Positions 1-64,000 of a DNA stretch of 64,000 nt are shown here, one piece after another. Under the pieces are notes generated by a model. The model made no database searches. It was given only the letters and a program-made list of their open reading frames with translations, and had not been told where the DNA came from. The stretch spans positions 1-64,000 of the forward strand of contig JBGAIQ010000006.1 of NCBI GenBank assembly GCA_044225365.1, written 5' to 3'. The stretch is from Planctomycetota bacterium. Lineage in GTDB: Bacteria > Planctomycetota > B15-G4 > JADJEK01. The position numbers were made by a program, and so were the translations under genes. Positions within the stretch are counted from its first letter, which is position 1; each line of letters starts with the position of its first letter.

Positions 1-133
1 GATCCGATGCGAGCGTGGGGTCGACCGGCCACCGCAGGCGCGCGTCGCGGACGACCACCTCGACGACCCGCTCGCCGACGACGTGCGGCGCGATCCCGCG
101 ACGGGTGGTCTCGACTTCGGGAAGCTCCGGCAT
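1..133 (-). CDS. mutM: Formamidopyrimidine-DNA glycosylase (Fpg/MutM), 5' part, truncated by window edge
   Basis: Not in ORF track. Hand translation from ATG at 133 gives [44 protein letters not shown], with the diagnostic Fpg N-terminus MPELPEVET and RLRWP; start overlaps the upstream stop (TGATG). Confidence 0.93.
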
Positions 134-402
134 CAGACCATCCTCGACGCGATCCAGAACCACAGGATGTTCGGCAGCAGGGCGAGGAACATCCAAGTCC
201 GGAAGGGCTGCTTCAGGGTCTTGTGCCGAAACAGCGTCGAACCGGCGAGCACGCCGATGAACCCGCCGCACGCGGTGAACGCGATCAGCGTGGATTCCCG
301 AAAGCGCCGCACGTCGCGGATCGCCGCGAGCTTGTCGAGGCCCATGACGAGGAACGCGATCACGTTGACTGCGGCGAAGAGTCCGAGGAGGAAATTCAGC
401 AC
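133..402 (-). CDS. DUF1294 (YsdA-like) small membrane protein
   Basis: 89 aa hydrophobic; [28 protein letters not shown] matches the DUF1294 pattern (DK, RIxE, FRHKT). Confidence 0.85.
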
Positions 403-441
403 GCCGCCAGAATACGCGTTTCGCCGCTATCCTCGGCATCG

Positions 442-2343
442 ATGTCGCAATCGAGATTCCTGAAGCTCGAGATCCTGGGCTGCGTGCTGCTCCTCGCGGC
501 CACGCTCGGGATCCTGTTTCGCGCGCCCAAGGCGCCGTGGGAAGGGACCGGACGCGAGGAATCCCCGACGAACGGCGGCGGAATCGAAGCGCCGCGGCTC
601 GAAGGCGACGGAACCCGCAGCCCGGGCGTGCGCACGGAAGTCCCTCCCATCGTCGCACCGCCTCCGAAACCCAAACCGCCGACGAAGCACGTGAGCGGCA
701 AGCTCGTCGTGATCGACGCCCTCGGCCACGAATCCGCGGATCGATCCGGCCAGCTCTTCATGAAGGTCCAGGTCGAAGGCGAGAGCGCGGAGGTGCACCG
801 GGTGGCGGTCAGGAAGGGCGCGTTCACGCTCGACGCCTACGAAGGCTGCTTCCTCGCCTGCGACACCGCAACGATCGACGACGACTACGCGGTCGTAGAC
901 CTGGAGCGAACACCGATCCCGAACGAAGGCACTCTCGTCGTCCACGCGAAGATCCCCCCGCGCACGCGGCTGTTCGTCGAAGATGCGCTGACCGGCGCTT
1001 CGCTCGAGCGCGTGACCCTCCGCGACGATTCACGGTGGCACGATTCGAGCGCGTGGGATCTCGAACCGGGCGATCTCGAGAACAAGGAGATCCGGGTGAA
1101 CACGGGAGCATCACCCCGTGAGATCCCCCTCGATGCCGCCGGCCAACTCTATTGGTGGGTCGACGCTCCCGGCTACGCACCACAACGCGTCCGCATGGCC
1201 ACGACGAACGGCGGCGATTACGTCGTGCGATTGCAGCGCGCCGCTTCGCTCACCGTGACCTTCACCCCCTCTCCGAGCACCGACGACCTCGTCCTCGTGA
1301 TCGAGAGGGACTCCGACGCGCGGACGGTCGGCCGGCGACTACTGGAGAAAGGTCGAACCGAGCCCGTTCGATTCGCCGCCGTGGATCCGGGCCGTTACGT
1401 GCTGCGCGTCGTTTCGAAGTCGAGATCGCCGCTCGTCCTCGCCGAGTCGCACACCGAACTCATGCCCGGCGAATCGAAGCAGACACTCCTCGAGTTCATG
1501 CCGACCTCCGCGCCCGTGCTGCTGCGCGGCACGATCCGCGTTCCGAGCTCATGGCCCGAGACAATGCTCTTCATGGTCTCGAGCCGCGAATCGAGCGATC
1601 GAGAATGGCTCGCGCCCGTCTCGAAGCTCTTCTCCGATCTGTCGACGATCGGCTCCGACTCGCGGGAGCGAAGCTTCGAGATCGCGATGCCACGAGCTCG
1701 CCTGTTCCGTTTCGAATTCGATTCGACCGGAATCGCGTTCGAGCGCACGGCCCTCGAGTGCGAACAGCCGCTGCGATTCGAGCTGCCCGAAGCCGCGAGA
1801 GTGCGATTTCGACTCCGCACCGACGATGGCGGCCTGTTTCGAGGTTCCGCCAATCTCAGCCTGCACTTGCGATTCGGCGGGGTCGAATCGAGCGTCATAC
1901 CCGATTCGGAAGGCGCGAACGGCGATCCGACCGAAGTCGCGATGATGCCACCCGGAGAGATCACCATCGAATCGCGCCAGTCCGCCTTGGTCTTCCTCGA
2001 TGGATCACGCCGGACGAAAGTGGTCGTGACCCAGGGCGACAACGAGATCGTGCTGCCCGTTCGCGTCGCGAAAGGAAGCCTGCTCGCTCAGTTCGGCCTT
2101 CACGGTGCGATCTTGAGCGTATCGGACTCGGTCCTGGAGAACACTCGAGTGCTCCGCGCGAACGGAGAGGAACTCCTCGGCAGTGTGGACGCCGGCGGAA
2201 TCCTGATACCGATCGGAGTTCGCGAGACGTTGGAGATCGTGCCGCCGACGATCGAGGGTTTTCAGCCGGCCGCGCCGATGTCGGTCGATGTCGATCCTAC
2301 GATGGCGAAGCGCGTCGTGATCGAGTTGGCCACGAAGTCGTGA
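442..2343 (+). CDS. Membrane-anchored protein with repeated carboxypeptidase-regulatory-like/Ig-like beta-sandwich modules
   Basis: Start moved to ATG 442 ([28 protein letters not shown] anchor); Pro-rich linker, then motifs [33 protein letters not shown]. Confidence 0.6.
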
Positions 2344-2477
2344 TTCCGGAAGTGCCGGGCTGGAGCCCGGCGGTCCAAACACTCCCGGCTGTTCAATTAC
2401 TCTCGGAACTAAGGGCAGTCGAAGGCAGGATTCCGGAAGTGCCGGGCTGGAGCCCGGCGGTCCAAAGGAGCCCGGCG
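2342..2477. repeat. Two exact 38-bp direct repeats (2342-2379, 2429-2466) plus a partial third; REP-like palindrome
   Basis: GATTCCGGAAGTGCCGGGCTGGAGCCCGGCGGTCCAAA twice, 49 bp apart; core GCCGGGCT-GG-AGCCCGGC is an 8-bp stem; lies between convergent genes. Confidence 0.85.
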
Positions 2478-2489
2478 CTCCGAGTGCGG

Positions 2490-3575
2490 TCAGCGGGCGA
2501 GGGTCTTGCCGAACGAGCCGAGGTCCTTGAACGCCTCGGCCAGCCGCTCGACGACGCCCTGCTCCGCGAGGCGGAGATACTTGCGCGGGTCATAGAGCTT
2601 CTTGTACGGCGTGCCGTCGACGGGATCGATCTGGTAGTCGAATGCCTTCGGGTTCTTCTTCACGAAGTCGCCGATCGGCTTGCTGAAGGCGAACTGCGTG
2701 TCGGTGTCGATGTTCATCTTGAACACGCCGTAGCTCACGGCCTCCGAGATCTTCTCCTTCTCCGAGCCCGAGCCGCCGTGGAACACGAGGTTGAGCGGGT
2801 TCTTGCCCGTGTTCTTCGTCTTCTGCACCAGCGCCTGCGAGTTCTTGAGGATCTCGGGGCGCAGCTTCACGTTGCCCGGCGCGTAGACGCCGTGGACGTT
2901 GCCGAACGACGCCGCGACCGAGAAATGCCCGATCGGCGTGAGCCGCTCGTAGGCCTGCAGCACGTCCTCCGGCTGCGTGTAGAGCTTTGCGTTGTCCGCG
3001 CCATCGTGGGCCTTGCCGACGCCGTCCTCTTCGCCACCGGTCACGCCGAGCTCGAGTTCGAGACTCATGCCGAGCGGCGCGATGCGGCGCAGCGTCTTCT
3101 CGCACTGCGCGATGTTCCAGTCGAGCGGTTCCTCCGACAGGTCGAGCATGTGCGACGAGAACAGCGGCGCGCCGGTCTTCTTGAAGTGCTCTTCACCGGC
3201 GTCGATGAGGGCGTCGACCCACGGGATCAGTTCCTTGTTCGCATGGTCCGTGTGGACGCCGACGCAGACGCCGTAGTACTTGGCGAGCGTGTGGATGAGC
3301 TGCGCCGCCGCGATCGCACCGACCGCCTTCGCCTTGCTCGAATCCGGGAATCCCTTGCCCGCGAAGAACTCCGCCCCGCCATTGCTGAGCTGGATGATGA
3401 CGTCCGACTTCGACTTCGCCGCCGCCTCGAGCACCGCGTTGATCGTATTGCTCGTCGTGACGTTGACGGCCGGAAGCGCGTAGCCGCCGTTCTTGCATGC
3501 TGCGATCAGGGCCTTGTAATCGTTGCCGGTCACGACGCCCGGCTTCAGCGCGACTTGGGTCTGCGTCAGACTCAT
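2490..3575 (-). CDS. fbaA: Class II fructose-bisphosphate aldolase
   Basis: YALPAVNV, HTDH, FSSHMLDLSEE, GVTGGEEDG, FGNVHGVY, VFHGGSG, KMNIDTD, YDPR motifs; 361 aa. Confidence 0.97.
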   Translation of the reverse strand: MSLTQTQVALKPGVVTGNDYKALIAACKNGGYALPAVNVTTSNTINAVLEAAAKSKSDVIIQLSNGGAEFFAGKGFPDSSKAKAVGAIAAAQLIHTLAKYYGVCVGVHTDHANKELIPWVDALIDAGEEHFKKTGAPLFSSHMLDLSEEPLDWNIAQCEKTLRRIAPLGMSLELELGVTGGEEDGVGKAHDGADNAKLYTQPEDVLQAYERLTPIGHFSVAASFGNVHGVYAPGNVKLRPEILKNSQALVQKTKNTGKNPLNLVFHGGSGSEKEKISEAVSYGVFKMNIDTDTQFAFSKPIGDFVKKNPKAFDYQIDPVDGTPYKKLYDPRKYLRLAEQGVVERLAEAFKDLGSFGKTLAR

Positions 3576-3634
3576 GGTTTCAGCTCACTAGGTAGAAGCG
3601 AATCGTCCAGTTCCGGAATGGTCAAGGTCGGCTC

Positions 3635-4399
3635 ATGGTAGCACGAAACCGTCGTACGCGACGCCAAGAGAGGAGCGGACAGAACGCCGCAGGAACGGGA
3701 AAGGACGCGCTCCGGCGCGAGAAGGCCGCCCGCATCCAACGCACCCTCGACGAGATCTATCCGACGGTCCCGATCCCGCTCGATCACGCGGATCCCTTCA
3801 CATTGCTCGTCGCCGTGCTGCTCTCCGCCCAGACCACCGATGTGATGGTGAACAAGTGCACGCCCTCGCTCTTCGCGAAAGCGTGCACTCCCGCCGCCAT
3901 GGCCGCCCTGCCGGTCGAGGAGATCCTCGCCTGCATCAAGACCTGCGGGCTCGCCCCGACCAAGGCGAAGAACCTGAAGCGGCTCTCCGAGATCCTCGTC
4001 GAGAAGCACGGCGGCGTCGTCCCGTCGACGTTCGAGGAACTCGAAGCGCTGCCGGGCGTCGGTCACAAGACCGCGAGCGTCGTCATGGCGCAGGCCTTCG
4101 GCGTGCCGGCGTTTCCCGTCGACACGCACATCCATCGCCTCGCGCACCGTTGGGGACTCTCGAACGGCACGACGGTGGAACGCACCGAGGATGATCTGAA
4201 GCGCGTGTTCCCCCGCGAGGCGTGGAACAAGCTGCATCTGCAGATCATCTGGTTCGGCAGGCAGCACTGCCAAGCCCAGCGTCACGATCCGGGTGCGTGC
4301 CCCATCTGTTCGTTCGCGGCACGCCCTGCGGGCGCATCGGGACGACGTGCGACGATCGCGACGACGGGCTTGCCGACGCGCAAACCAAAGACGACGTAA
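3635..4399 (+). CDS. nth: Endonuclease III (HhH-GPD DNA glycosylase/AP lyase)
   Basis: LLVAVLLSAQTTD, LPGVGHKTA (HhH), PVDTHIHRLA, C-terminal Cys cluster. Confidence 0.93.
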   Translation: MVARNRRTRRQERSGQNAAGTGKDALRREKAARIQRTLDEIYPTVPIPLDHADPFTLLVAVLLSAQTTDVMVNKCTPSLFAKACTPAAMAALPVEEILACIKTCGLAPTKAKNLKRLSEILVEKHGGVVPSTFEELEALPGVGHKTASVVMAQAFGVPAFPVDTHIHRLAHRWGLSNGTTVERTEDDLKRVFPREAWNKLHLQIIWFGRQHCQAQRHDPGACPICSFAARPAGASGRRATIATTGLPTRKPKTT

Positions 4400-5532
4400 G
4401 GCGTCCGTCCCGTTCCATTGAGCTCGATCTGCGTCGCGAGCGCATCGATCGCGCCGCCCCGCGTCTTCACTTCGACGGCGCCGCCGTCGTTCGCGATGAG
4501 CCATTCACGGACCTTCGAGAGTCGCCAGGGAAGGCTCGCGATCACCTCGTAGCGTTCGAGCCACGGACTCTCGATGCACGCATCCGACGTCAACAGCCCG
4601 AGCCCGGGATGCAGCTCGCTCACGTCCTCGCCGCCCTCGACCGTCGCCATCGCGGAAGCCACGATCCGCGCGCGCTCGAGTGCGGCGTCGGCGACGTAGA
4701 GGTAGCGCTTCGGCGTGCCGTCCCCTTGCTGCAGCATCGAGATGTCGTCGCTGCTCACGGAGATCTCTTCGGGCAATCGCGTCGCGCGCAGTCGGCCCGG
4801 TTGGCAGAATCCTTCGCCGAACCAGAGCACGGCTTGGATCAGCGAACCTCCGTCGCTCACGAGTTCGATCTCGCAGCGGTCGCGCCACGGCAGTTCGCGC
4901 AGGTCGATGCCGGGTGAGAGCTTCAGCGCTCCACCCTTCGCCTCGCGCATCACTCGCTCGATCGTCTCGCCCGGAGGACGCATCTCGTCGAGGAAGTGCG
5001 CGCGCCGCGCGCCGCCCCGGCTCTTCTCGTCCTCGCGCCGCGACGGATCGAGATGCACGTACTCCGAAGCCACCGCTCGCGTCACCACATCGCCGCGCAG
5101 GGTGGCGCATCCCGCGTAGCGTTCGGTCATGAAAACGCGCGCGGGCAGGAGGTCGACGCCGATCGTCTCGACGAGCCGCGCGAGGTGCCGCGCGTCGCCG
5201 CCGATACCGCAACACAGGTCGAAGACTCGCTTGCTCCCGCGAATCGCGAACTGCTTCGCCTTCCACGCCGCGACGCTCGCCCGCGACGCCTGCTCGACGC
5301 CCGCGATGTCGGCGATCAGCGTTTCGCTCGCCTCGAGCCGCCGGCTCGCACGACGCCGCGCCTCGAGCAATTCGAGCGCGACCCGGACGTGCAGCTCCGG
5401 AAACCGAGCGCGCAGCTTCACGACGTCGCGCACCTGTTTGGGATCGAGCTGCGCTGCGAGCGCGAGCAGCTCAGCGCCGGACGGCTCTGCGAGCGCCTTC
5501 CACGGCGCTGCGTCGGCGAGCAGATCGGTCAT
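4282..5532 (-). CDS. Class I SAM-dependent methyltransferase with C-terminal THUMP-like domain
   Basis: EQAS..VA, DLCCGIGGD (SAM motif I), DPSRR, KLSPG, C-terminal VEVKTRG. Substrate unknown, probably RNA. Confidence 0.75.
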   Translation of the reverse strand: MTDLLADAAPWKALAEPSGAELLALAAQLDPKQVRDVVKLRARFPELHVRVALELLEARRRASRRLEASETLIADIAGVEQASRASVAAWKAKQFAIRGSKRVFDLCCGIGGDARHLARLVETIGVDLLPARVFMTERYAGCATLRGDVVTRAVASEYVHLDPSRREDEKSRGGARRAHFLDEMRPPGETIERVMREAKGGALKLSPGIDLRELPWRDRCEIELVSDGGSLIQAVLWFGEGFCQPGRLRATRLPEEISVSSDDISMLQQGDGTPKRYLYVADAALERARIVASAMATVEGGEDVSELHPGLGLLTSDACIESPWLERYEVIASLPWRLSKVREWLIANDGGAVEVKTRGGAIDALATQIELNGTGRTPYVVFGLRVGKPVVAIVARRPDAPAGRAANEQMGHAPGS

Positions 5533-5539
5533 CGCTCTC

Positions 5540-6889
5540 TCACTCCTGCCGGAGCGCTTTCACGGGATCGAGCCGCGCGGCGCGCAGCGCGGGGATCGCG
5601 GCGCAGATGCACGCGAACATCACGGTGGCGGCGACGATCAGCGGGAACGTGCGTCCCTGCAACTCGATCGGGATCCGATCGAAGTAGTACACGTCCTTCT
5701 TGAACAACGGCGTGTGCGTGATGTGGTCCGTGATCCAGTCGTGGACGTCGTTGATGTGATGGGCGAGGAACGCGCCGGTGAACGAGCCGACCGCCGACGA
5801 GACGAACGACATGAGGAAGCCCGCGATCGTGAACACCGTGAGGATCCCGAAGGGCGACGCCCCCATCGCGGCGATCGTGCCGATGTCGCGCAGCTTGTCG
5901 GAGACGAGGATCGTCATCGTGGCGAACACGTTGAAGCAAGCGACGAGCACGAAGAAGAACAACAACAGCGCGAGCACGCTGCGCTGGCTCTGGATCGCCT
6001 TGATCTCGTTGCCATGGCGCTGCACCCACGTCTGCGTGCGAGCGGGGAGGCGCTTCGCATCGAGGACGTTTGCGATCCGCGCGGCGACGTCGTTCGGGTC
6101 GTTCCCACTCGCGACACGGATGCAGATCTCCGTCGCGTCGCCGCCGGACTTGGCGAAGACACGCGCCGCCTGCAGGTCGACGTAGAGGCCCGCCGAATCG
6201 ATCGGGAAGTAGCCGCAGCGCACCGCGCCACCGATCACGAAGCGCTGCGTCAGGGGCTCGAAGTGGTCGCCGCTGATGTCGTCGGGAAGTGTCGACAGTT
6301 CGATCACCTGGCCCTTCGCGAGGTGGAACTTCTCGAAGACGCCTTCGCCGGGGAGTGCGACCGGCAGATCGCGCGCGTCGTCGTCCAGTTTGGAGCGATC
6401 GATCGCGAACGGTTGCCGTGGGTCGTCGACGGCGCGGACACCTTCGTCGACGTTCTTCTCGTTCTTGACGTACTCCATGAAGTCGGTCGTCAGCAGGTCG
6501 CCCGCCGGGTCGACACCGATCATCTGCCCGAAGTTGTTCTCGGTGAGCTGCTCGACCGCCTCGGGATCGTCCTTCCGCGGCCCGCAGCGCAGTAGCACCG
6601 GGCGAACGAGATGCGCCGACATCGCGGCGATTCCCGTCTCTCCGGCGAGTGCATCCTTCAGTTGCTCGAACGTGGGCAGCTTCGTCGCGCCCGAAGCGCC
6701 CTCGGGATACGGCGTGATGACGACGTCGCCCGCCTCGCCCTGGTAGACCCGGCTGATCTCGCGCAAGTACCCCGTCATGATCGCGAGCGTCACGATCGCC
6801 GACGTGACGGTGATCCAGATCCCGATCATCGAGACCCAGGAGATCGGCCGCGCGCCGATGTAGCGAAGTGCGAGGAAGAATCGGTACAC
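5540..6889 (-). CDS. LolC/LolE-family (FtsX-like) ABC transporter permease
   Basis: FLALRY N-terminus, TM1, large periplasmic domain, VACFNV..LVSDKLRDIGTIAAMGAS, DVYYFDRIP, PALRAARLDPVKALRQE. Confidence 0.88.
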   Translation of the reverse strand: MYRFFLALRYIGARPISWVSMIGIWITVTSAIVTLAIMTGYLREISRVYQGEAGDVVITPYPEGASGATKLPTFEQLKDALAGETGIAAMSAHLVRPVLLRCGPRKDDPEAVEQLTENNFGQMIGVDPAGDLLTTDFMEYVKNEKNVDEGVRAVDDPRQPFAIDRSKLDDDARDLPVALPGEGVFEKFHLAKGQVIELSTLPDDISGDHFEPLTQRFVIGGAVRCGYFPIDSAGLYVDLQAARVFAKSGGDATEICIRVASGNDPNDVAARIANVLDAKRLPARTQTWVQRHGNEIKAIQSQRSVLALLLFFFVLVACFNVFATMTILVSDKLRDIGTIAAMGASPFGILTVFTIAGFLMSFVSSAVGSFTGAFLAHHINDVHDWITDHITHTPLFKKDVYYFDRIPIELQGRTFPLIVAATVMFACICAAIPALRAARLDPVKALRQE

Positions 6890-6905
6890 GCAGAAAGCCT
6901 ACCGT

Positions 6906-7481
6906 TCACCGGCCGCGAATCGCCAGGAGGGTCGGGAAGAACGCGTCGAAATCGCGCTGCAGGTCGTCCTGCCGGGCGCGAATGGCTTCGAACGACGATC
7001 GATCCGCGAGCGGATTCGCGTGCCGCATGCGCTTCGAGATGCCTTCGAGCGCCCGCTCGACGCTCCGCGGATCGGCATAGGACGCGAGCCAGTCGTGCTG
7101 CACCATGCTGCCGCGAACCTGCAGCAGTCGTGGCGGGAGGTGCTCGACGTGAGAATCGAGCGCGGCGTAGACGCTCGCGGTGAACGCCGTCAGGGGCTCG
7201 TCGCTGTAGCGATGGAATCCCATTGCGAGGAAGTGGTCGAACAGCACGTCGAGGACGATGCCGGAGAATCGCCGCAATGGTGGTTCGAATCGCGCTCGGG
7301 AGGCGCGGACGATGGGATGGTCGTCCGTGAAGGCGTCGACCCGCCGATGCTCGATCACGCCGTCGCGCACGCCCATGGGAAGCGTGGCGAGGTCGAGACC
7401 CCGCGCGAAGTCCGCGATCAGCGAGCCCGCGATCGCCGCCGGATCGGGCGCCGCGAAGAACGCGTGCGCGAGGTAGTTCAC
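6906..7481 (-). CDS. acpH: Acyl carrier protein phosphodiesterase
   Basis: GTG start at 7481 (GTGA overlap): (M)NYLAH, GSLIADF, HRRVDAFTDDHP, DVLFDHFLA, WLASY. Confidence 0.88.
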   Translation of the reverse strand: MNYLAHAFFAAPDPAAIAGSLIADFARGLDLATLPMGVRDGVIEHRRVDAFTDDHPIVRASRARFEPPLRRFSGIVLDVLFDHFLAMGFHRYSDEPLTAFTASVYAALDSHVEHLPPRLLQVRGSMVQHDWLASYADPRSVERALEGISKRMRHANPLADRSSFEAIRARQDDLQRDFDAFFPTLLAIRGR

Positions 7482-7915
7482 GTGTCCGGCGGGTACGCGT
7501 CCTTCGACACGAACATCTTGAGGCGCTTCGATTCCGGCTTGCCCGCGACGTCCTCGACGCGCAGGTGATACGTCCAGAAGCCGGGCCCGAGCGTACCGGG
7601 CGTCGACTTCGGATTGGGATCGAACACCACGCCGCCGCCGTTGCCGAGCGTCGCCTCGACGCGCTGCCATTCCGTCGCTTCCCCGACCGTCGTGTAGTCG
7701 GACGACTCGCCGGGCTTGAGCGACCCGAAGTCGCGCACGACGGTGTCGGCATACACCTTGATGGACTCGAGCCGGTACGGACTGTCGTTGCGCACGCGGA
7801 TCTGTGGATACCCACAAGCGACGAAAGCCGTGAGCAGCACGGTGCACACCGCCCCGCGCCAACGGCCCCGCGAAGCCTTGTTACTCGACGTCTGAAGCCC
7901 CATGGTCACCGCCAA
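7478..7915 (-). CDS. Putative lipoprotein, hypothetical
   Basis: Basic N-region, hydrophobic stretch, lipobox-like FVAC, small beta-rich domain; start uncertain. Confidence 0.6.
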   Translation of the reverse strand: MAVTMGLQTSSNKASRGRWRGAVCTVLLTAFVACGYPQIRVRNDSPYRLESIKVYADTVVRDFGSLKPGESSDYTTVGEATEWQRVEATLGNGGGVVFDPNPKSTPGTLGPGFWTYHLRVEDVAGKPESKRLKMFVSKDAYPPDT

Positions 7916-8009
7916 TCTCGCGTTCTCCGGGCGGACGCGTTGCGCATAGCGTGTGTTATTGGGAGGGGGGATTTCAAGTGTGCGCGAAGAAATCGCACTC
8001 TCCGACCGT

Positions 8010-8708
8010 TCAGCGCGAGGCGCTCTCCCGCAATCGATACCCCACTCCAGGCTCGGTGACGATGTACTTCGGACGCGACGGGTCGGGCTCGAGCTTGTGA
8101 CGCAGATTGCTCACGTTGACCCGCAGCAAATGGACTTCGCCCTCATTGCCGCGACCCCAGACGGCGCGCAGCAGGTGGCCGTGCGTCAGGACCTTCCCCA
8201 CGTTCTTCACCATCTCCTTCAGGATGTCGTATTCGGTCGGCGTGAGTTGGATCTCGGCGCCATCCCGAGTCACGATTCGCTTCGTGACGTCGACGATCAG
8301 GCCATCGGCCTCGAATACGACCGATCCCTCCGGCCGGCTCGCCCGGCGCAGGGAGGCGCGCACCCGCGCGAGCAGTTCGCCCGTCGCGAAGGGTTTCGTC
8401 ACGTAGTCGTCGGCGCCGGCATCGAGGGCGCGAATCTTGTCGTCCTCGCGCTCGCGCACCGAGAGCACGAGGATCGGTATGCCGGTCCATTCGCGCATTC
8501 GCCGCGTCACCTCGAACCCGTCGATGTCGGGCAGGCCGAGATCCAGGATGACGGCGTCGGGCCGGCAGGCCATCGCCTGAGCGACGGCTTCCTCGCCCGT
8601 CGTCGCTTCGAACACGGCGAAGCCGTTCGCCGCGAGCGAGGTCCGCAGGAACGTGCGGATCGCGCGCTCGTCGTCGACGATGAGGATGCGAGGTCCGTCG
8701 CCACTCAT
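8010..8708 (-). CDS. kdpE: Response regulator KdpE (OmpR family)
   Basis: ATG at 8708 (ATGA overlap with kdpD): ILIVDDE, ILDLGLPDIDG, ALDAGADDYVTKPF, LTPTEY, LRHKLEPDPSRPKYIVTEPGVGYR. Confidence 0.95.
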   Translation of the reverse strand: MSGDGPRILIVDDERAIRTFLRTSLAANGFAVFEATTGEEAVAQAMACRPDAVILDLGLPDIDGFEVTRRMREWTGIPILVLSVREREDDKIRALDAGADDYVTKPFATGELLARVRASLRRASRPEGSVVFEADGLIVDVTKRIVTRDGAEIQLTPTEYDILKEMVKNVGKVLTHGHLLRAVWGRGNEGEVHLLRVNVSNLRHKLEPDPSRPKYIVTEPGVGYRLRESASR

Positions 8709-11377
8709 GGTCTCGCGCTCCCACGTCGCGGAATCGTGATGGAGACGAGCGTACCGCCACCCTCGCGGTTCCTCGCCGCGATCGTCCCGCCATGCGCGGC
8801 CACGATCGCGCGACTGATCGAGAGGCCGAGTCCCGTGCCCTGCGCCGCGTTCGAACGCTCCACGCGATGGAACTTGTCGAACACGCGCTCGAGCTCGCTC
8901 GCGGGGATTCCGATCCCGCGATCGCCCACTTCGATCACGATCGAATCGGCGACTGTCCGCACCGCGATCTCGATCGAGGCTTCCGGGGGCGAGTATTTGT
9001 GCGCGTTCACCACGACGTTGACGAGCGCCTGGCACATGAGCACGAAGTCGAGCTCGACGAACGGAAGCTCGTTCGCGACGTCGACGACCACTCTGCGATC
9101 ATGCAGTTCGGTTGCGAGTTGCTCGAGGGCGGAACCCACGAGATCCTGCAGGTCGCAGGACGATCGCTTCAGCTCGAGCGCGCCGGCCTGCAGGCGCGAC
9201 ATGTCGAGGAGATTGCCGAGCAGCCGATTGAGGCGCGTCGCGTTGCCCGCCGCGGTCTCGACGAGTTGGCGCCGTGACTTCTCGTCGAGGAGTTCGAAGT
9301 CGTCGCGCAGGCTCGTGAGTGCGCCGGTGATCGAGGCGAGCGGAGTGCGCAGATCGTGCGATACCGAGTCGAGGAGCGCCGTCTGCACTCGTTCGCGCTC
9401 GCGCAGCGACTGCGCGTGAGCGGCGGTTTCTGCGAGCCGAAACCGCTCGATCGCCGAGGCGGCCTGACCGGCGAACGACTGCAGGAGTCGCTGCTCTTCG
9501 AGCGCGAGAGCGCCATCGGGGCGGAACAGACTGATCGCGCCGTAGGCTCGATCGCCCGAGAGCATCGGAACGAGCAGCGATCGCACGCCGGTCAGCGTCT
9601 CCGTCCCTTTTCCCGCGGGCTGCGCGTGGTCGAAGACCCACTGCGCAACGGCCTTCTCGAAGACCTGCGTCGGGAAGGGCGCGCTCTTGGCGTGCAGCTC
9701 GACGCTCCTGTCGTTCGCGAGCCATACGGCGACGTTCTCGTGGAAGGTCGATTCGACCTGTTCGACGATCGTCCGCACGACGTCGTCGAGGTCCGCCGCC
9801 GCCGCGAGCGCACGGTTGCATTCGTAGAGCGCCGCGGTGTGCGCTTCGCGTCGCATCGCAGCGAGACTCTGTGCACGCGACGCCGATGCCAGCCGGCTCG
9901 TGATCAGGGCGACGATCATGAACGCGATGAACGTGACGACGTACTGAGCATCGTCGACCGCGAACGTCAGATACGGCGGCACGAGGAAGAAGTCGAAGGC
10001 GAGGACGCTCGCGAGGGCGATCAAGATCGCGCTGCGCCTCTGGGCACGCAGCGAAACGAGCACGACCACGACGAGGTAACCCATCAGAAGATTGACGGGC
10101 GCGAAATAGTCGCGCAGGAAGATCCCCGCGATCGTCACGATGGCGACCATCGCGAGTCCCGGAAGGAGGTCGCGAAGGAGGATGCCGGGCTCCGGAGCTT
10201 CGTCCCTCGCTCGTGCCGGTGGCGATGCGGCACCCTCGCTGTTGATCACGTACACGTCGATCTCGCCGCTGCCACGAACGACCCGATCGACCACCGCTCC
10301 CTGGAGGAGTTCACGCCAACGCGACCGCAGTGGCTTGCCGACGACGATCTTCGTGACGTTCTGCTCGCGTGCGTAATCGACGAGCGCCTTCGCAACGTCC
10401 TCGCCGTGGATCGTGCGCGCTCGTCCGCCGAGCTCTTCGGCGAGGCGCAATGTGGCCGCGATGCGGTCGCGATCGGCGTCGCGCAGCCGACCCGAATCGG
10501 GAGTCTCGACGTGGACCGCGTGCCACTCGGCATGGATCGAACCCGCGAGGCGCTTCGTGCTGCGGACGAGACGCTCCGAGAGCGGACTCGGACTCACGCA
10601 GACGAGAACTCGTTCGCGCGCGGCCCACGGCCCCTCGATCGCGTGCGTGCGCATGTAGCCGCGCACCTGCTCGTCCACGCGGTCGGCCGCGCGACGCAGT
10701 GCGAGTTCGCGCAGCGCGGAGAGATTGCCCTCGCGGAAGAAGCCGGTCGCCGCACGACTCGCCTGCTCCTTGCCGTAGATCTTGCCCGCGCCGAGGCGTT
10801 CGAGCAGTTCGAGGATCGGCAAGTCGATCAGTTCGATGTCGTTCGCTTCGTCGAGGACGCGATCGGGCAACGTCTCGCGCACCACCACGCCCGTGATCTG
10901 CGCGACGACGTCGTTGAGACTCTCGAGATGCTGCACGTTGAGGGTGGTGAAGACATCGATGCCGGCGTCGAGCAGTTCCTCGACATCCTGCCAGCGCTTC
11001 GCGTGTCGTGAGCCCGTGGCGTTGGTGTGGGCGAGCTCGTCGACGAGCGCGAGTTGCGGATGGCGCTTCAAGATCGCGTCGAGATCCATTTCCTCGAGCG
11101 CGATCCCACCGTGCTTCATCGAGCGCCGCGCAACGACGGGCAGGCCTTCGAGGAGCGCGTCGGTCTCGGGTCGCCCGTGGGCCTCGACGTAGCCGACGAC
11201 GACATCGGTCCCTGCGTCGTGGAGGCGCTTCGCCGCGCGCAGCATCGCGTACGTCTTGCCGACGCCCGCCGCGAATCCGAGGAAGACCTTGAGCTTGCCG
11301 CGCTTCGCCCGCGCTTCGTCGCGCGAGACCTGCGCGAGCAACAGGTCGGGATCCGGGCGAGCGTCGTCGTCGTTCAT
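8705..11377 (-). CDS. kdpD: Sensor histidine kinase KdpD
   Basis: Start MNDDDARPDPD; GKLKVFLGFAAGVGKTYAML, LVDELAHTN, Usp domain, 4 TM (FDFFLVPPY), GAF, SHDLRTPL H-box, GTGLGLSI. Confidence 0.97.
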   Translation of the reverse strand: MNDDDARPDPDLLLAQVSRDEARAKRGKLKVFLGFAAGVGKTYAMLRAAKRLHDAGTDVVVGYVEAHGRPETDALLEGLPVVARRSMKHGGIALEEMDLDAILKRHPQLALVDELAHTNATGSRHAKRWQDVEELLDAGIDVFTTLNVQHLESLNDVVAQITGVVVRETLPDRVLDEANDIELIDLPILELLERLGAGKIYGKEQASRAATGFFREGNLSALRELALRRAADRVDEQVRGYMRTHAIEGPWAARERVLVCVSPSPLSERLVRSTKRLAGSIHAEWHAVHVETPDSGRLRDADRDRIAATLRLAEELGGRARTIHGEDVAKALVDYAREQNVTKIVVGKPLRSRWRELLQGAVVDRVVRGSGEIDVYVINSEGAASPPARARDEAPEPGILLRDLLPGLAMVAIVTIAGIFLRDYFAPVNLLMGYLVVVVLVSLRAQRRSAILIALASVLAFDFFLVPPYLTFAVDDAQYVVTFIAFMIVALITSRLASASRAQSLAAMRREAHTAALYECNRALAAAADLDDVVRTIVEQVESTFHENVAVWLANDRSVELHAKSAPFPTQVFEKAVAQWVFDHAQPAGKGTETLTGVRSLLVPMLSGDRAYGAISLFRPDGALALEEQRLLQSFAGQAASAIERFRLAETAAHAQSLRERERVQTALLDSVSHDLRTPLASITGALTSLRDDFELLDEKSRRQLVETAAGNATRLNRLLGNLLDMSRLQAGALELKRSSCDLQDLVGSALEQLATELHDRRVVVDVANELPFVELDFVLMCQALVNVVVNAHKYSPPEASIEIAVRTVADSIVIEVGDRGIGIPASELERVFDKFHRVERSNAAQGTGLGLSISRAIVAAHGGTIAARNREGGGTLVSITIPRRGSARP

Positions 11378-11412
11378 CGCGATGAAGGGTCTCGCACGGG
11401 CGAGGAGAGGGA

Positions 11413-12870
11413 CTACGAAACGATACGCGGTTTCACGTACACGAACCAACGACTCTCGCGGTCCGCCGTCGTCGTGCGGCGGAAGAGAGCCCCCATCCAC
11501 GGGATATCGCGGAGCAAGAAGATGCCGTCCTCCACCTCGACCTGCGTCTTCCGCTCGAAGCTGCCGATCAGATACTCGGTCCCCGGCTTCAGATGGAGGG
11601 TGCTGTGAGAGTTGCGCGAAGTGACGTTCGGGACGCGGCCCGAACGGTCGAATCCCACCATGCTGTTCACCGTCACGGCGATATCGGCCGTGATCGATTC
11701 GGCGCAGATGAACGGACGGATCGATAGATCGAAGCCCTCGAACACGTTCGGATCCAACACGCTCTCGACGTGAGTGTCGCCCGGCTCGCCGGCACGCGAT
11801 ACGACCTTCTCGAAGGGAAGGATGCGGCCGTCGTGCAGCACCGCGGGCGACGCGGTGGCCTCGCTCCTCGCGCCGCCGGAGAGCGCACCCGGGTTGTCTT
11901 CGGCGTTGACCGAGAGCAGCTTCGCCCGCGTCGTGATCTTCGCGTCGCCCTGCCCCACCATGTAGTTCAGGAATTCGGCGAGAACCGAAGCCTCGAGGCC
12001 GACGATGCTATCGACCGTCGCCTTCTTCCCGTCGCCCGACGATTCGTGCAATGTGAAGGTTCCGGAAATGGCGCGCTTCCACGCATCGAAGTCGAGCCCG
12101 ACGTCCTCGAAGTGATCCTGATCGACCTCGTAGATCGTGACCTCGAATTCCGCCTGTAGTGGCGGACGGTCGAAGGACTCGAGTGCCGAGAGGTCGTCGG
12201 CGATGTCGGAAGGGTTCTCCGAGATGTAGATCGTGTTCAGCGACGGATCGGCGAACGGCGCGTAGTAGAACTGCCCGATGTTTCCGAGCTCGGTGCCGGC
12301 GAGGATCGCCTTCAGCTCGCCCGCGGTGCGATGCTTGCCGACGTAGGCCGTGCAGCCGCTCTTTCCCGCCGCGTTGCCATTGCTCGTGCCGTCGTAGAAC
12401 GCGAATCCCTTGACGTCGACGCGGGCGATCATCTCGTCGATACCGGGGATCATGAAGTCGGGCGCGGTGACGAAGAGGTACTGCACGGGATTGCCGTCGG
12501 CGTCCTTCAGATCCTGCTTGCCCATCACCTCCGCGATTCCGCCTTCGTATACCAGCGAGCGCAAGAGGTAGCTCTGGACGTCGATCGCATTCGTGTTGTG
12601 GATCGCGTAGGTCTTGAGGACGTAGTCGTTCTTCGCCATCCCCGGCGTCGTGCCGCCGCTCGTGCCGTTCGGATTTGGATTGCGCGGTCGGCCGTCCTCG
12701 ACCCGCCGGACCAAGAGATCACGGAGATCGTTCGCATCGCGGCTGCTCTCCCCTCCCGCGATGTTCACCCTCACCGCCGGGTCGTCTCTTTCGGATCCTC
12801 CATTCGCGACACCGAAGAACGACATCAGAACGAGGCTCATCGCCAAGCGCGATCGATTCGCGGAGTTCAT
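11413..12870 (-). CDS. Secretin-family (GspD/PilQ-like) outer-membrane protein inside the kdp operon
   Basis: Signal peptide; N3-like segment ADPSLNTIYI..LESFDRPPLQAEFEVTIYEV..GLDF; C-terminal signature GIFLLRDIPWMGALFRRTT..WFVYVKPRIV; ATGA overlap with kdpC stop. Confidence 0.85.
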   Translation of the reverse strand: MNSANRSRLAMSLVLMSFFGVANGGSERDDPAVRVNIAGGESSRDANDLRDLLVRRVEDGRPRNPNPNGTSGGTTPGMAKNDYVLKTYAIHNTNAIDVQSYLLRSLVYEGGIAEVMGKQDLKDADGNPVQYLFVTAPDFMIPGIDEMIARVDVKGFAFYDGTSNGNAAGKSGCTAYVGKHRTAGELKAILAGTELGNIGQFYYAPFADPSLNTIYISENPSDIADDLSALESFDRPPLQAEFEVTIYEVDQDHFEDVGLDFDAWKRAISGTFTLHESSGDGKKATVDSIVGLEASVLAEFLNYMVGQGDAKITTRAKLLSVNAEDNPGALSGGARSEATASPAVLHDGRILPFEKVVSRAGEPGDTHVESVLDPNVFEGFDLSIRPFICAESITADIAVTVNSMVGFDRSGRVPNVTSRNSHSTLHLKPGTEYLIGSFERKTQVEVEDGIFLLRDIPWMGALFRRTTTADRESRWFVYVKPRIVS

Positions 12871-13448
12871 TTCATCTCCTTCGCGGAGTTCGCCGCAGCG
12901 ATCACATCGCGATTCAGTTGGAGCACGTTCACTCTTTGCTCGCCGAGGAGCCCGAATGTGCGGCCCTGGGTGTGACGATCGATCATCGCGCCGACCTCGC
13001 CGCGGTCGATTCCGTTCTCGCGAGCGACGCGCGCTGCCTGATACCTCGCCGCAGCGACGCTGATGTCGGGGTCGATACCGCTGCCCGACGCCGTCACGAG
13101 ATCGACGGGGATCGGGGCATCGTTCCCGGGATCGGCCTCGCGCAATGCCTTCACACGTGCTGCCACGCGATCGAGCATCGCACCTTGGAGCGGACCTGCG
13201 TTGGACCCGGAGGACGGCGTGGCTCCATACGCGCTCGCCGAGGGCCGGCTCCAGAACAGGTTCTTCGCGTCGAACGACTGACCGATCCGCTCCGAGCCGA
13301 CGATGCGATCGCCGTCCTTCAGGAGACTGCCCCCCGAGCGGAATGGGAACGCGAGGTTCGCGATGCCGGTGACCGCGAGCGGGTACACGACGCCCGTGAG
13401 CAATGTGAGGACGAGGAGCAGGACGATGGCGGGACGTAGGTGGTGCAT
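12867..13448 (-). CDS. kdpC: K+-transporting ATPase subunit C
   Basis: Start MHHLRPAI; GVVYPLAVTG, GSERIGQSF, FWSRPSA, SSGSN, PVDLVTASGSGIDPDIS, RVNVLQLN. Confidence 0.96.
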   Translation of the reverse strand: MHHLRPAIVLLLVLTLLTGVVYPLAVTGIANLAFPFRSGGSLLKDGDRIVGSERIGQSFDAKNLFWSRPSASAYGATPSSGSNAGPLQGAMLDRVAARVKALREADPGNDAPIPVDLVTASGSGIDPDISVAAARYQAARVARENGIDRGEVGAMIDRHTQGRTFGLLGEQRVNVLQLNRDVIAAANSAKEMK

Positions 13449-13462
13449 GGAAGTTCCTCGCT

Positions 13463-15547
13463 TCAGACGAAGTGGCTCGCGATCAGATCGATCAGCTTGA
13501 TCCCGACGAACGGCGCCAGGAGGCCGCCGACGCCGTAGATCAGCAAGTTCTCGCGCAGGAGCTGCGACGCGCTCTTCGCCTTGTACGGCACGCCGCGTAA
13601 TGCGAGCGGGACGAGCGCGACGATGACGAGCGCGTTGAAGATGACGGCGGAGAGGATCGCGCTCTGCGGCGACGCGAGGCCCATGACGTTCCACACCCGC
13701 AGTTGCGGCCAGGTGGTGACGAACGCCGCGGGCAGGATCGCGAAGTACTTCGCGACGTCGTTCGCGATGCTGAAAGTCGTGAGCGCCCCCCGCGTCATGA
13801 GCATCTGCTTGCCGACCTCGACGATCTCGAGCAGCTTCGTCGGATTGCTGTCGAGGTCGACCATGTTCGCCGCCTCGCGCGCGGCCTGTGTGCCCGTGTT
13901 CATCGCGACGGCCACGTCGGCCTGAGCGAGCGCGGGCGCGTCGTTCGTGCCGTCGCCGGTCATCGCGACGAGATTCCCCTTCGACTGGTAGCTGCGGATG
14001 AGCGCGAGTTTGGTCTCGGGGCGCGCCTCGGCGAGGAAGTCGTCGACTCCCGCCTCTGCGGCGATCGCGGCGGCCGTGAGCGCGTTGTCACCCGTGATCA
14101 TCACGGTCTTGATGCCCATCTTGCGCAATTCGACGAATCGCTCGCGAATGCCGCCCTTCACGATGTCCTTCAAGTGAACGACGCCCTGGATCCTGTCGTT
14201 GCGCGACACGACGAGCGGCGTGCCGCCCGAGCGCGCGACCTGCTCGATGGTGCGCGAGAGGTCCGGCGGAATCGTTCCGCCCAAGCTCGTCACGAAGGCC
14301 TGGACGGCGTCGCCCGCGCCCTTGCGGATCTGCTCCTTGCCGAAGTCGACGCCGCTCATCCGTGTCTGCGCCGTGAACTTCAGGAACTTCGCGTCGCGCA
14401 GCGTCTCGCCGCCGATCGATTCGCCGCGCAGACCGTGCTTGTCCTTCGCAAGGACGACGATGCTGCGACCCTCCGGCGTCTCGTCCGAGAGCGAGGCGAG
14501 CTGCGCAGTTTCCGCGAGATCACGCTCGGCCACTCCAAGGAGCGGGAGGAACGCGACGGCCTGCCGATTCCCGAGCGTGATCGTTCCCGTCTTGTCGAGG
14601 AGCAACGTGTCGACGTCGCCCGCGGCTTCGACCGCACGTCCCGAGGTCGCGATGACGTTGCGGCGGATCATTCGGTCCATGCCCGCGATTCCGATCGCGC
14701 TGAGCAATCCGCCGATCGTCGTCGGGATGAGGCAGACGAGGAGCGCGACCAGAGTGACGAGCGACACCACGACGCCCTTGCCCGCGAGTTCGACCCCGTA
14801 CATCGAGAACGGCAGGAGCGTCGCGCAGACGAACAGGAAGACGATCGTGAACGCGACGAGGAGGATGAGGAGCGCGATCTCGTTCGGGGTCTTCTGGCGC
14901 TTCGCGCCTTCGACGAGCGCGATCATCCGATCGAGGAAACCGGCGCCCGGATCGTTCGTCACCTCCACCATCAACCAATCGGAGAGGACGACCGTTCCGC
15001 CCGTGACGGCGCTTCGATCGCCACCGGCCTCGCGAATCACGGGAGCACTTTCGCCAGTGACCGCGCTCTCGTTCACCGATGCGGCGCCTTCGATCACCTC
15101 GCCGTCGGCCGGGATCGTCTCGCCCGCTTCCACGAGCACGACATCGTGCTTCTTCAGATCGGCGCTCGAGACCCGCTCGACCTTCGCATCGCGACGCCGA
15201 CTCGAAAGCCGCTTCGCCTGCGTGTCCCGCCGCGTGCGACGCAGCGTGTCCGCCTGCGCGCGGCCGCGACTCTCCGCGATCGCTTCCGCGAAGTTCGCGA
15301 AGAGAACGGTGAGCCACAGCCAGGCGATGATCTGCGCCCGGAACGCGTTGCTCTCGCCTTCCGTCGCCGGTTCGACGAAGGCTGCGATCGTGAGCAGGAC
15401 GCTTGCCACGGTGACGACGAAGAACACCGGGTTCTTCACGAGAAGTCGTGGATCGAGTTTCACGAAGGACTGTGCGATGGCGTCGCGCAGGACGCGACCT
15501 CGCGGCGTGACGACGTTCTTCGAATGCGTGCTTCTTGAAGTGTTCAT
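13463..15547 (-). CDS. kdpB: K+-transporting P-type ATPase subunit B
   Basis: [19 protein letters not shown] phosphorylation site, [18 protein letters not shown]. Confidence 0.98.
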
Positions 15548-15559
15548 GGCGTTGTTGGC

Positions 15560-17323
15560 TCAGAACCGGGAGATCGAACCGACGAGCAGATGCTCGACGA
15601 ACGGACCGAGTGCGAGAGCGGGGAGGAAGCTGAGGGCGCCCATGATCACGACGACGGCGACGAGCCAGAAGATGAACAGGGCCGAATGCGTCGGCAGCGT
15701 CCCCGGACCCGCAGGGACGGTCTTCTTCCGCGCGAGCGAACCGGCGATCGCGAGCATGAACGCGATCGGGGCGAAGCGCTCGATCGCCATCACGATGGCC
15801 CCGACGACGTTGTAGAACGGGCGACTGGTGTCGAGTCCGACGAACGCGCTGCCGTTGTTGCCGCCTTGCGAAGTGAAGGCGTAGAGGATCTCGGAGAACG
15901 CGTGCGGACCGCCGTTGCCGACCGCCGCCTTCGCGGAAGGCGTGAGCACGGCCGCGGCCGTGCCGAGCAGCATCACCATCGTCGGAACGAGGACGGTGAG
16001 CGTCGCCATCTTCATCTCGAACGTCTCGATCTTCTTGCCGAAGATCTCGGGCGTGCGGCCGACCATGAGGCCCGCGGCGAACACGCCGAGGATGGCGAAC
16101 GCGAGCAATCCGTAGAGACCGCTGCCGACGCCGCCGAAGACGATCTCGCCGAGCTGCATCAGGAAGAACAGCGGGACGGTCGACATCGGCATGTAGGCGT
16201 CGTGCATCGAGTTCACCGAGCCGTTCGAGGCCGCGGTCGTCGACACGGCCCACAGCGCCGAATTCACGACGCCGAAGCGGACCTCCTTGCCTTCCATGTT
16301 CCCGCCGGATTGATCGTGATTCGCGTGGGAGTCGACTCCCATCGCGGAGAGAGCGGGGTTGCCTTCCTGCTCGAAGTGGGAGGTGACGTAGATGCACGGC
16401 GCGAACAGGATCCACATCACGAGCAACAGCGCGACGCCCTGCCTGCGATCGCCGATGAGGATTCCGAACGTGTAGCAGAGCGACGACGCCAGGAGCAGGA
16501 TCGAGAGCATCTCGAGGAAGTTGGTGAGCGGATTCGGATTCTCGAACGGGTGCGCCGAGTTCACTCCGAAGAAGCCGCCGCCGTTGGTGCCGAGTTGCTT
16601 GATCGCGATCTGGGACGCCGCGGGCCCGAGCGGGATCGTCTGCGTCGTGACCGCGTCGCTTCCTCCCGCCACCGCGACTTGCGGTTGGACGAGCTGCGCA
16701 TTCACCGAAGGACGCATGGCCTGCACCACGCCCTGCGACGAGAGCGCGAGCGCGAGCACCAGCGAGAGCGGCAGCAGGACGTACACTGTTCCGCGGGTGA
16801 GATCGACCCAGAAGTTCCCGAGGGCCTCTTTCTCGCGGACTTGGATTCCGCGAGCGAGCGCGACGAGGACCGCGATTCCGGTCGCCGCGGAGACGAAGTT
16901 CTGAACCGTGAGTCCCACCATCTGCGTGAAGTGGCTCGCCGCGGCTTCGCCGGAATAGTTCTGCCAGTTGGTGTTCGTGACGAACGAGATCGCGGTATTG
17001 AACGCGAGGTCCCACTTCATCGGGCCGATGCCGTCGGGATTCCAGAGAGGAAGCACGCCCTGGAAGATCAGGAGCCCGAACAGTACGACGAAGCCGACGG
17101 CGTTGAACGCGAGGAGCGAGAGAAGGTAGTCCTTGAAGCGCATCTCGGTCTTTGCAGCGTCGCCCGCCGTGCGCAAGACGAGTCGCTCGACGGGGCCGAG
17201 GAGCGGATGCAGGAACGTTCGCTCCCCGCGAAACACCCGCGCCATGAACTTCCCGAGCGGCGGCGAGAGCGCGATCAGGACGACGCAGAACGCGACGATT
17301 TGGAGTCCGTCGATCGCGTTCAT
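15560..17323 (-). CDS. kdpA: K+-transporting ATPase subunit A
   Basis: SFVTNTNWQNYSGE, KQLGTNGGGFF, NMEGKEVRFG, SNGSVN, GRTPE, NNGSAF. Confidence 0.98.
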   Translation of the reverse strand: MNAIDGLQIVAFCVVLIALSPPLGKFMARVFRGERTFLHPLLGPVERLVLRTAGDAAKTEMRFKDYLLSLLAFNAVGFVVLFGLLIFQGVLPLWNPDGIGPMKWDLAFNTAISFVTNTNWQNYSGEAAASHFTQMVGLTVQNFVSAATGIAVLVALARGIQVREKEALGNFWVDLTRGTVYVLLPLSLVLALALSSQGVVQAMRPSVNAQLVQPQVAVAGGSDAVTTQTIPLGPAASQIAIKQLGTNGGGFFGVNSAHPFENPNPLTNFLEMLSILLLASSLCYTFGILIGDRRQGVALLLVMWILFAPCIYVTSHFEQEGNPALSAMGVDSHANHDQSGGNMEGKEVRFGVVNSALWAVSTTAASNGSVNSMHDAYMPMSTVPLFFLMQLGEIVFGGVGSGLYGLLAFAILGVFAAGLMVGRTPEIFGKKIETFEMKMATLTVLVPTMVMLLGTAAAVLTPSAKAAVGNGGPHAFSEILYAFTSQGGNNGSAFVGLDTSRPFYNVVGAIVMAIERFAPIAFMLAIAGSLARKKTVPAGPGTLPTHSALFIFWLVAVVVIMGALSFLPALALGPFVEHLLVGSISRF

Positions 17324-17324
17324 C

Positions 17325-17405
17325 TCAGAACCTCTCCGGCCGCACCATCGCGACGACGAGGTAGACGAACAACAGGACTGCGACGACTCCCGCGACGACG
17401 ATCAT
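17325..17405 (-). CDS. kdpF: K+-transporting ATPase subunit F (26 aa)
   Basis: Below ORF-track cutoff; hand translation MIVVAGVVAVLLFVYLVVAMVRPERF*, with GGAGG RBS upstream and 1 bp gap to the kdpA ATG. Confidence 0.93.
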   Translation of the reverse strand: MIVVAGVVAVLLFVYLVVAMVRPERF

Positions 17406-17437
17406 GGATGCGACCTCCGAGCTTCGAACGTGCTCGA

Positions 17438-17470
17438 ACGATAGGTCGAACCGCATCAATGCGGCGTCAA
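17438..17470 (-). promoter_or_regulatory. Putative kdp promoter with KdpE-type direct-repeat box
   Basis: Minus strand reads TTGACG-N5-TTGATG (11-bp period), then 10 bp, then TATCGT (-10-like); this is OmpR/PhoB-family box geometry, directly upstream of kdpF. Confidence 0.6.
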
Positions 17471-17492
17471 GACGAGGCCGTTCCGCTCGCTT

Positions 17493-18707
17493 TCAACCCC
17501 CGAGCACCGCTCGGATCCGCTCCACCATCCACTCGAGGTCCTTCTTCTCCACGACGAGCGGCGGCGCGAAACGGATCGTGTAGTCGTGCGTGTCCTTGCA
17601 CAGCAAGCCCTCGCGCATGAGCGCCTCGCAGTAGCCGCGGGCCTTGCCCGCGCCCTCCTCCAACTCGAGGCCGATCCAAAGCCCCATCCCGCGCACCTCT
17701 TTCACCTTCTTCGACCCGATGCCGCGGATCGCGTTCAGCAAGAAGATGCCGAGGTCCTTGCTGCGCTCGATCAAATTTTCCTCGACGAGGACGTCGAGCG
17801 CCGCGTCGGAGACCGCGCACGCGAGCGGGTTGCCGCCGTAGGTCGAGCCGTGCGAGCCGGGCGTGAACACGTCCATCACGCGCGAGTCGGCGAGGAAAGC
17901 CGAGACCGGGTAGAGCCCGCCCGACAGTGCCTTGCCGATGGTGACGGCGTCGGCGCGAACGCCGAACGCGCGATGGGCGAAGAGCTCGCCCGTGCGGCCG
18001 AGTCCGGATTGGATCTCGTCGCAGATGAGGAGCGCACCGTGCTGATCGCAGAGCTTGCGCAGTCCCGGCAGGAACTCCGGCGGCGGCACGACGACTCCGG
18101 CCTCGCCTTGCACCGGCTCGACGAGCACGGCGGCGACGTTGGAGTTCATCGCCGCCGCAACGCCCTCGAGGTCTCCGTACCGAACGATCGTGAATCCCGG
18201 CGTGAACGGAGCGAATCCATCGCGCGAGCCCTTGTCCGTCGAGAAGCCGACGATCGTCGTGGTGCGACCGTGGAAGTTGTCGGAGAAGACGATGATCTCG
18301 GCCTTGCCGTCCTCGATCTTCTTCACGCGGTACGCATACCTTCGAGCGGCTTTGATCGCCGTCTCCACGGCCTCCGCGCCGGTGTTCATCATCAGGACGC
18401 GTTCGTATCCGGTGAGTTTCGAGAGCTTCGCGCAGAACGGTCCGAAGCGATCGTTGTGGAACGCGCGCGAAGTCAAGGCGAGCCGGTCGAGTTGCTCCTT
18501 CATCGCGCTCACGATGCGAGGATGGTTGTGACCCTGATTGACGGCGGAGTACGCAGCGAGACAATCGAGGTAGCGTTTCCCGTCGAGGTCGAAGACGAAC
18601 GCGCCCTCGCCACGACTCAGCACGACCGGCAGCGGGTGATAGTTGTGGGCCGCGTACTGATCCTCGAGGGCGATCACTTGCGAGGCATTACGTTGCTTCA
18701 TCGACAT
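17493..18707 (-). CDS. rocD: Ornithine--oxo-acid aminotransferase
   Basis: AHNYHPLPVV, YSAVNQGH, LTSRAF, MNTGAEAVETAIK, NFHGRT, DEIQSGLGRTG, GKALSGG, PGSHGSTYGGNP. Confidence 0.95.
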   Translation of the reverse strand: MSMKQRNASQVIALEDQYAAHNYHPLPVVLSRGEGAFVFDLDGKRYLDCLAAYSAVNQGHNHPRIVSAMKEQLDRLALTSRAFHNDRFGPFCAKLSKLTGYERVLMMNTGAEAVETAIKAARRYAYRVKKIEDGKAEIIVFSDNFHGRTTTIVGFSTDKGSRDGFAPFTPGFTIVRYGDLEGVAAAMNSNVAAVLVEPVQGEAGVVVPPPEFLPGLRKLCDQHGALLICDEIQSGLGRTGELFAHRAFGVRADAVTIGKALSGGLYPVSAFLADSRVMDVFTPGSHGSTYGGNPLACAVSDAALDVLVEENLIERSKDLGIFLLNAIRGIGSKKVKEVRGMGLWIGLELEEGAGKARGYCEALMREGLLCKDTHDYTIRFAPPLVVEKKDLEWMVERIRAVLGG

Positions 18708-18817
18708 GGGAGTCTCCGATCGCGCAGAGCGGAAGCTCCGTCGCAGTCGAAGTCCATGATCGACGATTTGCCGGGCGAAAGGCAACCCGCAGCACTACGA
18801 TCGTCCCAGGAAGATCC

Positions 18818-19333
18818 ATGAAAGACGTCATCGCACTCTTCGTCGGTATCGGCATCTGCGGCCTGCTCGCCGCCGGGCTGTGGCGGCAGCACGTGCTGGA
18901 GCAACGGCTCGACGCGATCGCCACGGGCGTCGAACGCCTTCACTCCGATGTCGAAGGCGCGGCGTCGAAGATCTCAGATCCGTCCGACGTGCGTGCGATC
19001 CGCGACGCCACACTGGCGAATCAGAAGCTCCTCGAATCGATCGCCGAGCTCGAGGCCAAACGCGCTCCGCCGACGCTCGCCGAACAGCGCGCGAAGAAAC
19101 CCGGGATCAACGCCGCTGCGGTCGGCGCAGCCCTGAAGGACGCCGACGCCACCGGTCGCATCTCCTCCGCGCTCTTCCTCACGCAGAGCGAAGCGCTCGC
19201 GCGCTTTGGCACGCCGAGCGTGACGCTGATGAAGGAGAGCATCGTGACTTGGATCTACAAGCTCGACGGGTTCGACAAGCTCTTGCGGTTGGAGTTCGCG
19301 AACGGCGCGGTGCTCAGCGCGTACGACCGGTGA
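18818..19333 (+). CDS. Hypothetical protein with N-terminal TM anchor, coiled coil and small C-terminal domain
   Basis: 171 aa; hydrophobic N-terminus; C-terminal EALARFGTPS..WIY..LEF.NG.V resembles SmpA/BLIP-like small folds. Confidence 0.6.
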   Translation: MKDVIALFVGIGICGLLAAGLWRQHVLEQRLDAIATGVERLHSDVEGAASKISDPSDVRAIRDATLANQKLLESIAELEAKRAPPTLAEQRAKKPGINAAAVGAALKDADATGRISSALFLTQSEALARFGTPSVTLMKESIVTWIYKLDGFDKLLRLEFANGAVLSAYDR

Positions 19334-19802
19334 GTGTCCTTCGACGCATCACCTCGAACACCGCGATGCTCACGCAGTTCGAGAGATTGAGCGAGCGGAC
19401 TGAATCCTCCACGACGGGAATCGCGACCATTCGATCTCGATAGCGATGCCGGATCGTCGCGTCGAAGCCGCGCGTCTCGCGACCGAACACGAGCACCGGA
19501 CGATCGCCGTAGTCGACATCCCACAACGTGCGCTCCGCTTCCGGCGAGAAGAAGAACGCATCGCCAAGCTGCGGCAGCGCGGCCTCGAACGCTTCGAACG
19601 CGGGCCAGAGCCTGGGCTTCACCCGTTCCCAGTAATCGAGCCCCGCGCGCTTCACCTGGCGCTCGTCGAGCGAGAAGCCGAGCGGTTCGACGAGATGGAG
19701 CTGTGCGTTTACCGCGAGGCATGTGCGGCCGATGTTGCCGGTATTCCAGTGGATCTCCGGCTCGACGAGGACGACGTGGAGGCTCGGCTCGAGCGGCGCC
19801 AT
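19314..19802 (-). CDS. trmL: tRNA (cytidine/uridine-34 2'-O)-methyltransferase, SPOUT family
   Basis: VVLVEPEIHWNTGNIGRTC, LHLVEPLGF, KRAGLDYW, VFGRETRG, RSLNLSN. Confidence 0.93.
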   Translation of the reverse strand: MAPLEPSLHVVLVEPEIHWNTGNIGRTCLAVNAQLHLVEPLGFSLDERQVKRAGLDYWERVKPRLWPAFEAFEAALPQLGDAFFFSPEAERTLWDVDYGDRPVLVFGRETRGFDATIRHRYRDRMVAIPVVEDSVRSLNLSNCVSIAVFEVMRRRTLTGRTR

Positions 19803-19815
19803 GCGTCCGCGCGGC

Positions 19816-20460
19816 TCAGCGGCCGTCGATCGTCTTACCCGATCCCGGGCCGCGCCGGCCCTGCTTGCTGAAGACCACCTGGTCCTCCCAGCACGACAAC
19901 GCGGTCTGCATGTCGACGAGCTTGACCGCGCAGGCGTAATCGGCCTGCTTCTTGAATCCCTCCGCGTACGCGACGCGGACGAACGAACCGGAGAGCGTGA
20001 GGCGCGGCGCGACGAACTTGCCGGCCTCTGGCAGCTTGCTCTTGTCGTACGCGTCGGATCCGCCGAGGCCCTGCGCATCGCCGATGCTGCGATCGATCTG
20101 CGCGCCGGTGCCGCCGACGTCGGACGTGACCTGACACTGTCCCGAGTTCACGAGAGCCTTGCGGATCTCGTTGTACATGATGTCCTTCTGGAACTGGAAC
20201 GCCGGGTCGTTCGTGTTGTTGAAGAAGTCGCCGATCATGAGCGGGACCGGCGTGCCATCCGCGCCGCGATACCGCTGCAGGACGCCCGCGTCCATCATCG
20301 AGGTGCGGAGTTGCTCAGCGAAGTTCTGCCACTCGTTCGCGGTGATCGTCGTCGTCGAGTTGATGGGCTTCACGTCGTCGCCCGTCCGCACACCGCCGCA
20401 CGCCGAGAGCGCGACCAAGAGTGCGAGCGCGCACGCATCCGTTCGAATCCGACTTCGCAT
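19816..20460 (-). CDS. LpoB-like lipoprotein (TolB_N/CsgG-like fold), paralogue 2
   Basis: Lipobox LSAC; IGDFFNNT, ALVNSGQ, LTLSGSF, KLVDMQT..WEDQ; start may instead be 20469. Confidence 0.7.
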   Translation of the reverse strand: MRSRIRTDACALALLVALSACGGVRTGDDVKPINSTTTITANEWQNFAEQLRTSMMDAGVLQRYRGADGTPVPLMIGDFFNNTNDPAFQFQKDIMYNEIRKALVNSGQCQVTSDVGGTGAQIDRSIGDAQGLGGSDAYDKSKLPEAGKFVAPRLTLSGSFVRVAYAEGFKKQADYACAVKLVDMQTALSCWEDQVVFSKQGRRGPGSGKTIDGR

Positions 20461-20487
20461 CGAGAGCATCGCTGCCTCCTGATTGTT

Positions 20488-21105
20488 TCACTTGCCGAGG
20501 ATCGCCCGCTGGAACTGCTTCGGGAAGACGACCTGCTCTTCCCAGATCGTCTTTCCGGTCTGATTGTCGATGAGCCGCAGCGCGCACGCGTAGTCGAACT
20601 GTTGCGTGCGGCCTTCGGAATAGGAATTGTTGATGAACTGCCCGTTGATCGTGACGCGCGGCCCCACGAACTTGCCGGGCTGCGCGATCTTGCTCTTGTC
20701 GTAGGCGTCGGATTCCCAGAGCTGCATCGCGTCGCCGATGCTGCGGTCGATCTGCGCCCCGGTGCCGCCCACGTCGGACGTGATACCGGCCTGGCCCGAG
20801 TTCACGAGCTGCTTGCGCACGGCGTCGAGCATCACGTTCTTCGTGTTCGTGAATTCGGCGCGATCGGTGTCGTTGCGGAAGTCGCCGATCATGATCGGGA
20901 CCGGGCCACCGACCTCGGCGCGATACTTCGCGAGCACGCCCGAGTCCTGGAGCGAAGTCAGCATCTTGCTCGCGAACATGAGCCATTCGTCGAATGTGAT
21001 CGTACGAGCGGAATTCTCGAGCACGATGTCGTCGTTCGCACGCGGCATCGACGAGCAGCCGATCGTGAGACCGAGGATCGAGGCGAGGAGGAGGCGGATC
21101 TTCAT
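20488..21105 (-). CDS. LpoB-like lipoprotein (TolB_N/CsgG-like fold), paralogue 1
   Basis: Start MKIRLLLASILGLTIGC (lipobox); IGDFRNDT, LVNSGQ, LRLIDNQTGKTIWEEQ; shares TSDVGGTGAQIDRSIGDA with the next gene. Confidence 0.72.
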   Translation of the reverse strand: MKIRLLLASILGLTIGCSSMPRANDDIVLENSARTITFDEWLMFASKMLTSLQDSGVLAKYRAEVGGPVPIMIGDFRNDTDRAEFTNTKNVMLDAVRKQLVNSGQAGITSDVGGTGAQIDRSIGDAMQLWESDAYDKSKIAQPGKFVGPRVTINGQFINNSYSEGRTQQFDYACALRLIDNQTGKTIWEEQVVFPKQFQRAILGK

Positions 21106-21121
21106 GGGTCCTCGGTCTCGT

Positions 21122-21547
21122 TCAACGCCGTCCGCGCACTTCGAAGCGGAAGTCGACCGCGGACGCGGTCGGAGCGTACTCGGCCACGTGCTTGATCTGG
21201 CCGGCGCCGAGCGTGAGGTTGAACCAATGCGAACTGGTCTGCCCGACGGCGTTGCCGCTCTGATCGAACCAGACGAATTGATACTCGACGCGCTGCTCCA
21301 TCGGCGTGAGGTTTCGCAGATCGAGTTGGGCACGCAGCACGCCCTTGTCCATGTCGTGATGGACCGCGTACACGTTGGCCTTCTTGTCGAGCCAGCCGCT
21401 CACCGTGCACTTCGAGAAGTCGGGGCCGCCCTCTTCGCCCGATGCGCCGGGCTGCACCGTGTTCACCGCGCTGCGCACGCATCCGACGATCGGCATCGCG
21501 ATCACGAGCCCGACGCAGAGCGCGCGGGCGAGGGGGATCCTGTTCAT
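21122..21547 (-). CDS. YcfL/DUF1425-like lipoprotein
   Basis: Lipobox IVGC; SAVNTV, LRN, VEYQFVWFDQSG, W..LTL, APTASAVDFRFEV. Confidence 0.8.
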   Translation of the reverse strand: MNRIPLARALCVGLVIAMPIVGCVRSAVNTVQPGASGEEGGPDFSKCTVSGWLDKKANVYAVHHDMDKGVLRAQLDLRNLTPMEQRVEYQFVWFDQSGNAVGQTSSHWFNLTLGAGQIKHVAEYAPTASAVDFRFEVRGRR

Positions 21548-21582
21548 GCGTTCACTCTTCTCGATCGATGGAAGCCATGAGA

Positions 21583-23013
21583 TCACGACCGCGGCGCTCC
21601 ATGAACCAGGGGCTGCGCGTAGGCGCGAATGTTCATGAAGTTCGTACTGCGGACGAAAACGATTACCGGTCCGGACACGGACGGCAGTTGGACGACCGTA
21701 GAGGCCCCGCGCTGCCCACCCGAACCCATGAGCGAGAGATTGAGCTGATTGGACTGCGGGCGCGGGAGGCGCGCGATCTGATGTTCGCCGGGGAGCGTCT
21801 CCCAAGTGCGAAGATCCGGCGAGACGACATTGCGCGCGACCGCTCCCGCCATCAGCACACCGAATTCGGCGAGGTTCGCGTTGTCCTGGTTCTTCTGACT
21901 ATTGCGCGCGGCAACCCGCCCGAGGTAGGTCTCCATCTCCTTGATCATCACCTGCATCATCGCGCGGAACCAGACGATCGGGAGCGCGTTGCGGAAGTCC
22001 GTCACGACGATGCCGTCGACGCTGTCGGCGAACTGCGTCTCGGTCGCGTTGCCGCCCGAATCGATGCGCAATCGCGCCGCGCGGCCGTCGCGTCGCAATT
22101 CGATCTTCGGCACCGGCACCTTCGTCGGACCGTTCGGCCCCAGGTACATGAAGCTCGCGTCGAGACGCACCGGCGCGATCCCGTTCTCGAAGAGCACGAT
22201 GACGTCGTCGGTGACGGGCTTGCCTGCATCCTTGAACTGCACGTTCAACTTGGGGTCGGACGCCAGTTGTGCGAGCGCCTGCTGCTCTCCGTCACGGCCC
22301 GCCGCTCCGAGCAGGATCGCACCGAGCACGTAGCCGTACGGCGCGTGGTAGTCGGAGTAGCCGTCGCCCGAGAGGCCCATCATCCGCTTCATCTCGTCCT
22401 TCATGCCCGACGTCGCTTCGAAATCCGTGAACGACGGGACGAACGAGTTGCCCTGTACTCCGCTCTTCTTGCCCTGATCCTCGCCGCGACGCCGATCGAT
22501 GCCATCGATGCGCTTCTGATTCAACGCGACCGCCGTCTGTTGCGCCTTCGTCTGCGCCCGGACGTTCGCGGCCGCCGACTCGAGGTCGCCGAGCATCGCA
22601 TAGTTCACCGCCATCGCGGTGTGGATCAGGATCCGGTCGTAGAGCGTGCCCACATAGTCCATCTGGCGATCGTCGGTCTGCATCGCGCCGATGTCGTTGC
22701 CGATCGAGTTGATCGAGATGAAGGCCTGATCGCCCTTGTTGTCCAGGATCGTGCGGACCTTCTCGAAGGCGTTGTTGCTCTCTTGCCAGCGGCCGGCATC
22801 CTGCAGCATCTTGCCCTCCTCGAGCAGGAGCCACAGCGTGTCCTCGGTCTTGAAGCCGCTCTGATTCGCGATGCGCGCGGCGACATCGTCGGCCGCCGCT
22901 TCGAAGTTGCCCTGAGCGTGGAGCTCGTAGGACTGGCGGATGTCCGTCGTCCGGCATCCGGTGAGAGCGAAAGCGAGCGCAGCGCTCGCGACGAGTGTGG
23001 ATCGAACCGACAT
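21583..23013 (-). CDS. COG3014-like TPR lipoprotein
   Basis: Lipobox LTGC; TPR-like LWLLLEEGKMLQ..ESNNAFE, DYVGTLYDRILIH, LFENGIAP, PDLRTWETLP; precedes ycfL/lpoB-like genes. Confidence 0.75.
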   Translation of the reverse strand: MSVRSTLVASAALAFALTGCRTTDIRQSYELHAQGNFEAAADDVAARIANQSGFKTEDTLWLLLEEGKMLQDAGRWQESNNAFEKVRTILDNKGDQAFISINSIGNDIGAMQTDDRQMDYVGTLYDRILIHTAMAVNYAMLGDLESAAANVRAQTKAQQTAVALNQKRIDGIDRRRGEDQGKKSGVQGNSFVPSFTDFEATSGMKDEMKRMMGLSGDGYSDYHAPYGYVLGAILLGAAGRDGEQQALAQLASDPKLNVQFKDAGKPVTDDVIVLFENGIAPVRLDASFMYLGPNGPTKVPVPKIELRRDGRAARLRIDSGGNATETQFADSVDGIVVTDFRNALPIVWFRAMMQVMIKEMETYLGRVAARNSQKNQDNANLAEFGVLMAGAVARNVVSPDLRTWETLPGEHQIARLPRPQSNQLNLSLMGSGGQRGASTVVQLPSVSGPVIVFVRSTNFMNIRAYAQPLVHGAPRS

Positions 23014-23235
23014 CGCTGCCACCTTGGGCAAGGGGAAAGTGGATCCCAGGGTCATGGTCGCCATAGTCGAAGCGACGGCGGCCTCGAGTTCAAGCCACTG
23101 AAACGGAGGAAGCGGTCTACCCTGGCGTGATCCGGAACGAGTCGCGCAAATCTCGCGGAATCTCGGGGGAGACTGCCGACAACGCGGTCGACCGAGGGCG
23201 GCGACGACTACGATGTCGCGAGTCGTTCACGCGTC

Positions 23236-26200
23236 GTGATGGGAGTTCCGGCCTCGATGGATCTGCATTCGGTCTCGGTGCCACCGATCGATGGCGAGCA
23301 GGCGCAGGCGATCGCACGCCGCGTCTACGGAGTCGTGGCGCAGGCGTCGCCGCTCCCCGGTGAATACGACGCCAACTTCCTGCTCGTTCACGACGACGCC
23401 ACCCGCTCCGTGCTCAAGATCATGCACCCGCGCCGCGAGGCGGCGTTCGTCGACTTGCAATGCATGGCCCTCGAACGCGCCGTCGAGCGCGATCGAGGAC
23501 TCGGCCTGCAACGAGTCATGCGGACCTTGCGCGGCAATCGGTTCGAGAGCACGCCATTGCAGAACGGCGATGCGCGCCTCGTGTTTCGCCTCGAGTACAT
23601 CGATGGCGCGACGCTCGCAGAGACGCGACCTCGCAGCGAGGCCCTCCTCGAGTCGCTCGGGGAGATGCTTGGGCGAATCGATTCCGCACTCGCCGACTTC
23701 GCGCACCCGGCCGCCTTTCGCGGCGAGTTCAAGTGGGACCTGATGAACGCGGCGTGGATCTCCGCGCGGCTCGACGCGATCACGGACTTGGGCCAACGAT
23801 CACTCGTCGAACGCGCGATCGCGCAATACCACGAATTCGTCACGCCGATCGCCGCGCGCCTGCGAAGGAGCGTGATCCACAACGACGCCAACGACTACAA
23901 CGTCCTCGTCGACTCGCCGCGGGCGAGGTCTCCGCGCGCGCGAACCGTCATCGATTGGGGCGATTGCGTGCACACCGCAACGGTTTGCGAACTCGCGATC
24001 GCCGCGGCCTACGCGATGCTCGATTCGGACCACGTGCGCGCTCCCGATCCGCTCGTCGTCCTATCGAGCCTGACCCGCGCCTATCATCGCGCCTTGCCGC
24101 TCCTCGACCTCGAACTCGCGGCGCTCTTCCCGCTCGTGACGATGCGCCTCGCGGTGAGCGTCGTCAATTCGGCGCTCTCCAAGTCGGCAAAGCCGGGTGA
24201 CCCCTACGTCACGATCAGCGAGCGGCCGGCCTGGGACGCACTCGCGCGGCTCGCGACGATCCATCCGCGATTTGCGCACTACGTGACGCGCGACGCCTGC
24301 GGGCTCGATGCGCACCCGGACTCGAAGCGAGTCACGGCGTGGCTCGAACGCAGCGGACCGTTCGCCTCTCCGCTACCGTTCGACCCGAAGCACGACCGAT
24401 TCGAGGTCCTCGACCTCTCGTTCGGGAGCACCTTCCTCGGGAGCAACCCCGCGAGCTACGACGCCGCCGTCCTCGAGCCGAAATTGGAGTCGTTCCTCGC
24501 GGAGCGGAAGGCTGCCGTCGGCGTCGGTCGCTACGACGAACCGCGCCCCATCTACACCGTGCCCATGTTCGCGCTCGGCGAGCATCCCACCGCGGAGCAT
24601 CGCACGGTCCATCTCGGCCTCGATCTCTTCGCTCCCGCGGGCACGGAGGTGCGCGCCCCGCTCGATGGCGTCGTGCACGCGATCGCACGCAACGATGCGC
24701 CGCAGGACTATGGTCCCGTCCTCCTGTTGCGGCACGTTACGGCGGAGGGCATCCCGTTCTTCACGCTGTACGGGCACCTGGGGATCGATGTCGTCACTCG
24801 CTTGCGCGTCGGCCAACGCGTCGAGCGCGGGGAGCGAATCGCATCCATCGGCGCGAGGGACGTCAACGGCGGTTGGCCCCCGCACCTCCACTTGCAGATC
24901 CTCCTCGACCCGCTCCAGCTCGATACCAACTTCCCCGGTGTTGCGACTCCCCGACTGCGAAGCGTTTGGACGAGTCTCTGCCCGGATCCGAATCTGCTGG
25001 TCGGGATTCCGTCGAACGCGTTTCCGCGTCCCACGCCCACGGTCGAAGAACTGAGCGCTCGCCGGCGCGCCGCCCTCGGCGGCAATCTCAGCGTGAGCTA
25101 CGAGCGCCCCCTCCACATCGTGCGCGGCTTCCGTCAGTACCTCTACGACGCCGAGGGTCGCGCGTATCTCGACGTCTACAACAACGTCCCCCTCGTCGGG
25201 CACTCGCACCCGCGAGTCGTGCGCGCCGCGCAGGATCAACTCGGGCTGCTCAACACCAACACGCGTTATCTCCACCCCCGCATCATCGAATACGCCGAAC
25301 GCCTCACGGCGAAGATGCCATCGCCATTACGAGTGTGCTTCGTCCTCAACTCCGCGAGCGAGGCGAACGAACTCGCGTTGCGGCTCGCTCGCGCGCACAC
25401 GCGGGCGCGCGATGTCGTCGTCCTCGAACACGCCTATCACGGGCACACGACGTCGCTCATCGAGATCAGCCCGTACAAGTTCGACGGACCCGGCGGCGCG
25501 GGCAGAGCGGAATGGGTGCATGTGGCCCCGATCCCCGACGACTATCGCGGTCGCCATCGCCGCGGCGAATTGCGACTCGGCGCGCGATACGCAGAGCACG
25601 TGCGCGAGATCCTGGCGACCGCGAACGAAGACGGCCGGCGCATCGCGGCGTTCATCGCCGAAACAATGCCGAGCGTCGGGGGTCAGATCGTATTGCCCGA
25701 CGGCTACCTCGAAGCGGTCTACGCACACGTCCGCCGCGCGGGCGGCGTGTGCATCGCCGACGAGGTGCAGGTCGGATTCGGCCGACTCGGCGTCGCCTTC
25801 TTCGGTTTCGAGACCCAGAACGTGGTTCCCGACATCGTCGTGCTCGGCAAGCCGATCGGAAACGGATTCCCGCTCGCGGCCGTCGTCACGACCGACGAGA
25901 TCGCGAGGTCGTTCGCGAACGGCATGGAGTTCTTCTCGACCTTCGGCGGGAATCCCGTCGCCTGCGCGGCCGGACTCGCGGTGCTCGACGTGCTCGAGGA
26001 CGAGTCGCTCCAGGCGAACGCATTGCGCGTCGGGGACGAGCTGAAGACGCTCCTCGTCGACCTGGCGGCCCGTCACGAACTCATCGGAGACGTCCGCGGA
26101 CTCGGACTCTTCCTCGGCATCGAGCTGGTTCGGGATCGAAGGACGAGGGAACCTGCTTCTGAAGAGGCAAGCTACGTCGTGAATCGTTTGCGCGACCTCG

Positions 26201-26361
26201 GCATCCTCGCGGGCACCGACGGCCCCCACCACAACGTGATCAAGATCCGCCCGCCTTTGGTGTTCACTTCCCAGGACGCGCGATTCTTCGCGAGCACGCT
26301 CGACGAAATCCTGGGCGAGAACGCCGTCACTTCGCCGTGCTCGGCGCCATCTCGTCGATGA
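23236..26361 (+). CDS. Tri-domain fusion: APH-like (hydroxylysine kinase-type) phosphotransferase, M23 peptidase, class III PLP aminotransferase/phospho-lyase
   Basis: IHNDANDYN and IDWGD; HLGLD and PPHLHLQ; [43 protein letters not shown]. Start may be 23257. Confidence 0.88.
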
Positions 26362-27592
26362 AGAAGAACCCGTCGACGATCGCGGGCCAGTCGCCGTCAC
26401 AGTTCATGAATCCGAACGGACGCGCCGACATCCGTGCCGCGGGAAACGCGCTCGTGTCGCCTCGACGGCTTCGCAGATCGACGAACAGGAATCTCGCCTC
26501 CGTTCGATGACAGAGGTCTTCGAACGAGCCCGCCGGTGCGGCGGGAATCTCCGTGGCCGTTTGCCCTGCGATCGAGTACTTGCCGTGATGAGCGGTGAAC
26601 ACGAGCGTGTAGGCGTCGTCCCCGAGTCCGCGGCGGACGACGTCGCCCATGCTCACCATGTTGGCGTAGAAATCCGGCTTCTCGGGCGGCGCGGCCTTCG
26701 AAAGCGCTCGGCCCAGGTGACGACTCGCAGCCCAGACGATCAGCTTCCTGCCCTTGAAGTACTCGTTCGCGAGCCAAACGAGATTGGAGCCCATCGCCTC
26801 GTCGCGCAGGTCACTCGCTTTCTCCATGTCGTTCGCCAACAGCATCGATCGCAGCGCGAACTGCTTCTGCCAGTTCGAGAGCGTGCGTTCGACGAAGTCG
26901 AGGGTCCGCGGGTCGACCTTCTTCGCTGCGCGTGCGACCGCGACCGCCTTCGTGAAGGCCGTCGACACACGCGCGACCTCGTCGTCCTTCGGACTTGCAT
27001 CTTTGTTCGGCGAGCGGACCGCGGTGTTCAACGCCGCGAAGGCATCGCTCGTCTCTTCGTCGATCGCGCCTTCGCCCAGGACTTCCTCGACGAAGTCGGG
27101 ATACGACTTCGAAGCCGTCCCCGAGGGCTGGATATCGAATCCCGCGATCTCGAGCGGCGTCTTCGATCCCGCACACTTCCGCGCGTACTCGAACGACCCC
27201 TGGCACTGCGCGCTCCTCGCCCACAGCGGGAAGAGCCCGAGGCCCGTGACGGTCTCGATCGGGGTCGCCGATCCGAGTTCGTCGTTGACGCGCTTGCAGT
27301 CGAACATGCCAGACTCGAACACGAGTACGTCGAAGCCACACTTCTCGTGAAGGAACCGGATCAATCGGCCGCGGGCCTCGAACGTCGAGCCATCGCCGTG
27401 GCAGATCTCACCGAGCTGCACCACGCGCGCCTTGCCGATCGCCGCGCGAAACGGCTCGAGGTCCTTGAAATCGTCTCCATCCGAGGCGGAGATCGTTCGT
27501 AACGGCGCCGCATTCTTCTTCAGCCATGCGACGTTGTCGGAACTCGAATCGGTCAGGACGAACGCGAGCGCGAGGAGGAGGGGGAGCTTCAT
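26327..27592 (-). CDS. Secreted erythromycin-esterase (Ere/TIKI fold) family protein
   Basis: Start MKLPLLLALAFVL (signal peptide); VVQLGEICHG, LVFESG, AGFDIQ, RDEAMGSN, KLIVWAA..H. Confidence 0.82.
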   Translation of the reverse strand: MKLPLLLALAFVLTDSSSDNVAWLKKNAAPLRTISASDGDDFKDLEPFRAAIGKARVVQLGEICHGDGSTFEARGRLIRFLHEKCGFDVLVFESGMFDCKRVNDELGSATPIETVTGLGLFPLWARSAQCQGSFEYARKCAGSKTPLEIAGFDIQPSGTASKSYPDFVEEVLGEGAIDEETSDAFAALNTAVRSPNKDASPKDDEVARVSTAFTKAVAVARAAKKVDPRTLDFVERTLSNWQKQFALRSMLLANDMEKASDLRDEAMGSNLVWLANEYFKGRKLIVWAASRHLGRALSKAAPPEKPDFYANMVSMGDVVRRGLGDDAYTLVFTAHHGKYSIAGQTATEIPAAPAGSFEDLCHRTEARFLFVDLRSRRGDTSAFPAARMSARPFGFMNCDGDWPAIVDGFFFIDEMAPSTAK

Positions 27593-27651
27593 GCGATCGA
27601 AGCTACGCGAGACTCGTGGCAAACTCGTGGCAACGGGCGGGCGTTTCGATT

Positions 27652-28947
27652 TCAGATGCGCAGCACGAATCTCGCGCCGAGGCCAGACGGAGACTCGACG
27701 GTGAGCGTTCCGTTCATTCGAGTCGTCAGCTCGGATGCGATGGCGAGTCCGAGCCCGAGCGATCCATCCTTGCTGAAACCGGGTTCGAAGATCCTCGACT
27801 GGATGCTGGCGTCGATGCCCTCGCCGGTGTCCTCGACGATCACCGTTGCCCCGTTCTGTTCGGGGAACGCGCGCACCCGAACGATTCCGCCGGAAGGAAC
27901 GTGCCGCAGCGCGTTCTGCACCAGATTCGTCACGATCTGCTCGAAGCGAAGGCGATCGAGCGGACGTCGCGGCGTGTCCTCGTCGATTTCGACCACGAGT
28001 GCGATCCCTGCGGACTCGGCGCGAGCGTATTCCGCGCAAAGGGCCGACTCGATCGCGCGCTCGAGGTCGACCGACTCGATCTCGAGCGCGGGCAGGCCGA
28101 CCTCGGCCCGCGCAAGCTCGGTCAGGTCCCCGACGAGACGAGTGAGGCGTCCGACTCCGAGATCGAGGACCTCGACTTCCGGCGCCACGATCCCTCGATT
28201 GCGTATCCCGTCGATCGCCGCACGGAGAGCGGCGAGTGGGTTCTTGAGCTCGTGCGCCACGCGCGCGAACAAGCTGCGGCGCGCTTTGGCCATCGATTCG
28301 ACCGCCAGGAGTTCTTCGACGCGGCGCGTCATTCCCCTCGCCGCGAGCCAGGCGAACGCGAATGCGAGCGGTAGGAGCAATGGCAGCACGATCGCAGCCC
28401 CACCGATCGCGACGATCGCGAAAGGAAGCGCGCCCGCGACGATCCGCACCGCGAATGCGGCCTCCGCCGGCAAACCCGCCGCATGGCGCTGCACCCACGA
28501 CGAGTCGGCCTGACGAAAAGTCCAGACCAAGATGAAGAGGGCGAGGAAGATCGCGATCACGCGGAGCTGAGCGTGGGTCAATTCCCAGATCAGCGAACGC
28601 GAACGCAAGCGGTTCCACTTCGAGTTCGCGGCGAGGGCGATCGAGGTCAAGGAGAGACCGGCCCCGGCCAACACGACGAATCCGATGAAGCGTCCGTCGT
28701 AGCCGGGGAAGTAGAAATCGAGGATGAGGGACGGAGCGATGAGCACGAGGAAGGCTGCGACTTTGGCGATCCCGCGCGCCCCGACGGCTCGCCATGCGAG
28801 CCACATGCTCGCGAGGAAACTGGCAGCGACCGCGCCCTGGGTTGCGAGCCTTGGATCGAGTCCATCGAGATTCACGAGCCAGAGGTGAAAGGAAGCGAGG
28901 GCGAGTGTCGACTCGATCGTCCCACGCGTGATCGTGGACACTCTCAT
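27652..28947 (-). CDS. Multi-TM sensor histidine kinase
   Basis: Several N-terminal TM helices; AHELKNPL, NLVQNALRH, DTGEGI, GLGLAI; ATGA overlap with the regulator. Confidence 0.9.
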   Translation of the reverse strand: MRVSTITRGTIESTLALASFHLWLVNLDGLDPRLATQGAVAASFLASMWLAWRAVGARGIAKVAAFLVLIAPSLILDFYFPGYDGRFIGFVVLAGAGLSLTSIALAANSKWNRLRSRSLIWELTHAQLRVIAIFLALFILVWTFRQADSSWVQRHAAGLPAEAAFAVRIVAGALPFAIVAIGGAAIVLPLLLPLAFAFAWLAARGMTRRVEELLAVESMAKARRSLFARVAHELKNPLAALRAAIDGIRNRGIVAPEVEVLDLGVGRLTRLVGDLTELARAEVGLPALEIESVDLERAIESALCAEYARAESAGIALVVEIDEDTPRRPLDRLRFEQIVTNLVQNALRHVPSGGIVRVRAFPEQNGATVIVEDTGEGIDASIQSRIFEPGFSKDGSLGLGLAIASELTTRMNGTLTVESPSGLGARFVLRI

Positions 28948-29639
28948 CGATCCCCTTTCGCGAAGCGATATCCGACACCGAAGACCGTCTCGATCCGCGA
29001 GCCGAACTTGCCGAGCTTGCGGCGAAGGCGCACGATCGCACTGTCGATCGATCGTTCGGTGCCCGCGTAGTCCTCACCGCGTAAACGTTCGAGCAGGTAG
29101 CCGCGATGAAAGACACGATCCGGGTGAGAAAGCAACAGGGCGAGTAGCTCGAACTCCGACTTCGTCAGTTCGACACTCGCCTTTCCGATCGTGACGCGCC
29201 GCGATTCCGGGTCGAGTTCCAGTTCCCCGACCTTCAACACTTCCGCACGCTCGCGAGTGGGCCGCGACGTTGCCGCTCCTGCACGCCGCAGCAGGGCCTT
29301 CAAGCGGGCCAGCAGCTCGCGGCGTTCGAAGGGCTTCACGAGGTAGTCGTCGGCGCCGACACGAAGGCCGAGGAGCTTGTCTTCGATCCCACCGCGCGCC
29401 GTCAGCATCAACACGGGGGCCGCCGAAGTCTCACGGATCCGTCGCAACACATCGATCCCGTCGCGCTCGCCTCGCAATCCCCAATCGAGGATCACGAGGT
29501 CCGGCGGCGCGCGGCGAAACTGTGAAAGAGCGCCGTCGGCATCGCTTGCCGAGGTCACGGAGTAGTGTTCGGTCTCCAACTCGCGCCGCAATTGAGCGAC
29601 GAGGAGGCCGTCGTCTTCGACCAGGAGCAGGCGAGTCAT
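28944..29639 (-). CDS. OmpR-family response regulator
   Basis: MTRLLLVEDD, VILDW, GADDYLVKPF, LTKSEFELL, LRRKL, IETVFGVGYRF. Confidence 0.93.
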   Translation of the reverse strand: MTRLLLVEDDGLLVAQLRRELETEHYSVTSASDADGALSQFRRAPPDLVILDWGLRGERDGIDVLRRIRETSAAPVLMLTARGGIEDKLLGLRVGADDYLVKPFERRELLARLKALLRRAGAATSRPTRERAEVLKVGELELDPESRRVTIGKASVELTKSEFELLALLLSHPDRVFHRGYLLERLRGEDYAGTERSIDSAIVRLRRKLGKFGSRIETVFGVGYRFAKGDR

Positions 29640-29688
29640 GTCGTTCAGGATAACGAATGGCGATCGTGCGCGGGGCTGCGCCGATGAA

Positions 29689-30549
29689 TCACGGTGCGCC
29701 GAGATGCGGCATGAGCAGCGCGTTGACGACGTCGGGCGAATGGAGCGGCACGCCATGCGCCGCGTTCTCGAGTTCGGCGTAACGCGCGCCGGGAATCCCC
29801 GCGGCGAGTGCGCGACCGAGGCGAGGCGGAGCGATGAGGTCGTGCTTGCCGGAGACGACGAGGGTCCTCAACGCCGCGAGTTCGAGAAGTCGCGACGTCG
29901 CATCGAATCGTCGCATCGCCGCGAGTTGACGATTCGCGGCGCTTGGCAACTCTCCGAGATCGTGGCCGAAGAGCGGAGCAAGGCGTCCCGCGAGCGACTC
30001 CCGCTCGGCAGGGGACAGACTCGCGAACGACGCGGGAGGCAGCAGGAGCTCGAGGAACGCGTGGCGCCGACTGCGAAGCGTGCCGATGCGAGTTCGCGCA
30101 CCGATGAAGATCATGCGCGGCGTCGGCGGTCCGGCATCGCGGCCCCTGGCAAAGGTGCACAGGAGCGAAAGGCTGAGCACGCGTTGCGGTGAACCGATCG
30201 CGACAGCGAGCGCCACGAGTCCACCGAGCGAGTGACCGACGAGGTGCGCACGGGTGAACCGCGCTTCGTCCATCAGCGCGAGCGTATCGCTCGCCATCCT
30301 CTCGACCGTCAGTGCCGTTCCGGCTTCGTCGTAGGGTCGGCTCTTCCCCAGCCCGCGATGATCGAACGTGAGACATTCGTGCCGCGACGCGAGCGCTTCG
30401 ACCTGCGGCTGCCAACCCGATCCGCACACGCCGACGCCCTGCACCAGCACGACGGGTGAACCGCTTCCCGCCGTGGTGAACGCGAGTCGGCAGCCATCGT
30501 GATCGAGGAAGCGGCCTTCCGAATCTCGGGGGGAACTTTGCAGGTTCAG
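29689..30549 (-). CDS. Alpha/beta hydrolase
   Basis: GSGSPVVLVQG, FDHRGLGKS, GHSLGG nucleophile elbow, SGKHDLI, AAHGV; start uncertain (no clear ATG, CTG overlapping the sigma stop assumed). Confidence 0.85.
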   Translation of the reverse strand: MNLQSSPRDSEGRFLDHDGCRLAFTTAGSGSPVVLVQGVGVCGSGWQPQVEALASRHECLTFDHRGLGKSRPYDEAGTALTVERMASDTLALMDEARFTRAHLVGHSLGGLVALAVAIGSPQRVLSLSLLCTFARGRDAGPPTPRMIFIGARTRIGTLRSRRHAFLELLLPPASFASLSPAERESLAGRLAPLFGHDLGELPSAANRQLAAMRRFDATSRLLELAALRTLVVSGKHDLIAPPRLGRALAAGIPGARYAELENAAHGVPLHSPDVVNALLMPHLGAP

Positions 30550-31163
30550 GAGACCTTCCCGCGGCGAAGTTCCTCCACCTTGGCGGCGAGGCGCGGCAGT
30601 GCGCGATTGAAGCGCATGCGGGCGGCATCGGGCTCGAGGTTCAGCTTCTTGCCGATGTCCTCGAACGCCAGCTCCTGCCACTGTCGCATCACGATGACGT
30701 CGCGATCGTCGGGTTCGAGGAGCATCACGGCGAGTCGGACGAGCGCCTCCCATTCATTCGCCTCCGCGCGGCGATCCGGGCGCGAATGCGAGCGACCGTG
30801 GACCGAGATGTCGGCGATGCTCCCGCCGTTCGCCTGCTCGCGGCCCATCTCGCGACACTGCGCCGTGAACCAGTCACGACGATCGCGAATTCGATTCTCG
30901 ATCACTCGACCCATGAGGCCACGGAACTGGCGCTCGTCCTCGACCACGAAGCGCGGTCCGCTCTTCAAGAACTCGATGAGAGTGTCCTGGACGATGTCCA
31001 TGCTCTCGAGTCTCGAACGCATCGCGGGCCCGAGCCGTGAGCGCACGTGCGCGCGGAGCCACTCGCCGTGCAGCTTCAGCAGTTCCTCGAGCGCGGTCGC
31101 ATCGCCGCGATTCCAGCGCTCCATCAGCTTTCGCGTGAGATCCTCTTCGAGCTCCGCGCTCAA
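30546..31163 (-). CDS. ECF sigma-70 factor (planctomycete kinase-associated type)
   Basis: TTG start overlapping kinase stop, with GGAGG; GDATALEELL, RLGPAMRSRLESMDIVQDT, DRDVIVMR..FEDIG..AARMRFNRAL. Confidence 0.88.
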   Translation of the reverse strand: MSAELEEDLTRKLMERWNRGDATALEELLKLHGEWLRAHVRSRLGPAMRSRLESMDIVQDTLIEFLKSGPRFVVEDERQFRGLMGRVIENRIRDRRDWFTAQCREMGREQANGGSIADISVHGRSHSRPDRRAEANEWEALVRLAVMLLEPDDRDVIVMRQWQELAFEDIGKKLNLEPDAARMRFNRALPRLAAKVEELRRGKVS

Positions 31164-33613
31164 TGCTCGCCCTCCGGGTTCAATTGGCGCGTGACTTCCG
31201 CGAGGTCCTTCGAGAGGTCGGCGACCGCGACGTCGTTGTCGCCCCGCACGGCTCGAATCGCATCGATCGCCCGATTGAGATCGTCCATCGCCTGCTTCAA
31301 GGCGACGGGGCGCTCGGCGTCCGTCGCGGATTGGCTCGCGTTGAAACTCACTCGACCGATCAACTCCAATCCGAACAACTCGTCTTCGGACTGACCGCGT
31401 CCGACCTTCTCGAGATGCTCGAGAACTCGCTCGCCGGTCTGCGCCACGCCCAAGGTATCCCCGAGATTGTATTCGATGAACGCGGCGCGCAATTCGTCGA
31501 CGTAGAAGCCCACGCAATAATTGCCGACGAGACTCTGCCGATCGGCCAGGTTCTTCTGGATCAGATCGTGCGAGAGCGGATCTCGACGGAAGCCGACGCC
31601 GAGCGCGAACGCGCGCCGGGAACGCCATTCGAGCCGATCGATCTCGTCCGACGGCCGCTCGGTGGGGAAGTCGAAGAGTGCCTTGAAGGCTTCGGCCGCC
31701 GAATCGTAGTTGCCGAGCACCTCGTAGAGCGCGCCCGACACCTCCAGCGCCGCTCGGCGCAGGGGCAACGGGGCGTCCGATATCCCGAACCGCGCGAACT
31801 CGTCCGCGGACCGCGACAGGAGATCACGATTCGATTCTCCGGCGCGGCCCTCGCGCTCGTCGGCGAGCGCTTGCTGCGCGAGGAAGAACGACTTCACTCG
31901 TTGCGCCGATCCCGAAGATCCCGAACGCGCGGATTCGAGCCGCTTCAGCCAGTCGGCGCGGATCGCCGCGGCTTCGACCCGGTCGCCGGCTTCCTGCGAG
32001 ATACGCTCGATGCGCAATGCGATGAGGGCCGCCGCGATGACGTCGCGATCGGCCAGCCGATCGGCCGCACGCAGAAGGGCGTTGCGGGCCAGCGCCCGAT
32101 CGCCGAACACGCTCTCGCGCGCCAGCGCCGAGTTGCCGATCGCGAGCAAGACCTCGGCGGCGAGTTCGGGCTCATCGGCCATGCGTTCCTTCGCCATCGC
32201 CTCGGCCTGCGCGACGGCCGCCGCGAATCGCTCGTCGACCCGCATCACGTCGGGCTGGAAGAGCTGTCCAACGAGCAGCTGCGTCAGATCGGCGATCGCG
32301 GCGTGCTTCTCGTCGCGGCTCTTCCGCGCCTCGTCGCTCCAGCGCAAAGCGAATGTGAGGATCGCGCCGAGCACGACCACGGAGACGATCGTCGAGAACT
32401 GGCGGCGCAGGAATCTCCCGCCGCTCGAGAGCAGCGTCGGCGCGCGGGCGGACACGGGCTCGTCGCGCAGGAAGTGCTTGAGATCCTCCGCGAATGCGCG
32501 CATTGTCTGGTAACGCTGGACCGGACGCTTCGCGAGCGCCTTCAGGCAGATCGCGGCGAGGTCGCGCGACAGACTCGGTGCGATCTTCCGCGGATCGGTG
32601 ATGTCCTCGTCGAGGATCGAGTGGAAGATCTGCGCCTGCAGTTCGCCATCGAACGGCTTCTTCAGAGTGAGCGCCTCGTAGAGCGCGGCTCCGAGCGAGA
32701 AGACGTCCGAACGTTCGTCGATCTCGCCGAGCGCAGGATCGACCTGCTCGGGCGCCATGTAGTGCGGTGTCCCGACCTGATCCCCGGTCTGCGAGATGTC
32801 GAGCTCGGCCTGCATCCAGGCGAGTCCGAAGTCGGCGACCTTGGGTTCGTCGTCCGCACCGATCAGGATGTTCTTCGGCTTGAGATCGCGATGCACGATT
32901 CCGGCGTCGTGCGCCGCTTGGACGGCCTGCGCCGCGAGCGAGAAGAAGCGCGCGATCTTGCGCTCCCATGCGAGGTCCGGTTTGCCTTCGCCACCTCGCG
33001 CGCGATGATCCTCGATCCAGTGCGCGAGGCTGAGACCGTTCTCGACGAGCTCCTGCGCGATGAACGAGATCCCATCGTGCTCGCCGACGGCGTACACCGC
33101 GACGATGTTCTTGTGCCGAACGCGACCGCCCGCTTCCGCTTCGCGGCGAAACCGCGCGCGGCGACGGGGAGAGTTGGTGCCGCCGAGCAGGACCTTCAGC
33201 GCGACGCGGCGTCGTAGCGACAGCTGCTCGGCTTCGAACACGACCCCCATCCCGCCTTCGCCGATGCGGCGCACGATGCGGTAGTCGCCGATCACCGTCC
33301 CCGCGCCGATGCGCTTGCTCTCCTCCATCAGGCCGCGCGAACTGTCATGGTTCGAACCGCTGCTCTCGTCGCCCCGCTTGGGCTCCGGTCCACCGGAGGC
33401 GCCGCGACTCGACTCGAGGAGGGGCGCGAGTTCGTCCTTCAGCTCGGGATGTTCGACGAGGAGCTGATCCCGCGATGCGCCGCCCACGTTCTCGGTCTCG
33501 AGGAAGAGTCGCAATGCGTCGTAGAGGCGATGCTCTCCGTTCTTCTTCGCGTCGGAAGACGGCGACGGAGGCGACCCATCCGCGGAAGACTTCTTCGCAT
33601 CGTTCTCGGTCAA
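31160..33613 (-). CDS. Hanks-type Ser/Thr protein kinase with TM segment and TPR-like C-terminus
   Basis: GEGGMGVV, VALK, HRDLKPKN, DFG, GTPHYMAPE, SDVFSLG; hydrophobic segment followed by helical repeats. Confidence 0.93.
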   Translation of the reverse strand: MTENDAKKSSADGSPPSPSSDAKKNGEHRLYDALRLFLETENVGGASRDQLLVEHPELKDELAPLLESSRGASGGPEPKRGDESSGSNHDSSRGLMEESKRIGAGTVIGDYRIVRRIGEGGMGVVFEAEQLSLRRRVALKVLLGGTNSPRRRARFRREAEAGGRVRHKNIVAVYAVGEHDGISFIAQELVENGLSLAHWIEDHRARGGEGKPDLAWERKIARFFSLAAQAVQAAHDAGIVHRDLKPKNILIGADDEPKVADFGLAWMQAELDISQTGDQVGTPHYMAPEQVDPALGEIDERSDVFSLGAALYEALTLKKPFDGELQAQIFHSILDEDITDPRKIAPSLSRDLAAICLKALAKRPVQRYQTMRAFAEDLKHFLRDEPVSARAPTLLSSGGRFLRRQFSTIVSVVVLGAILTFALRWSDEARKSRDEKHAAIADLTQLLVGQLFQPDVMRVDERFAAAVAQAEAMAKERMADEPELAAEVLLAIGNSALARESVFGDRALARNALLRAADRLADRDVIAAALIALRIERISQEAGDRVEAAAIRADWLKRLESARSGSSGSAQRVKSFFLAQQALADEREGRAGESNRDLLSRSADEFARFGISDAPLPLRRAALEVSGALYEVLGNYDSAAEAFKALFDFPTERPSDEIDRLEWRSRRAFALGVGFRRDPLSHDLIQKNLADRQSLVGNYCVGFYVDELRAAFIEYNLGDTLGVAQTGERVLEHLEKVGRGQSEDELFGLELIGRVSFNASQSATDAERPVALKQAMDDLNRAIDAIRAVRGDNDVAVADLSKDLAEVTRQLNPEGEH

Positions 33614-33617
33614 GGGG

Positions 33618-34997
33618 TCAGAGGTCCTTCTTCGGGCTCACGATTCCCGCGCCGGCGGACATCGGCTTCAACGTGCCGTCCGGCCCGAGCTGAAAGGTGC
33701 CGTCGGGAGCTACAGGATACGCCTTCGCACGCCGATCCGGATTGCCGAGCGGGATCTCGCGCTGCGCGACGGACGTCATCGCCGTCGCCACGGCGGGCGA
33801 CGATTCGGGAGCGTAGAACATGAGGGTGGAGACGAAGCGACCGTCCTCGCTCTTCAACGGCCCGAGCGTCTCCACGCCGTGCATCACCTTGCCCTCGACG
33901 ATCGAGCGCACGGTCTCGGATTGCGTCACCGTCTTCACGAGTTCCTGTCGCGATTGCTCGAACGATTCCTTGCCACCGCCTCCGAGTTGTTCGTTCGCTG
34001 CTCTCACGAACTCCGCGATCTCGGTCGCCATTTCCTTCTCGACCTCGATCTTCTCGCCCCGCATCAGCGCGAGGAGCGCCTTCTGCGCCGCGATGCGCGA
34101 ACCGTCGATCGCGTCTTCGCGGATCTGCGCCGCCACTCGCGGATCGCTCTTCGAGTCGACGTACTCGGTGTCCCACGCGATCCACGCGATCCGCGGATCG
34201 GTGCCGAGGATCGTGAGCACCGTGCCGCCACTGGGCGGAGCGACGCCGGCCTTCACCTGCGCGAGCACGAGGTTCTTCGCGGCCTGGAGATTGCTCGCCG
34301 TGAGCAACTCGATCGAGTCGAAGCGAATGTCGCCCTGGGTGCGCGGCGTCGTCACCACGGCGACGTTCACGAGACTCGTCGCGACGTCCTCCGCGCAGTC
34401 GTAGAACACCGCGCCGCGAATGAAGGCCGACAACACCTCGGGCGCCGCGACCTTCGCGCCCTTGCCCTGATCGTCGATCAGCTTCTGCTGCTTCACGAGT
34501 TCGTTCTTGCCCTCGTCGCGAGTCGACGCGAGCAGTTTCGCGATCTCGCCCTTCGCCTGCAGCAGGGCGCGCGCGCGCGCGAGTCGTGCGCTCATCGCGA
34601 TGCGATTCGGATTCGTGACGCCCTTGGCGGGCTTGGACGAGACGGTCGCCACGCCGACGACGCCGATCCCGCTCTCGGTGCGCACGTAGATCGCGCCGTC
34701 CTCGCCCTTCTCTCGCAATCGCTTCACGGCTGCGTTCACCGCATCCGAATCCGAGGCGCCCGAGAGCACCTCGCGATCGAGCGCGGCATTCTGCTTCACC
34801 TGGATGGCGTCGGGCTCGCGGATCTTCAGCAGGTCCTGCCGGTTCGGCGCCGAAGCCGGAGTCGGCAACCCTCCGATGGGCTGAGCCTCGACGCGATGGG
34901 AGAACGTCAGCGAGGCGACGATGCCGAGGATCGCGACTTTGACCGGGTCCATGCGTCCGCGCGAGCGAGTCGTCTTCATCGTGATCGTGGGCTTCAT
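33618..34997 (-). CDS. Secreted hypothetical protein, paralogous to the N-terminal half of the upstream gene
   Basis: ATGA-coupled start; signal-like ILGIVASLTFSHRVEA; GIGVVGVAT, VAVVTTPRTQG, GVAPPSGG, AQKALLALMRGEKI align with the upstream protein. Confidence 0.7.
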   Translation of the reverse strand: MKPTITMKTTRSRGRMDPVKVAILGIVASLTFSHRVEAQPIGGLPTPASAPNRQDLLKIREPDAIQVKQNAALDREVLSGASDSDAVNAAVKRLREKGEDGAIYVRTESGIGVVGVATVSSKPAKGVTNPNRIAMSARLARARALLQAKGEIAKLLASTRDEGKNELVKQQKLIDDQGKGAKVAAPEVLSAFIRGAVFYDCAEDVATSLVNVAVVTTPRTQGDIRFDSIELLTASNLQAAKNLVLAQVKAGVAPPSGGTVLTILGTDPRIAWIAWDTEYVDSKSDPRVAAQIREDAIDGSRIAAQKALLALMRGEKIEVEKEMATEIAEFVRAANEQLGGGGKESFEQSRQELVKTVTQSETVRSIVEGKVMHGVETLGPLKSEDGRFVSTLMFYAPESSPAVATAMTSVAQREIPLGNPDRRAKAYPVAPDGTFQLGPDGTLKPMSAGAGIVSPKKDL

Positions 34998-37666
34998 TGG
35001 ACGCGGCGGCACGTCGCGCCGACGGCGACGTTCCCGGCATCGCCCTGGACCAATCGCGCATAGGCCACGGGACCCTGCACTCGCACGATCCCGAGTCGCG
35101 CCACCTCGGACTCCGAGTCGTAGCTCTTGCCCTCGAACTGGATCTTCTCGGTCTTGAAGACCGAGATCTGATCGCCCTCGCGGATCGATTGATCGTCGTT
35201 GGCGAGCAGGATCTCGTTCGGCGTCACCTTGATGACGCGGATTTTCGCCTGATTCGCCGACTCCTTCGCGACCTCGCCGAGGATGCGCGGCAGGAGCGAC
35301 TGTGCGGCCTCCTTCGAGGCCATGAGCGAGCGATCCATGTTGCCGTAGCTCTGCAGGAGCTGGTTGATCTCCGGGAGACCCCACGTCTTGTTGAATCCGT
35401 CGCTGAACACGATCTCCCCGGTCGCCGTCTTGATCATGCGCAGATGGACGTTGATGTTGAGGAGGGCGCGCGCTTCGTTCCGCTTGCGGATCGGCACGTA
35501 CTCCTGCCACTGCTTGAACGAGACTTCCTGCAGCGTGCCGACGAGGACGTAGTCCGCCGACAGCATGTGTCCGACGTTGCGCAGTTCCTCGAGCGACATG
35601 TCGCCGCGATCGACGCTCTGCTTGATGAGTTCGATCTCGCCCTTCCACTGCTTCAGGTATTCACGATCGATCACCGTGAAGCGCTTCTCGGCCGTGAGGA
35701 ACGTCACGACTTCGTTCGCGAACTCGTTCGCCGGATCGGACGCGGGGACGTTGTCGCCGCCGATCTCGAACGTGTCGCGACCCGTGCGCAGCCCGAGGAA
35801 CGCGATCGTCGAGCGCTGTCCCGGGCGCGGCCGATTCGGATCGAACTGCGGGATGTCGACGCAGAGGTCGACCTCGTACTGATCGCCCTGCGAGTTCGGC
35901 GTCACGAGCGGACGGAGGCCGCCTTCGTACAGCACGCGATAACTCTTCACGAGTCCGTTCGACACCGAGTTCACGTTCTCGCCGATGTCGGTGTTCACGC
36001 TGAGGTTCGTCTTCAGCTTGCCGTCGACGTCCTCGAGCGCGTCGGCGAACTTCTTCTTCATGGTGATGTCGGCGTTGACTCGGTTCTCGTTGACCTGCTT
36101 CACGGCGTAGAGCAGCGCGTTCTGGACCGCTTCCGCCTTGTTCCGGCCCGTTCCCACGCTGGTGAGGCGCATCACGCCCTCTTCGGGGGTGCCGGGCGGA
36201 CAGGGGTCCTGCGACGGCGGCGGCGCCGAGCCCTGTTGCGGTTGCGGCGGCGGGCCGGGATCGCGCGCGGGCGGCGCGGCGGGTCCGCCCTTCAGGAGCG
36301 CGGGGATCGACTCCGCGTAGATCGCGAGCATGTACACCCAGCGACTGCCGGGCCTTTCGAAGGGTCGCAGCATCGTTCCCGCGGGCGTCTTGCCGTTCAC
36401 CGTGGTCGCCGTGGTGCTGGTCTGCAGCTTGTCGGACAACACCTGCGCGCTGCCGACCTGTTTCCCCTGGATCGTCACCTTGCCCGATTGATCGACGACG
36501 CGGTCGTACTCGTGACTCATCTCGTCGTAGCGGTTCGCGAACTCCGACTTGCTCTCGATCTTCTGGCCGCGGATCAGTGCGACGAGTGCGGTCTGCGCGC
36601 GCATCTCGGCCGCCTTCATCGCGGCGTCGTGGATCGCGCCCTGCATCTTCGGATTGTCGTGGATCTGCACGATCTCCGCGCCGAACCCGACCCAGACCGT
36701 CTCGCCCGTCGTGGGCACCGTGATGATCTTCGCGCCGACCGGCGGCACGACGTTCAGGGCGAGCTGATCCATGATCTGCTGCATGCCCTCTTCGATCGAT
36801 CCCGCGAGGATGCCGCGCGAGGAGACCGCACGCACTTCACCGCGAGTCTTCGGCGTCGAGACGACACTGACGCGCACGCTCCCCGTGTTCGGGTCGTCCA
36901 GCACGTCGTAGGTCACGAGTCCCGTCACCATCGCGTTGACCGCAGCGGAGTAGTCCTCGGTCGCGCTGGTATCGAGATTCGCTCCCGAGAACGAGTCGGT
37001 GTTCGCGAGGCCGAGTTTGCTCGTGATCTCCTGGCGCCCCTTGATGTCGACTTCGTTCAGGAATCGTGCGACCTCGCTGCGCGCCTTCAGGTCGGCTTCC
37101 ATCCACGCGCGACGCTGGTCCTCGAGCACGAGGTTCGGATTCTGCCGCTTGGTGTCGTAGTAAGCCGTTCCCACGCCCACGATGCCGTAGCCGCTGCCGG
37201 CCTCGATCAGTTTCACTCCGCCTTCGATCTCATGCATCCCGGAGAGCCGACCGGGATCTCCGGAGACCGGGGGTGGATTCGGCGTACCGGACTGCGGCGG
37301 AGGCGAGTTCTTCGGCGGCTCGTTCGTCGGCGGTGGATTTCCCTGCACGGGCTCCTGCGGTTCGGTCCCGCCCTCGGTCGCATTGCGATGGGTGAAGGAA
37401 TGGAGCGCGCTCAGGATCCCAGAGACCGCGAAGTTGATCGCGTCCTGGGTGCTCGCGGCCTTCACGACCTCGAGCTTGCTGCCGTCGATCGTCTCGATCT
37501 TGGCGGCCGACGGATCCCGCACCTTGCGCAGCCCGTCCGAGTCCTCCTTCAGCAGCGGGACCTGGAACTCTCCGAGGTCGCCTCGCAGAACGGCGTATGC
37601 CGCGGTCGAGAGCGACGCGACGGCAAGTGCACCGAGAACGCGGTGGAGGAAGACGGTCCTGCGCAT
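34994..37666 (-). CDS. Secreted multidomain protein: uncharacterised N-domain plus LPP20/FlgT_N-like, CsgG/HfaB-like and FlgT_C-like domains
   Basis: Signal peptide ending AAYA; Pro-rich linkers; GTGRNKAEAVQNALLYAVKQV; RFTVIDRE..LSADYVLVGT..RMIKTATGEIVFS; C-terminal beta domain IREGDQISVF. Confidence 0.72.
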   Translation of the reverse strand: MRRTVFLHRVLGALAVASLSTAAYAVLRGDLGEFQVPLLKEDSDGLRKVRDPSAAKIETIDGSKLEVVKAASTQDAINFAVSGILSALHSFTHRNATEGGTEPQEPVQGNPPPTNEPPKNSPPPQSGTPNPPPVSGDPGRLSGMHEIEGGVKLIEAGSGYGIVGVGTAYYDTKRQNPNLVLEDQRRAWMEADLKARSEVARFLNEVDIKGRQEITSKLGLANTDSFSGANLDTSATEDYSAAVNAMVTGLVTYDVLDDPNTGSVRVSVVSTPKTRGEVRAVSSRGILAGSIEEGMQQIMDQLALNVVPPVGAKIITVPTTGETVWVGFGAEIVQIHDNPKMQGAIHDAAMKAAEMRAQTALVALIRGQKIESKSEFANRYDEMSHEYDRVVDQSGKVTIQGKQVGSAQVLSDKLQTSTTATTVNGKTPAGTMLRPFERPGSRWVYMLAIYAESIPALLKGGPAAPPARDPGPPPQPQQGSAPPPSQDPCPPGTPEEGVMRLTSVGTGRNKAEAVQNALLYAVKQVNENRVNADITMKKKFADALEDVDGKLKTNLSVNTDIGENVNSVSNGLVKSYRVLYEGGLRPLVTPNSQGDQYEVDLCVDIPQFDPNRPRPGQRSTIAFLGLRTGRDTFEIGGDNVPASDPANEFANEVVTFLTAEKRFTVIDREYLKQWKGEIELIKQSVDRGDMSLEELRNVGHMLSADYVLVGTLQEVSFKQWQEYVPIRKRNEARALLNINVHLRMIKTATGEIVFSDGFNKTWGLPEINQLLQSYGNMDRSLMASKEAAQSLLPRILGEVAKESANQAKIRVIKVTPNEILLANDDQSIREGDQISVFKTEKIQFEGKSYDSESEVARLGIVRVQGPVAYARLVQGDAGNVAVGATCRRVQ

Positions 37667-37899
37667 ACGGACTCCGATTCGGAAGGGACGGTCGAGCGCC
37701 GGTGCACGGAATGAACCGCTCCGGAACGCGACGGGCTGCGTAGCGGATAATCCAGGGAAGTTCGAACTCGTCTCCCCAGGTTTATCCTTTCGGCGACAAT
37801 CTCCGTGAAATACCGATTTTGCGCCGTCCGGCGCCGTTCTCACGGGTTCTCTTCGAAGGACGCCACGGGCGCGAGAGGACCTTCGAAGTCATCAGCTCC

Positions 37900-40119
37900 A
37901 TGAATCCAACAGATCCATTCGATCCGGCGCAACTGCTGCAACATCAGGCGATGTTGAAACGGATGGCGCGTAGTCTCGCGGGGAAGAGCGAGGATCCGGA
38001 CGATCTGGTCCAGGACGCGACACACGCCGCGCTCATCCGCCCGCCTCGGCAAGCCGGCTCACTCCGCTCCTGGTTCGCAGTGACGATCGCTCGGATCGCG
38101 AAGAACCGCCGCCGCGGGACCGCACGCCGATCGAACCGCGAAGCGATGATCGCTCGCACCCAGGAGACGACCGCGCCCGCCCCCGAGGACCTCGTCCTGC
38201 GCCTCGAAATGCAGCGCTCGATGATCGACGAACTGCTCGCCCTCGCTCCGGAACTGCGCGCGCCGCTCGTCCTGCGGTACTTCGACGAACGACCCATCGA
38301 TTCGATCGCGACGGCGCTCGGCATTCCTCGCGACACCGTCCGCGATCGCCTGCGCCGCGGACTCCTGACGCTGCGCTCGAGGCTCGGAGTCACGGATGAA
38401 GAACGTCCCGATCGTCGACGCGCTCTGTTCCTCGTCCTCGGTGAACCGATGCGTCACGCCGGAAAGGCAGCGGCCGCGAGTCTCTTGCTCGGAGGATTCT
38501 TCGTGTCGAAACCCATCGCCGGCCTCGTCGTGATGGTCGCCGCCGTCGGATCGCTCACCGTCCCGGCGTTGTTCTCCACCGTGGCACCCACCGTCGTGAA
38601 CGAGCCGTCGGCGCCAGTCGCCCTCGCTCCGCCCGCGCAATTCGGTGCGCCGAGCGAATCCCGCGAGGAACCGGTCGCTCGCGAGTCGATCGTGGAGAGT
38701 TCCCCGAGTTCGGACTGGGGCCTTGAATTGCCGCCACCCGGCGGGATCAGCCTCTCCGTGTACGATCCGCTCGAACCGGAAACGAGCATCGGATTCGAGG
38801 CTCGTTTCCTCAACGACTCCCGCTATGCGCAGAGCGATGGGCAAGGCAACTTCACGCTCGCCCTCACCGCGGGTCATTGGAAGGGCACGATCCACGCTCG
38901 CGGATTCGAGCCCTTGTTCCTTCCGGATTTCGACCTGACGGCGAATTCACAACTCGCACTCGGCAGCTTCCCGCTCGTGCGGGGCACGAGTCGCATCGAG
39001 GGCCGGGTCGACGCGCCGTTCGACACGAGCGGCAAACCGTACGTCATCGATCTGTTCTCCGATCACGTTCGCCCGTGCACGGCTTGCGAGAAGCTCGTCC
39101 GGGATGGTCATATCACTCTGGCGGACGGTCGCCATGCGCCTTGCCCGTTCTGTGGATTCTTCGACGATCGCAGACGCCGCACCGTCCGCGCAGGAGGGCT
39201 CTTCCAGTTCGAAGGTCTCGTCTCCGGTGACTACGCGCTGCGCGCGTTCGCCGCCGAGAACGATCCGCTCGGAACGCAATCGAGGGTGATCGTGAAGCCC
39301 GGCGGTTCGACCTTCGTCACGATGGAGATGCGCGGATTCTGCGACGGCGAAGTGGAGACTCTCGACGAAGAGGGATTGCCGGTCACGGGCCTGTTCGAGG
39401 AGGAGGGATCGCTCGTGAGTCGGCGAATCGACTTCGAGATCACGGCTCTGGACGGGACGGCGGTGACCGCGACCTATCGGCCGCCCGTCCCCGAACAGCG
39501 CGAGTCGAAGGAGACGGTCGTGGCGTTGGGGTCGGTGGCGTGGGAGTCGCGGATGGCGTTCGTCCAGGAGCGACGAGCCGTGCTCGAACTGAACCGCCAG
39601 GTCATCACGACCCGGTTGAAAGGGAATGTCCTGACCGGGACTCTCGGCTGGATCGGCGAGCCATCCGATCGCAACGATCGCGAGCGCACGGAAGACGACC
39701 GGCTCACGAAGTCCTGGAATCCGACCTGCCAGGGAGTCGATGCGCCGGAGGTGAAGGTGCTCGTACCCGGGAATCGATTCTCGATCGAGCGGCTTCCCGT
39801 AGGTCAGTACACGTTGGTCGTTCGTTGCGGAACGTGCGTGTCGGATCCGATACCGCTCGACCTCCGTCTCTGCCCGGCGCCTGCGGTTCGGGCCGTGCTG
39901 AAGCAGACGAAAGTCGACGGCGAGGAGACGGAAGCCGCGATCAACGCCGACCTCGAGGTCTCCCTCGGCGCCCTCCTGGACCGGGCGGGGAATCGCATCG
40001 ATGCGCTCGCGACGATTCGGGACGCCAACGCGCGGTACTCGGAAGCGAAAGCGAAAGTCCTGAACGCGCGGATCTGGGCGACACAGGAATCGACGACGAA
40101 CGCGAAGTCGTCGAAGTAG
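37900..40119 (+). CDS. ECF sigma factor fused to TM segment and extracytoplasmic carboxypeptidase-regulatory-like domains
   Basis: Sigma2 DPDDLVQD..LRSW..N; sigma4 LVLRYF..IATALG..TVRDRLRRG; TM stretch; ARGFEP, FQFEGLVSGDY, ERLPVGQY; two CxxC motifs. Confidence 0.82.
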   Translation: MNPTDPFDPAQLLQHQAMLKRMARSLAGKSEDPDDLVQDATHAALIRPPRQAGSLRSWFAVTIARIAKNRRRGTARRSNREAMIARTQETTAPAPEDLVLRLEMQRSMIDELLALAPELRAPLVLRYFDERPIDSIATALGIPRDTVRDRLRRGLLTLRSRLGVTDEERPDRRRALFLVLGEPMRHAGKAAAASLLLGGFFVSKPIAGLVVMVAAVGSLTVPALFSTVAPTVVNEPSAPVALAPPAQFGAPSESREEPVARESIVESSPSSDWGLELPPPGGISLSVYDPLEPETSIGFEARFLNDSRYAQSDGQGNFTLALTAGHWKGTIHARGFEPLFLPDFDLTANSQLALGSFPLVRGTSRIEGRVDAPFDTSGKPYVIDLFSDHVRPCTACEKLVRDGHITLADGRHAPCPFCGFFDDRRRRTVRAGGLFQFEGLVSGDYALRAFAAENDPLGTQSRVIVKPGGSTFVTMEMRGFCDGEVETLDEEGLPVTGLFEEEGSLVSRRIDFEITALDGTAVTATYRPPVPEQRESKETVVALGSVAWESRMAFVQERRAVLELNRQVITTRLKGNVLTGTLGWIGEPSDRNDRERTEDDRLTKSWNPTCQGVDAPEVKVLVPGNRFSIERLPVGQYTLVVRCGTCVSDPIPLDLRLCPAPAVRAVLKQTKVDGEETEAAINADLEVSLGALLDRAGNRIDALATIRDANARYSEAKAKVLNARIWATQESTTNAKSSK

Positions 40120-40227
40120 GCAGGCCACCGCTCGCTCCCGATCCCTCGCAGTCTCCCGCGACTTAGCTATCTTCGCCTGAACGTCTTCACCCGGCTTCGC
40201 TCCCGACGTTCAGGAATCGCATTCTCC

Positions 40228-40770
40228 ATGGCCGACATTCGTCTCGCTGCCGACGCCGACATCGCCGGGATCGCCGACATCATGCGGATCGCAGCCGAGG
40301 AGTCGATCGCGACGTTCACGATCCATCCGCACGCAGAGTCCGAATGGCGTGCGAAATGGGAGCGGTCGCGAGCGTACTTTCCCTGGCTCGTCGCGGTCGA
40401 GAACGGCGAAGTCCTCGGTTTTGCGAAGGCCGGACAGTTCCGCGACAACGATGCATACGTCTACACGGTCGAGGTCTCGGTCTATCTGCGCCCGGCCCAT
40501 CAGAAGAAGGGCCTCGGGAAGCAGCTCTACGATCGCCTCTTCGGCCTCCTCCATCTCCAGGGCTATCATCGCGTCATCGCCGTCGTGGTCACCGAGAACG
40601 AGGATTCGATCGCGTTTCACGAGAAGATGGGAATGAAACGGTCCGGATCGATCGCTCGCATCGGCTGGAAATTCGATCGCTTCCTCGGAATCACCTTTCT
40701 CGACATGGGACTGCAAGACGATCATCAGATGCCGGGTCGGATCCTGACGGTCGCCGAAGTGACCGCCTGA
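40228..40770 (+). CDS. GNAT N-acetyltransferase (Pat/YncA-like)
   Basis: SIATF, PWLVA, EVSVYL..HQKKGLGKQLY, N..SIAFHEKMG, GWKFDR. Confidence 0.88.
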   Translation: MADIRLAADADIAGIADIMRIAAEESIATFTIHPHAESEWRAKWERSRAYFPWLVAVENGEVLGFAKAGQFRDNDAYVYTVEVSVYLRPAHQKKGLGKQLYDRLFGLLHLQGYHRVIAVVVTENEDSIAFHEKMGMKRSGSIARIGWKFDRFLGITFLDMGLQDDHQMPGRILTVAEVTA

Positions 40771-40822
40771 TCGATCGCCCGAAAGGAACCGAGCCGCCGC
40801 CCTGCGCGGCTCTTCGAAGGTC

Positions 40823-41176
40823 ATGTTCAAGAAGCTCTTCACCGCACTGTTCAAGGGCCGCCCGGTCGACGTCCCGAAGACCTCCGAACTCACGGAAGGC
40901 CAGGCACGCAACGTCTCCATCGGCGACATCGCCGCCGGCGGTCAGCGCATCGTGCTGTGCCGCGTCGAGGGAAAGCTCCACGCCCTCGACTCGGTCTGCC
41001 CTCACGAGGCCGGCCGCATCGTTCCCGGCAAGCTGATCGAGGGAAAGTACGCGATCTGCCCGCTGCACAACTTCCTCTTCGACCCGAAGACGGGCGCGGT
41101 CATTCGCGGCTCGTGCCGCAAGGCCACGACCTACAAGGTCGAAGAACACGGGGATTCCGCGACGATCTACTTGTGA
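40823..41176 (+). CDS. Rieske [2Fe-2S] ferredoxin
   Basis: CPH ... CPLH ligands, FDPKTG. Confidence 0.88.
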   Translation: MFKKLFTALFKGRPVDVPKTSELTEGQARNVSIGDIAAGGQRIVLCRVEGKLHALDSVCPHEAGRIVPGKLIEGKYAICPLHNFLFDPKTGAVIRGSCRKATTYKVEEHGDSATIYL

Positions 41177-43014
41177 CCGCCCGGTTGGCGCGGGAAGCTC
41201 GATCTCGCCGCTCGTTCGATCGCGGTGAGGCTCCGTTTCATCCGTCGCGACCAGACCGGGTAACGATCCGCCGTGGCGGTCGGCACGTTGATCGGCGTCG
41301 TCTCGAGCGCCAGATCGTCGAGCGCGAGCGTGATGAGATCGCACGGACTGCGAACGAGTGAGCGATGGACCGCGTCGAGCATCGCGCGCTTCGAACTCGC
41401 GCGCGATGCGAGCACGCCTTCGCGCCGCAGCATGCGTCGCAGTGCGGCGACGTCGTACTTGCGGCCCGCTCGCCTGGTCGCGAGTTCCTGCTTGCTCGCG
41501 ATGAGCCCGAGTCTCGCTTGGATCGGCAGATCCGCGCCGTCGAGCCAGCCCGCGAACGGGACGAGATCGTGCGTCCCGATCGATGCGGCCGCGGGCTTCG
41601 GATAGTCCTTCGGGGATTCGAACTCGCCGCGTCCATCGCGGGAGAACAGGAGAACGCGCGTCGAGAGCATTCGATGCGCGGCGAGCCAGCGTGGCAATTC
41701 CTCGGGGATGGTCCCAAGATCTTCGGCGATGACGACGCAACGCGATCGTCGACTCTCCTGCGCGATCGTCTCGAAGAGTTGGCGCCGAGGCATCTTGACC
41801 ATCACTCCGTCGGTTCCTGGCGCGCCGTTCGGCACCCAGTACTGACGGATGAGTCCGATCGCATGGTCGATCCGCACGGCGCCCGCGCCGTCCATCGCTG
41901 CGGCCACGAGGCGGCGGAAGAACGCGTCGCGGCCGTTGGAGATGCGCAACGGATTGAGCGGCGGCAGTCCCCAGACCTGGCCCTGCGTGGAGTAGCCGTC
42001 CGGAGGAGCGCCGAGGCTGAAGCCGTCGACGTGATCGTCGCGCCGCATCCACACGTCCGCCGAATCGGGCGCAGCTCCGATCGCAAGGTCGGTGAGCAAT
42101 CCGAGGCGCATTCCGAGGCGCCGCGCATGCTCTCCCGCCCCGTGCCATTGCCGCGCGACCTCGAACTGCAACCAGAGATGGAAGGCGACGCGCTCGTGGT
42201 GCTCTCTCGCAAACGCCGAGACGGCGGGATGCGTCGGATCCTGGAACCGCACCGGCCAGTTGCGAAACCCAAAGCGACCCCGTGATCCGTGGAACTCGTC
42301 GAGCGCCTGGTAGATCGCGAAGCGCCGCAGGTCTTCGCCGCCGGTTCGCACGAAGTCGAGATAGTCCGCGCGGCGACGCGCATCGTGTGTACCCGCGACG
42401 AACTTTCGATGGGCTTCACGGAGGATCGTGAAGCGCTGGGAAGCGATCGCTTCGTAATCGAGGACGTCTTGACGATGGGGGCGCTGGGGGTGGCGGCGGC
42501 GGAAGCGGTCCGTCTCCGCCAACTCGGGCACCGCGTGCGGGTCGATGTAGAGCGGATTCTTGAACAGCCGACTCACCGGGTAGTACGGGCTCGCGTCGAG
42601 CTTGCGATTGCGGATCGCGTGGAGCGGATTGATTGCGATGTAGTCGAGCCCTCGACGCGACGCGAGTTCGATCAACTCGAAAAGGGCGGAGAAGTCGCCG
42701 AAGTCCGCCGACCCACTGCCCGGCGTCGCGCGCACGGAATACAGATTCGCGTAGATCCCGACTCTTCGCCCCGGAGGCGCGAAACAGCGAGCGCCCGCGG
42801 GCGATTCCTCCCGCGCCCGCGTCGCCGCGAGCCGTTTCGACTCCCGGCGCATCGCCGCTTTGGATCCCGTCTCGACGGAGAGTGCGTTCAGCACCGCGAT
42901 CAACGTCGCCCTCGAGGTCAGGCGGCGGATGCCGAGCGCATCGACGAACTCGGTCTCGACGCCACAAGCGTGCGAGAGGCGGGCGAGATCGGGTTCGATG
43001 TCGTTCTTCTTCAC
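41167..43014 (-). CDS. malQ: 4-alpha-glucanotransferase (amylomaltase, GH77)
   Basis: GDF, INPLHA, SPYYP, DLAIG, GAPPD..GQVWGLPP, RIDH, IAEDLG, THD catalytic motifs. Confidence 0.92.
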   Translation of the reverse strand: MKKNDIEPDLARLSHACGVETEFVDALGIRRLTSRATLIAVLNALSVETGSKAAMRRESKRLAATRAREESPAGARCFAPPGRRVGIYANLYSVRATPGSGSADFGDFSALFELIELASRRGLDYIAINPLHAIRNRKLDASPYYPVSRLFKNPLYIDPHAVPELAETDRFRRRHPQRPHRQDVLDYEAIASQRFTILREAHRKFVAGTHDARRRADYLDFVRTGGEDLRRFAIYQALDEFHGSRGRFGFRNWPVRFQDPTHPAVSAFAREHHERVAFHLWLQFEVARQWHGAGEHARRLGMRLGLLTDLAIGAAPDSADVWMRRDDHVDGFSLGAPPDGYSTQGQVWGLPPLNPLRISNGRDAFFRRLVAAAMDGAGAVRIDHAIGLIRQYWVPNGAPGTDGVMVKMPRRQLFETIAQESRRSRCVVIAEDLGTIPEELPRWLAAHRMLSTRVLLFSRDGRGEFESPKDYPKPAAASIGTHDLVPFAGWLDGADLPIQARLGLIASKQELATRRAGRKYDVAALRRMLRREGVLASRASSKRAMLDAVHRSLVRSPCDLITLALDDLALETTPINVPTATADRYPVWSRRMKRSLTAIERAARSSFPRQPGGHK

Positions 43015-43159
43015 GCGGCCACGATAGCGAGCGAGCGTCGGTCAGCCAGCAATGCCTCGGGCGCGGGGCAGGAACGCGCGGATCCCCTCGTTTCGTCCGA
43101 TCGAGAGAAAGCGCCGGACTGGCAGCAGTACGGATCCGCTTTCGCCCGATAAGAGACGC

Positions 43160-44449
43160 ATGACCACCTGGCCGGACTCCGCGCACGACGCGCAGCCGAC
43201 GATCGTTCCGCAACCGTCGAACTTCTCGGCGGAGCCGGGACTCTTCGACCTCACGCGGATCAAGGCGATCCTGATCGAGCCCGACCTCCCCGAAGTCCGC
43301 GAGGCGGCGTTCCAACTCGCGCGCGAAGTGTCCAATCGACTCGGCCGCTTCATTCGCTGCGCTGCCCTCGACCCCGACCCGAAGAAGACCGACGTCTTCG
43401 GCTGCATCGGGGTCAGCACCGCCACGAAGAAGATGTTCCTCGGGTCCGAGGGATACGACCTCGACATCAAGAAGGAACTCGCATTCCTCTCCGCGCCCAA
43501 CCCGACGGGACTGTTCCGAGGGATCAAGTCCCTGCTCCAGCTCGTACTGCCCGACGCCGAGGGCGGGTTCGTGTTGCCGGCCGTTCGCGCGATCGACAAG
43601 CCCTCGACCGCGTGGCGGGGCGTCCGACTCGACCTGCGCACTGCGGTGCCGCCATTCAACTGGCTCGAGCGCTTCATCGACCTCGTGGCACTCCTGCGAC
43701 TCAACACGCTGCGCCTCGTCATGCCGACCGGCGCGATCCCGGCGTACAGCGGAATGCAGATCTCGCGTCTGCTCGAACTCTCGAACGAACGCAAGATCGA
43801 GTTGCTCTGCGAGCCCGACCCGAGCGGCGGTGAGGAGACATCTCCGGTCTTCCAAGTCGTCCGCCTCAGCGTGGGCGCCAACGATGATGTCGCCCGCGCC
43901 ATCGCCGAAGAGTTGAAGCCTGACGAGGACTCAGCGCTGCCCAGCGTGAACGGGATCTGGTGGTTGAAGCCCGACGAACTTCCTCTCGCCGAGGATCGCA
44001 AATCGTTCGGGCTCGAGGCGTGGTTGCGCTGGCCCCCGGGAATCGCACCTCCGATCCTCGACCGCGCGTTCACTTCTCGACTCGCCGCCTTCGCGGAGAT
44101 GGCGTGGACCGGGCCGTTCCGCCGCACGTTCGTCGATTTCCGACATCGACTCGGCAATCTCTTCCGCGAGTTCGATCGATTGGGATTCGACTACGACGTC
44201 CCTCCACCCGGCGGCCTGCCGGATACCGTGTTCCTCGACGACGAGATCGCGATCGAGTTGGTCCCTCCGTGCCCCGGCGCGGACGTTCAGTTCACGCTCG
44301 ACGGCTCCGACCCGACGAGCGAGTCTCCGACCGCCGACAGACCCCTCTTCTTGAAGACGGAGTGCGTGGTCCGAGCGCGGACGCGCCTGCGCAACGGCAA
44401 GGTCTCGGTGCCGGTCACGATCGAAGTGCGCCGCCGGACGCACAACTGA
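43160..44449 (+). CDS. Degenerate GH20 beta-hexosaminidase-like protein with C-terminal Fn3-associated/CHB_HEX_C domain
   Basis: IVPQP, EGYDLDI, GLFRGIKSLLQL, IDKP..WRG..LD, RLAAFAEMAW, FTLDGSDPT; catalytic barrel much shortened. Confidence 0.7.
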   Translation: MTTWPDSAHDAQPTIVPQPSNFSAEPGLFDLTRIKAILIEPDLPEVREAAFQLAREVSNRLGRFIRCAALDPDPKKTDVFGCIGVSTATKKMFLGSEGYDLDIKKELAFLSAPNPTGLFRGIKSLLQLVLPDAEGGFVLPAVRAIDKPSTAWRGVRLDLRTAVPPFNWLERFIDLVALLRLNTLRLVMPTGAIPAYSGMQISRLLELSNERKIELLCEPDPSGGEETSPVFQVVRLSVGANDDVARAIAEELKPDEDSALPSVNGIWWLKPDELPLAEDRKSFGLEAWLRWPPGIAPPILDRAFTSRLAAFAEMAWTGPFRRTFVDFRHRLGNLFREFDRLGFDYDVPPPGGLPDTVFLDDEIAIELVPPCPGADVQFTLDGSDPTSESPTADRPLFLKTECVVRARTRLRNGKVSVPVTIEVRRRTHN

Positions 44450-44498
44450 CCGTCCCTGCCGAGTTCAACTCGCGCAAGGATCCGGATACGATGCGCGC

Positions 44499-45485
44499 AT
44501 GATTCTGCGCGCGATGATCGTCACCTGCGCCGTCGCCGCCGTGCTCGTCGCGGCGCCCCGCGATTCCACGATCGCGATTCCGCACGGATTCCCGAACGAC
44601 CTCGCCAGCCGACTCGAGCACGAGAGCGCCGCGGCCGATCTCGGCGCGAAACTCTTCCACGACCCGATCCTCTCCGCCGATCGCACCGTTGCCTGCGTCA
44701 ATTGCCACGACCCCGGTCGCAACTTCACTCGCAACGAAGCCCGGTCGAAGGGCGTGCGAGGGCAGGAGACCCGTCGCAACGTACCAACGATCCTGAATCG
44801 CGCACTCGGGACGAAGTTCATGTGGGACGGCCGCGCGGATTCCCTCGAGACGATGGTTTTGATGCCGATCGAGAACCCGGAGGAGATGGCACTCCCGGTC
44901 GCCGACGCCGTCGCCCGCCTCGACGCCGATCCGAAGTTGCGCGTTGCGTTCGAATCGACGTTCGGACGGCGCCCCGATCGCGAGGCGCTCGGGGCCGCGC
45001 TCGCCGCCTTCGTCCGCTCCCAATTGATCGGCGACAGTCCGGTCGACGCCTTTCACGCCGGTTCGTTCACCGCCCTCTCCGACGAAGCCCGGCAAGGCCT
45101 CTGGCTGTTCGAGAGTCGAGCGAATTGCTGGAAGTGTCATTCCGGTCCGAACTTCTCCGACGAGAGCTTCCACTCCACGGCCGTCGGCGCTGTCGACGGC
45201 AAGCCCGAGGACGGACGATTCGCGGTGACTCACGACGAGGCCGACCGCGGCCGCTTCAAGACACCCACCCTCCGAGGACTCACCCGGACCGCGCCGTACA
45301 TGCACGATGGCAGCCTCGCGACCCTCCAGGACGTCGTCGAATACTATTCGCGTGGCGGCAATCCGATCGCGGCGACGGGCGAGTTGGTCCCCAAGGATCC
45401 ACACATCGTGGCGCTCCATCTGAGTGACGCCGACAAGCGCTATCTGATCGCGTTCCTCGAAGCGCTCTCGACTCGCACGCCGTGA
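44499..45485 (+). CDS. Di-heme cytochrome c peroxidase/MauG family protein
   Basis: Signal peptide; LFHDPILS, CVNCH, RNVPT, MWDGRA, CWKCH, FKTPTLR, APYMHDGS. Confidence 0.9.
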   Translation: MILRAMIVTCAVAAVLVAAPRDSTIAIPHGFPNDLASRLEHESAAADLGAKLFHDPILSADRTVACVNCHDPGRNFTRNEARSKGVRGQETRRNVPTILNRALGTKFMWDGRADSLETMVLMPIENPEEMALPVADAVARLDADPKLRVAFESTFGRRPDREALGAALAAFVRSQLIGDSPVDAFHAGSFTALSDEARQGLWLFESRANCWKCHSGPNFSDESFHSTAVGAVDGKPEDGRFAVTHDEADRGRFKTPTLRGLTRTAPYMHDGSLATLQDVVEYYSRGGNPIAATGELVPKDPHIVALHLSDADKRYLIAFLEALSTRTP

Positions 45486-45539
45486 AGGCGCGCCTTCGAA
45501 TCAAACCGATCCACCCCATTCATGGGGGTTCGGGGAGGT

Positions 45540-48173
45540 TCATGGAGACGCCGCAGCGGTCGTCGATACCCCGAGCGCGCGCTTCAACGCCTCGCCGAGC
45601 GTCGTCGCCGTCAAGGTTCCTCGCACCGCGTCGTCGATACCGACGGCCTTCCACTTCGCCTGATCGCGCGCGGGCGCGTTGAGCGCGATGATCGGGAGGC
45701 GCGACTTCTCGTGTTCGCCTTCGTGGGCTCGCAACATCCGCGCGAGCTCGAGTCCGTCGATTCCGACGAGCCGCAGATCGACGACCGCGGCATCGAATGA
45801 CTCGGAGGTGAGCGTCTCGAACGCGACTCGGCCATCGACCGCGAGCACGACGTCGAGCCCGAGTTGACGCGCCTGATCGGACAGGAGCCTCTGAGTCGGC
45901 GGGTAGCTCTCGGCGATGAGCACGCGCTTGCCGGCGAGTGCAACCTCGACCGGGACCTGCTTGGATTCGGGGCCGGGTTCGCGTTCGACGCGTTCCTCGG
46001 ACTCGCTCCCGAAGATCGCCTCGCGCAGCGCGCGCGAGGTCACCGGACGAGCGACGACGGTGACTCGGGCGTTGTTGTTCTGCTTCGTGTATGCGAGCGC
46101 CTCGGAGACCGTCGCGACGACGACGAGCGGCACGTTCGTTCCTTCGAGCGCACGAGTCGTCTTCTGGACGAAGTCCGCGAACGATCCCGACGCGCTCTTG
46201 CGATACTCCGCGATCACGATCGTTCTCGATCGCGCCGCGCGCTCGGCGGTCGCCTTGCGCATCCCCGATTCATCGACGCATTCCTGGACCTCGCAGCCGA
46301 TCGATCGCACCTGCGCGGCGAGCGCGGCGCGCGTCAACGCTTGCTCCACGCGCAGGACGACGAAGACGCCGAGGCTCCGTTCGTCGAGCACTTTCGTCGC
46401 GTCGATCACGAAGAGCGGGATCGTGAGAGTGAACGCGCTTCCCTTGCCCACTTCGCTCTGCACCTCGAGGGTGCCGCCGAGCATCTTCGCGAGGTGCCGG
46501 CAGATCGCGAGCCCGAGGCCCGTGCCTCCGTGGACGCGCGCATCGCTCGCGCTCGCCTGCTCGTACTCCTCGAAGATGGCTCGGATCCGATCGGGCGGTA
46601 CGCCGGCGCCGGTGTCGCGCACGGTGAAGTAGAAGCTCGTCGCGTGGTGTGAGTCGCGCGTGGTTCCCACTTCGATCGCGATCTCGCCGCGCTCGGTGTA
46701 CTTCACCGCGTTACCGACGAGATTGATGAGGATCTGGCGCACTCGACCTGGATCGCCCCTAACGAGATCGGGGCAACTCTCCGGGATGATCTGCCCGATC
46801 TCGATTCCCTTGCTCTGGGCTTGGGTCGCAAAGAGCGCGACGACGCTTTCGACGAGCGGGCGGAGTTCGAACTCGATCTGCTCGAGCACCAACTTCCCCT
46901 GCTCGATCTTCGACAAGTCGAGGACATCGTTGAGGACTTCGATCAACGATCGCGCCGTGCTCTGGATCGTCCCCACGAATTCCCGTTGTTGATCGTCGAG
47001 CCGGGTGTCCGCAAGCAGGTCCACCATGCCGACGACGCCCGCGAGCGGCGATCGGATCTCATGGCTCGCTTGAGCGAGCATGCGCATTCGTTTCTTCGCT
47101 GTGTCCTCGCTCTCGCGACAGACACGGGCGAGTTCGACCTCCGACGAGCGTCGGCGCGCCACCTCCTCTCGCATCTCTGCTTCCTGCGCGAACGAGTCGC
47201 GCACGAGCCGAGCGAGCTCGCCGAACTCATGATGACTCGCGAGGAGTGGCTCGAGCGGCTCGCGCGCACGCACACGCAGCGCGTTGATGACGGCGGTGAG
47301 CGGCCGATCGAAGAACCAGTAGAGTCCCAACGCGAGCGCCACGAGCGCGACGAGAACGCAGGAGAAGAGAGCGACGACCGCGCGACTCGTGGCTCGAGCG
47401 GAGATCTCCATCGCAGGCTGCGATTTCTCGATCTCGAGGACCCCGACCGTTCCGCCGTCGGCGCCAAGGAGCGGGCGCACGAGCGACAAAGCCGTCGGGC
47501 GAGTCGCATCGCCGGCCGCCTCGATCTCGGCAATCCGCTTCCGATACTCGAGAGGGTCGAGAACGACTGCGTTCGATTCAGTCAGCGTACCGATCGACGC
47601 GACGACGGTCGGATCCCACCGCTTCAAACCGAAGAAATACCCGAACTCCTTGCCGGTCCTCTCGGCATCCGCGCTGCGATGGATCGTCGCTCCAAACACT
47701 TCGACGCACATCGATCCAGATCGCGCGAAGAAGTGCGCGATCGGACCCGCGGTGAACAGACCGGCGAACCGAGAGGGATTCACGGGCAGTTCGGCGATCC
47801 GATTCTCGATGCTGTCGGGAAAGCCGTAGACCTGCTTCCCGGACATGTCGAACACGAACACACCGTCCACCTTGTAGGTGCTCGCGGCGACGTCGAGATT
47901 CTCGCGAGCCCAGTCTTCACTGGGAGCCGCGACGTAATCCGCCATGTCGTCCCAGAACGTGTAGTCGTTGACGAAGGCCTCGAGCGGTCGCGACCGTAGT
48001 TCGAGGATGCTCGCGACCATGCGTTCGAAGTCGTGGCGCTTCCCTTCGACCAAGGACCTCGCGCGTTCGTGCTCGAAGAGATTCCAACCGAGCACAAGGA
48101 CGGCGAACGCCGCGCCGACCGCGCAAAGCAGGAGGAAGACATTGCGTCGGAGCGAGTGTTGGAGGAGATTCAT
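45540..48173 (-). CDS. Hybrid sensor histidine kinase with CHASE4-like periplasmic domain and atypical receiver domains
   Basis: TM, DYTFWDDM..W..ENL, TM; SHEIRSPL, DLSKIEQG, NLVGNAVKYT, GGTGLGLAI; two degenerate REC domains. Confidence 0.9.
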   Translation of the reverse strand: MNLLQHSLRRNVFLLLCAVGAAFAVLVLGWNLFEHERARSLVEGKRHDFERMVASILELRSRPLEAFVNDYTFWDDMADYVAAPSEDWARENLDVAASTYKVDGVFVFDMSGKQVYGFPDSIENRIAELPVNPSRFAGLFTAGPIAHFFARSGSMCVEVFGATIHRSADAERTGKEFGYFFGLKRWDPTVVASIGTLTESNAVVLDPLEYRKRIAEIEAAGDATRPTALSLVRPLLGADGGTVGVLEIEKSQPAMEISARATSRAVVALFSCVLVALVALALGLYWFFDRPLTAVINALRVRAREPLEPLLASHHEFGELARLVRDSFAQEAEMREEVARRRSSEVELARVCRESEDTAKKRMRMLAQASHEIRSPLAGVVGMVDLLADTRLDDQQREFVGTIQSTARSLIEVLNDVLDLSKIEQGKLVLEQIEFELRPLVESVVALFATQAQSKGIEIGQIIPESCPDLVRGDPGRVRQILINLVGNAVKYTERGEIAIEVGTTRDSHHATSFYFTVRDTGAGVPPDRIRAIFEEYEQASASDARVHGGTGLGLAICRHLAKMLGGTLEVQSEVGKGSAFTLTIPLFVIDATKVLDERSLGVFVVLRVEQALTRAALAAQVRSIGCEVQECVDESGMRKATAERAARSRTIVIAEYRKSASGSFADFVQKTTRALEGTNVPLVVVATVSEALAYTKQNNNARVTVVARPVTSRALREAIFGSESEERVEREPGPESKQVPVEVALAGKRVLIAESYPPTQRLLSDQARQLGLDVVLAVDGRVAFETLTSESFDAAVVDLRLVGIDGLELARMLRAHEGEHEKSRLPIIALNAPARDQAKWKAVGIDDAVRGTLTATTLGEALKRALGVSTTAAASP

Positions 48174-48599
48174 GGAGGGCGCTTCGAGCGATCGATCGCT
48201 CCACCCTCCCGAAGGATGGAGTGTGATTTCGGCTGCCTCTTACTTCGGCCCCATACCGGCTCTCGCTTGAGCGCGATCGGTTGGTGTGCGAAGCGAACGT
48301 GCGCGCGCTTCGTCACGAGTTCGAAGCGTGAACTTTCAACGACCCGAATTCCGGTGTCGCAAACACGAAACATGGTTCGCGCCGCGGGAATTCGCTCCCA
48401 ATCGCGCGCGGTCGACTCGACTCGCCGTGTTCGAGGATGCTTCCAAAAGGCCGTGAGAAAGCGAGTTCGACGTGTGTCGCGAGCACGATGTCGAGGACGC
48501 GAAACGTCTCTTTCGACCACTCCGTCGCTGCGTTCGGAATGGCGATTGGCGCAATACGAGAGATCACGATGTTGGTTTCGACATCTTGGAATATTTCCG

Positions 48600-48628
48600 T
48601 TGCGGGCCCTTTTGGGCTGCGGCATACT
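48600..48628 (+). promoter_or_regulatory. Sigma70-like promoter for the candidate sRNA
   Basis: TTGCGG (48600-48605), 17 bp spacer, CATACT (48623-48628); AT-richer stretch upstream; no credible CDS downstream on +. Confidence 0.5.
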
Positions 48629-48635
48629 CCCGCCC

Positions 48636-48819
48636 GGACTCGGGGGGTTTCCACCCCGGAGTAAAGCTCGATCCCCCTTCTTCCCTATTTCCCTATTTCC
48701 CTTTTTCCCTACTTCCTTTTTTCGAGTTTCCCCCCGGTCCAACCTTTCCAGCTCCTCGCGAGCTGCAACGATGACGCCCCGCGCCGGAACCTTCCGACGC
48801 GGGGCGTTCTCGTTGCAGC
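48636..48819 (+). ncRNA. Candidate structured small RNA with CU-rich repeat loop
   Basis: 48636-48647 pairs with 48730-48740; inner stem AAGCTCGA/TCGAGTTT closes five 8-nt TTCCCTnn-type units (48681-48720); 3' hairpin 48762-48819. No family recognised. Confidence 0.45.
48762..48819. terminator. Long hairpin downstream of tcdA, possibly bidirectional terminator
   Basis: GCTGCAACGA/TCGTTGCAGC outer arm and ACGCCCCGCG/CGCGGGGCGT inner arm; weak U-tract. Confidence 0.6.
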
Positions 48820-48831
48820 AAGCCGTGGAGA

Positions 48832-49737
48832 TCAGGATCGCGAACGGCTCGGTAAGTCGAAGCGATCGGGATGCCTTGCGAGGTGCTTCACCGCGACCGC
48901 TGCGGCGGTGAGACCAAAGGCCCCGGTCACGAACGATGCCGAACCATCGATGCGCGCGCGGCGCTCGCAGGTCAGGAATTCGTTCTCGCCCTGGGGGCAA
49001 ACGCATCGAAAGCCCATGTCGCGGTCATAGGTGAGTTCGTGCGGGGGCTGGGCGTTCTCCTCGGAGAACACGGCGGCGATCCCCCACGCACCCTTTCCGC
49101 AGTCGGGGAAGTCGTACTTCTGGCGCAGGATCTTGCGGACGTGGAACGCCATCGCGTCGGTATGGGTTTGCGCGAGATCGACGACGCGAATTCGCGTGGG
49201 ATCCCACCGCGCCGCGGCCCCCATCGAGGTCACGAGGGGAATGCCGCGCGAGCGACACTGTGCGATCAAGTGGCACTTCGCGGTGAGATGGTCGGTGGCG
49301 TCGATCACGATGTCGATGTCGGACGTGAGGAGCTGATCGGCCGTACTCGCTTCGTAGGGCATCTTGCGTTCGACGATCTGCGCCCGTGGATGGATGAGCG
49401 CGAGTCGCTCCGCCATGACTTCCACCTTGCTCCGGCCGACGTTTCCGCGCAGCGCGTGGAGCTGGCGATTCATGTTGGTGACGCAGACGTCGTCGAAGTC
49501 GACGAGCACGATGCGACCGACCCCGCTGCGCGCGAGGGACTCCGCCGCGAAGCTGCCGACACCGCCGAGCCCCATGACCGCGACGGTACCTCGTTGGACG
49601 CGATCCATCGCCGCGTCGCCGACGAGCCGGGCCATTCGATCGAACTGGCGCAGGAGGCGATATTCCTCCGTGATCGGCGCCGCGACGGGTGCAGAACCGC
49701 AGTCATGGGAACAAGTCGAGTCGTGTTCTGCATTCAT
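48832..49737 (-). CDS. tcdA: tRNA threonylcarbamoyladenosine dehydratase (ThiF/E1-like)
   Basis: GLGGVGSFAAESLARSGVG, DFDDVCVTNMNRQLHA, IDATD..AK, SMGAA..DPT, VFSEE, FVTGAFG. Confidence 0.9.
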   Translation of the reverse strand: MNAEHDSTCSHDCGSAPVAAPITEEYRLLRQFDRMARLVGDAAMDRVQRGTVAVMGLGGVGSFAAESLARSGVGRIVLVDFDDVCVTNMNRQLHALRGNVGRSKVEVMAERLALIHPRAQIVERKMPYEASTADQLLTSDIDIVIDATDHLTAKCHLIAQCRSRGIPLVTSMGAAARWDPTRIRVVDLAQTHTDAMAFHVRKILRQKYDFPDCGKGAWGIAAVFSEENAQPPHELTYDRDMGFRCVCPQGENEFLTCERRARIDGSASFVTGAFGLTAAAVAVKHLARHPDRFDLPSRSRS

Positions 49738-49753
49738 CTCGAAGCCACGTTCT

Positions 49754-50560
49754 TCAGAAGGTCCATTCGGCATCGTCTCGAGCGAACAACGAACGCGCGT
49801 TGTTCGAGGTGGCGAGCAAGATCGCGTCCAGATCCACTCCACGAATCTTCGCCAGCGCGGACGCGACGTCAAGCAGCGCAGCGGGTTCGTTTCGCACTTT
49901 CGAGCCCCGCGGCGACAAGTCGGGCGAATCGGTTTCGATGAGCAGACGATCGATCGGCACGGCCGCTGCTGCGCGATGCGCCCGTTCCGACGTCGGTCGA
50001 CATACGCTGCCCGAGAAGCTGATGAAGAAGCCGAGTGCCACGTACTCGGCCGCCAGCTCCGCGCTTCCCGAGTACGAGTGGACCACTCCGGCGCGGGCCG
50101 GAGGTCGGTCCGCCCGCAACGTCTCGAGCACGCGCAGATGCGTGCCGCGACCGAGCACGTGGAGGATGAGCGGGACGTCGATCGTACGCGCGAGCGCGAG
50201 TTGCTCGCGGAATACGACCTGCTGCCGATCGATCGAATCGCGCGGAACGAAGTGCGCGTCGAGACCGGTTTCGCCGAGCGCGCTCGCCCTGCCTTCGCCC
50301 GCGAAGCACTCAGCGAGCGAGTCGAGCGCCTCGCGCACCTCGATCGAGGGGAGGGTGGCGGCCCGCATCGGATGCAGACCCGCCGACCACAGTACGCCGC
50401 TCTCTCGCCCCGCCAGCTCGCGCTGCTTCGTCCAGGTCGCAGGATCGACTCCCGCGAGCACGAACCCGGTGACGCCGGCCTCGCGCGCCCTCGCGAACAC
50501 CTCCGAGCGATCCGGGTCGAACGCGTCGTCGTCGAGATGGCAGTGCGAGTCGACGTACAT
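49754..50560 (-). CDS. tatD: TatD-family metal-dependent nuclease
   Basis: DSHCHL, GLHP, LGETGLD, ILH, VVHSYSGS, LLIETDSPD, NEP. Confidence 0.92.
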   Translation of the reverse strand: MYVDSHCHLDDDAFDPDRSEVFARAREAGVTGFVLAGVDPATWTKQRELAGRESGVLWSAGLHPMRAATLPSIEVREALDSLAECFAGEGRASALGETGLDAHFVPRDSIDRQQVVFREQLALARTIDVPLILHVLGRGTHLRVLETLRADRPPARAGVVHSYSGSAELAAEYVALGFFISFSGSVCRPTSERAHRAAAAVPIDRLLIETDSPDLSPRGSKVRNEPAALLDVASALAKIRGVDLDAILLATSNNARSLFARDDAEWTF

Positions 50561-50589
50561 GACTCAGGCGATCCGCCGAACGGAGGATC

Positions 50590-52038
50590 TCACGCGAACA
50601 GCTCGTGCCGCACGCGGGCTTCGTCGGTCGGACCAATGAGCCGCTGATCGAGACCCTGACTCGGGTAGCTGAGGTGGAAGGGATCGAGACCGAGGAGATG
50701 CAGGATCGTCGCCTGCAGGTCGCGCACGGACACCGGATTCTCGATCACGTTGTATCCGAGCTCATCGGTCGCGCCGAAGACGAGACCTTCGTGGATCGAA
50801 GCGCCCGCGAACCACATCGAGAAGCAACCGGGATGATGATCGCGGCCGAGGAACGTGGAGCCGTCGCGAGCCTCGACGAACGAAGTGCGACCGAACTCGC
50901 CCCCGCACACGACGAGCGTCTCGTCGAGCAGACCGCGCCGCTCGAGGTCGAGGACCAGGGCCGCAAGCGGTTGATCGACCTGTTTCAGCTTGGACGGGAA
51001 TTGCGTCATCAGGTCATCGCCCGGGCCCGTTCCGTGGATGTCCCAGCCCCAGTCGAACAGTTGAATGAACCGTACGCCCGACTCGACGAGCCGCCGCGCG
51101 AGCAGACAGTTGTTGGCGAACGACGCTTCGCCGGGAACGGCGCCGTACTCGGCGAGGACTTCCTTCGGTTCGTGCGCGATGTCCATCAGGGTCGGCACTG
51201 CGACCTGCATGCGGTAGGCCAGCTCGTACTGCTCGATGCGGGCAAGCGTCTCCGGATCGTTCTCTCGTTGATGCTCGACGGCATTCAGCTTCGCGAGGGC
51301 ATCGAGACTGCGGCGCCGCACTCCGCGGTCCATTCCCTTCGGATCCGACACGTAGAGGACGGGATCGCCGTGGCCGCGAAGCTGCGTGCCTTGGAAATTC
51401 GATGGAAGGTACGACGAGCTCCACAGCGCCTTGCCGCCGGTCGGATCGCTGTCGCCCGAGATCATCACGATGTAGCCCGGGAGGTCGCGATTCGACGAAC
51501 CGAGGCCCCACGTGACCCACGATCCCAACGACGCTCCGCCGAAGACGGGTGATCCGGTGAACAGCATCAGCTCCGCGGGAGCGTGGTTGAACTGGTCCGT
51601 CGTCATCGAACGGACGAGCGTCACCTTGTCGATGATCTTCCGGAAGTTCGGAGCGAGCGTCGTGACGAGCGCGCCGTTCCTGCCCACTCGCTCGAATGGA
51701 TGCGGCGAGCCGAGCAGGTTCGGATGCCCTTTGGTGAAGGCGATGCGCCTGCCCTCGATGAACTCCTTCGGGCACTTGGTACCGGAGAGTCGTTGTAGCG
51801 TCGGCTTGCAGTCGAAGAGATCGAGCTGCGGCGGCGCACCGGAGAGGTGGACGTAGATCACGCTCTTCGCTCGCGCCTTGCCCGTCGTGGCCTTGCTCCC
51901 GACGCCCTTCGCCTCGGCGCGCGCGGACTCGGGCAACAGCGAAGCGAGCGCGATGGCGCCGAAACCGAGCCCTCCCTGCTGCAAGAACAGTCGCCTCGAA
52001 AGCAGTCGCGCCGCGTCGTTTCGATTCGAACCATCCAT
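50590..52038 (-). CDS. DUF1501 family protein (Tat-exported)
   Basis: SRRLFL twin-Arg signal; AKSVIY..GAPPQLDLFD.KP, FNH, YELAYRMQ, CLLARRLVESGVRF, WDIHG, GEFGRT, GRDHH. Confidence 0.92.
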   Translation of the reverse strand: MDGSNRNDAARLLSRRLFLQQGGLGFGAIALASLLPESARAEAKGVGSKATTGKARAKSVIYVHLSGAPPQLDLFDCKPTLQRLSGTKCPKEFIEGRRIAFTKGHPNLLGSPHPFERVGRNGALVTTLAPNFRKIIDKVTLVRSMTTDQFNHAPAELMLFTGSPVFGGASLGSWVTWGLGSSNRDLPGYIVMISGDSDPTGGKALWSSSYLPSNFQGTQLRGHGDPVLYVSDPKGMDRGVRRRSLDALAKLNAVEHQRENDPETLARIEQYELAYRMQVAVPTLMDIAHEPKEVLAEYGAVPGEASFANNCLLARRLVESGVRFIQLFDWGWDIHGTGPGDDLMTQFPSKLKQVDQPLAALVLDLERRGLLDETLVVCGGEFGRTSFVEARDGSTFLGRDHHPGCFSMWFAGASIHEGLVFGATDELGYNVIENPVSVRDLQATILHLLGLDPFHLSYPSQGLDQRLIGPTDEARVRHELFA

Positions 52039-52041
52039 CGT

Positions 52042-55000
52042 TCAGTCCTTGGTGAGGAACGCGTCCTGATTCAGGAGCACGTTCGCGACGACGGTATACG
52101 CGGCGGCCTCGATCGGATCGATGCGATCGGGCAACGGCCCGAGCGGGTCCGTCGCGAGCGCAAGCGCACTCGACACGTCCTTGCCGAAGTGATCGAGTTC
52201 GCTCGCATGGAGCGCGACGAGGGCGGCGACCGCCTCGGGCTCGGGCGGCGCGAGGAGCGTGAGGCGCAGACCGTAGGCGACGCGCTCTTCAACGGTGTTT
52301 CCACCTTCGCGGATGAGTCGGCGCGCGAGCGCCTGCGCGCACTCGACGTACGCCGGATCGTTCAGCGTCACGAACGCCTGCAGCGGCGTGTTGGTGCGCA
52401 CGCGTCGAATGGCGCACGTCTCGCGGCTCGGGCTGTCGAACGTCGACATCGACGGGTACGGCATCGTTCGTCGCCACACGGTGTAGAGGCCGCGTCGCCA
52501 GCGATCCTCGCCCTCGCTCGTCGCGTAGCTGCGTTCGCCGTTGAACGCCGCGCGCCACAATCCCTCGGGCTGCGGCGGATACACGGGCGGACCGTACATC
52601 TTGGGAGAGAGCAAGCCCGCGACGAACAATGCCTGATCGCGCACCATCTCCGACTCGAGTCGGAAGCGCGGTCCACGTTCGAGCAGCCGATCGTTCGGAT
52701 CGACGCGCAATTGCTCGTCGGTCGCGCTCGACCGCTGGCGATATGCGTACGACATCACGAGTTCCTTGACGAGCCACTTGATGTCGTAGTGATGAGCGAC
52801 GAAATCGACGGCGAGCGCGTCGAGCAGCGCCGGATTCGTGGGCGGCGAGCCCTGCAGGCCGAAGTCCTCTTCGGTGAACACGATTCCGGCGCCGAACAAC
52901 ATCGCGTAGATGCGGTTCACGAACACTCGCGCGGTGAGTGGGTTCTTCGGATCGACGATCCACGCGGCGAGTCCGAGGCGGTTCTTCGGCGCGTCCTTGG
53001 GGAAACCGTGGAAGGCCGAAGGCACGTCCGCGTGGACCTCCTGCATGGGATCGAGGAAGTTGCCCTTGGCGAGCACATGGGAAACGCGACGCGCGTTGCT
53101 TGGCAACTCACGCTGGATCGGCGTCATCACTCCCGTGAGCGGTGCGAGCCTCGATCGCAACTGCGTGATCTCGGACCGCAGGCGCACGACTTCGGGATCG
53201 CTCGCGGCGAAGTGCAGGACGAGCGCAGCGTTCTCCTCGCGCGAACGCGACGCACTCGGCTTGCGCAGGATCTCGGCGATCCGCGGCGATACGAGCGGAT
53301 GCGGTACGACGGTCTCGCTGCCGAGCAGGCGGAAATGGCCGAGCACGTGGTAGCCGCCGAAGTTCTGCGTCAGCACCACTTCGAATGGGCCGTCGAGCGG
53401 TCGCTCGAGTTCGAATACGGCGACGTGCGACTCGCCCTGGCGCGGCGAGATCGCCCAACCGCGGTTCTCCGAGAGGTCGTGATCGATCGCGCTTGCGATC
53501 CCGAATTCCTGCTGCTCGAAGTCCGTCGATGCGCGCACGATCTTCACTGTCTCATAGGGTCGCGTCGTGTCGATCGAGACCTCGGGCAACGGCGGCGTGG
53601 CGATCGTCTGCTCGAACTTCACGGTTCGTGATTCGTCGAGGATCTTCACGACAGCGCCGCGCAGACGCTCGGGCAAACCGCCGCCCATCCGGTTGAAGAT
53701 CACGACGCGATCGATGGCGACGCTCTTCTTCAGATCGATCTCGAACCACGGATCCTTGCCCTGCCGCGTGTGGGTGACCGAGTCCTTCTCGTAGGCGCCG
53801 TCGCGATTGCCATCGATCGCGCGCGACGCGTCACCGCCGAAGTCTGTCGACGACTGGCGCGCCGATCCTCGTCGCGCAACGTTCTCGCCTCCCGCGATCA
53901 CCTCCACTTCCGCGAGCGACAGGATTCGGTCCGCGCCCGGCAACTCGATGCGCACGTAGCGACCGCTCGGGATCGGCATCTTCGCGCGAAGTGCGCGGAC
54001 TTCGATCTCGTTCAGGACGAAGTTGCCGTTGCCGCCGCGGCTGCCCGGCCCACCGCTCGGCAGCGACGGATGCGTGAGCGCCTCGAGCGCGAGCGAGCGC
54101 ATTGCCGGGTGAGGAGCCTGGAACCGCAAAGCCATGGTCTCTCGCACGGGAAGATCGCCGTCCTGCAAGATCGAGTCGTCCGGCTGGACGGTGTACCGCG
54201 AGATGCTCGTGATCGAGTAGTTCTCGGGGTGCTGCGGAACGAACGACTTCACGAGTCGCTGATCCTCCTCCGCGAGCGCGGCGAACGTATCGCCGAGCGC
54301 CGCACCGCGGGCGGCTACGGCTTCTTCGTGCTCGGCGATCGCTCGTTCGATGCGCGCGGCTTCGGCTTCGTCCTGTCGCGACGGCGTCGCGATGCGCGGC
54401 TCTTCGTCGCTGCGGTCGGCGTCCTCCGTCTGATTGAAGAAGTCGAACAGCGAGTAGTACTCCTGTTGCGTGATGGGATCGAACTTGTGCGAGTGGCACT
54501 GTGCGCAACCGAACGTGAGGCCCATGAAGACCTGCATCGTGACGTTCGTCCGGTCCTTCACGGCGGCGACGCGGAACTCCTCGTTGTCCGTGCCGCCCTC
54601 GGTGTTGGTGAGCGTGTTGCGGTGGAACGCCGTCGCGAGGATCTGATTGCGGGTCGGATGGTCGAGCAGATCGCCCGCGAGTTGCTCCGTCACGAAGCGG
54701 TCGTAGGGAAGGTCGTCGTTGAACGCGTCGATCACGTAGTCGCGATAACGCCAGATCGTGCGCAACGGATCCGAGCCGTAGCCGGCGGAATCGGCGTAGC
54801 GCGCGAGATCGAGCCAGATGCGCGCCATGCGCTCGCCGTAGTGCGGACTCGCGAGGAGTGAGTCGACGAGCTTCTCGTACGCCGCGTCGGAGGGATCGGC
54901 GGCGAACGAGGAGGCCAGGTCGAGACTCGGCGGTAGCCCGGTGATGTCGAAGCTCACGCGGCGAGCGAGCGTGTACGGATCCGCGGGCGGGGAGGGCGCG

Positions 55001-55533
55001 AGGCCCTTCTCGTCGAGCAATTCGAAGACGTAGCGATCGGCGTCGACACGAACGAGGGGATCGAAGCGCGTGCTGCGGGCCGTCGATTTCACCGGCGGGA
55101 CGAACGCCCAGTGCTTCTCGTACTTGCCACCCTGCGCGATCCAACGCTCGAGTTTCTTCACGTCCTCGGCGGCGAGACGATGGCCGACTTCGGGCGGCGG
55201 CATGCGTCGTCCTTCATCGTCGTTCGTGATGCGGCGGATCACCTCGCTGCGGGCGGGGTCAAAGGGCTTGATGGCGAATCGACCGTGACGATCGGCGTGG
55301 GCCTGCTCTTCGACGTCGAGGCGAAGGTCCTTCTCGCGATGCTCGGCATCGGGGCCATGGCACGCGAAGCAGTTCTTCGCGAGGAGCGGCCGGATCTCGC
55401 GGTTGAAATCGACGTGAGCCGCGAGGTCCTCTCGCGCGAGGAGAGGACCTCCGCCGAGACATGCCACCACGAGATAGAAGTGCCCTGCGAATCGTCGGCG
55501 TGGGTTCAAGCGGTACCTCGGCATACCTCGCAT
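52042..55533 (-). CDS. Planctomycete cytochrome c / DUF1549 / DUF1553 (PSD1) protein with inserted F5/8 type C (fucolectin-like) module
   Basis: CFACHGPD, MPP, YGERMARIWLDLARYADS, CAQCHSHKFDPI, NPLTARVFVNR, RTNTPLQA; insert RYVRIEL..LSLAEVEV..ARQSST..AIDG..PWFEIDL. Confidence 0.92.
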   Translation of the reverse strand: MRGMPRYRLNPRRRFAGHFYLVVACLGGGPLLAREDLAAHVDFNREIRPLLAKNCFACHGPDAEHREKDLRLDVEEQAHADRHGRFAIKPFDPARSEVIRRITNDDEGRRMPPPEVGHRLAAEDVKKLERWIAQGGKYEKHWAFVPPVKSTARSTRFDPLVRVDADRYVFELLDEKGLAPSPPADPYTLARRVSFDITGLPPSLDLASSFAADPSDAAYEKLVDSLLASPHYGERMARIWLDLARYADSAGYGSDPLRTIWRYRDYVIDAFNDDLPYDRFVTEQLAGDLLDHPTRNQILATAFHRNTLTNTEGGTDNEEFRVAAVKDRTNVTMQVFMGLTFGCAQCHSHKFDPITQQEYYSLFDFFNQTEDADRSDEEPRIATPSRQDEAEAARIERAIAEHEEAVAARGAALGDTFAALAEEDQRLVKSFVPQHPENYSITSISRYTVQPDDSILQDGDLPVRETMALRFQAPHPAMRSLALEALTHPSLPSGGPGSRGGNGNFVLNEIEVRALRAKMPIPSGRYVRIELPGADRILSLAEVEVIAGGENVARRGSARQSSTDFGGDASRAIDGNRDGAYEKDSVTHTRQGKDPWFEIDLKKSVAIDRVVIFNRMGGGLPERLRGAVVKILDESRTVKFEQTIATPPLPEVSIDTTRPYETVKIVRASTDFEQQEFGIASAIDHDLSENRGWAISPRQGESHVAVFELERPLDGPFEVVLTQNFGGYHVLGHFRLLGSETVVPHPLVSPRIAEILRKPSASRSREENAALVLHFAASDPEVVRLRSEITQLRSRLAPLTGVMTPIQRELPSNARRVSHVLAKGNFLDPMQEVHADVPSAFHGFPKDAPKNRLGLAAWIVDPKNPLTARVFVNRIYAMLFGAGIVFTEEDFGLQGSPPTNPALLDALAVDFVAHHYDIKWLVKELVMSYAYRQRSSATDEQLRVDPNDRLLERGPRFRLESEMVRDQALFVAGLLSPKMYGPPVYPPQPEGLWRAAFNGERSYATSEGEDRWRRGLYTVWRRTMPYPSMSTFDSPSRETCAIRRVRTNTPLQAFVTLNDPAYVECAQALARRLIREGGNTVEERVAYGLRLTLLAPPEPEAVAALVALHASELDHFGKDVSSALALATDPLGPLPDRIDPIEAAAYTVVANVLLNQDAFLTKD

Positions 55534-55575
55534 TGGGACGCCGCCAGTGTACCAGTCCCACTTCCCCCCGTGGGA

Positions 55576-56343
55576 TCACGCGTAGCCGAAGCGCTCGGCG
55601 TAGTCGCCCATCTCCTCGAAGATGTACTGCGCGTTGTGCCGCGCCACCTCGTCGGACTCGCGGGAATGGAGAGCCACGCGCGTGGCATCGATCTCCTTGC
55701 CGTGCTTGCCGCGATCGTTCGAATCGCCCCGAGTTCCGAGCAGGCCGACGCCGTGGACCGGGCTGCCGACGAATTCGCGGACCCTGTCGAGGAGCGACGG
55801 ATCGTTGCACACGTCCTCGTAGCGAACGACCGTGTGCGCGTGCCGCTCCATCAGCCCGAAGATCTCTGAGGTCTGTTCGCGCAGATAGGGCAGGAGCGTC
55901 TTCGTCTCGAACCACAGCTTGCCGCGGGAGAGCAGTTCCTTGCGCCGGTGATAGAGCGACAGATAGATGTCCCGCGGATCGCGGACGGTGACGACGACGC
56001 GCATGTCGGGAAACACCTTCGAGACGTCGACCGCGCCCGTGTGCGTGATCTCCTTCACGCCGATCTGCTCGATGTGGGGCGCGAGATCGTCGACCAACCG
56101 CTTGAACCGCGTGAGACCCGCGAGCGGCTCGAGATCCCGCATCTCCTTCTTGATCGCGACGATGTCGATCCCGAACGCCGCGAATGTCGGCGCGATCGCA
56201 GGATCGATCCGCAGCTTGCCGATACCGATGCGGGGTTCATGGAAGATGAAGCCCGCGGGCGGCGCGGACAAGAGTTCGCCGAGCATCGTCGATCCGGTTC
56301 GACGAAGCGACGCGATGTAGACGAAGGGGCGGCGCGGAGGCAT
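55576..56343 (-). CDS. Sulfotransferase family protein
   Basis: 5'-PSB-like RRTGSTML, FHEP, 3'-PB-like VRDPRD..S, VRYED. Confidence 0.8.
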   Translation of the reverse strand: MPPRRPFVYIASLRRTGSTMLGELLSAPPAGFIFHEPRIGIGKLRIDPAIAPTFAAFGIDIVAIKKEMRDLEPLAGLTRFKRLVDDLAPHIEQIGVKEITHTGAVDVSKVFPDMRVVVTVRDPRDIYLSLYHRRKELLSRGKLWFETKTLLPYLREQTSEIFGLMERHAHTVVRYEDVCNDPSLLDRVREFVGSPVHGVGLLGTRGDSNDRGKHGKEIDATRVALHSRESDEVARHNAQYIFEEMGDYAERFGYA

Positions 56344-56445
56344 GGGTATCGCGCGGAGATTACTCGCGCGGACCGCCCGTGCGATGGATGCTGTCGCGAA
56401 TTTCGAAGCGGCTATGATCCGACTCGTTCATACCTTCCTGGAACG

Positions 56446-57471
56446 ATGATGCCCTCGACCGCGATCCCTTCGCTGCTCGCATTCGCCAACGGCTCGCAGG
56501 CCTACGCGTATCTCGGCTTCCTCGCCTTGATCGGTTTCTTCCTCGCGCTCGACCTCGGCGTCTTCCATCGCGAAGCGCGCGAGATCACGTTCAAGGAATC
56601 GATCTTCTGGTCGATCGTGTGGTTCCTCGTCGCGCTCGGGTTCCTCCCCGTGATCGTTGCGGCCTACGACCACCATTGGTTCGGACTCGGGATCGACGTG
56701 CCCAAGCTCGGCGCGCCGGGCGTGACGGAGACGGTGACTGGACTGCAGGCGGCGAAGCAGTTCTTCACGGGGTACATGCTCGAGCGCGCGCTCGCGATGG
56801 ACAACACGTTCGTCATCGCGCTCGTGTTCGGATACCTCGCGATCCCTGCGCGCTTCCAGCATCGCGTGCTGTTCTGGGGCATCGTCGGCGCCGTCGTCAT
56901 GCGCGGGTTCATGATCTTCGCGGGCGCCGCGCTCGTCGCACGCTTTCACGCCGTGACGTACGTGTTCGCCGCGATCCTGATCTACACGGCCTTCAAGATG
57001 GCGGGCAGCGGTGACGAGGCCGCCGCCGATCCGTCGAACAACTCGGTCGTCCGCGGTTTGAAGAAGATCCTCCCCGTCACGGATCGGATCGACGGCGCTC
57101 GCTTCCTCACGCGCATCGAAGGGCGCACGCACGCGACACCGCTGCTCGTCGCACTCGTGATCGTCGAGATCACCGATCTCGTGTTCGCCGTCGACTCGAT
57201 CCCGGCGATCTTCGCCATCTCGGCCGATCCGTTCGTCCTGTTCACGTCGAACATCTTCGCGATCCTCGGCCTGCGCGCCCTCTACTTCTGCGTGGCCGCC
57301 CTGCTCTCGCGCTTCCGCTTCCTGAAGCCCGCGCTCGTCGTCGTGCTGTTCTTCGTCGGCGTGAAGATGCTGCTGGTGCAGACCTCGTACAACGTCGACG
57401 AGACCACCTCGCTGCTCATCGTCGTCGGAATCCTAGCAATCGGCGCGATCGCATCCGCGGCGGCGCCGTGA
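56446..57471 (+). CDS. TerC/Alx family membrane protein
   Basis: LALDLGVFHR, FFTGY.LE..L.MDN.FV, QHRVLFWG, DLVFAVDSIPAI, TSNIFAILGLRALYF. Confidence 0.93.
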   Translation: MMPSTAIPSLLAFANGSQAYAYLGFLALIGFFLALDLGVFHREAREITFKESIFWSIVWFLVALGFLPVIVAAYDHHWFGLGIDVPKLGAPGVTETVTGLQAAKQFFTGYMLERALAMDNTFVIALVFGYLAIPARFQHRVLFWGIVGAVVMRGFMIFAGAALVARFHAVTYVFAAILIYTAFKMAGSGDEAAADPSNNSVVRGLKKILPVTDRIDGARFLTRIEGRTHATPLLVALVIVEITDLVFAVDSIPAIFAISADPFVLFTSNIFAILGLRALYFCVAALLSRFRFLKPALVVVLFFVGVKMLLVQTSYNVDETTSLLIVVGILAIGAIASAAAP

Positions 57472-57479
57472 ACGCACCT

Positions 57480-57622
57480 GGACCGCCGCGCTCCAGCGCG
57501 GCTCCGTTTCCGCCCCGGCACGACTTAACGACAACGCCCGGACCGCCGCGCTCCAGCGCGGCTCCGTTTCCGCCCCGGCACACCGTAGTGACAACGCCTG
57601 GCACACAGCCGTGTGCCCCTAC
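57480..57622. repeat. Two 60-bp tandem units carrying a REP-like palindrome, followed by a GTAG-type REP
   Basis: GGACCGCCGCGCTCCAGCGCGGCTCCGTTTCCGCCCCGGCAC at 57480 and 57540; minus-strand GTAGG-GGCACAC-GGCT-GTGTGCC at 57600-57622. Confidence 0.85.
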
Positions 57623-57695
57623 ATGCCACCCGAGCACACCGCCGCGTGCCCGACATGCTTGACGCGGCGGCCATTGGGCTTTCAATCGTTCGCCG

Positions 57696-58898
57696 ATGCT
57701 CACCCTCGCAATGACCATCGATTCGAGCGTGCAGAGCGGCTTCGCCCTCATGGGCATCCCCGTCGAGTTCATCCTCTTCGGGATGACTCTCCTCTGCATC
57801 GCGCTCTTCCATCACAAGACAATGCAGATCGCCGTGGCAGGCCTGCTCGTGATCACGGCCTACGAGGTCGTGTTCCGCGATCTGCATCTCGTCGAGCACT
57901 ACCGACACGAAGCGCCGCTCCTCGTCAACCTCCTCGGCCTCCTCGTCGGGTTCGCAATCCTCTCCGAGCACTTCGCGAAGAGTCGCGTCCCCGACCTCCT
58001 CCCGAACATCCTGCCGAACGGCTGGCGCGGCGGCTTCGTTCTGCTGGTGCTCGTCTTCGTCCTCTCGACTTTCCTCGACAACATCGCCGCGGCGATGATC
58101 GGCGGCACGATCGCGAGCGTCGTGTTCAAGAAGCGCGTCCATCTCGGCTATCTCGCGGCAATCGTCGCGGCGAGCAATGCCGGCGGCGCGGGCTCGGTCA
58201 TCGGCGACACCACCACGACGATGATGTGGATCGCGAACGTGCCGTGGACGGCCGTCCTCCCCGCCTTCATCGCCTCGGGAACCGCGTTGCTCGCGTTCGG
58301 GATCGTCGCGGCGCGCCAACAGGATGGCTACCAGCGGATCACGGCCGACGCGCCCAAGGGCATCCGCGTCGATCGCGCATCACTCCTCGTCGTCGTCCTG
58401 ATCCTCGCCTGTGCGATCCTTGCCGCCTGGAAGTTCGACCTGCCCGCGCTCGGAGTCTGGACGGCAATCCTCCTCACTGCCGGAGTCCGGCGTCCGGCGT
58501 GGCACGAAGTCCCGACTGCGCTCAAGGGCTCGGTCTTCCTCCTCAGTCTCGTCGGCTGCGCTTCGATGATGCCGGTCGGGGCGTTGCCCGAGCCGAGCTG
58601 GCGGAGCACGCTCGGCCTCGGCTTCGTGTCGGCGGTCTTCGACAACATCCCGCTCACGAAGCTCGCTCTCGATCAAGGCGGTTACGACTGGGGTTTCCTG
58701 GCCTACGCGGTCGGGTTCGGCGGCTCGATGGTCTGGTTCGGATCGTCCGCGGGAGTCGCGATCTCCAACATCTTCCCGGAAGCCAAATCGGCCGGGGCGT
58801 GGCTCAAGAACGGTTACCACGTGGTCCTCGCCTACTTGATCGGGTACCTCGCGCTGCTGGGTGCGATGGGATGGCGCCCTGACCTCGTGCCGCGATGA
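57696..58898 (+). CDS. Ion-transporter superfamily permease (CitMHS/NhaD-like)
   Basis: Many TM helices; FLDNIAAA, ASNAGGAGSVIGDTTTTMMW, SAVFDNIPL, GFGGSMVWFGSSAGVA. Confidence 0.85.
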   Translation: MLTLAMTIDSSVQSGFALMGIPVEFILFGMTLLCIALFHHKTMQIAVAGLLVITAYEVVFRDLHLVEHYRHEAPLLVNLLGLLVGFAILSEHFAKSRVPDLLPNILPNGWRGGFVLLVLVFVLSTFLDNIAAAMIGGTIASVVFKKRVHLGYLAAIVAASNAGGAGSVIGDTTTTMMWIANVPWTAVLPAFIASGTALLAFGIVAARQQDGYQRITADAPKGIRVDRASLLVVVLILACAILAAWKFDLPALGVWTAILLTAGVRRPAWHEVPTALKGSVFLLSLVGCASMMPVGALPEPSWRSTLGLGFVSAVFDNIPLTKLALDQGGYDWGFLAYAVGFGGSMVWFGSSAGVAISNIFPEAKSAGAWLKNGYHVVLAYLIGYLALLGAMGWRPDLVPR

Positions 58899-58960
58899 GC
58901 TTCGAAGTCAGGCGATTGCGGGTGAGTCCTCGACTTGACCGCGTCCGCGGGTTCTGATGC

Positions 58961-60274
58961 ATGGCGATGTCCGGAGAGCAAGCGTTCGATTTCGAGGGCG
59001 TCGACCCCATCCTCTCGAAACTGCCCCGCGATTCCGCGGGTGGTTTTCGGATCGGGAACTGTCGTCTGGAGAAAGTGATCGGCTTCGGGGGAATGGGTCG
59101 CGTCTATCGCGGCTGGCACAAGAACCTCGAAGTCCCGGTCGCGATCAAGTGCTTGCATCTCGCGAACACCGGTTCGAATCCGCGCATGGCTCTCGATCGC
59201 TTCAAGCGTGAAGCAAAGCTCGCCGCCCTCGTCTCCCACGAGAACCTGATCCGCGTCTACGACTCAGGCGAAGAGCGCGGGATCCACTACATCGTGATGG
59301 AACTCGTCGAGGGCGAGACCTCGCGCGCGCGCGTCGATCGCAAGGGTCGGCTCGAACTGTTCGAAGCGCTCGCGATCGTTCACGGCGTGATCAAGGCGCT
59401 GAAAGCCGCACACGAGCAGAATCTGATCCATCGCGACATCAAGCCGGGCAACATCCTCATTTCGCGCGAAGCGAAGATCAAACTCGCCGATCTCGGTCTC
59501 GCCAAGTCGCTCGATCAGAGCGCGCTCGAACTCACGTTGAAGGGCAGCAAGCTCGGCACGCCGCGCTACGCCGCACCCGAACAATGGCAGGACGCGTCCG
59601 AGGCGACTCCCGCGACGGACATCTACGCCGTCGGCGCCGTCCTCTACTTCTTCATCACGGGTGAGGACGGCATTCAGGGCGACAGCGCGCTCGAGGTGAT
59701 CGCGAACACGTGCCGGCGCGGCTTCCCGCGACTCGCAACGACGCACGCGGGGTTCCCGCCCGAGATCGATCAGTTCATCGCGAAGTGCACGGCGCTGCGA
59801 CCCGAGGATCGATTCCAGAACGCGACGGAGATGCTGCGTCACTTCGAACCGATGGTGCGCAAGCTGCGCGAACGCCGCGGCCCACCGCCGGCGGGAGGCA
59901 GATCCACGGGAGCGCCGCTCTCGACGCCCGCGGGACGCGCACCGCAGCCCGTGAAGCGAGCGCAGCCCGCGAGCCCGCCGTCGCCCGCTCGGCGCGTCTT
60001 CGAATCCGCGCCCTCCGGCGCGACCGAATTCGATCCCGAAGAGGGCGGCGCCGAAGAGGCTCCGAGCATGGAGGGCGGCCATCGGCGCTTCCTGACCTTC
60101 ATCGGGATGTTCGGCATCCTGGTGTATTCGATCCTGCTCTGGCTCGCCGGGCAGCGCCATCGCGGCGTGCTCGCTGCGGGCGTGGCCCTCGCCGCCGTCA
60201 TCGCCGTGCTCCTCGTCGTCTACCGTCGGCGCGCGAAGCGGCGAAAGCTCGCCGCCGCAGCGGGTGAGGGTTGA
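58961..60274 (+). CDS. Ser/Thr protein kinase with two C-terminal TM helices
   Basis: GFGGMGRVY, VAIK, HRDIKPGN, DLG, GTPRYAAPE, DIYAVG; Pro-rich linker then two hydrophobic helices. Confidence 0.92.
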   Translation: MAMSGEQAFDFEGVDPILSKLPRDSAGGFRIGNCRLEKVIGFGGMGRVYRGWHKNLEVPVAIKCLHLANTGSNPRMALDRFKREAKLAALVSHENLIRVYDSGEERGIHYIVMELVEGETSRARVDRKGRLELFEALAIVHGVIKALKAAHEQNLIHRDIKPGNILISREAKIKLADLGLAKSLDQSALELTLKGSKLGTPRYAAPEQWQDASEATPATDIYAVGAVLYFFITGEDGIQGDSALEVIANTCRRGFPRLATTHAGFPPEIDQFIAKCTALRPEDRFQNATEMLRHFEPMVRKLRERRGPPPAGGRSTGAPLSTPAGRAPQPVKRAQPASPPSPARRVFESAPSGATEFDPEEGGAEEAPSMEGGHRRFLTFIGMFGILVYSILLWLAGQRHRGVLAAGVALAAVIAVLLVVYRRRAKRRKLAAAAGEG

Positions 60275-61527
60275 GCAACCGCCCGCCGCCGCCTCGTCCC
60301 TTCGTCACGTCGTCGATCCCCGGAATCGGCGGCGCGTTGCGCCGGACGCCCGACGATTTCGTGGTGAGGGAGATCCTGAAGCGACGCCCGATCCGAAGCG
60401 GCGCCTGCGCCTGGGTGGAGATCGAGAAGCGCGGGATCTCGACACCCGAACTGCTCCGCAGACTCGGCTCGGCGCTGCGAACGAAGACCGCCGACCTGCA
60501 CGCCGCGGGATACAAGGACGCCGACGCCGTCACGACGCAGTGGATCTCCGTGCCCGCGCGCTTCGCGAGCAGCATCGCGAAACTCGATGCCTCGAGCCTC
60601 CCCGATGCACGGGTGCTCGGGCTCGAACTCGATCACGCTCCGCTCGATTCATCCCTCATCGCAGCGAACTCGTTCCGCATCACGATTCGTGATGTGAGCG
60701 ACGCGGAGGGAACGCTCGCGCGAGTGACCTCGATGCTCGACGAACTCGGACGACGTGGGATCCCGAATTTCTACGGCGCGCAACGATTCGGCCTGCGCGG
60801 CGAATCGGCAAGAGTCGGCGCCGCGCTGCTCGAGGGCGATCTCCTCCGCGCGCTCGATCTCGTGCTCGGCTCGCCCAGCGACCGCGAACTCGATCCGCGC
60901 GCTCGCGTCTTCCGTGAGGCCTACGAAGCGGGCGATCACTCGACGGCCCTCGCGAATTGCCCCGGCGCGCTCCGCGTGGAGTTTCGACTGCTCGAAGCGC
61001 TCGCTCGCGGCAAACCGAAGGAGGTCGTCGCTCGCGAGATCCCGGCGCAGCAGCAGCGGTTCTATCTCTCCGCGTGGCAGTCGCTGCTCTTCAACCGCGT
61101 GCTGGCGGCGCGGCTCGCTTCGTTCGACACGATCCTGGAGGGCGATCTCGTCGTCGATGCGAGACAGAAACTATGGGACAGTCGCTCGCTGCCGCCGAAC
61201 GCGAAGGGAATGGAGTTCACGCCCACGGGCCCGTTGTTCGGCGAACGCGTGCCGCTCGCGGACGGCGAGCCCGGTCGCATCGAACGCCAGGTGCTGCGCG
61301 ACGCGGGCTACTCCGACATCGCGGCATTGGCCACATCGAAAGCGAGGACGCGCCTTCCCTTCCACGGCGAACGCCGCCCGTTGCGTGTGCCGATCTCGAA
61401 CGTCTCGACGGAGCTTTGCGAGGATCCGAACTCGATCCTCGTTTCGTTCGACCTGCCATCGGGCGCATTCGCGACGACGCTCCTCGCCGAACTGATGAAG
61501 ACCGAACCGCCGATCGTGGAATCGTGA
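60271..61527 (+). CDS. truD: tRNA pseudouridine(13) synthase
   Basis: PDDFVVREI, AGYKDADAVTTQW, NSF.I.IR, PNFYGAQRFG, SAWQSLLFN, GERRP, FDLPSGAFAT..L.E. Confidence 0.93.
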   Translation: MSNRPPPPRPFVTSSIPGIGGALRRTPDDFVVREILKRRPIRSGACAWVEIEKRGISTPELLRRLGSALRTKTADLHAAGYKDADAVTTQWISVPARFASSIAKLDASSLPDARVLGLELDHAPLDSSLIAANSFRITIRDVSDAEGTLARVTSMLDELGRRGIPNFYGAQRFGLRGESARVGAALLEGDLLRALDLVLGSPSDRELDPRARVFREAYEAGDHSTALANCPGALRVEFRLLEALARGKPKEVVAREIPAQQQRFYLSAWQSLLFNRVLAARLASFDTILEGDLVVDARQKLWDSRSLPPNAKGMEFTPTGPLFGERVPLADGEPGRIERQVLRDAGYSDIAALATSKARTRLPFHGERRPLRVPISNVSTELCEDPNSILVSFDLPSGAFATTLLAELMKTEPPIVES

Positions 61528-61530
61528 ACT

Positions 61531-61556
61531 CGACGGGATCGCCCTCGATCCCGTCG
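61531..61556. terminator. Hairpin between convergent truD and M28 peptidase
   Basis: CGACGGGATCG-CCCT-CGATCCCGTCG, perfect 11-bp stem. Confidence 0.65.
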
Positions 61557-61561
61557 CCGTT

Positions 61562-62980
61562 TCACTTCGCTTCGGGCGGAGCCTGCCGTGGCAGCGTTCC
61601 GTCCATCTCGGCGAGCGCATAGACGATCGCGGCGACGGCTGCGGCGTGGCGTGCGAGTTCCTTCGGGTTCACCTTGTCGAGCGTGTCGGCTTCGGTGTGG
61701 TGATACTTGAAGTACGTACGCCCGTCCGAGTTGACCCCGAGCATCGGTACGTTCCCACTGCGCATCGGACCGATGTCCGCCCCGCCTCCGCCCGAGCCGA
61801 TCTTGAGATCGCCGAGTCCCTTCAGGGCCGCGAAGAAGTTCTTCACCGTCTCGAGTCCGCCTTCACCCGCGCTCACTCCGAGACCTTCGAGTCCGAACGC
61901 GCCGGAGTCCATCTCGAGCGCGGCGACGTGGCGCGACAACTCGCTCGCCATCGCCTTGGCGTACGCATTGCCGCCCGCGACGCCGTTCTCCTCGTTCATG
62001 AACATCACGCAGCGCACGGTTCGCTTCGGCCGTAGGTTCAGTTCCTTCAGGATGCGGATCGTCTCGAGCGAGCACACGACGCCGACGCCGTCGTCCGACG
62101 CGCCTTGCCCGACGTCCCACGAATCGAGATGCCCGCCGAGCACGACGACTTCCTCGGGACGCTCGCGACCCGTGATCTCGCCGAGCACGTTGGAGGACGG
62201 GACCGTGCCTTCGTCACTGCACGACAACTTGAGATTGAGCGTGACCTTGCCCCGCCGTTCGACGAGTCGCGCGATCAGATCCGCATCCTCGGCGGAGAGC
62301 GCCGCGTGCGGGATCTTCTTCACGCCGTCCTCGTAGCGCATCATTCCGGTGTGCGGCAGGCGATACTCGCCGCCCTTGGTGCCGACCGAACGGATCACCG
62401 ACGCGATGGCGCCCACCTTCGCCGCCTCGACCGCGCCGTTCGTGCGCTGCGCGACAACGGTGCCGTAGCCCATCTCCTTGCCGTTCTCGTCGAGCTCACC
62501 CATCGCGCGATTGAAGAGCACGATCTTGCCCTTCGCCTCGTCCGCGCGCTTCTTCAGCTCGTCGAACGTCTTCACCACGATGACGTCGCCCGTGATCCCG
62601 TCGCGCGGCGTCGCGATCGAACCGCCGAGGGCGAGTACTTTGAGATGCTGCAAGGACGGTGCGACGATCGTCGCTTCCTGCACGTCTCCGCGCACCCACT
62701 TCGGAACCATCACATCCTGGAGCTGGACCTTGTCGGCCCCAGCGCGCTGCAGTGCATCCTTGCCCCAGGCGACCGCCTTCGCGGCGCCCGGTGAACCCGA
62801 CAGTCGATTCCCGACGTCGTCGCACAATTCCGTGAGCGACGCGTACGCCTTGCCGTTCGCGAGTTCCGCGTCGACGATCTTCTGGGCGGCCTCGATGATC
62901 CGCGGCGGGATCTCGCTGCCTTGCGGAGCGAGTGGAGGAAGCGCAACGACGAGAGCAGCGATCGCGACCGAAAGCGTCAT
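61562..62980 (-). CDS. Secreted M28 metallopeptidase with PA domain (carboxypeptidase Q-like)
   Basis: Signal peptide; GNRLSGS, WVRG, PHTG, GGHLDSWDVGQGASDDG, NEENG, EMDSG, YFKYHHT.ADT. Confidence 0.92.
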   Translation of the reverse strand: MTLSVAIAALVVALPPLAPQGSEIPPRIIEAAQKIVDAELANGKAYASLTELCDDVGNRLSGSPGAAKAVAWGKDALQRAGADKVQLQDVMVPKWVRGDVQEATIVAPSLQHLKVLALGGSIATPRDGITGDVIVVKTFDELKKRADEAKGKIVLFNRAMGELDENGKEMGYGTVVAQRTNGAVEAAKVGAIASVIRSVGTKGGEYRLPHTGMMRYEDGVKKIPHAALSAEDADLIARLVERRGKVTLNLKLSCSDEGTVPSSNVLGEITGRERPEEVVVLGGHLDSWDVGQGASDDGVGVVCSLETIRILKELNLRPKRTVRCVMFMNEENGVAGGNAYAKAMASELSRHVAALEMDSGAFGLEGLGVSAGEGGLETVKNFFAALKGLGDLKIGSGGGGADIGPMRSGNVPMLGVNSDGRTYFKYHHTEADTLDKVNPKELARHAAAVAAIVYALAEMDGTLPRQAPPEAK

Positions 62981-63094
62981 GGGTAATCTCCGGCGGAGGA
63001 AGCGCGGCAGTGTAGCGATCCTCGGCAAATCCTGTCGGCTTGTGCGGAAGAGGACTCGTCGCGTATGGTGCGATCCTCCCGAACCGAAGAATCG

Positions 63095-63625
63095 ATGAAC
63101 TCGAAGTCGCTCCTCCCCGTCGTCACCACCCTCCTCGCTCACGCATTGGTCTGGGCCCTCGCGATCCATCTGTGGCCGACGCTGCCGGAGCGACTGCCGA
63201 TGAAGTTCGACCTCGCCGGGAATCCGACGCGCTGGGTCGAGGCCGAGGGTGGCGACTGGTTCGCGCTGCCGGCGCTCGCGACGCTCATCACGACGTGGCT
63301 GCTCGCGCTCGGGCCCGGCATCCGTTTCCTCGCCCGCCAGAATCCGGAGTGGATCAACGTGCCGAGCAAGGAACGCTTCCTGGAGGCCTCGCCCGCCGCC
63401 CGCGTCGACGCCATGCGTCCGATCATCGATGCCCTGCGATGGATGGCGACGCTCATCAACCTCCTGTTCGCGTGGATCCTGCTCGGGATGGAGCGCGTCG
63501 GCAGCAATCTGTGGACGAAACTGCCGCCGTGGCCGCTCTTCGTCTTCCTCGCGCTCCTCGCGGCGGTGCTCGTCCCTGGAATCCTCGGTACGACTCGGCT
63601 CGTCCGCGAGGGCAGGGCGGAGTGA
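63095..63625 (+). CDS. DUF1648 domain membrane protein
   Basis: TM then WPTLPERLPMKFDLAGNPTRW; four TM helices. Confidence 0.8.
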   Translation: MNSKSLLPVVTTLLAHALVWALAIHLWPTLPERLPMKFDLAGNPTRWVEAEGGDWFALPALATLITTWLLALGPGIRFLARQNPEWINVPSKERFLEASPAARVDAMRPIIDALRWMATLINLLFAWILLGMERVGSNLWTKLPPWPLFVFLALLAAVLVPGILGTTRLVREGRAE

Positions 63626-63671
63626 TTCTCCCGCTGTCGCTTCGTCGCCTCCTGACGTAGCATCCCATCTC

Positions 63672-64000
63672 ATGATTCGCGCGGGCGTGTTCTTCCTCCT
63701 CCTCCTTCGCACGGCTGGCGCGCAGGACGCCGAGCCGAAGCAGTCCGCAGACGAAAGACCTCCGCTCGAGATCCGCGTCAATCGCGCCGTCGATCGCGGA
63801 TGCGCGCAACTCCTCACCAAGCAGGACGACAACGGCGGCTTCGGCACCGGCGACAAGGTGCATCGCATCGGGCGAACGTCCCTGACCCTGCTCGCGCTGC
63901 TCCACGGTGGCGTGTCGATCGCCGACCCGAAGGTCGTGCGTGCGCTCGATTACCTGTTCACGCAGTTGAACTCCGCGCAGCGCACGCGAGCGCCGGGCGA
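63672..64000 (+). CDS. Secreted prenyltransferase/squalene-cyclase repeat protein, 5' part, truncated by window edge
   Basis: Hand translation MIRAGVFFLLLLRTAGAQD..VNRAVDRGCAQLLTKQDDNGGF..GRTSLTLLALLHGG..VVRALDYL (QW-like alpha/alpha repeat). Confidence 0.7.
   Translation, partial: MIRAGVFFLLLLRTAGAQDAEPKQSADERPPLEIRVNRAVDRGCAQLLTKQDDNGGFGTGDKVHRIGRTSLTLLALLHGGVSIADPKVVRALDYLFTQLNSAQRTRAPG

Follow-up and report, generated by a model that had tools for sequence, protein, structure and literature searches.

A minimal secretin in the kdp operon of a Planctomycetota bacterium, a candidate outer-membrane channel co-induced with the Kdp potassium pump

Analysis of the window, the whole 64,000-nucleotide stretch of Planctomycetota DNA described here, revealed a gene for a 485-aa secretin (P0001, positions 11413..12870, minus strand; ORF, Pfam, model, profile and fold searches) within the kdp potassium-uptake operon. 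Because the gene stands in a kdp operon, where relatives keep a porin, P0001 is probably an outer-membrane channel for K+ uptake. Judging from its sequence and from this analogy, we lean toward a channel that functions independently of secretion machinery, is co-induced with Kdp and serves K+ (or small cations). The stronger claim, that P0001 is the first secretin to serve nutrient uptake on its own, as a ring under KdpE control that admits K+ through the outer membrane for the Kdp pump, is one to which we would give slightly less than an even chance. In the parts of the literature covered by our search, we found neither a secretin within or next to a kdp operon nor an orphan bacterial secretin described.

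The operon is arranged as kdpFABC-secretin-kdpDE on the minus strand. It opens with kdpF (17325..17405, minus), read from the sequence as a 26-aa product, MIVVAGVVAVLLFVYLVVAMVRPERF, whose stop codon is separated from the kdpA ATG by 1 nt. This is followed by kdpA (15560..17323, minus; Pfam KdpA, 755.6 bits), by kdpB, encoding the P-type ATPase subunit (13463..15547, minus; Pfam E1-E2_ATPase and Hydrolase), and by kdpC (12867..13448, minus; Pfam KdpC, 220 bits), which encodes 193 aa from the ATG at 13448, a start chosen from an alignment with 17 orthologues. A Shine-Dalgarno sequence, AAGGAG (12876..12881, minus), is located within the end of kdpC, 5 nt before the secretin ATG, which overlaps the kdpC stop as ATGA at 12870-12867. 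The secretin stop codon TAG occupies 11415-11413, with a gap of 35 nt to the kdpD ATG at 11377. The sensor kinase gene kdpD (8705..11377, minus; Pfam KdpD, Usp, DUF4118, GAF, HisKA and HATPase_c) is followed by a kdpE-type response regulator gene with an approximate start (8010..8710, minus; Response_reg and Trans_reg_C; tblastn 8013-8705). The first-pass annotation of this DNA had reported the 485-aa frame, the ATGA overlap and the 35-nt gap, all of which were read again from the sequence; it was silent on the strand, which is minus. Scanning of the operon strand found no terminator-like sites, and a sigma-70 consensus scan of the operon returned no promoter-like sites, with a consensus that is uninformative for Planctomycetota. 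The secretin junctions are bridged by contigs from independent runs of three other studies (X3 record 11, 10970-12462; X3 record 12, 12439-13664; X5 record 26, 11271-11543; X4 record 21, 12752-12945), so the locus is not an assembly artefact. No RNA run was among the sequencing runs found to contain this stretch. The codon-position GC of the secretin gene (0.60/0.44/0.85) is like that of kdpA (0.62/0.44/0.89), indicating that the gene is no recent insertion.

Sequence comparison indicates that P0001 is a true secretin homologue, as had been proposed. The Pfam Secretin domain PF00263 matches residues 341-484 with 57.8 bits against a cut-off of 27.5, while Secretin_N (PF03958) reaches 17 bits at residues 186-239, under its cut-off of 28.2. 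A profile search of solved structures matched 23 secretins, with ExeD as the best (2.8e-21), and the alignment of the family profile to ExeD spans N3 and the barrel (positions 207-491). In the AlphaFold2 monomer model, pLDDT is 68.8 overall and 74-90 across the barrel; a Foldseek search of the PDB with this model returned secretins for all 40 matches at E<=0.001 (best 3.6e-16). Foldseek TM-scores remain low, at 0.2-0.35, since a monomer model does not adopt the ring conformation. Together, the model and Foldseek place the secretin fold, with its N3 ring domain and barrel hairpins, in P0001. The strings quoted earlier from the translation (LRDIPWMGALFR, VKPRIV, SENPSDIADDLSALESFD and EVDQDHFEDVGLDFD) are all present.

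The N-terminus (residues 1-24, MNSANRSRLAMSLVLMSFFGVANG; 12799..12870, minus) is signal-peptide-like in sequence, with a model helix at residues 7-19, and contains no cysteine, so P0001 is not a lipoprotein. It is followed by a linker of low model confidence (residues 25-82; 12625..12798, minus), with pLDDT <50 for residues 15-79. In a 14-member clade, D51, L53, R55, P65, P67, N68, G69, G73, T75, P76, G77, K80, N81 and Y83 are invariant, and the linker insert PRNPNPNG..TPG is specific to the kdp-linked clade and missing from its sister clade; this conserved motif may serve in regulation or docking. According to the model secondary structure, residues 83-151 (12418..12624, minus) form a first ring-building periplasmic domain (beta-alpha-beta-beta-alpha). 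An N3-type domain at residues 173-238 (12157..12354, minus) was assigned from the sub-cut-off Secretin_N match, the ExeD profile alignment and the ring-building fold of the model, and the secretin domain covers residues 239-485 (11416..12156, minus; PF00263 and Foldseek). Within the secretin domain, IFLLRDIPWMGALF (residues ~450-463) carries a loop motif, G-I/V-P-x-L-x-D-I-P-x-L-G-x-L-F before the last strand, which in P0001 reads GIFLLRDIPWMGALF and which we take, in name and role, to be the amphipathic helical loop. Alignment of 32 sequences showed L453, P457 and F463 to be invariant and L462 nearly so, and the model of P0001 places a helix at residues 460-463 of the motif. Pfam detected no N0, STN or AMIN domain in P0001 at E<=0.01. 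The C-terminal tail extends 1 residue beyond the Pfam domain and holds no S domain, in agreement with the earlier description, and is the shortest among the 13 secretins of the genome (11-167 residues in the other 12). Taken together, sequence and model describe P0001 as a minimal secretin, consisting of a putative signal peptide, a linker, one N-type ring domain, a putative N3 domain and the barrel.

A first alternative is that P0001 is an ordinary pilus or T2SS secretin serving a machine encoded elsewhere, with its position in kdp an inherited historical accident. The 177-kb contig that contains the window carries none of the genome's 16 T2SSE ATPase matches, none of its 16 T2SSF platform matches and none of its 26 N_methyl prepilin matches, which extends to the whole contig the earlier report that no secretion ATPase, platform or pilin gene is encoded nearby. 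Elsewhere in the genome, several ATPase/platform loci are without a local secretin (C95:397-402 kb, C100, C22, C84 and C71), and these could in principle use an unlinked one. Against this, the machines have twelve other secretins of the genome at hand; 6 of the 13 adjoin ATPases and 7 lie away from any ATPase. P0001 also scores far under the curated subfamily models for SctC (TIGR02516, 57.4 bits against a cut-off of 238.45), GspD (TIGR02517, 52.6 against 351.35 bits), PilQ (TIGR02515, 51.6 against 284.35 bits) and MshL (31 against 250), and reaches 16-22 bits for HofQ, where the cut-offs are 554-598; moreover, it is without N0/STN/AMIN, through which secretins are coupled to the inner-membrane platform. 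Its closest paralogue within the genome (C15, 31% identity) has a chemoreceptor gene on one side and two repeat proteins on the other, with no transporter adjoining. A tblastn search with 8 ATPases of the genome against 13 loci of the family gave a single weak match, at the sister-clade locus L021, where a MshEN/T2SSE-like gene lies 4.3 kb from the secretin, a point in favour of the ordinary-secretin alternative.

The P0001 family is rare: a search of 1.84 billion cluster representatives gave 14 matches at E<=1e-30. Neighbourhood analysis revealed that kdp adjoins the secretin gene in four of the four clade members of known context (the window and loci L011, L012 and L013), known contexts being those of 4 of the 12-15 members of the kdp-linked clade, and in two gene orders; the recurrence beside kdp that had been suggested as a check is thus present, and the tie to kdp extends beyond this assembly. 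All three of the nearest genomic relatives (57-65% identity) adjoin kdp. L013 has the same order as the window, with ATGA overlaps at both secretin junctions, while in L011 and L012 the secretin gene is divergent and lies upstream of kdpF and kdpA. The four kdp-linked secretins form one clade with 99% support, and 8 kdp-less rows fall in its sister clade; a scan of metagenome contigs added one locus (L034), in the sister clade and without kdp. Among the 12 genomes of f1, the taxonomic family to which this bacterium belongs, KdpA occurs in four (G000, G022, G023 and G029), and the secretin orthologue occurs in exactly these four (4/12). Both this confinement to kdp-bearing genomes and an adjacency that outlasted a rearrangement argue against an inherited accident, on whose side it can be said that the four linked cases may stem from one event.

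Repeated independent recruitment to kdp was also considered. In the FastTree KdpB tree the four secretin-linked loci are not grouped, yet a single KdpB clade is compatible with the AU test (p = 0.655), and the constrained tree fared even better. The four linkages may therefore go back to one recruitment, and the independent evidence consists of one origin, one rearrangement that kept the adjacency, and presence or absence among close kin.

Upstream of the operon, a putative KdpE operator with the direct repeat TTGACG-N5-TTGATG (17454..17470, minus) ends ~50 nt before the kdpF ATG and is followed by a CCTAT -10-like element at 17445-17441. This box is the sole TTGA-N7-TTGA match in the 64 kb, where 0.43 are expected by chance. 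L013 likewise holds one such match and L011 three; together with the four YTGA-N7-YTGA matches of L012, every one of these is located in the promoter or intergenic region of kdp. Toward the secretin gene, L011 and L012 each have two boxes, the nearer of which ends 54 nt short of the ATG and precedes a CCTAG element, just as in the kdp direction. Such kdp-type boxes at the divergent copies of the gene further disfavour an ordinary machine secretin, which we consider rather unlikely overall. Across 39 planctomycete kdp loci, a box was found upstream of kdpA in 14, and the boxes number 20 in the 17.4 kb upstream of kdpA against 7 in 629 kb elsewhere, an enrichment of ~100-fold. PMC3264566 describes the E. 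coli KdpE site as a pair of 6-bp direct repeats that each begin with TT and are spaced by 5 bp, which is the 6+5+6 geometry of the planctomycete box. From these sequences we infer that KdpE would bind the TTGAnn-N5-TTGAnn boxes.

The kdpC-kdpD slot was compared with that of 40 other evaluable planctomycete kdp loci. Four of these encode a beta-barrel porin there, which is BBP2 in three (92, 236 and 206 bits) and a Gcw_chp/TorF-type putative porin in one; BBP2 has no match in the window's own genome. An outer-membrane gene is missing from the slot in 34 of the 40 operons, and therefore an outer-membrane channel is not generally required. The slot is filled by the secretin in the window and L013, and in L011 and L012 the secretin has its own kdp-type boxes instead. 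In the parts of the literature covered by our search, we found no demonstration of what kdp porins do. These porins bear on a second alternative, namely an export pore co-induced with Kdp, releasing a macromolecule or polymer under K+ limitation or osmotic stress, for example to mobilise K+ or remodel the envelope. The link to the kdp regulon would fit any stress-induced function, and export is, to our knowledge, the function of every characterised secretin. Nevertheless, the matching slot elsewhere has diffusion porins and no export parts; no conserved substrate, ATPase, pseudopilin or pilotin gene adjoins the secretin in the window or in L011-L013, and the kdp genes are the only conserved neighbours. 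We regard an export pore as quite improbable.

In the uptake mechanism that we propose, P0001 would be made along with KdpFABC when KdpD/KdpE senses K+ limitation, through co-transcription and translational coupling inside kdpFABC-secretin-kdpDE in the window and L013, and from its own promoter bearing kdp operator copies in L011 and L012. It would form a secretin ring in the outer membrane and act free of any pilus or secretion machine, and the resting aperture or weak gate of the ring would speed K+ (or small cations generally) into the periplasm, supplying the high-affinity inner-membrane pump once outer-membrane flux limits. The secretin would do the job presumed for the kdpC-kdpD-slot porins of other Planctomycetota. 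K+-dependent expression, ring assembly, channel activity and an ion preference would all be expected of P0001 under this mechanism.

Solved secretins have a closed gate, normally opened by a machine. Leaky-gate mutants of pIV admit maltodextrins and antibiotics into E. coli, so uptake through a secretin ring is possible. The P0001 sequence offers no sign of a permanently open or K+-selective pore. The first-pass annotation had proposed a secretin repurposed for K+ import and had described its acidic stretches as compatible with cation preference. The import proposal is partly supported by the kdp linkage, the co-occurrence, the operator copies and the slot porins. The acidity argument was rejected as a selectivity clue, since acidic charge is common to the sister clade, which is not kdp-linked and is equally acidic, and to the other secretins of the genome: the net charge of the secretin domain is -12 in P0001 and 0 to -15 in the 12 others. 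Predicted gate loops in the kdp clade are close to neutral, averaging -0.2 and +1.9. For a physically joined trans-envelope system, as also proposed, nothing speaks over two co-induced parts; complex prediction with KdpC (18-row alignment) and secretin residues 21-240 (14-row alignment) gave a score of 0.00, which has no bearing on docking either way.

The same charge comparison enters a third alternative, in which a channel co-induced with Kdp is not for K+ entry (a permeability or osmotic-relief pore, or a pore for another solute) or the protein is a poreless structural component of the envelope. The negative charge is family-wide and not kdp-clade-specific, no selectivity feature was found, and members of the sister clade lie in unrelated contexts, with an ABC ATPase in L019 and L022 (an ABC ATPase or exporter in 4 loci overall) and a glycosyltransferase, Hsp90, a hydrolase or a cellulase elsewhere; no conserved partner gene was found among the sister-clade loci examined. 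Because the secretin co-occurs strictly with kdp and has an analogue in the slot porins, the pump's own substrate is the better candidate, and we judge this alternative unlikely. If K+ uptake through P0001 is true, the loss of machine-coupling domains, the travel with kdp, the kdp operator and the porin slot would amount to a new use of the secretin fold, as a regulated diffusion or uptake channel. In the textbook picture, secretins are gates for export, opened only by a pilus, phage or secretion piston, and the nearest case of import that we know of is DNA uptake through a pilus secretin. The proposal bears on whether K+ supply is limited by the outer membrane in the micromolar range in which Kdp works, and on small-solute uptake by Planctomycetota, whose outer-membrane porins are poorly known. 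Planctomycetota and relatives, which are rich in secretin paralogues, may have turned orphan secretins into regulated outer-membrane channels standing in for porins.

Comparison with known systems places P0001 closest to T2SS GspD/PulD/ExeD (6hcg, 5wq7, 6i1x), its best sequence-profile and fold matches, with which it shares the double-walled barrel, the amphipathic helical loop motif and a putative N3 domain. Unlike T2SS GspD, P0001 has no N0, N1-N2 pair, S domain, pilotin or gsp genes and sits in a K+ uptake operon; unlike PilQ, it has no AMIN/N0, and its contig has no prepilin match. The small secretins pIV (7ofh), HofQ and RcpA (8odn) resemble P0001 in having few periplasmic domains and no S domain, and by target-length-normalised TM-score pIV is the best match (0.57). 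However, each of them begins with an N0-type domain and serves a phage, competence or Tad machine, whereas P0001 has no N0-type domain and no such machine nearby. The kdp-slot porins (BBP2/OmpL-like and TorF-like) share with the P0001 gene a position in the slot or under the kdp regulator and a presumed role in aiding K+ entry, but are monomeric or trimeric beta-barrels, whereas P0001 would by homology be a multimeric secretin ring. The kdpFABC...kdpDE order of E. coli is the same as in the window, while the E. coli half-sites are TTTATA/TTTACA compared with TTGACG/TTGATG in the window. Unlike E. coli kdp, the secretin-linked loci carry an extra outer-membrane gene, either as a member of the operon or controlled by duplicated operator boxes.

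The gene of the kdp-linked secretin (positions 11413-12870, minus strand, 485 aa) lies in the order kdpF-A-B-C-secretin-kdpD-E, with every gene on the minus strand. This order rests on the Pfam identities of the flanking ORFs (KdpA, 755.6 bits; KdpB; KdpC, 220 bits; KdpD, 317 bits and the expected accompanying domains; and a regulator of the OmpR type) and on the position of kdpF, a 26-aa gene upstream of kdpA. The kdpC stop codon and the secretin ATG overlap as ATGA (12870-12867), AAGGAG is located 5 nt upstream of the ATG, and 35 nt separate the secretin TAG from the kdpD ATG (11377), in agreement with the first-pass annotation, which had placed the secretin inside the kdp operon. No terminator-like site was found on the operon strand from 7800 to 17700, and the codon-position GC of the secretin (0.60/0.44/0.85) resembles that of kdpA (0.62/0.44/0.89). 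Both junctions are spanned by contigs from other samples and studies at approximately 94-97% identity (records 11 and 12 of contig set X3, record 26 of X5 and record 21 of X4), which excludes an assembly artefact as the source of this gene order. Elsewhere in the window, a 1041-aa ORF (23236-26361, plus strand) is an unusual three-part fusion of APH-type phosphotransferase, Peptidase_M23 and class-III aminotransferase domains.

The identification of the protein as a secretin was confirmed by the Pfam Secretin domain (PF00263; 57.8 bits over a cut-off of 27.5, residues 341-484), while the Secretin_N match at residues 186-239 (17 bits) remained below its cut-off of 28.2, and the N0, STN and AMIN families gave no Pfam match at E<=0.01. 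With a profile of 32 family members, matches were obtained to 23 distinct sequences of solved secretins; ExeD (6i1x) ranked first (2.8e-21), and its alignment ran from N3 through the barrel to its end. The AlphaFold2 model (mean pLDDT 68.8; 74-90 in most of the barrel) consists of an N-terminal helix (residues 7-19), a low-confidence linker to approximately residue 79, two beta-alpha-beta-beta-alpha domains (residues 83-151 and 173-233) and the hairpins of the barrel, in which residues 460-463 of the motif IFLLRDIPWMGALF form a short helix. All 40 Foldseek matches in the PDB at E<=0.001 are secretins, including PulD, GspD, ExeD, XcpQ, InvG, PilQ, pIV, RcpA and BfpB. Only 1 residue follows the Pfam domain, compared with 11-167 in the 12 further secretins that the genome encodes, which bears out the reported absence of an S-domain tail. 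The NCBIfam scores fell far under the cut-off of each curated subfamily (SctC, 57 vs 238; GspD, 53 vs 351; PilQ, 52 vs 284; MshL, 31 vs 250); the protein belongs to the secretin superfamily, outside all named functional subfamilies.

The 6.5-Mb genome contains 13 Secretin, 16 T2SSE, 16 T2SSF and 26 prepilin matches. Six of its secretins lie less than about 20 kb from an ATPase (contigs C51, C73, C95, C33, C103 and C76), and seven, the kdp-linked one among them, have none within about 20 kb; these ATPase-distant secretins include two tandem pairs (C40, 223-232 kb; C90, 104-107 kb). Because a few ATPase/platform loci have no local secretin (for example, C95, 397-402 kb), the kdp-linked secretin may, by numbers, be used in trans by a secretion machine encoded elsewhere. 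With the genome's own ATPases as queries, the window and all but one of the 13 family loci gave no match; the exception is a weak MshEN/T2SSE-like gene in family locus L021. None of the genome's T2SSE, T2SSF or prepilin matches falls on the 177-kb contig C63 that holds the window, in line with the earlier observation that no secretion machinery is nearby, and of the 90 families found in a Pfam scan of 72 neighbouring ORFs, the 25 listed include none related to secretion or pili. The nearest paralogue encoded in this genome (31% identity, 523 aa; contig C15, in the region L079, 6525-14417) has a gene for a methyl-accepting chemotaxis protein on one side and, on the other, two proteins of approximately 765 aa with CarboxypepD_reg-like repeats.

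A word-indexed search returned 33 proteins, the query counted (362-522 aa, 42-100% identity), and two distant ones; an exhaustive search of 1.84 billion cluster representatives gave 1311 matches at E<=0.001, just 14 of them at E<=1e-30. In a tree of 39 rows, the window's secretin falls in a clade of 12 (15 with P0012-P0014; SH-aLRT 99), whose members have 11 extra residues (PNPNG...TPG) inserted in the N-terminal linker. The sister clade (20 members, support 87) comes mostly from Sumerlaeota, together with second copies in the same Phycisphaeraceae MAGs, and beyond it lies a pair with one member labelled Poribacteria. Among 12 genome loci found, the three at 57-65% identity each adjoin a full kdp set: L013 has the gene order of the window, with ATGA overlaps at both junctions, and the secretin genes of L011 and L012 run divergently to kdpFABCDE. 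With the window and L011-L013 all beside kdp, linkage holds for 4/4 clade members whose context is known and takes two gene orders; this recurrence beside kdp may stem from one recruitment or from several. No Kdp gene was found in the flanks of 10 sister-clade loci, which covered 3.8-8 kb upstream in all ten and less than 1 kb downstream in five. In two Sumerlaeota MAGs (L019, 5671-7486; L022, 3926-7478), a sister-clade secretin directly follows a same-strand ABC ATPase gene, which may represent another transporter-secretin pairing; a Yip1/GYF-domain membrane protein is encoded upstream in L019, with a blastp-similar gene in L022.

The GTDB class of the window's genome comprises 42 genomes, 12 of them in its family, f1. 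KdpA occurs in just four f1 genomes (G000, which holds the window, G022, G023 and G029), and exactly these carry the secretin orthologue (58-65% identity); the remaining eight (70-95% complete) have neither, the f1 genomes being close kin and the counts small. Among 401 sampled genomes of the phylum, 5 have a secretin match at E<=1e-40 and 44 have KdpC. We mapped 42 further planctomycete kdp loci by tblastn, 40 of which were judgeable for the gene after kdpC. In 34/40, kdpD or its N-terminal half begins within 300 nt. The slot holds a BBP2/OmpL-like porin in three loci (L036, 92 bits; L045, 236; L050, 206), a Gcw_chp/TorF-type putative porin in one (L051) and a Ser/Thr kinase in one (L044), and in L078 a 1-kb gap follows kdpC with no same-strand ORF of at least 120 aa. 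BBP2 had no match in the window's genome, nor in the control genomes of that search. The L044 occupant (5989-6987, minus strand) is a membrane-anchored Ser/Thr protein kinase rather than an outer-membrane protein. Unusual orders were observed in L074 and L077 (kdpB-kdpA-kdpC) and L078 (kdpA-kdpC-kdpB). KdpD matches in two pieces, an N-terminal sensor and a C-terminal kinase with a gap or other DNA between, suggest split kdpD genes in L037, L039, L056, L062, L064-L066 and L072.

The reading with the most support is that the kdp-linked secretin serves as a channel in the outer membrane and is produced along with the Kdp pump; linkage and regulation constitute the evidence, and channel conductance is our proposal. 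Its acidic stretches had been taken as compatible with cation preference, a clue that did not hold up: acidity is not specific because the net charge of the mature proteins overlaps between the kdp clade (-13 to -25) and the sister clade (-9 to -27), the same domain in the genome's other secretins carries 0 to -15, and the predicted gate loops of kdp-clade members are approximately neutral. No report of a secretin within a kdp operon or regulon was found in the literature searched. The protein is a secretin-superfamily member in a new genomic setting, which is probably functionally new too.

Upstream of kdp, the window and L011-L013 have a direct repeat in common, TTGAYR-N5-TTGAKR, with CCTA(T/G) approximately 10 nt after it. 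TTGA-N7-TTGA occurs once in the 64-kb window (0.43 expected), ending 50 nt before the kdpF ATG, and once in L013, upstream of kdpF. L011 has three, all within the 300-nt divergent intergenic region (0.07 expected; 0/200 shuffles reached three), and L012 has four relaxed YTGA-N7-YTGA matches, all in its divergent intergenic region (0/200 shuffles reached four). In each of these two loci, the secretin gene is faced by a pair of boxes with 32 nt between them; the proximal one ends 54 nt before the ATG and has CCTAG after it, the same layout as on the kdp side, and one L011 secretin-side box (TTGATGCCGCATTGATG) is one base off the window's kdp box. No correctly oriented box precedes the sister-clade genes. 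We infer that TTGAnn-N5-TTGAnn is a putative KdpE operator, which would place the divergent secretin genes in the Kdp regulon. In a survey of 39 kdp loci from planctomycetes, the 17.4 kb immediately preceding kdpA contained 20 boxes, contributed by 14 loci (four of them from near-identical genomes), vs seven in the remaining 629 kb. The repeat, frequently paired with 32 nt between the boxes, characterises the kdp promoters of several Planctomycetota families (window 17454-17470; upstream of kdpA in L035, L039, L046, L048, L054, L058-L060, L063 and L071) and is a candidate phylum-wide KdpE operator. According to PMC3264566, the E. coli KdpE site consists of two 6-bp direct repeats, TTTATA and TTTACA, with 5-bp spacing, the first two T being invariant across genera; the box of the window and L011-L013 has the same geometry as the site described there.
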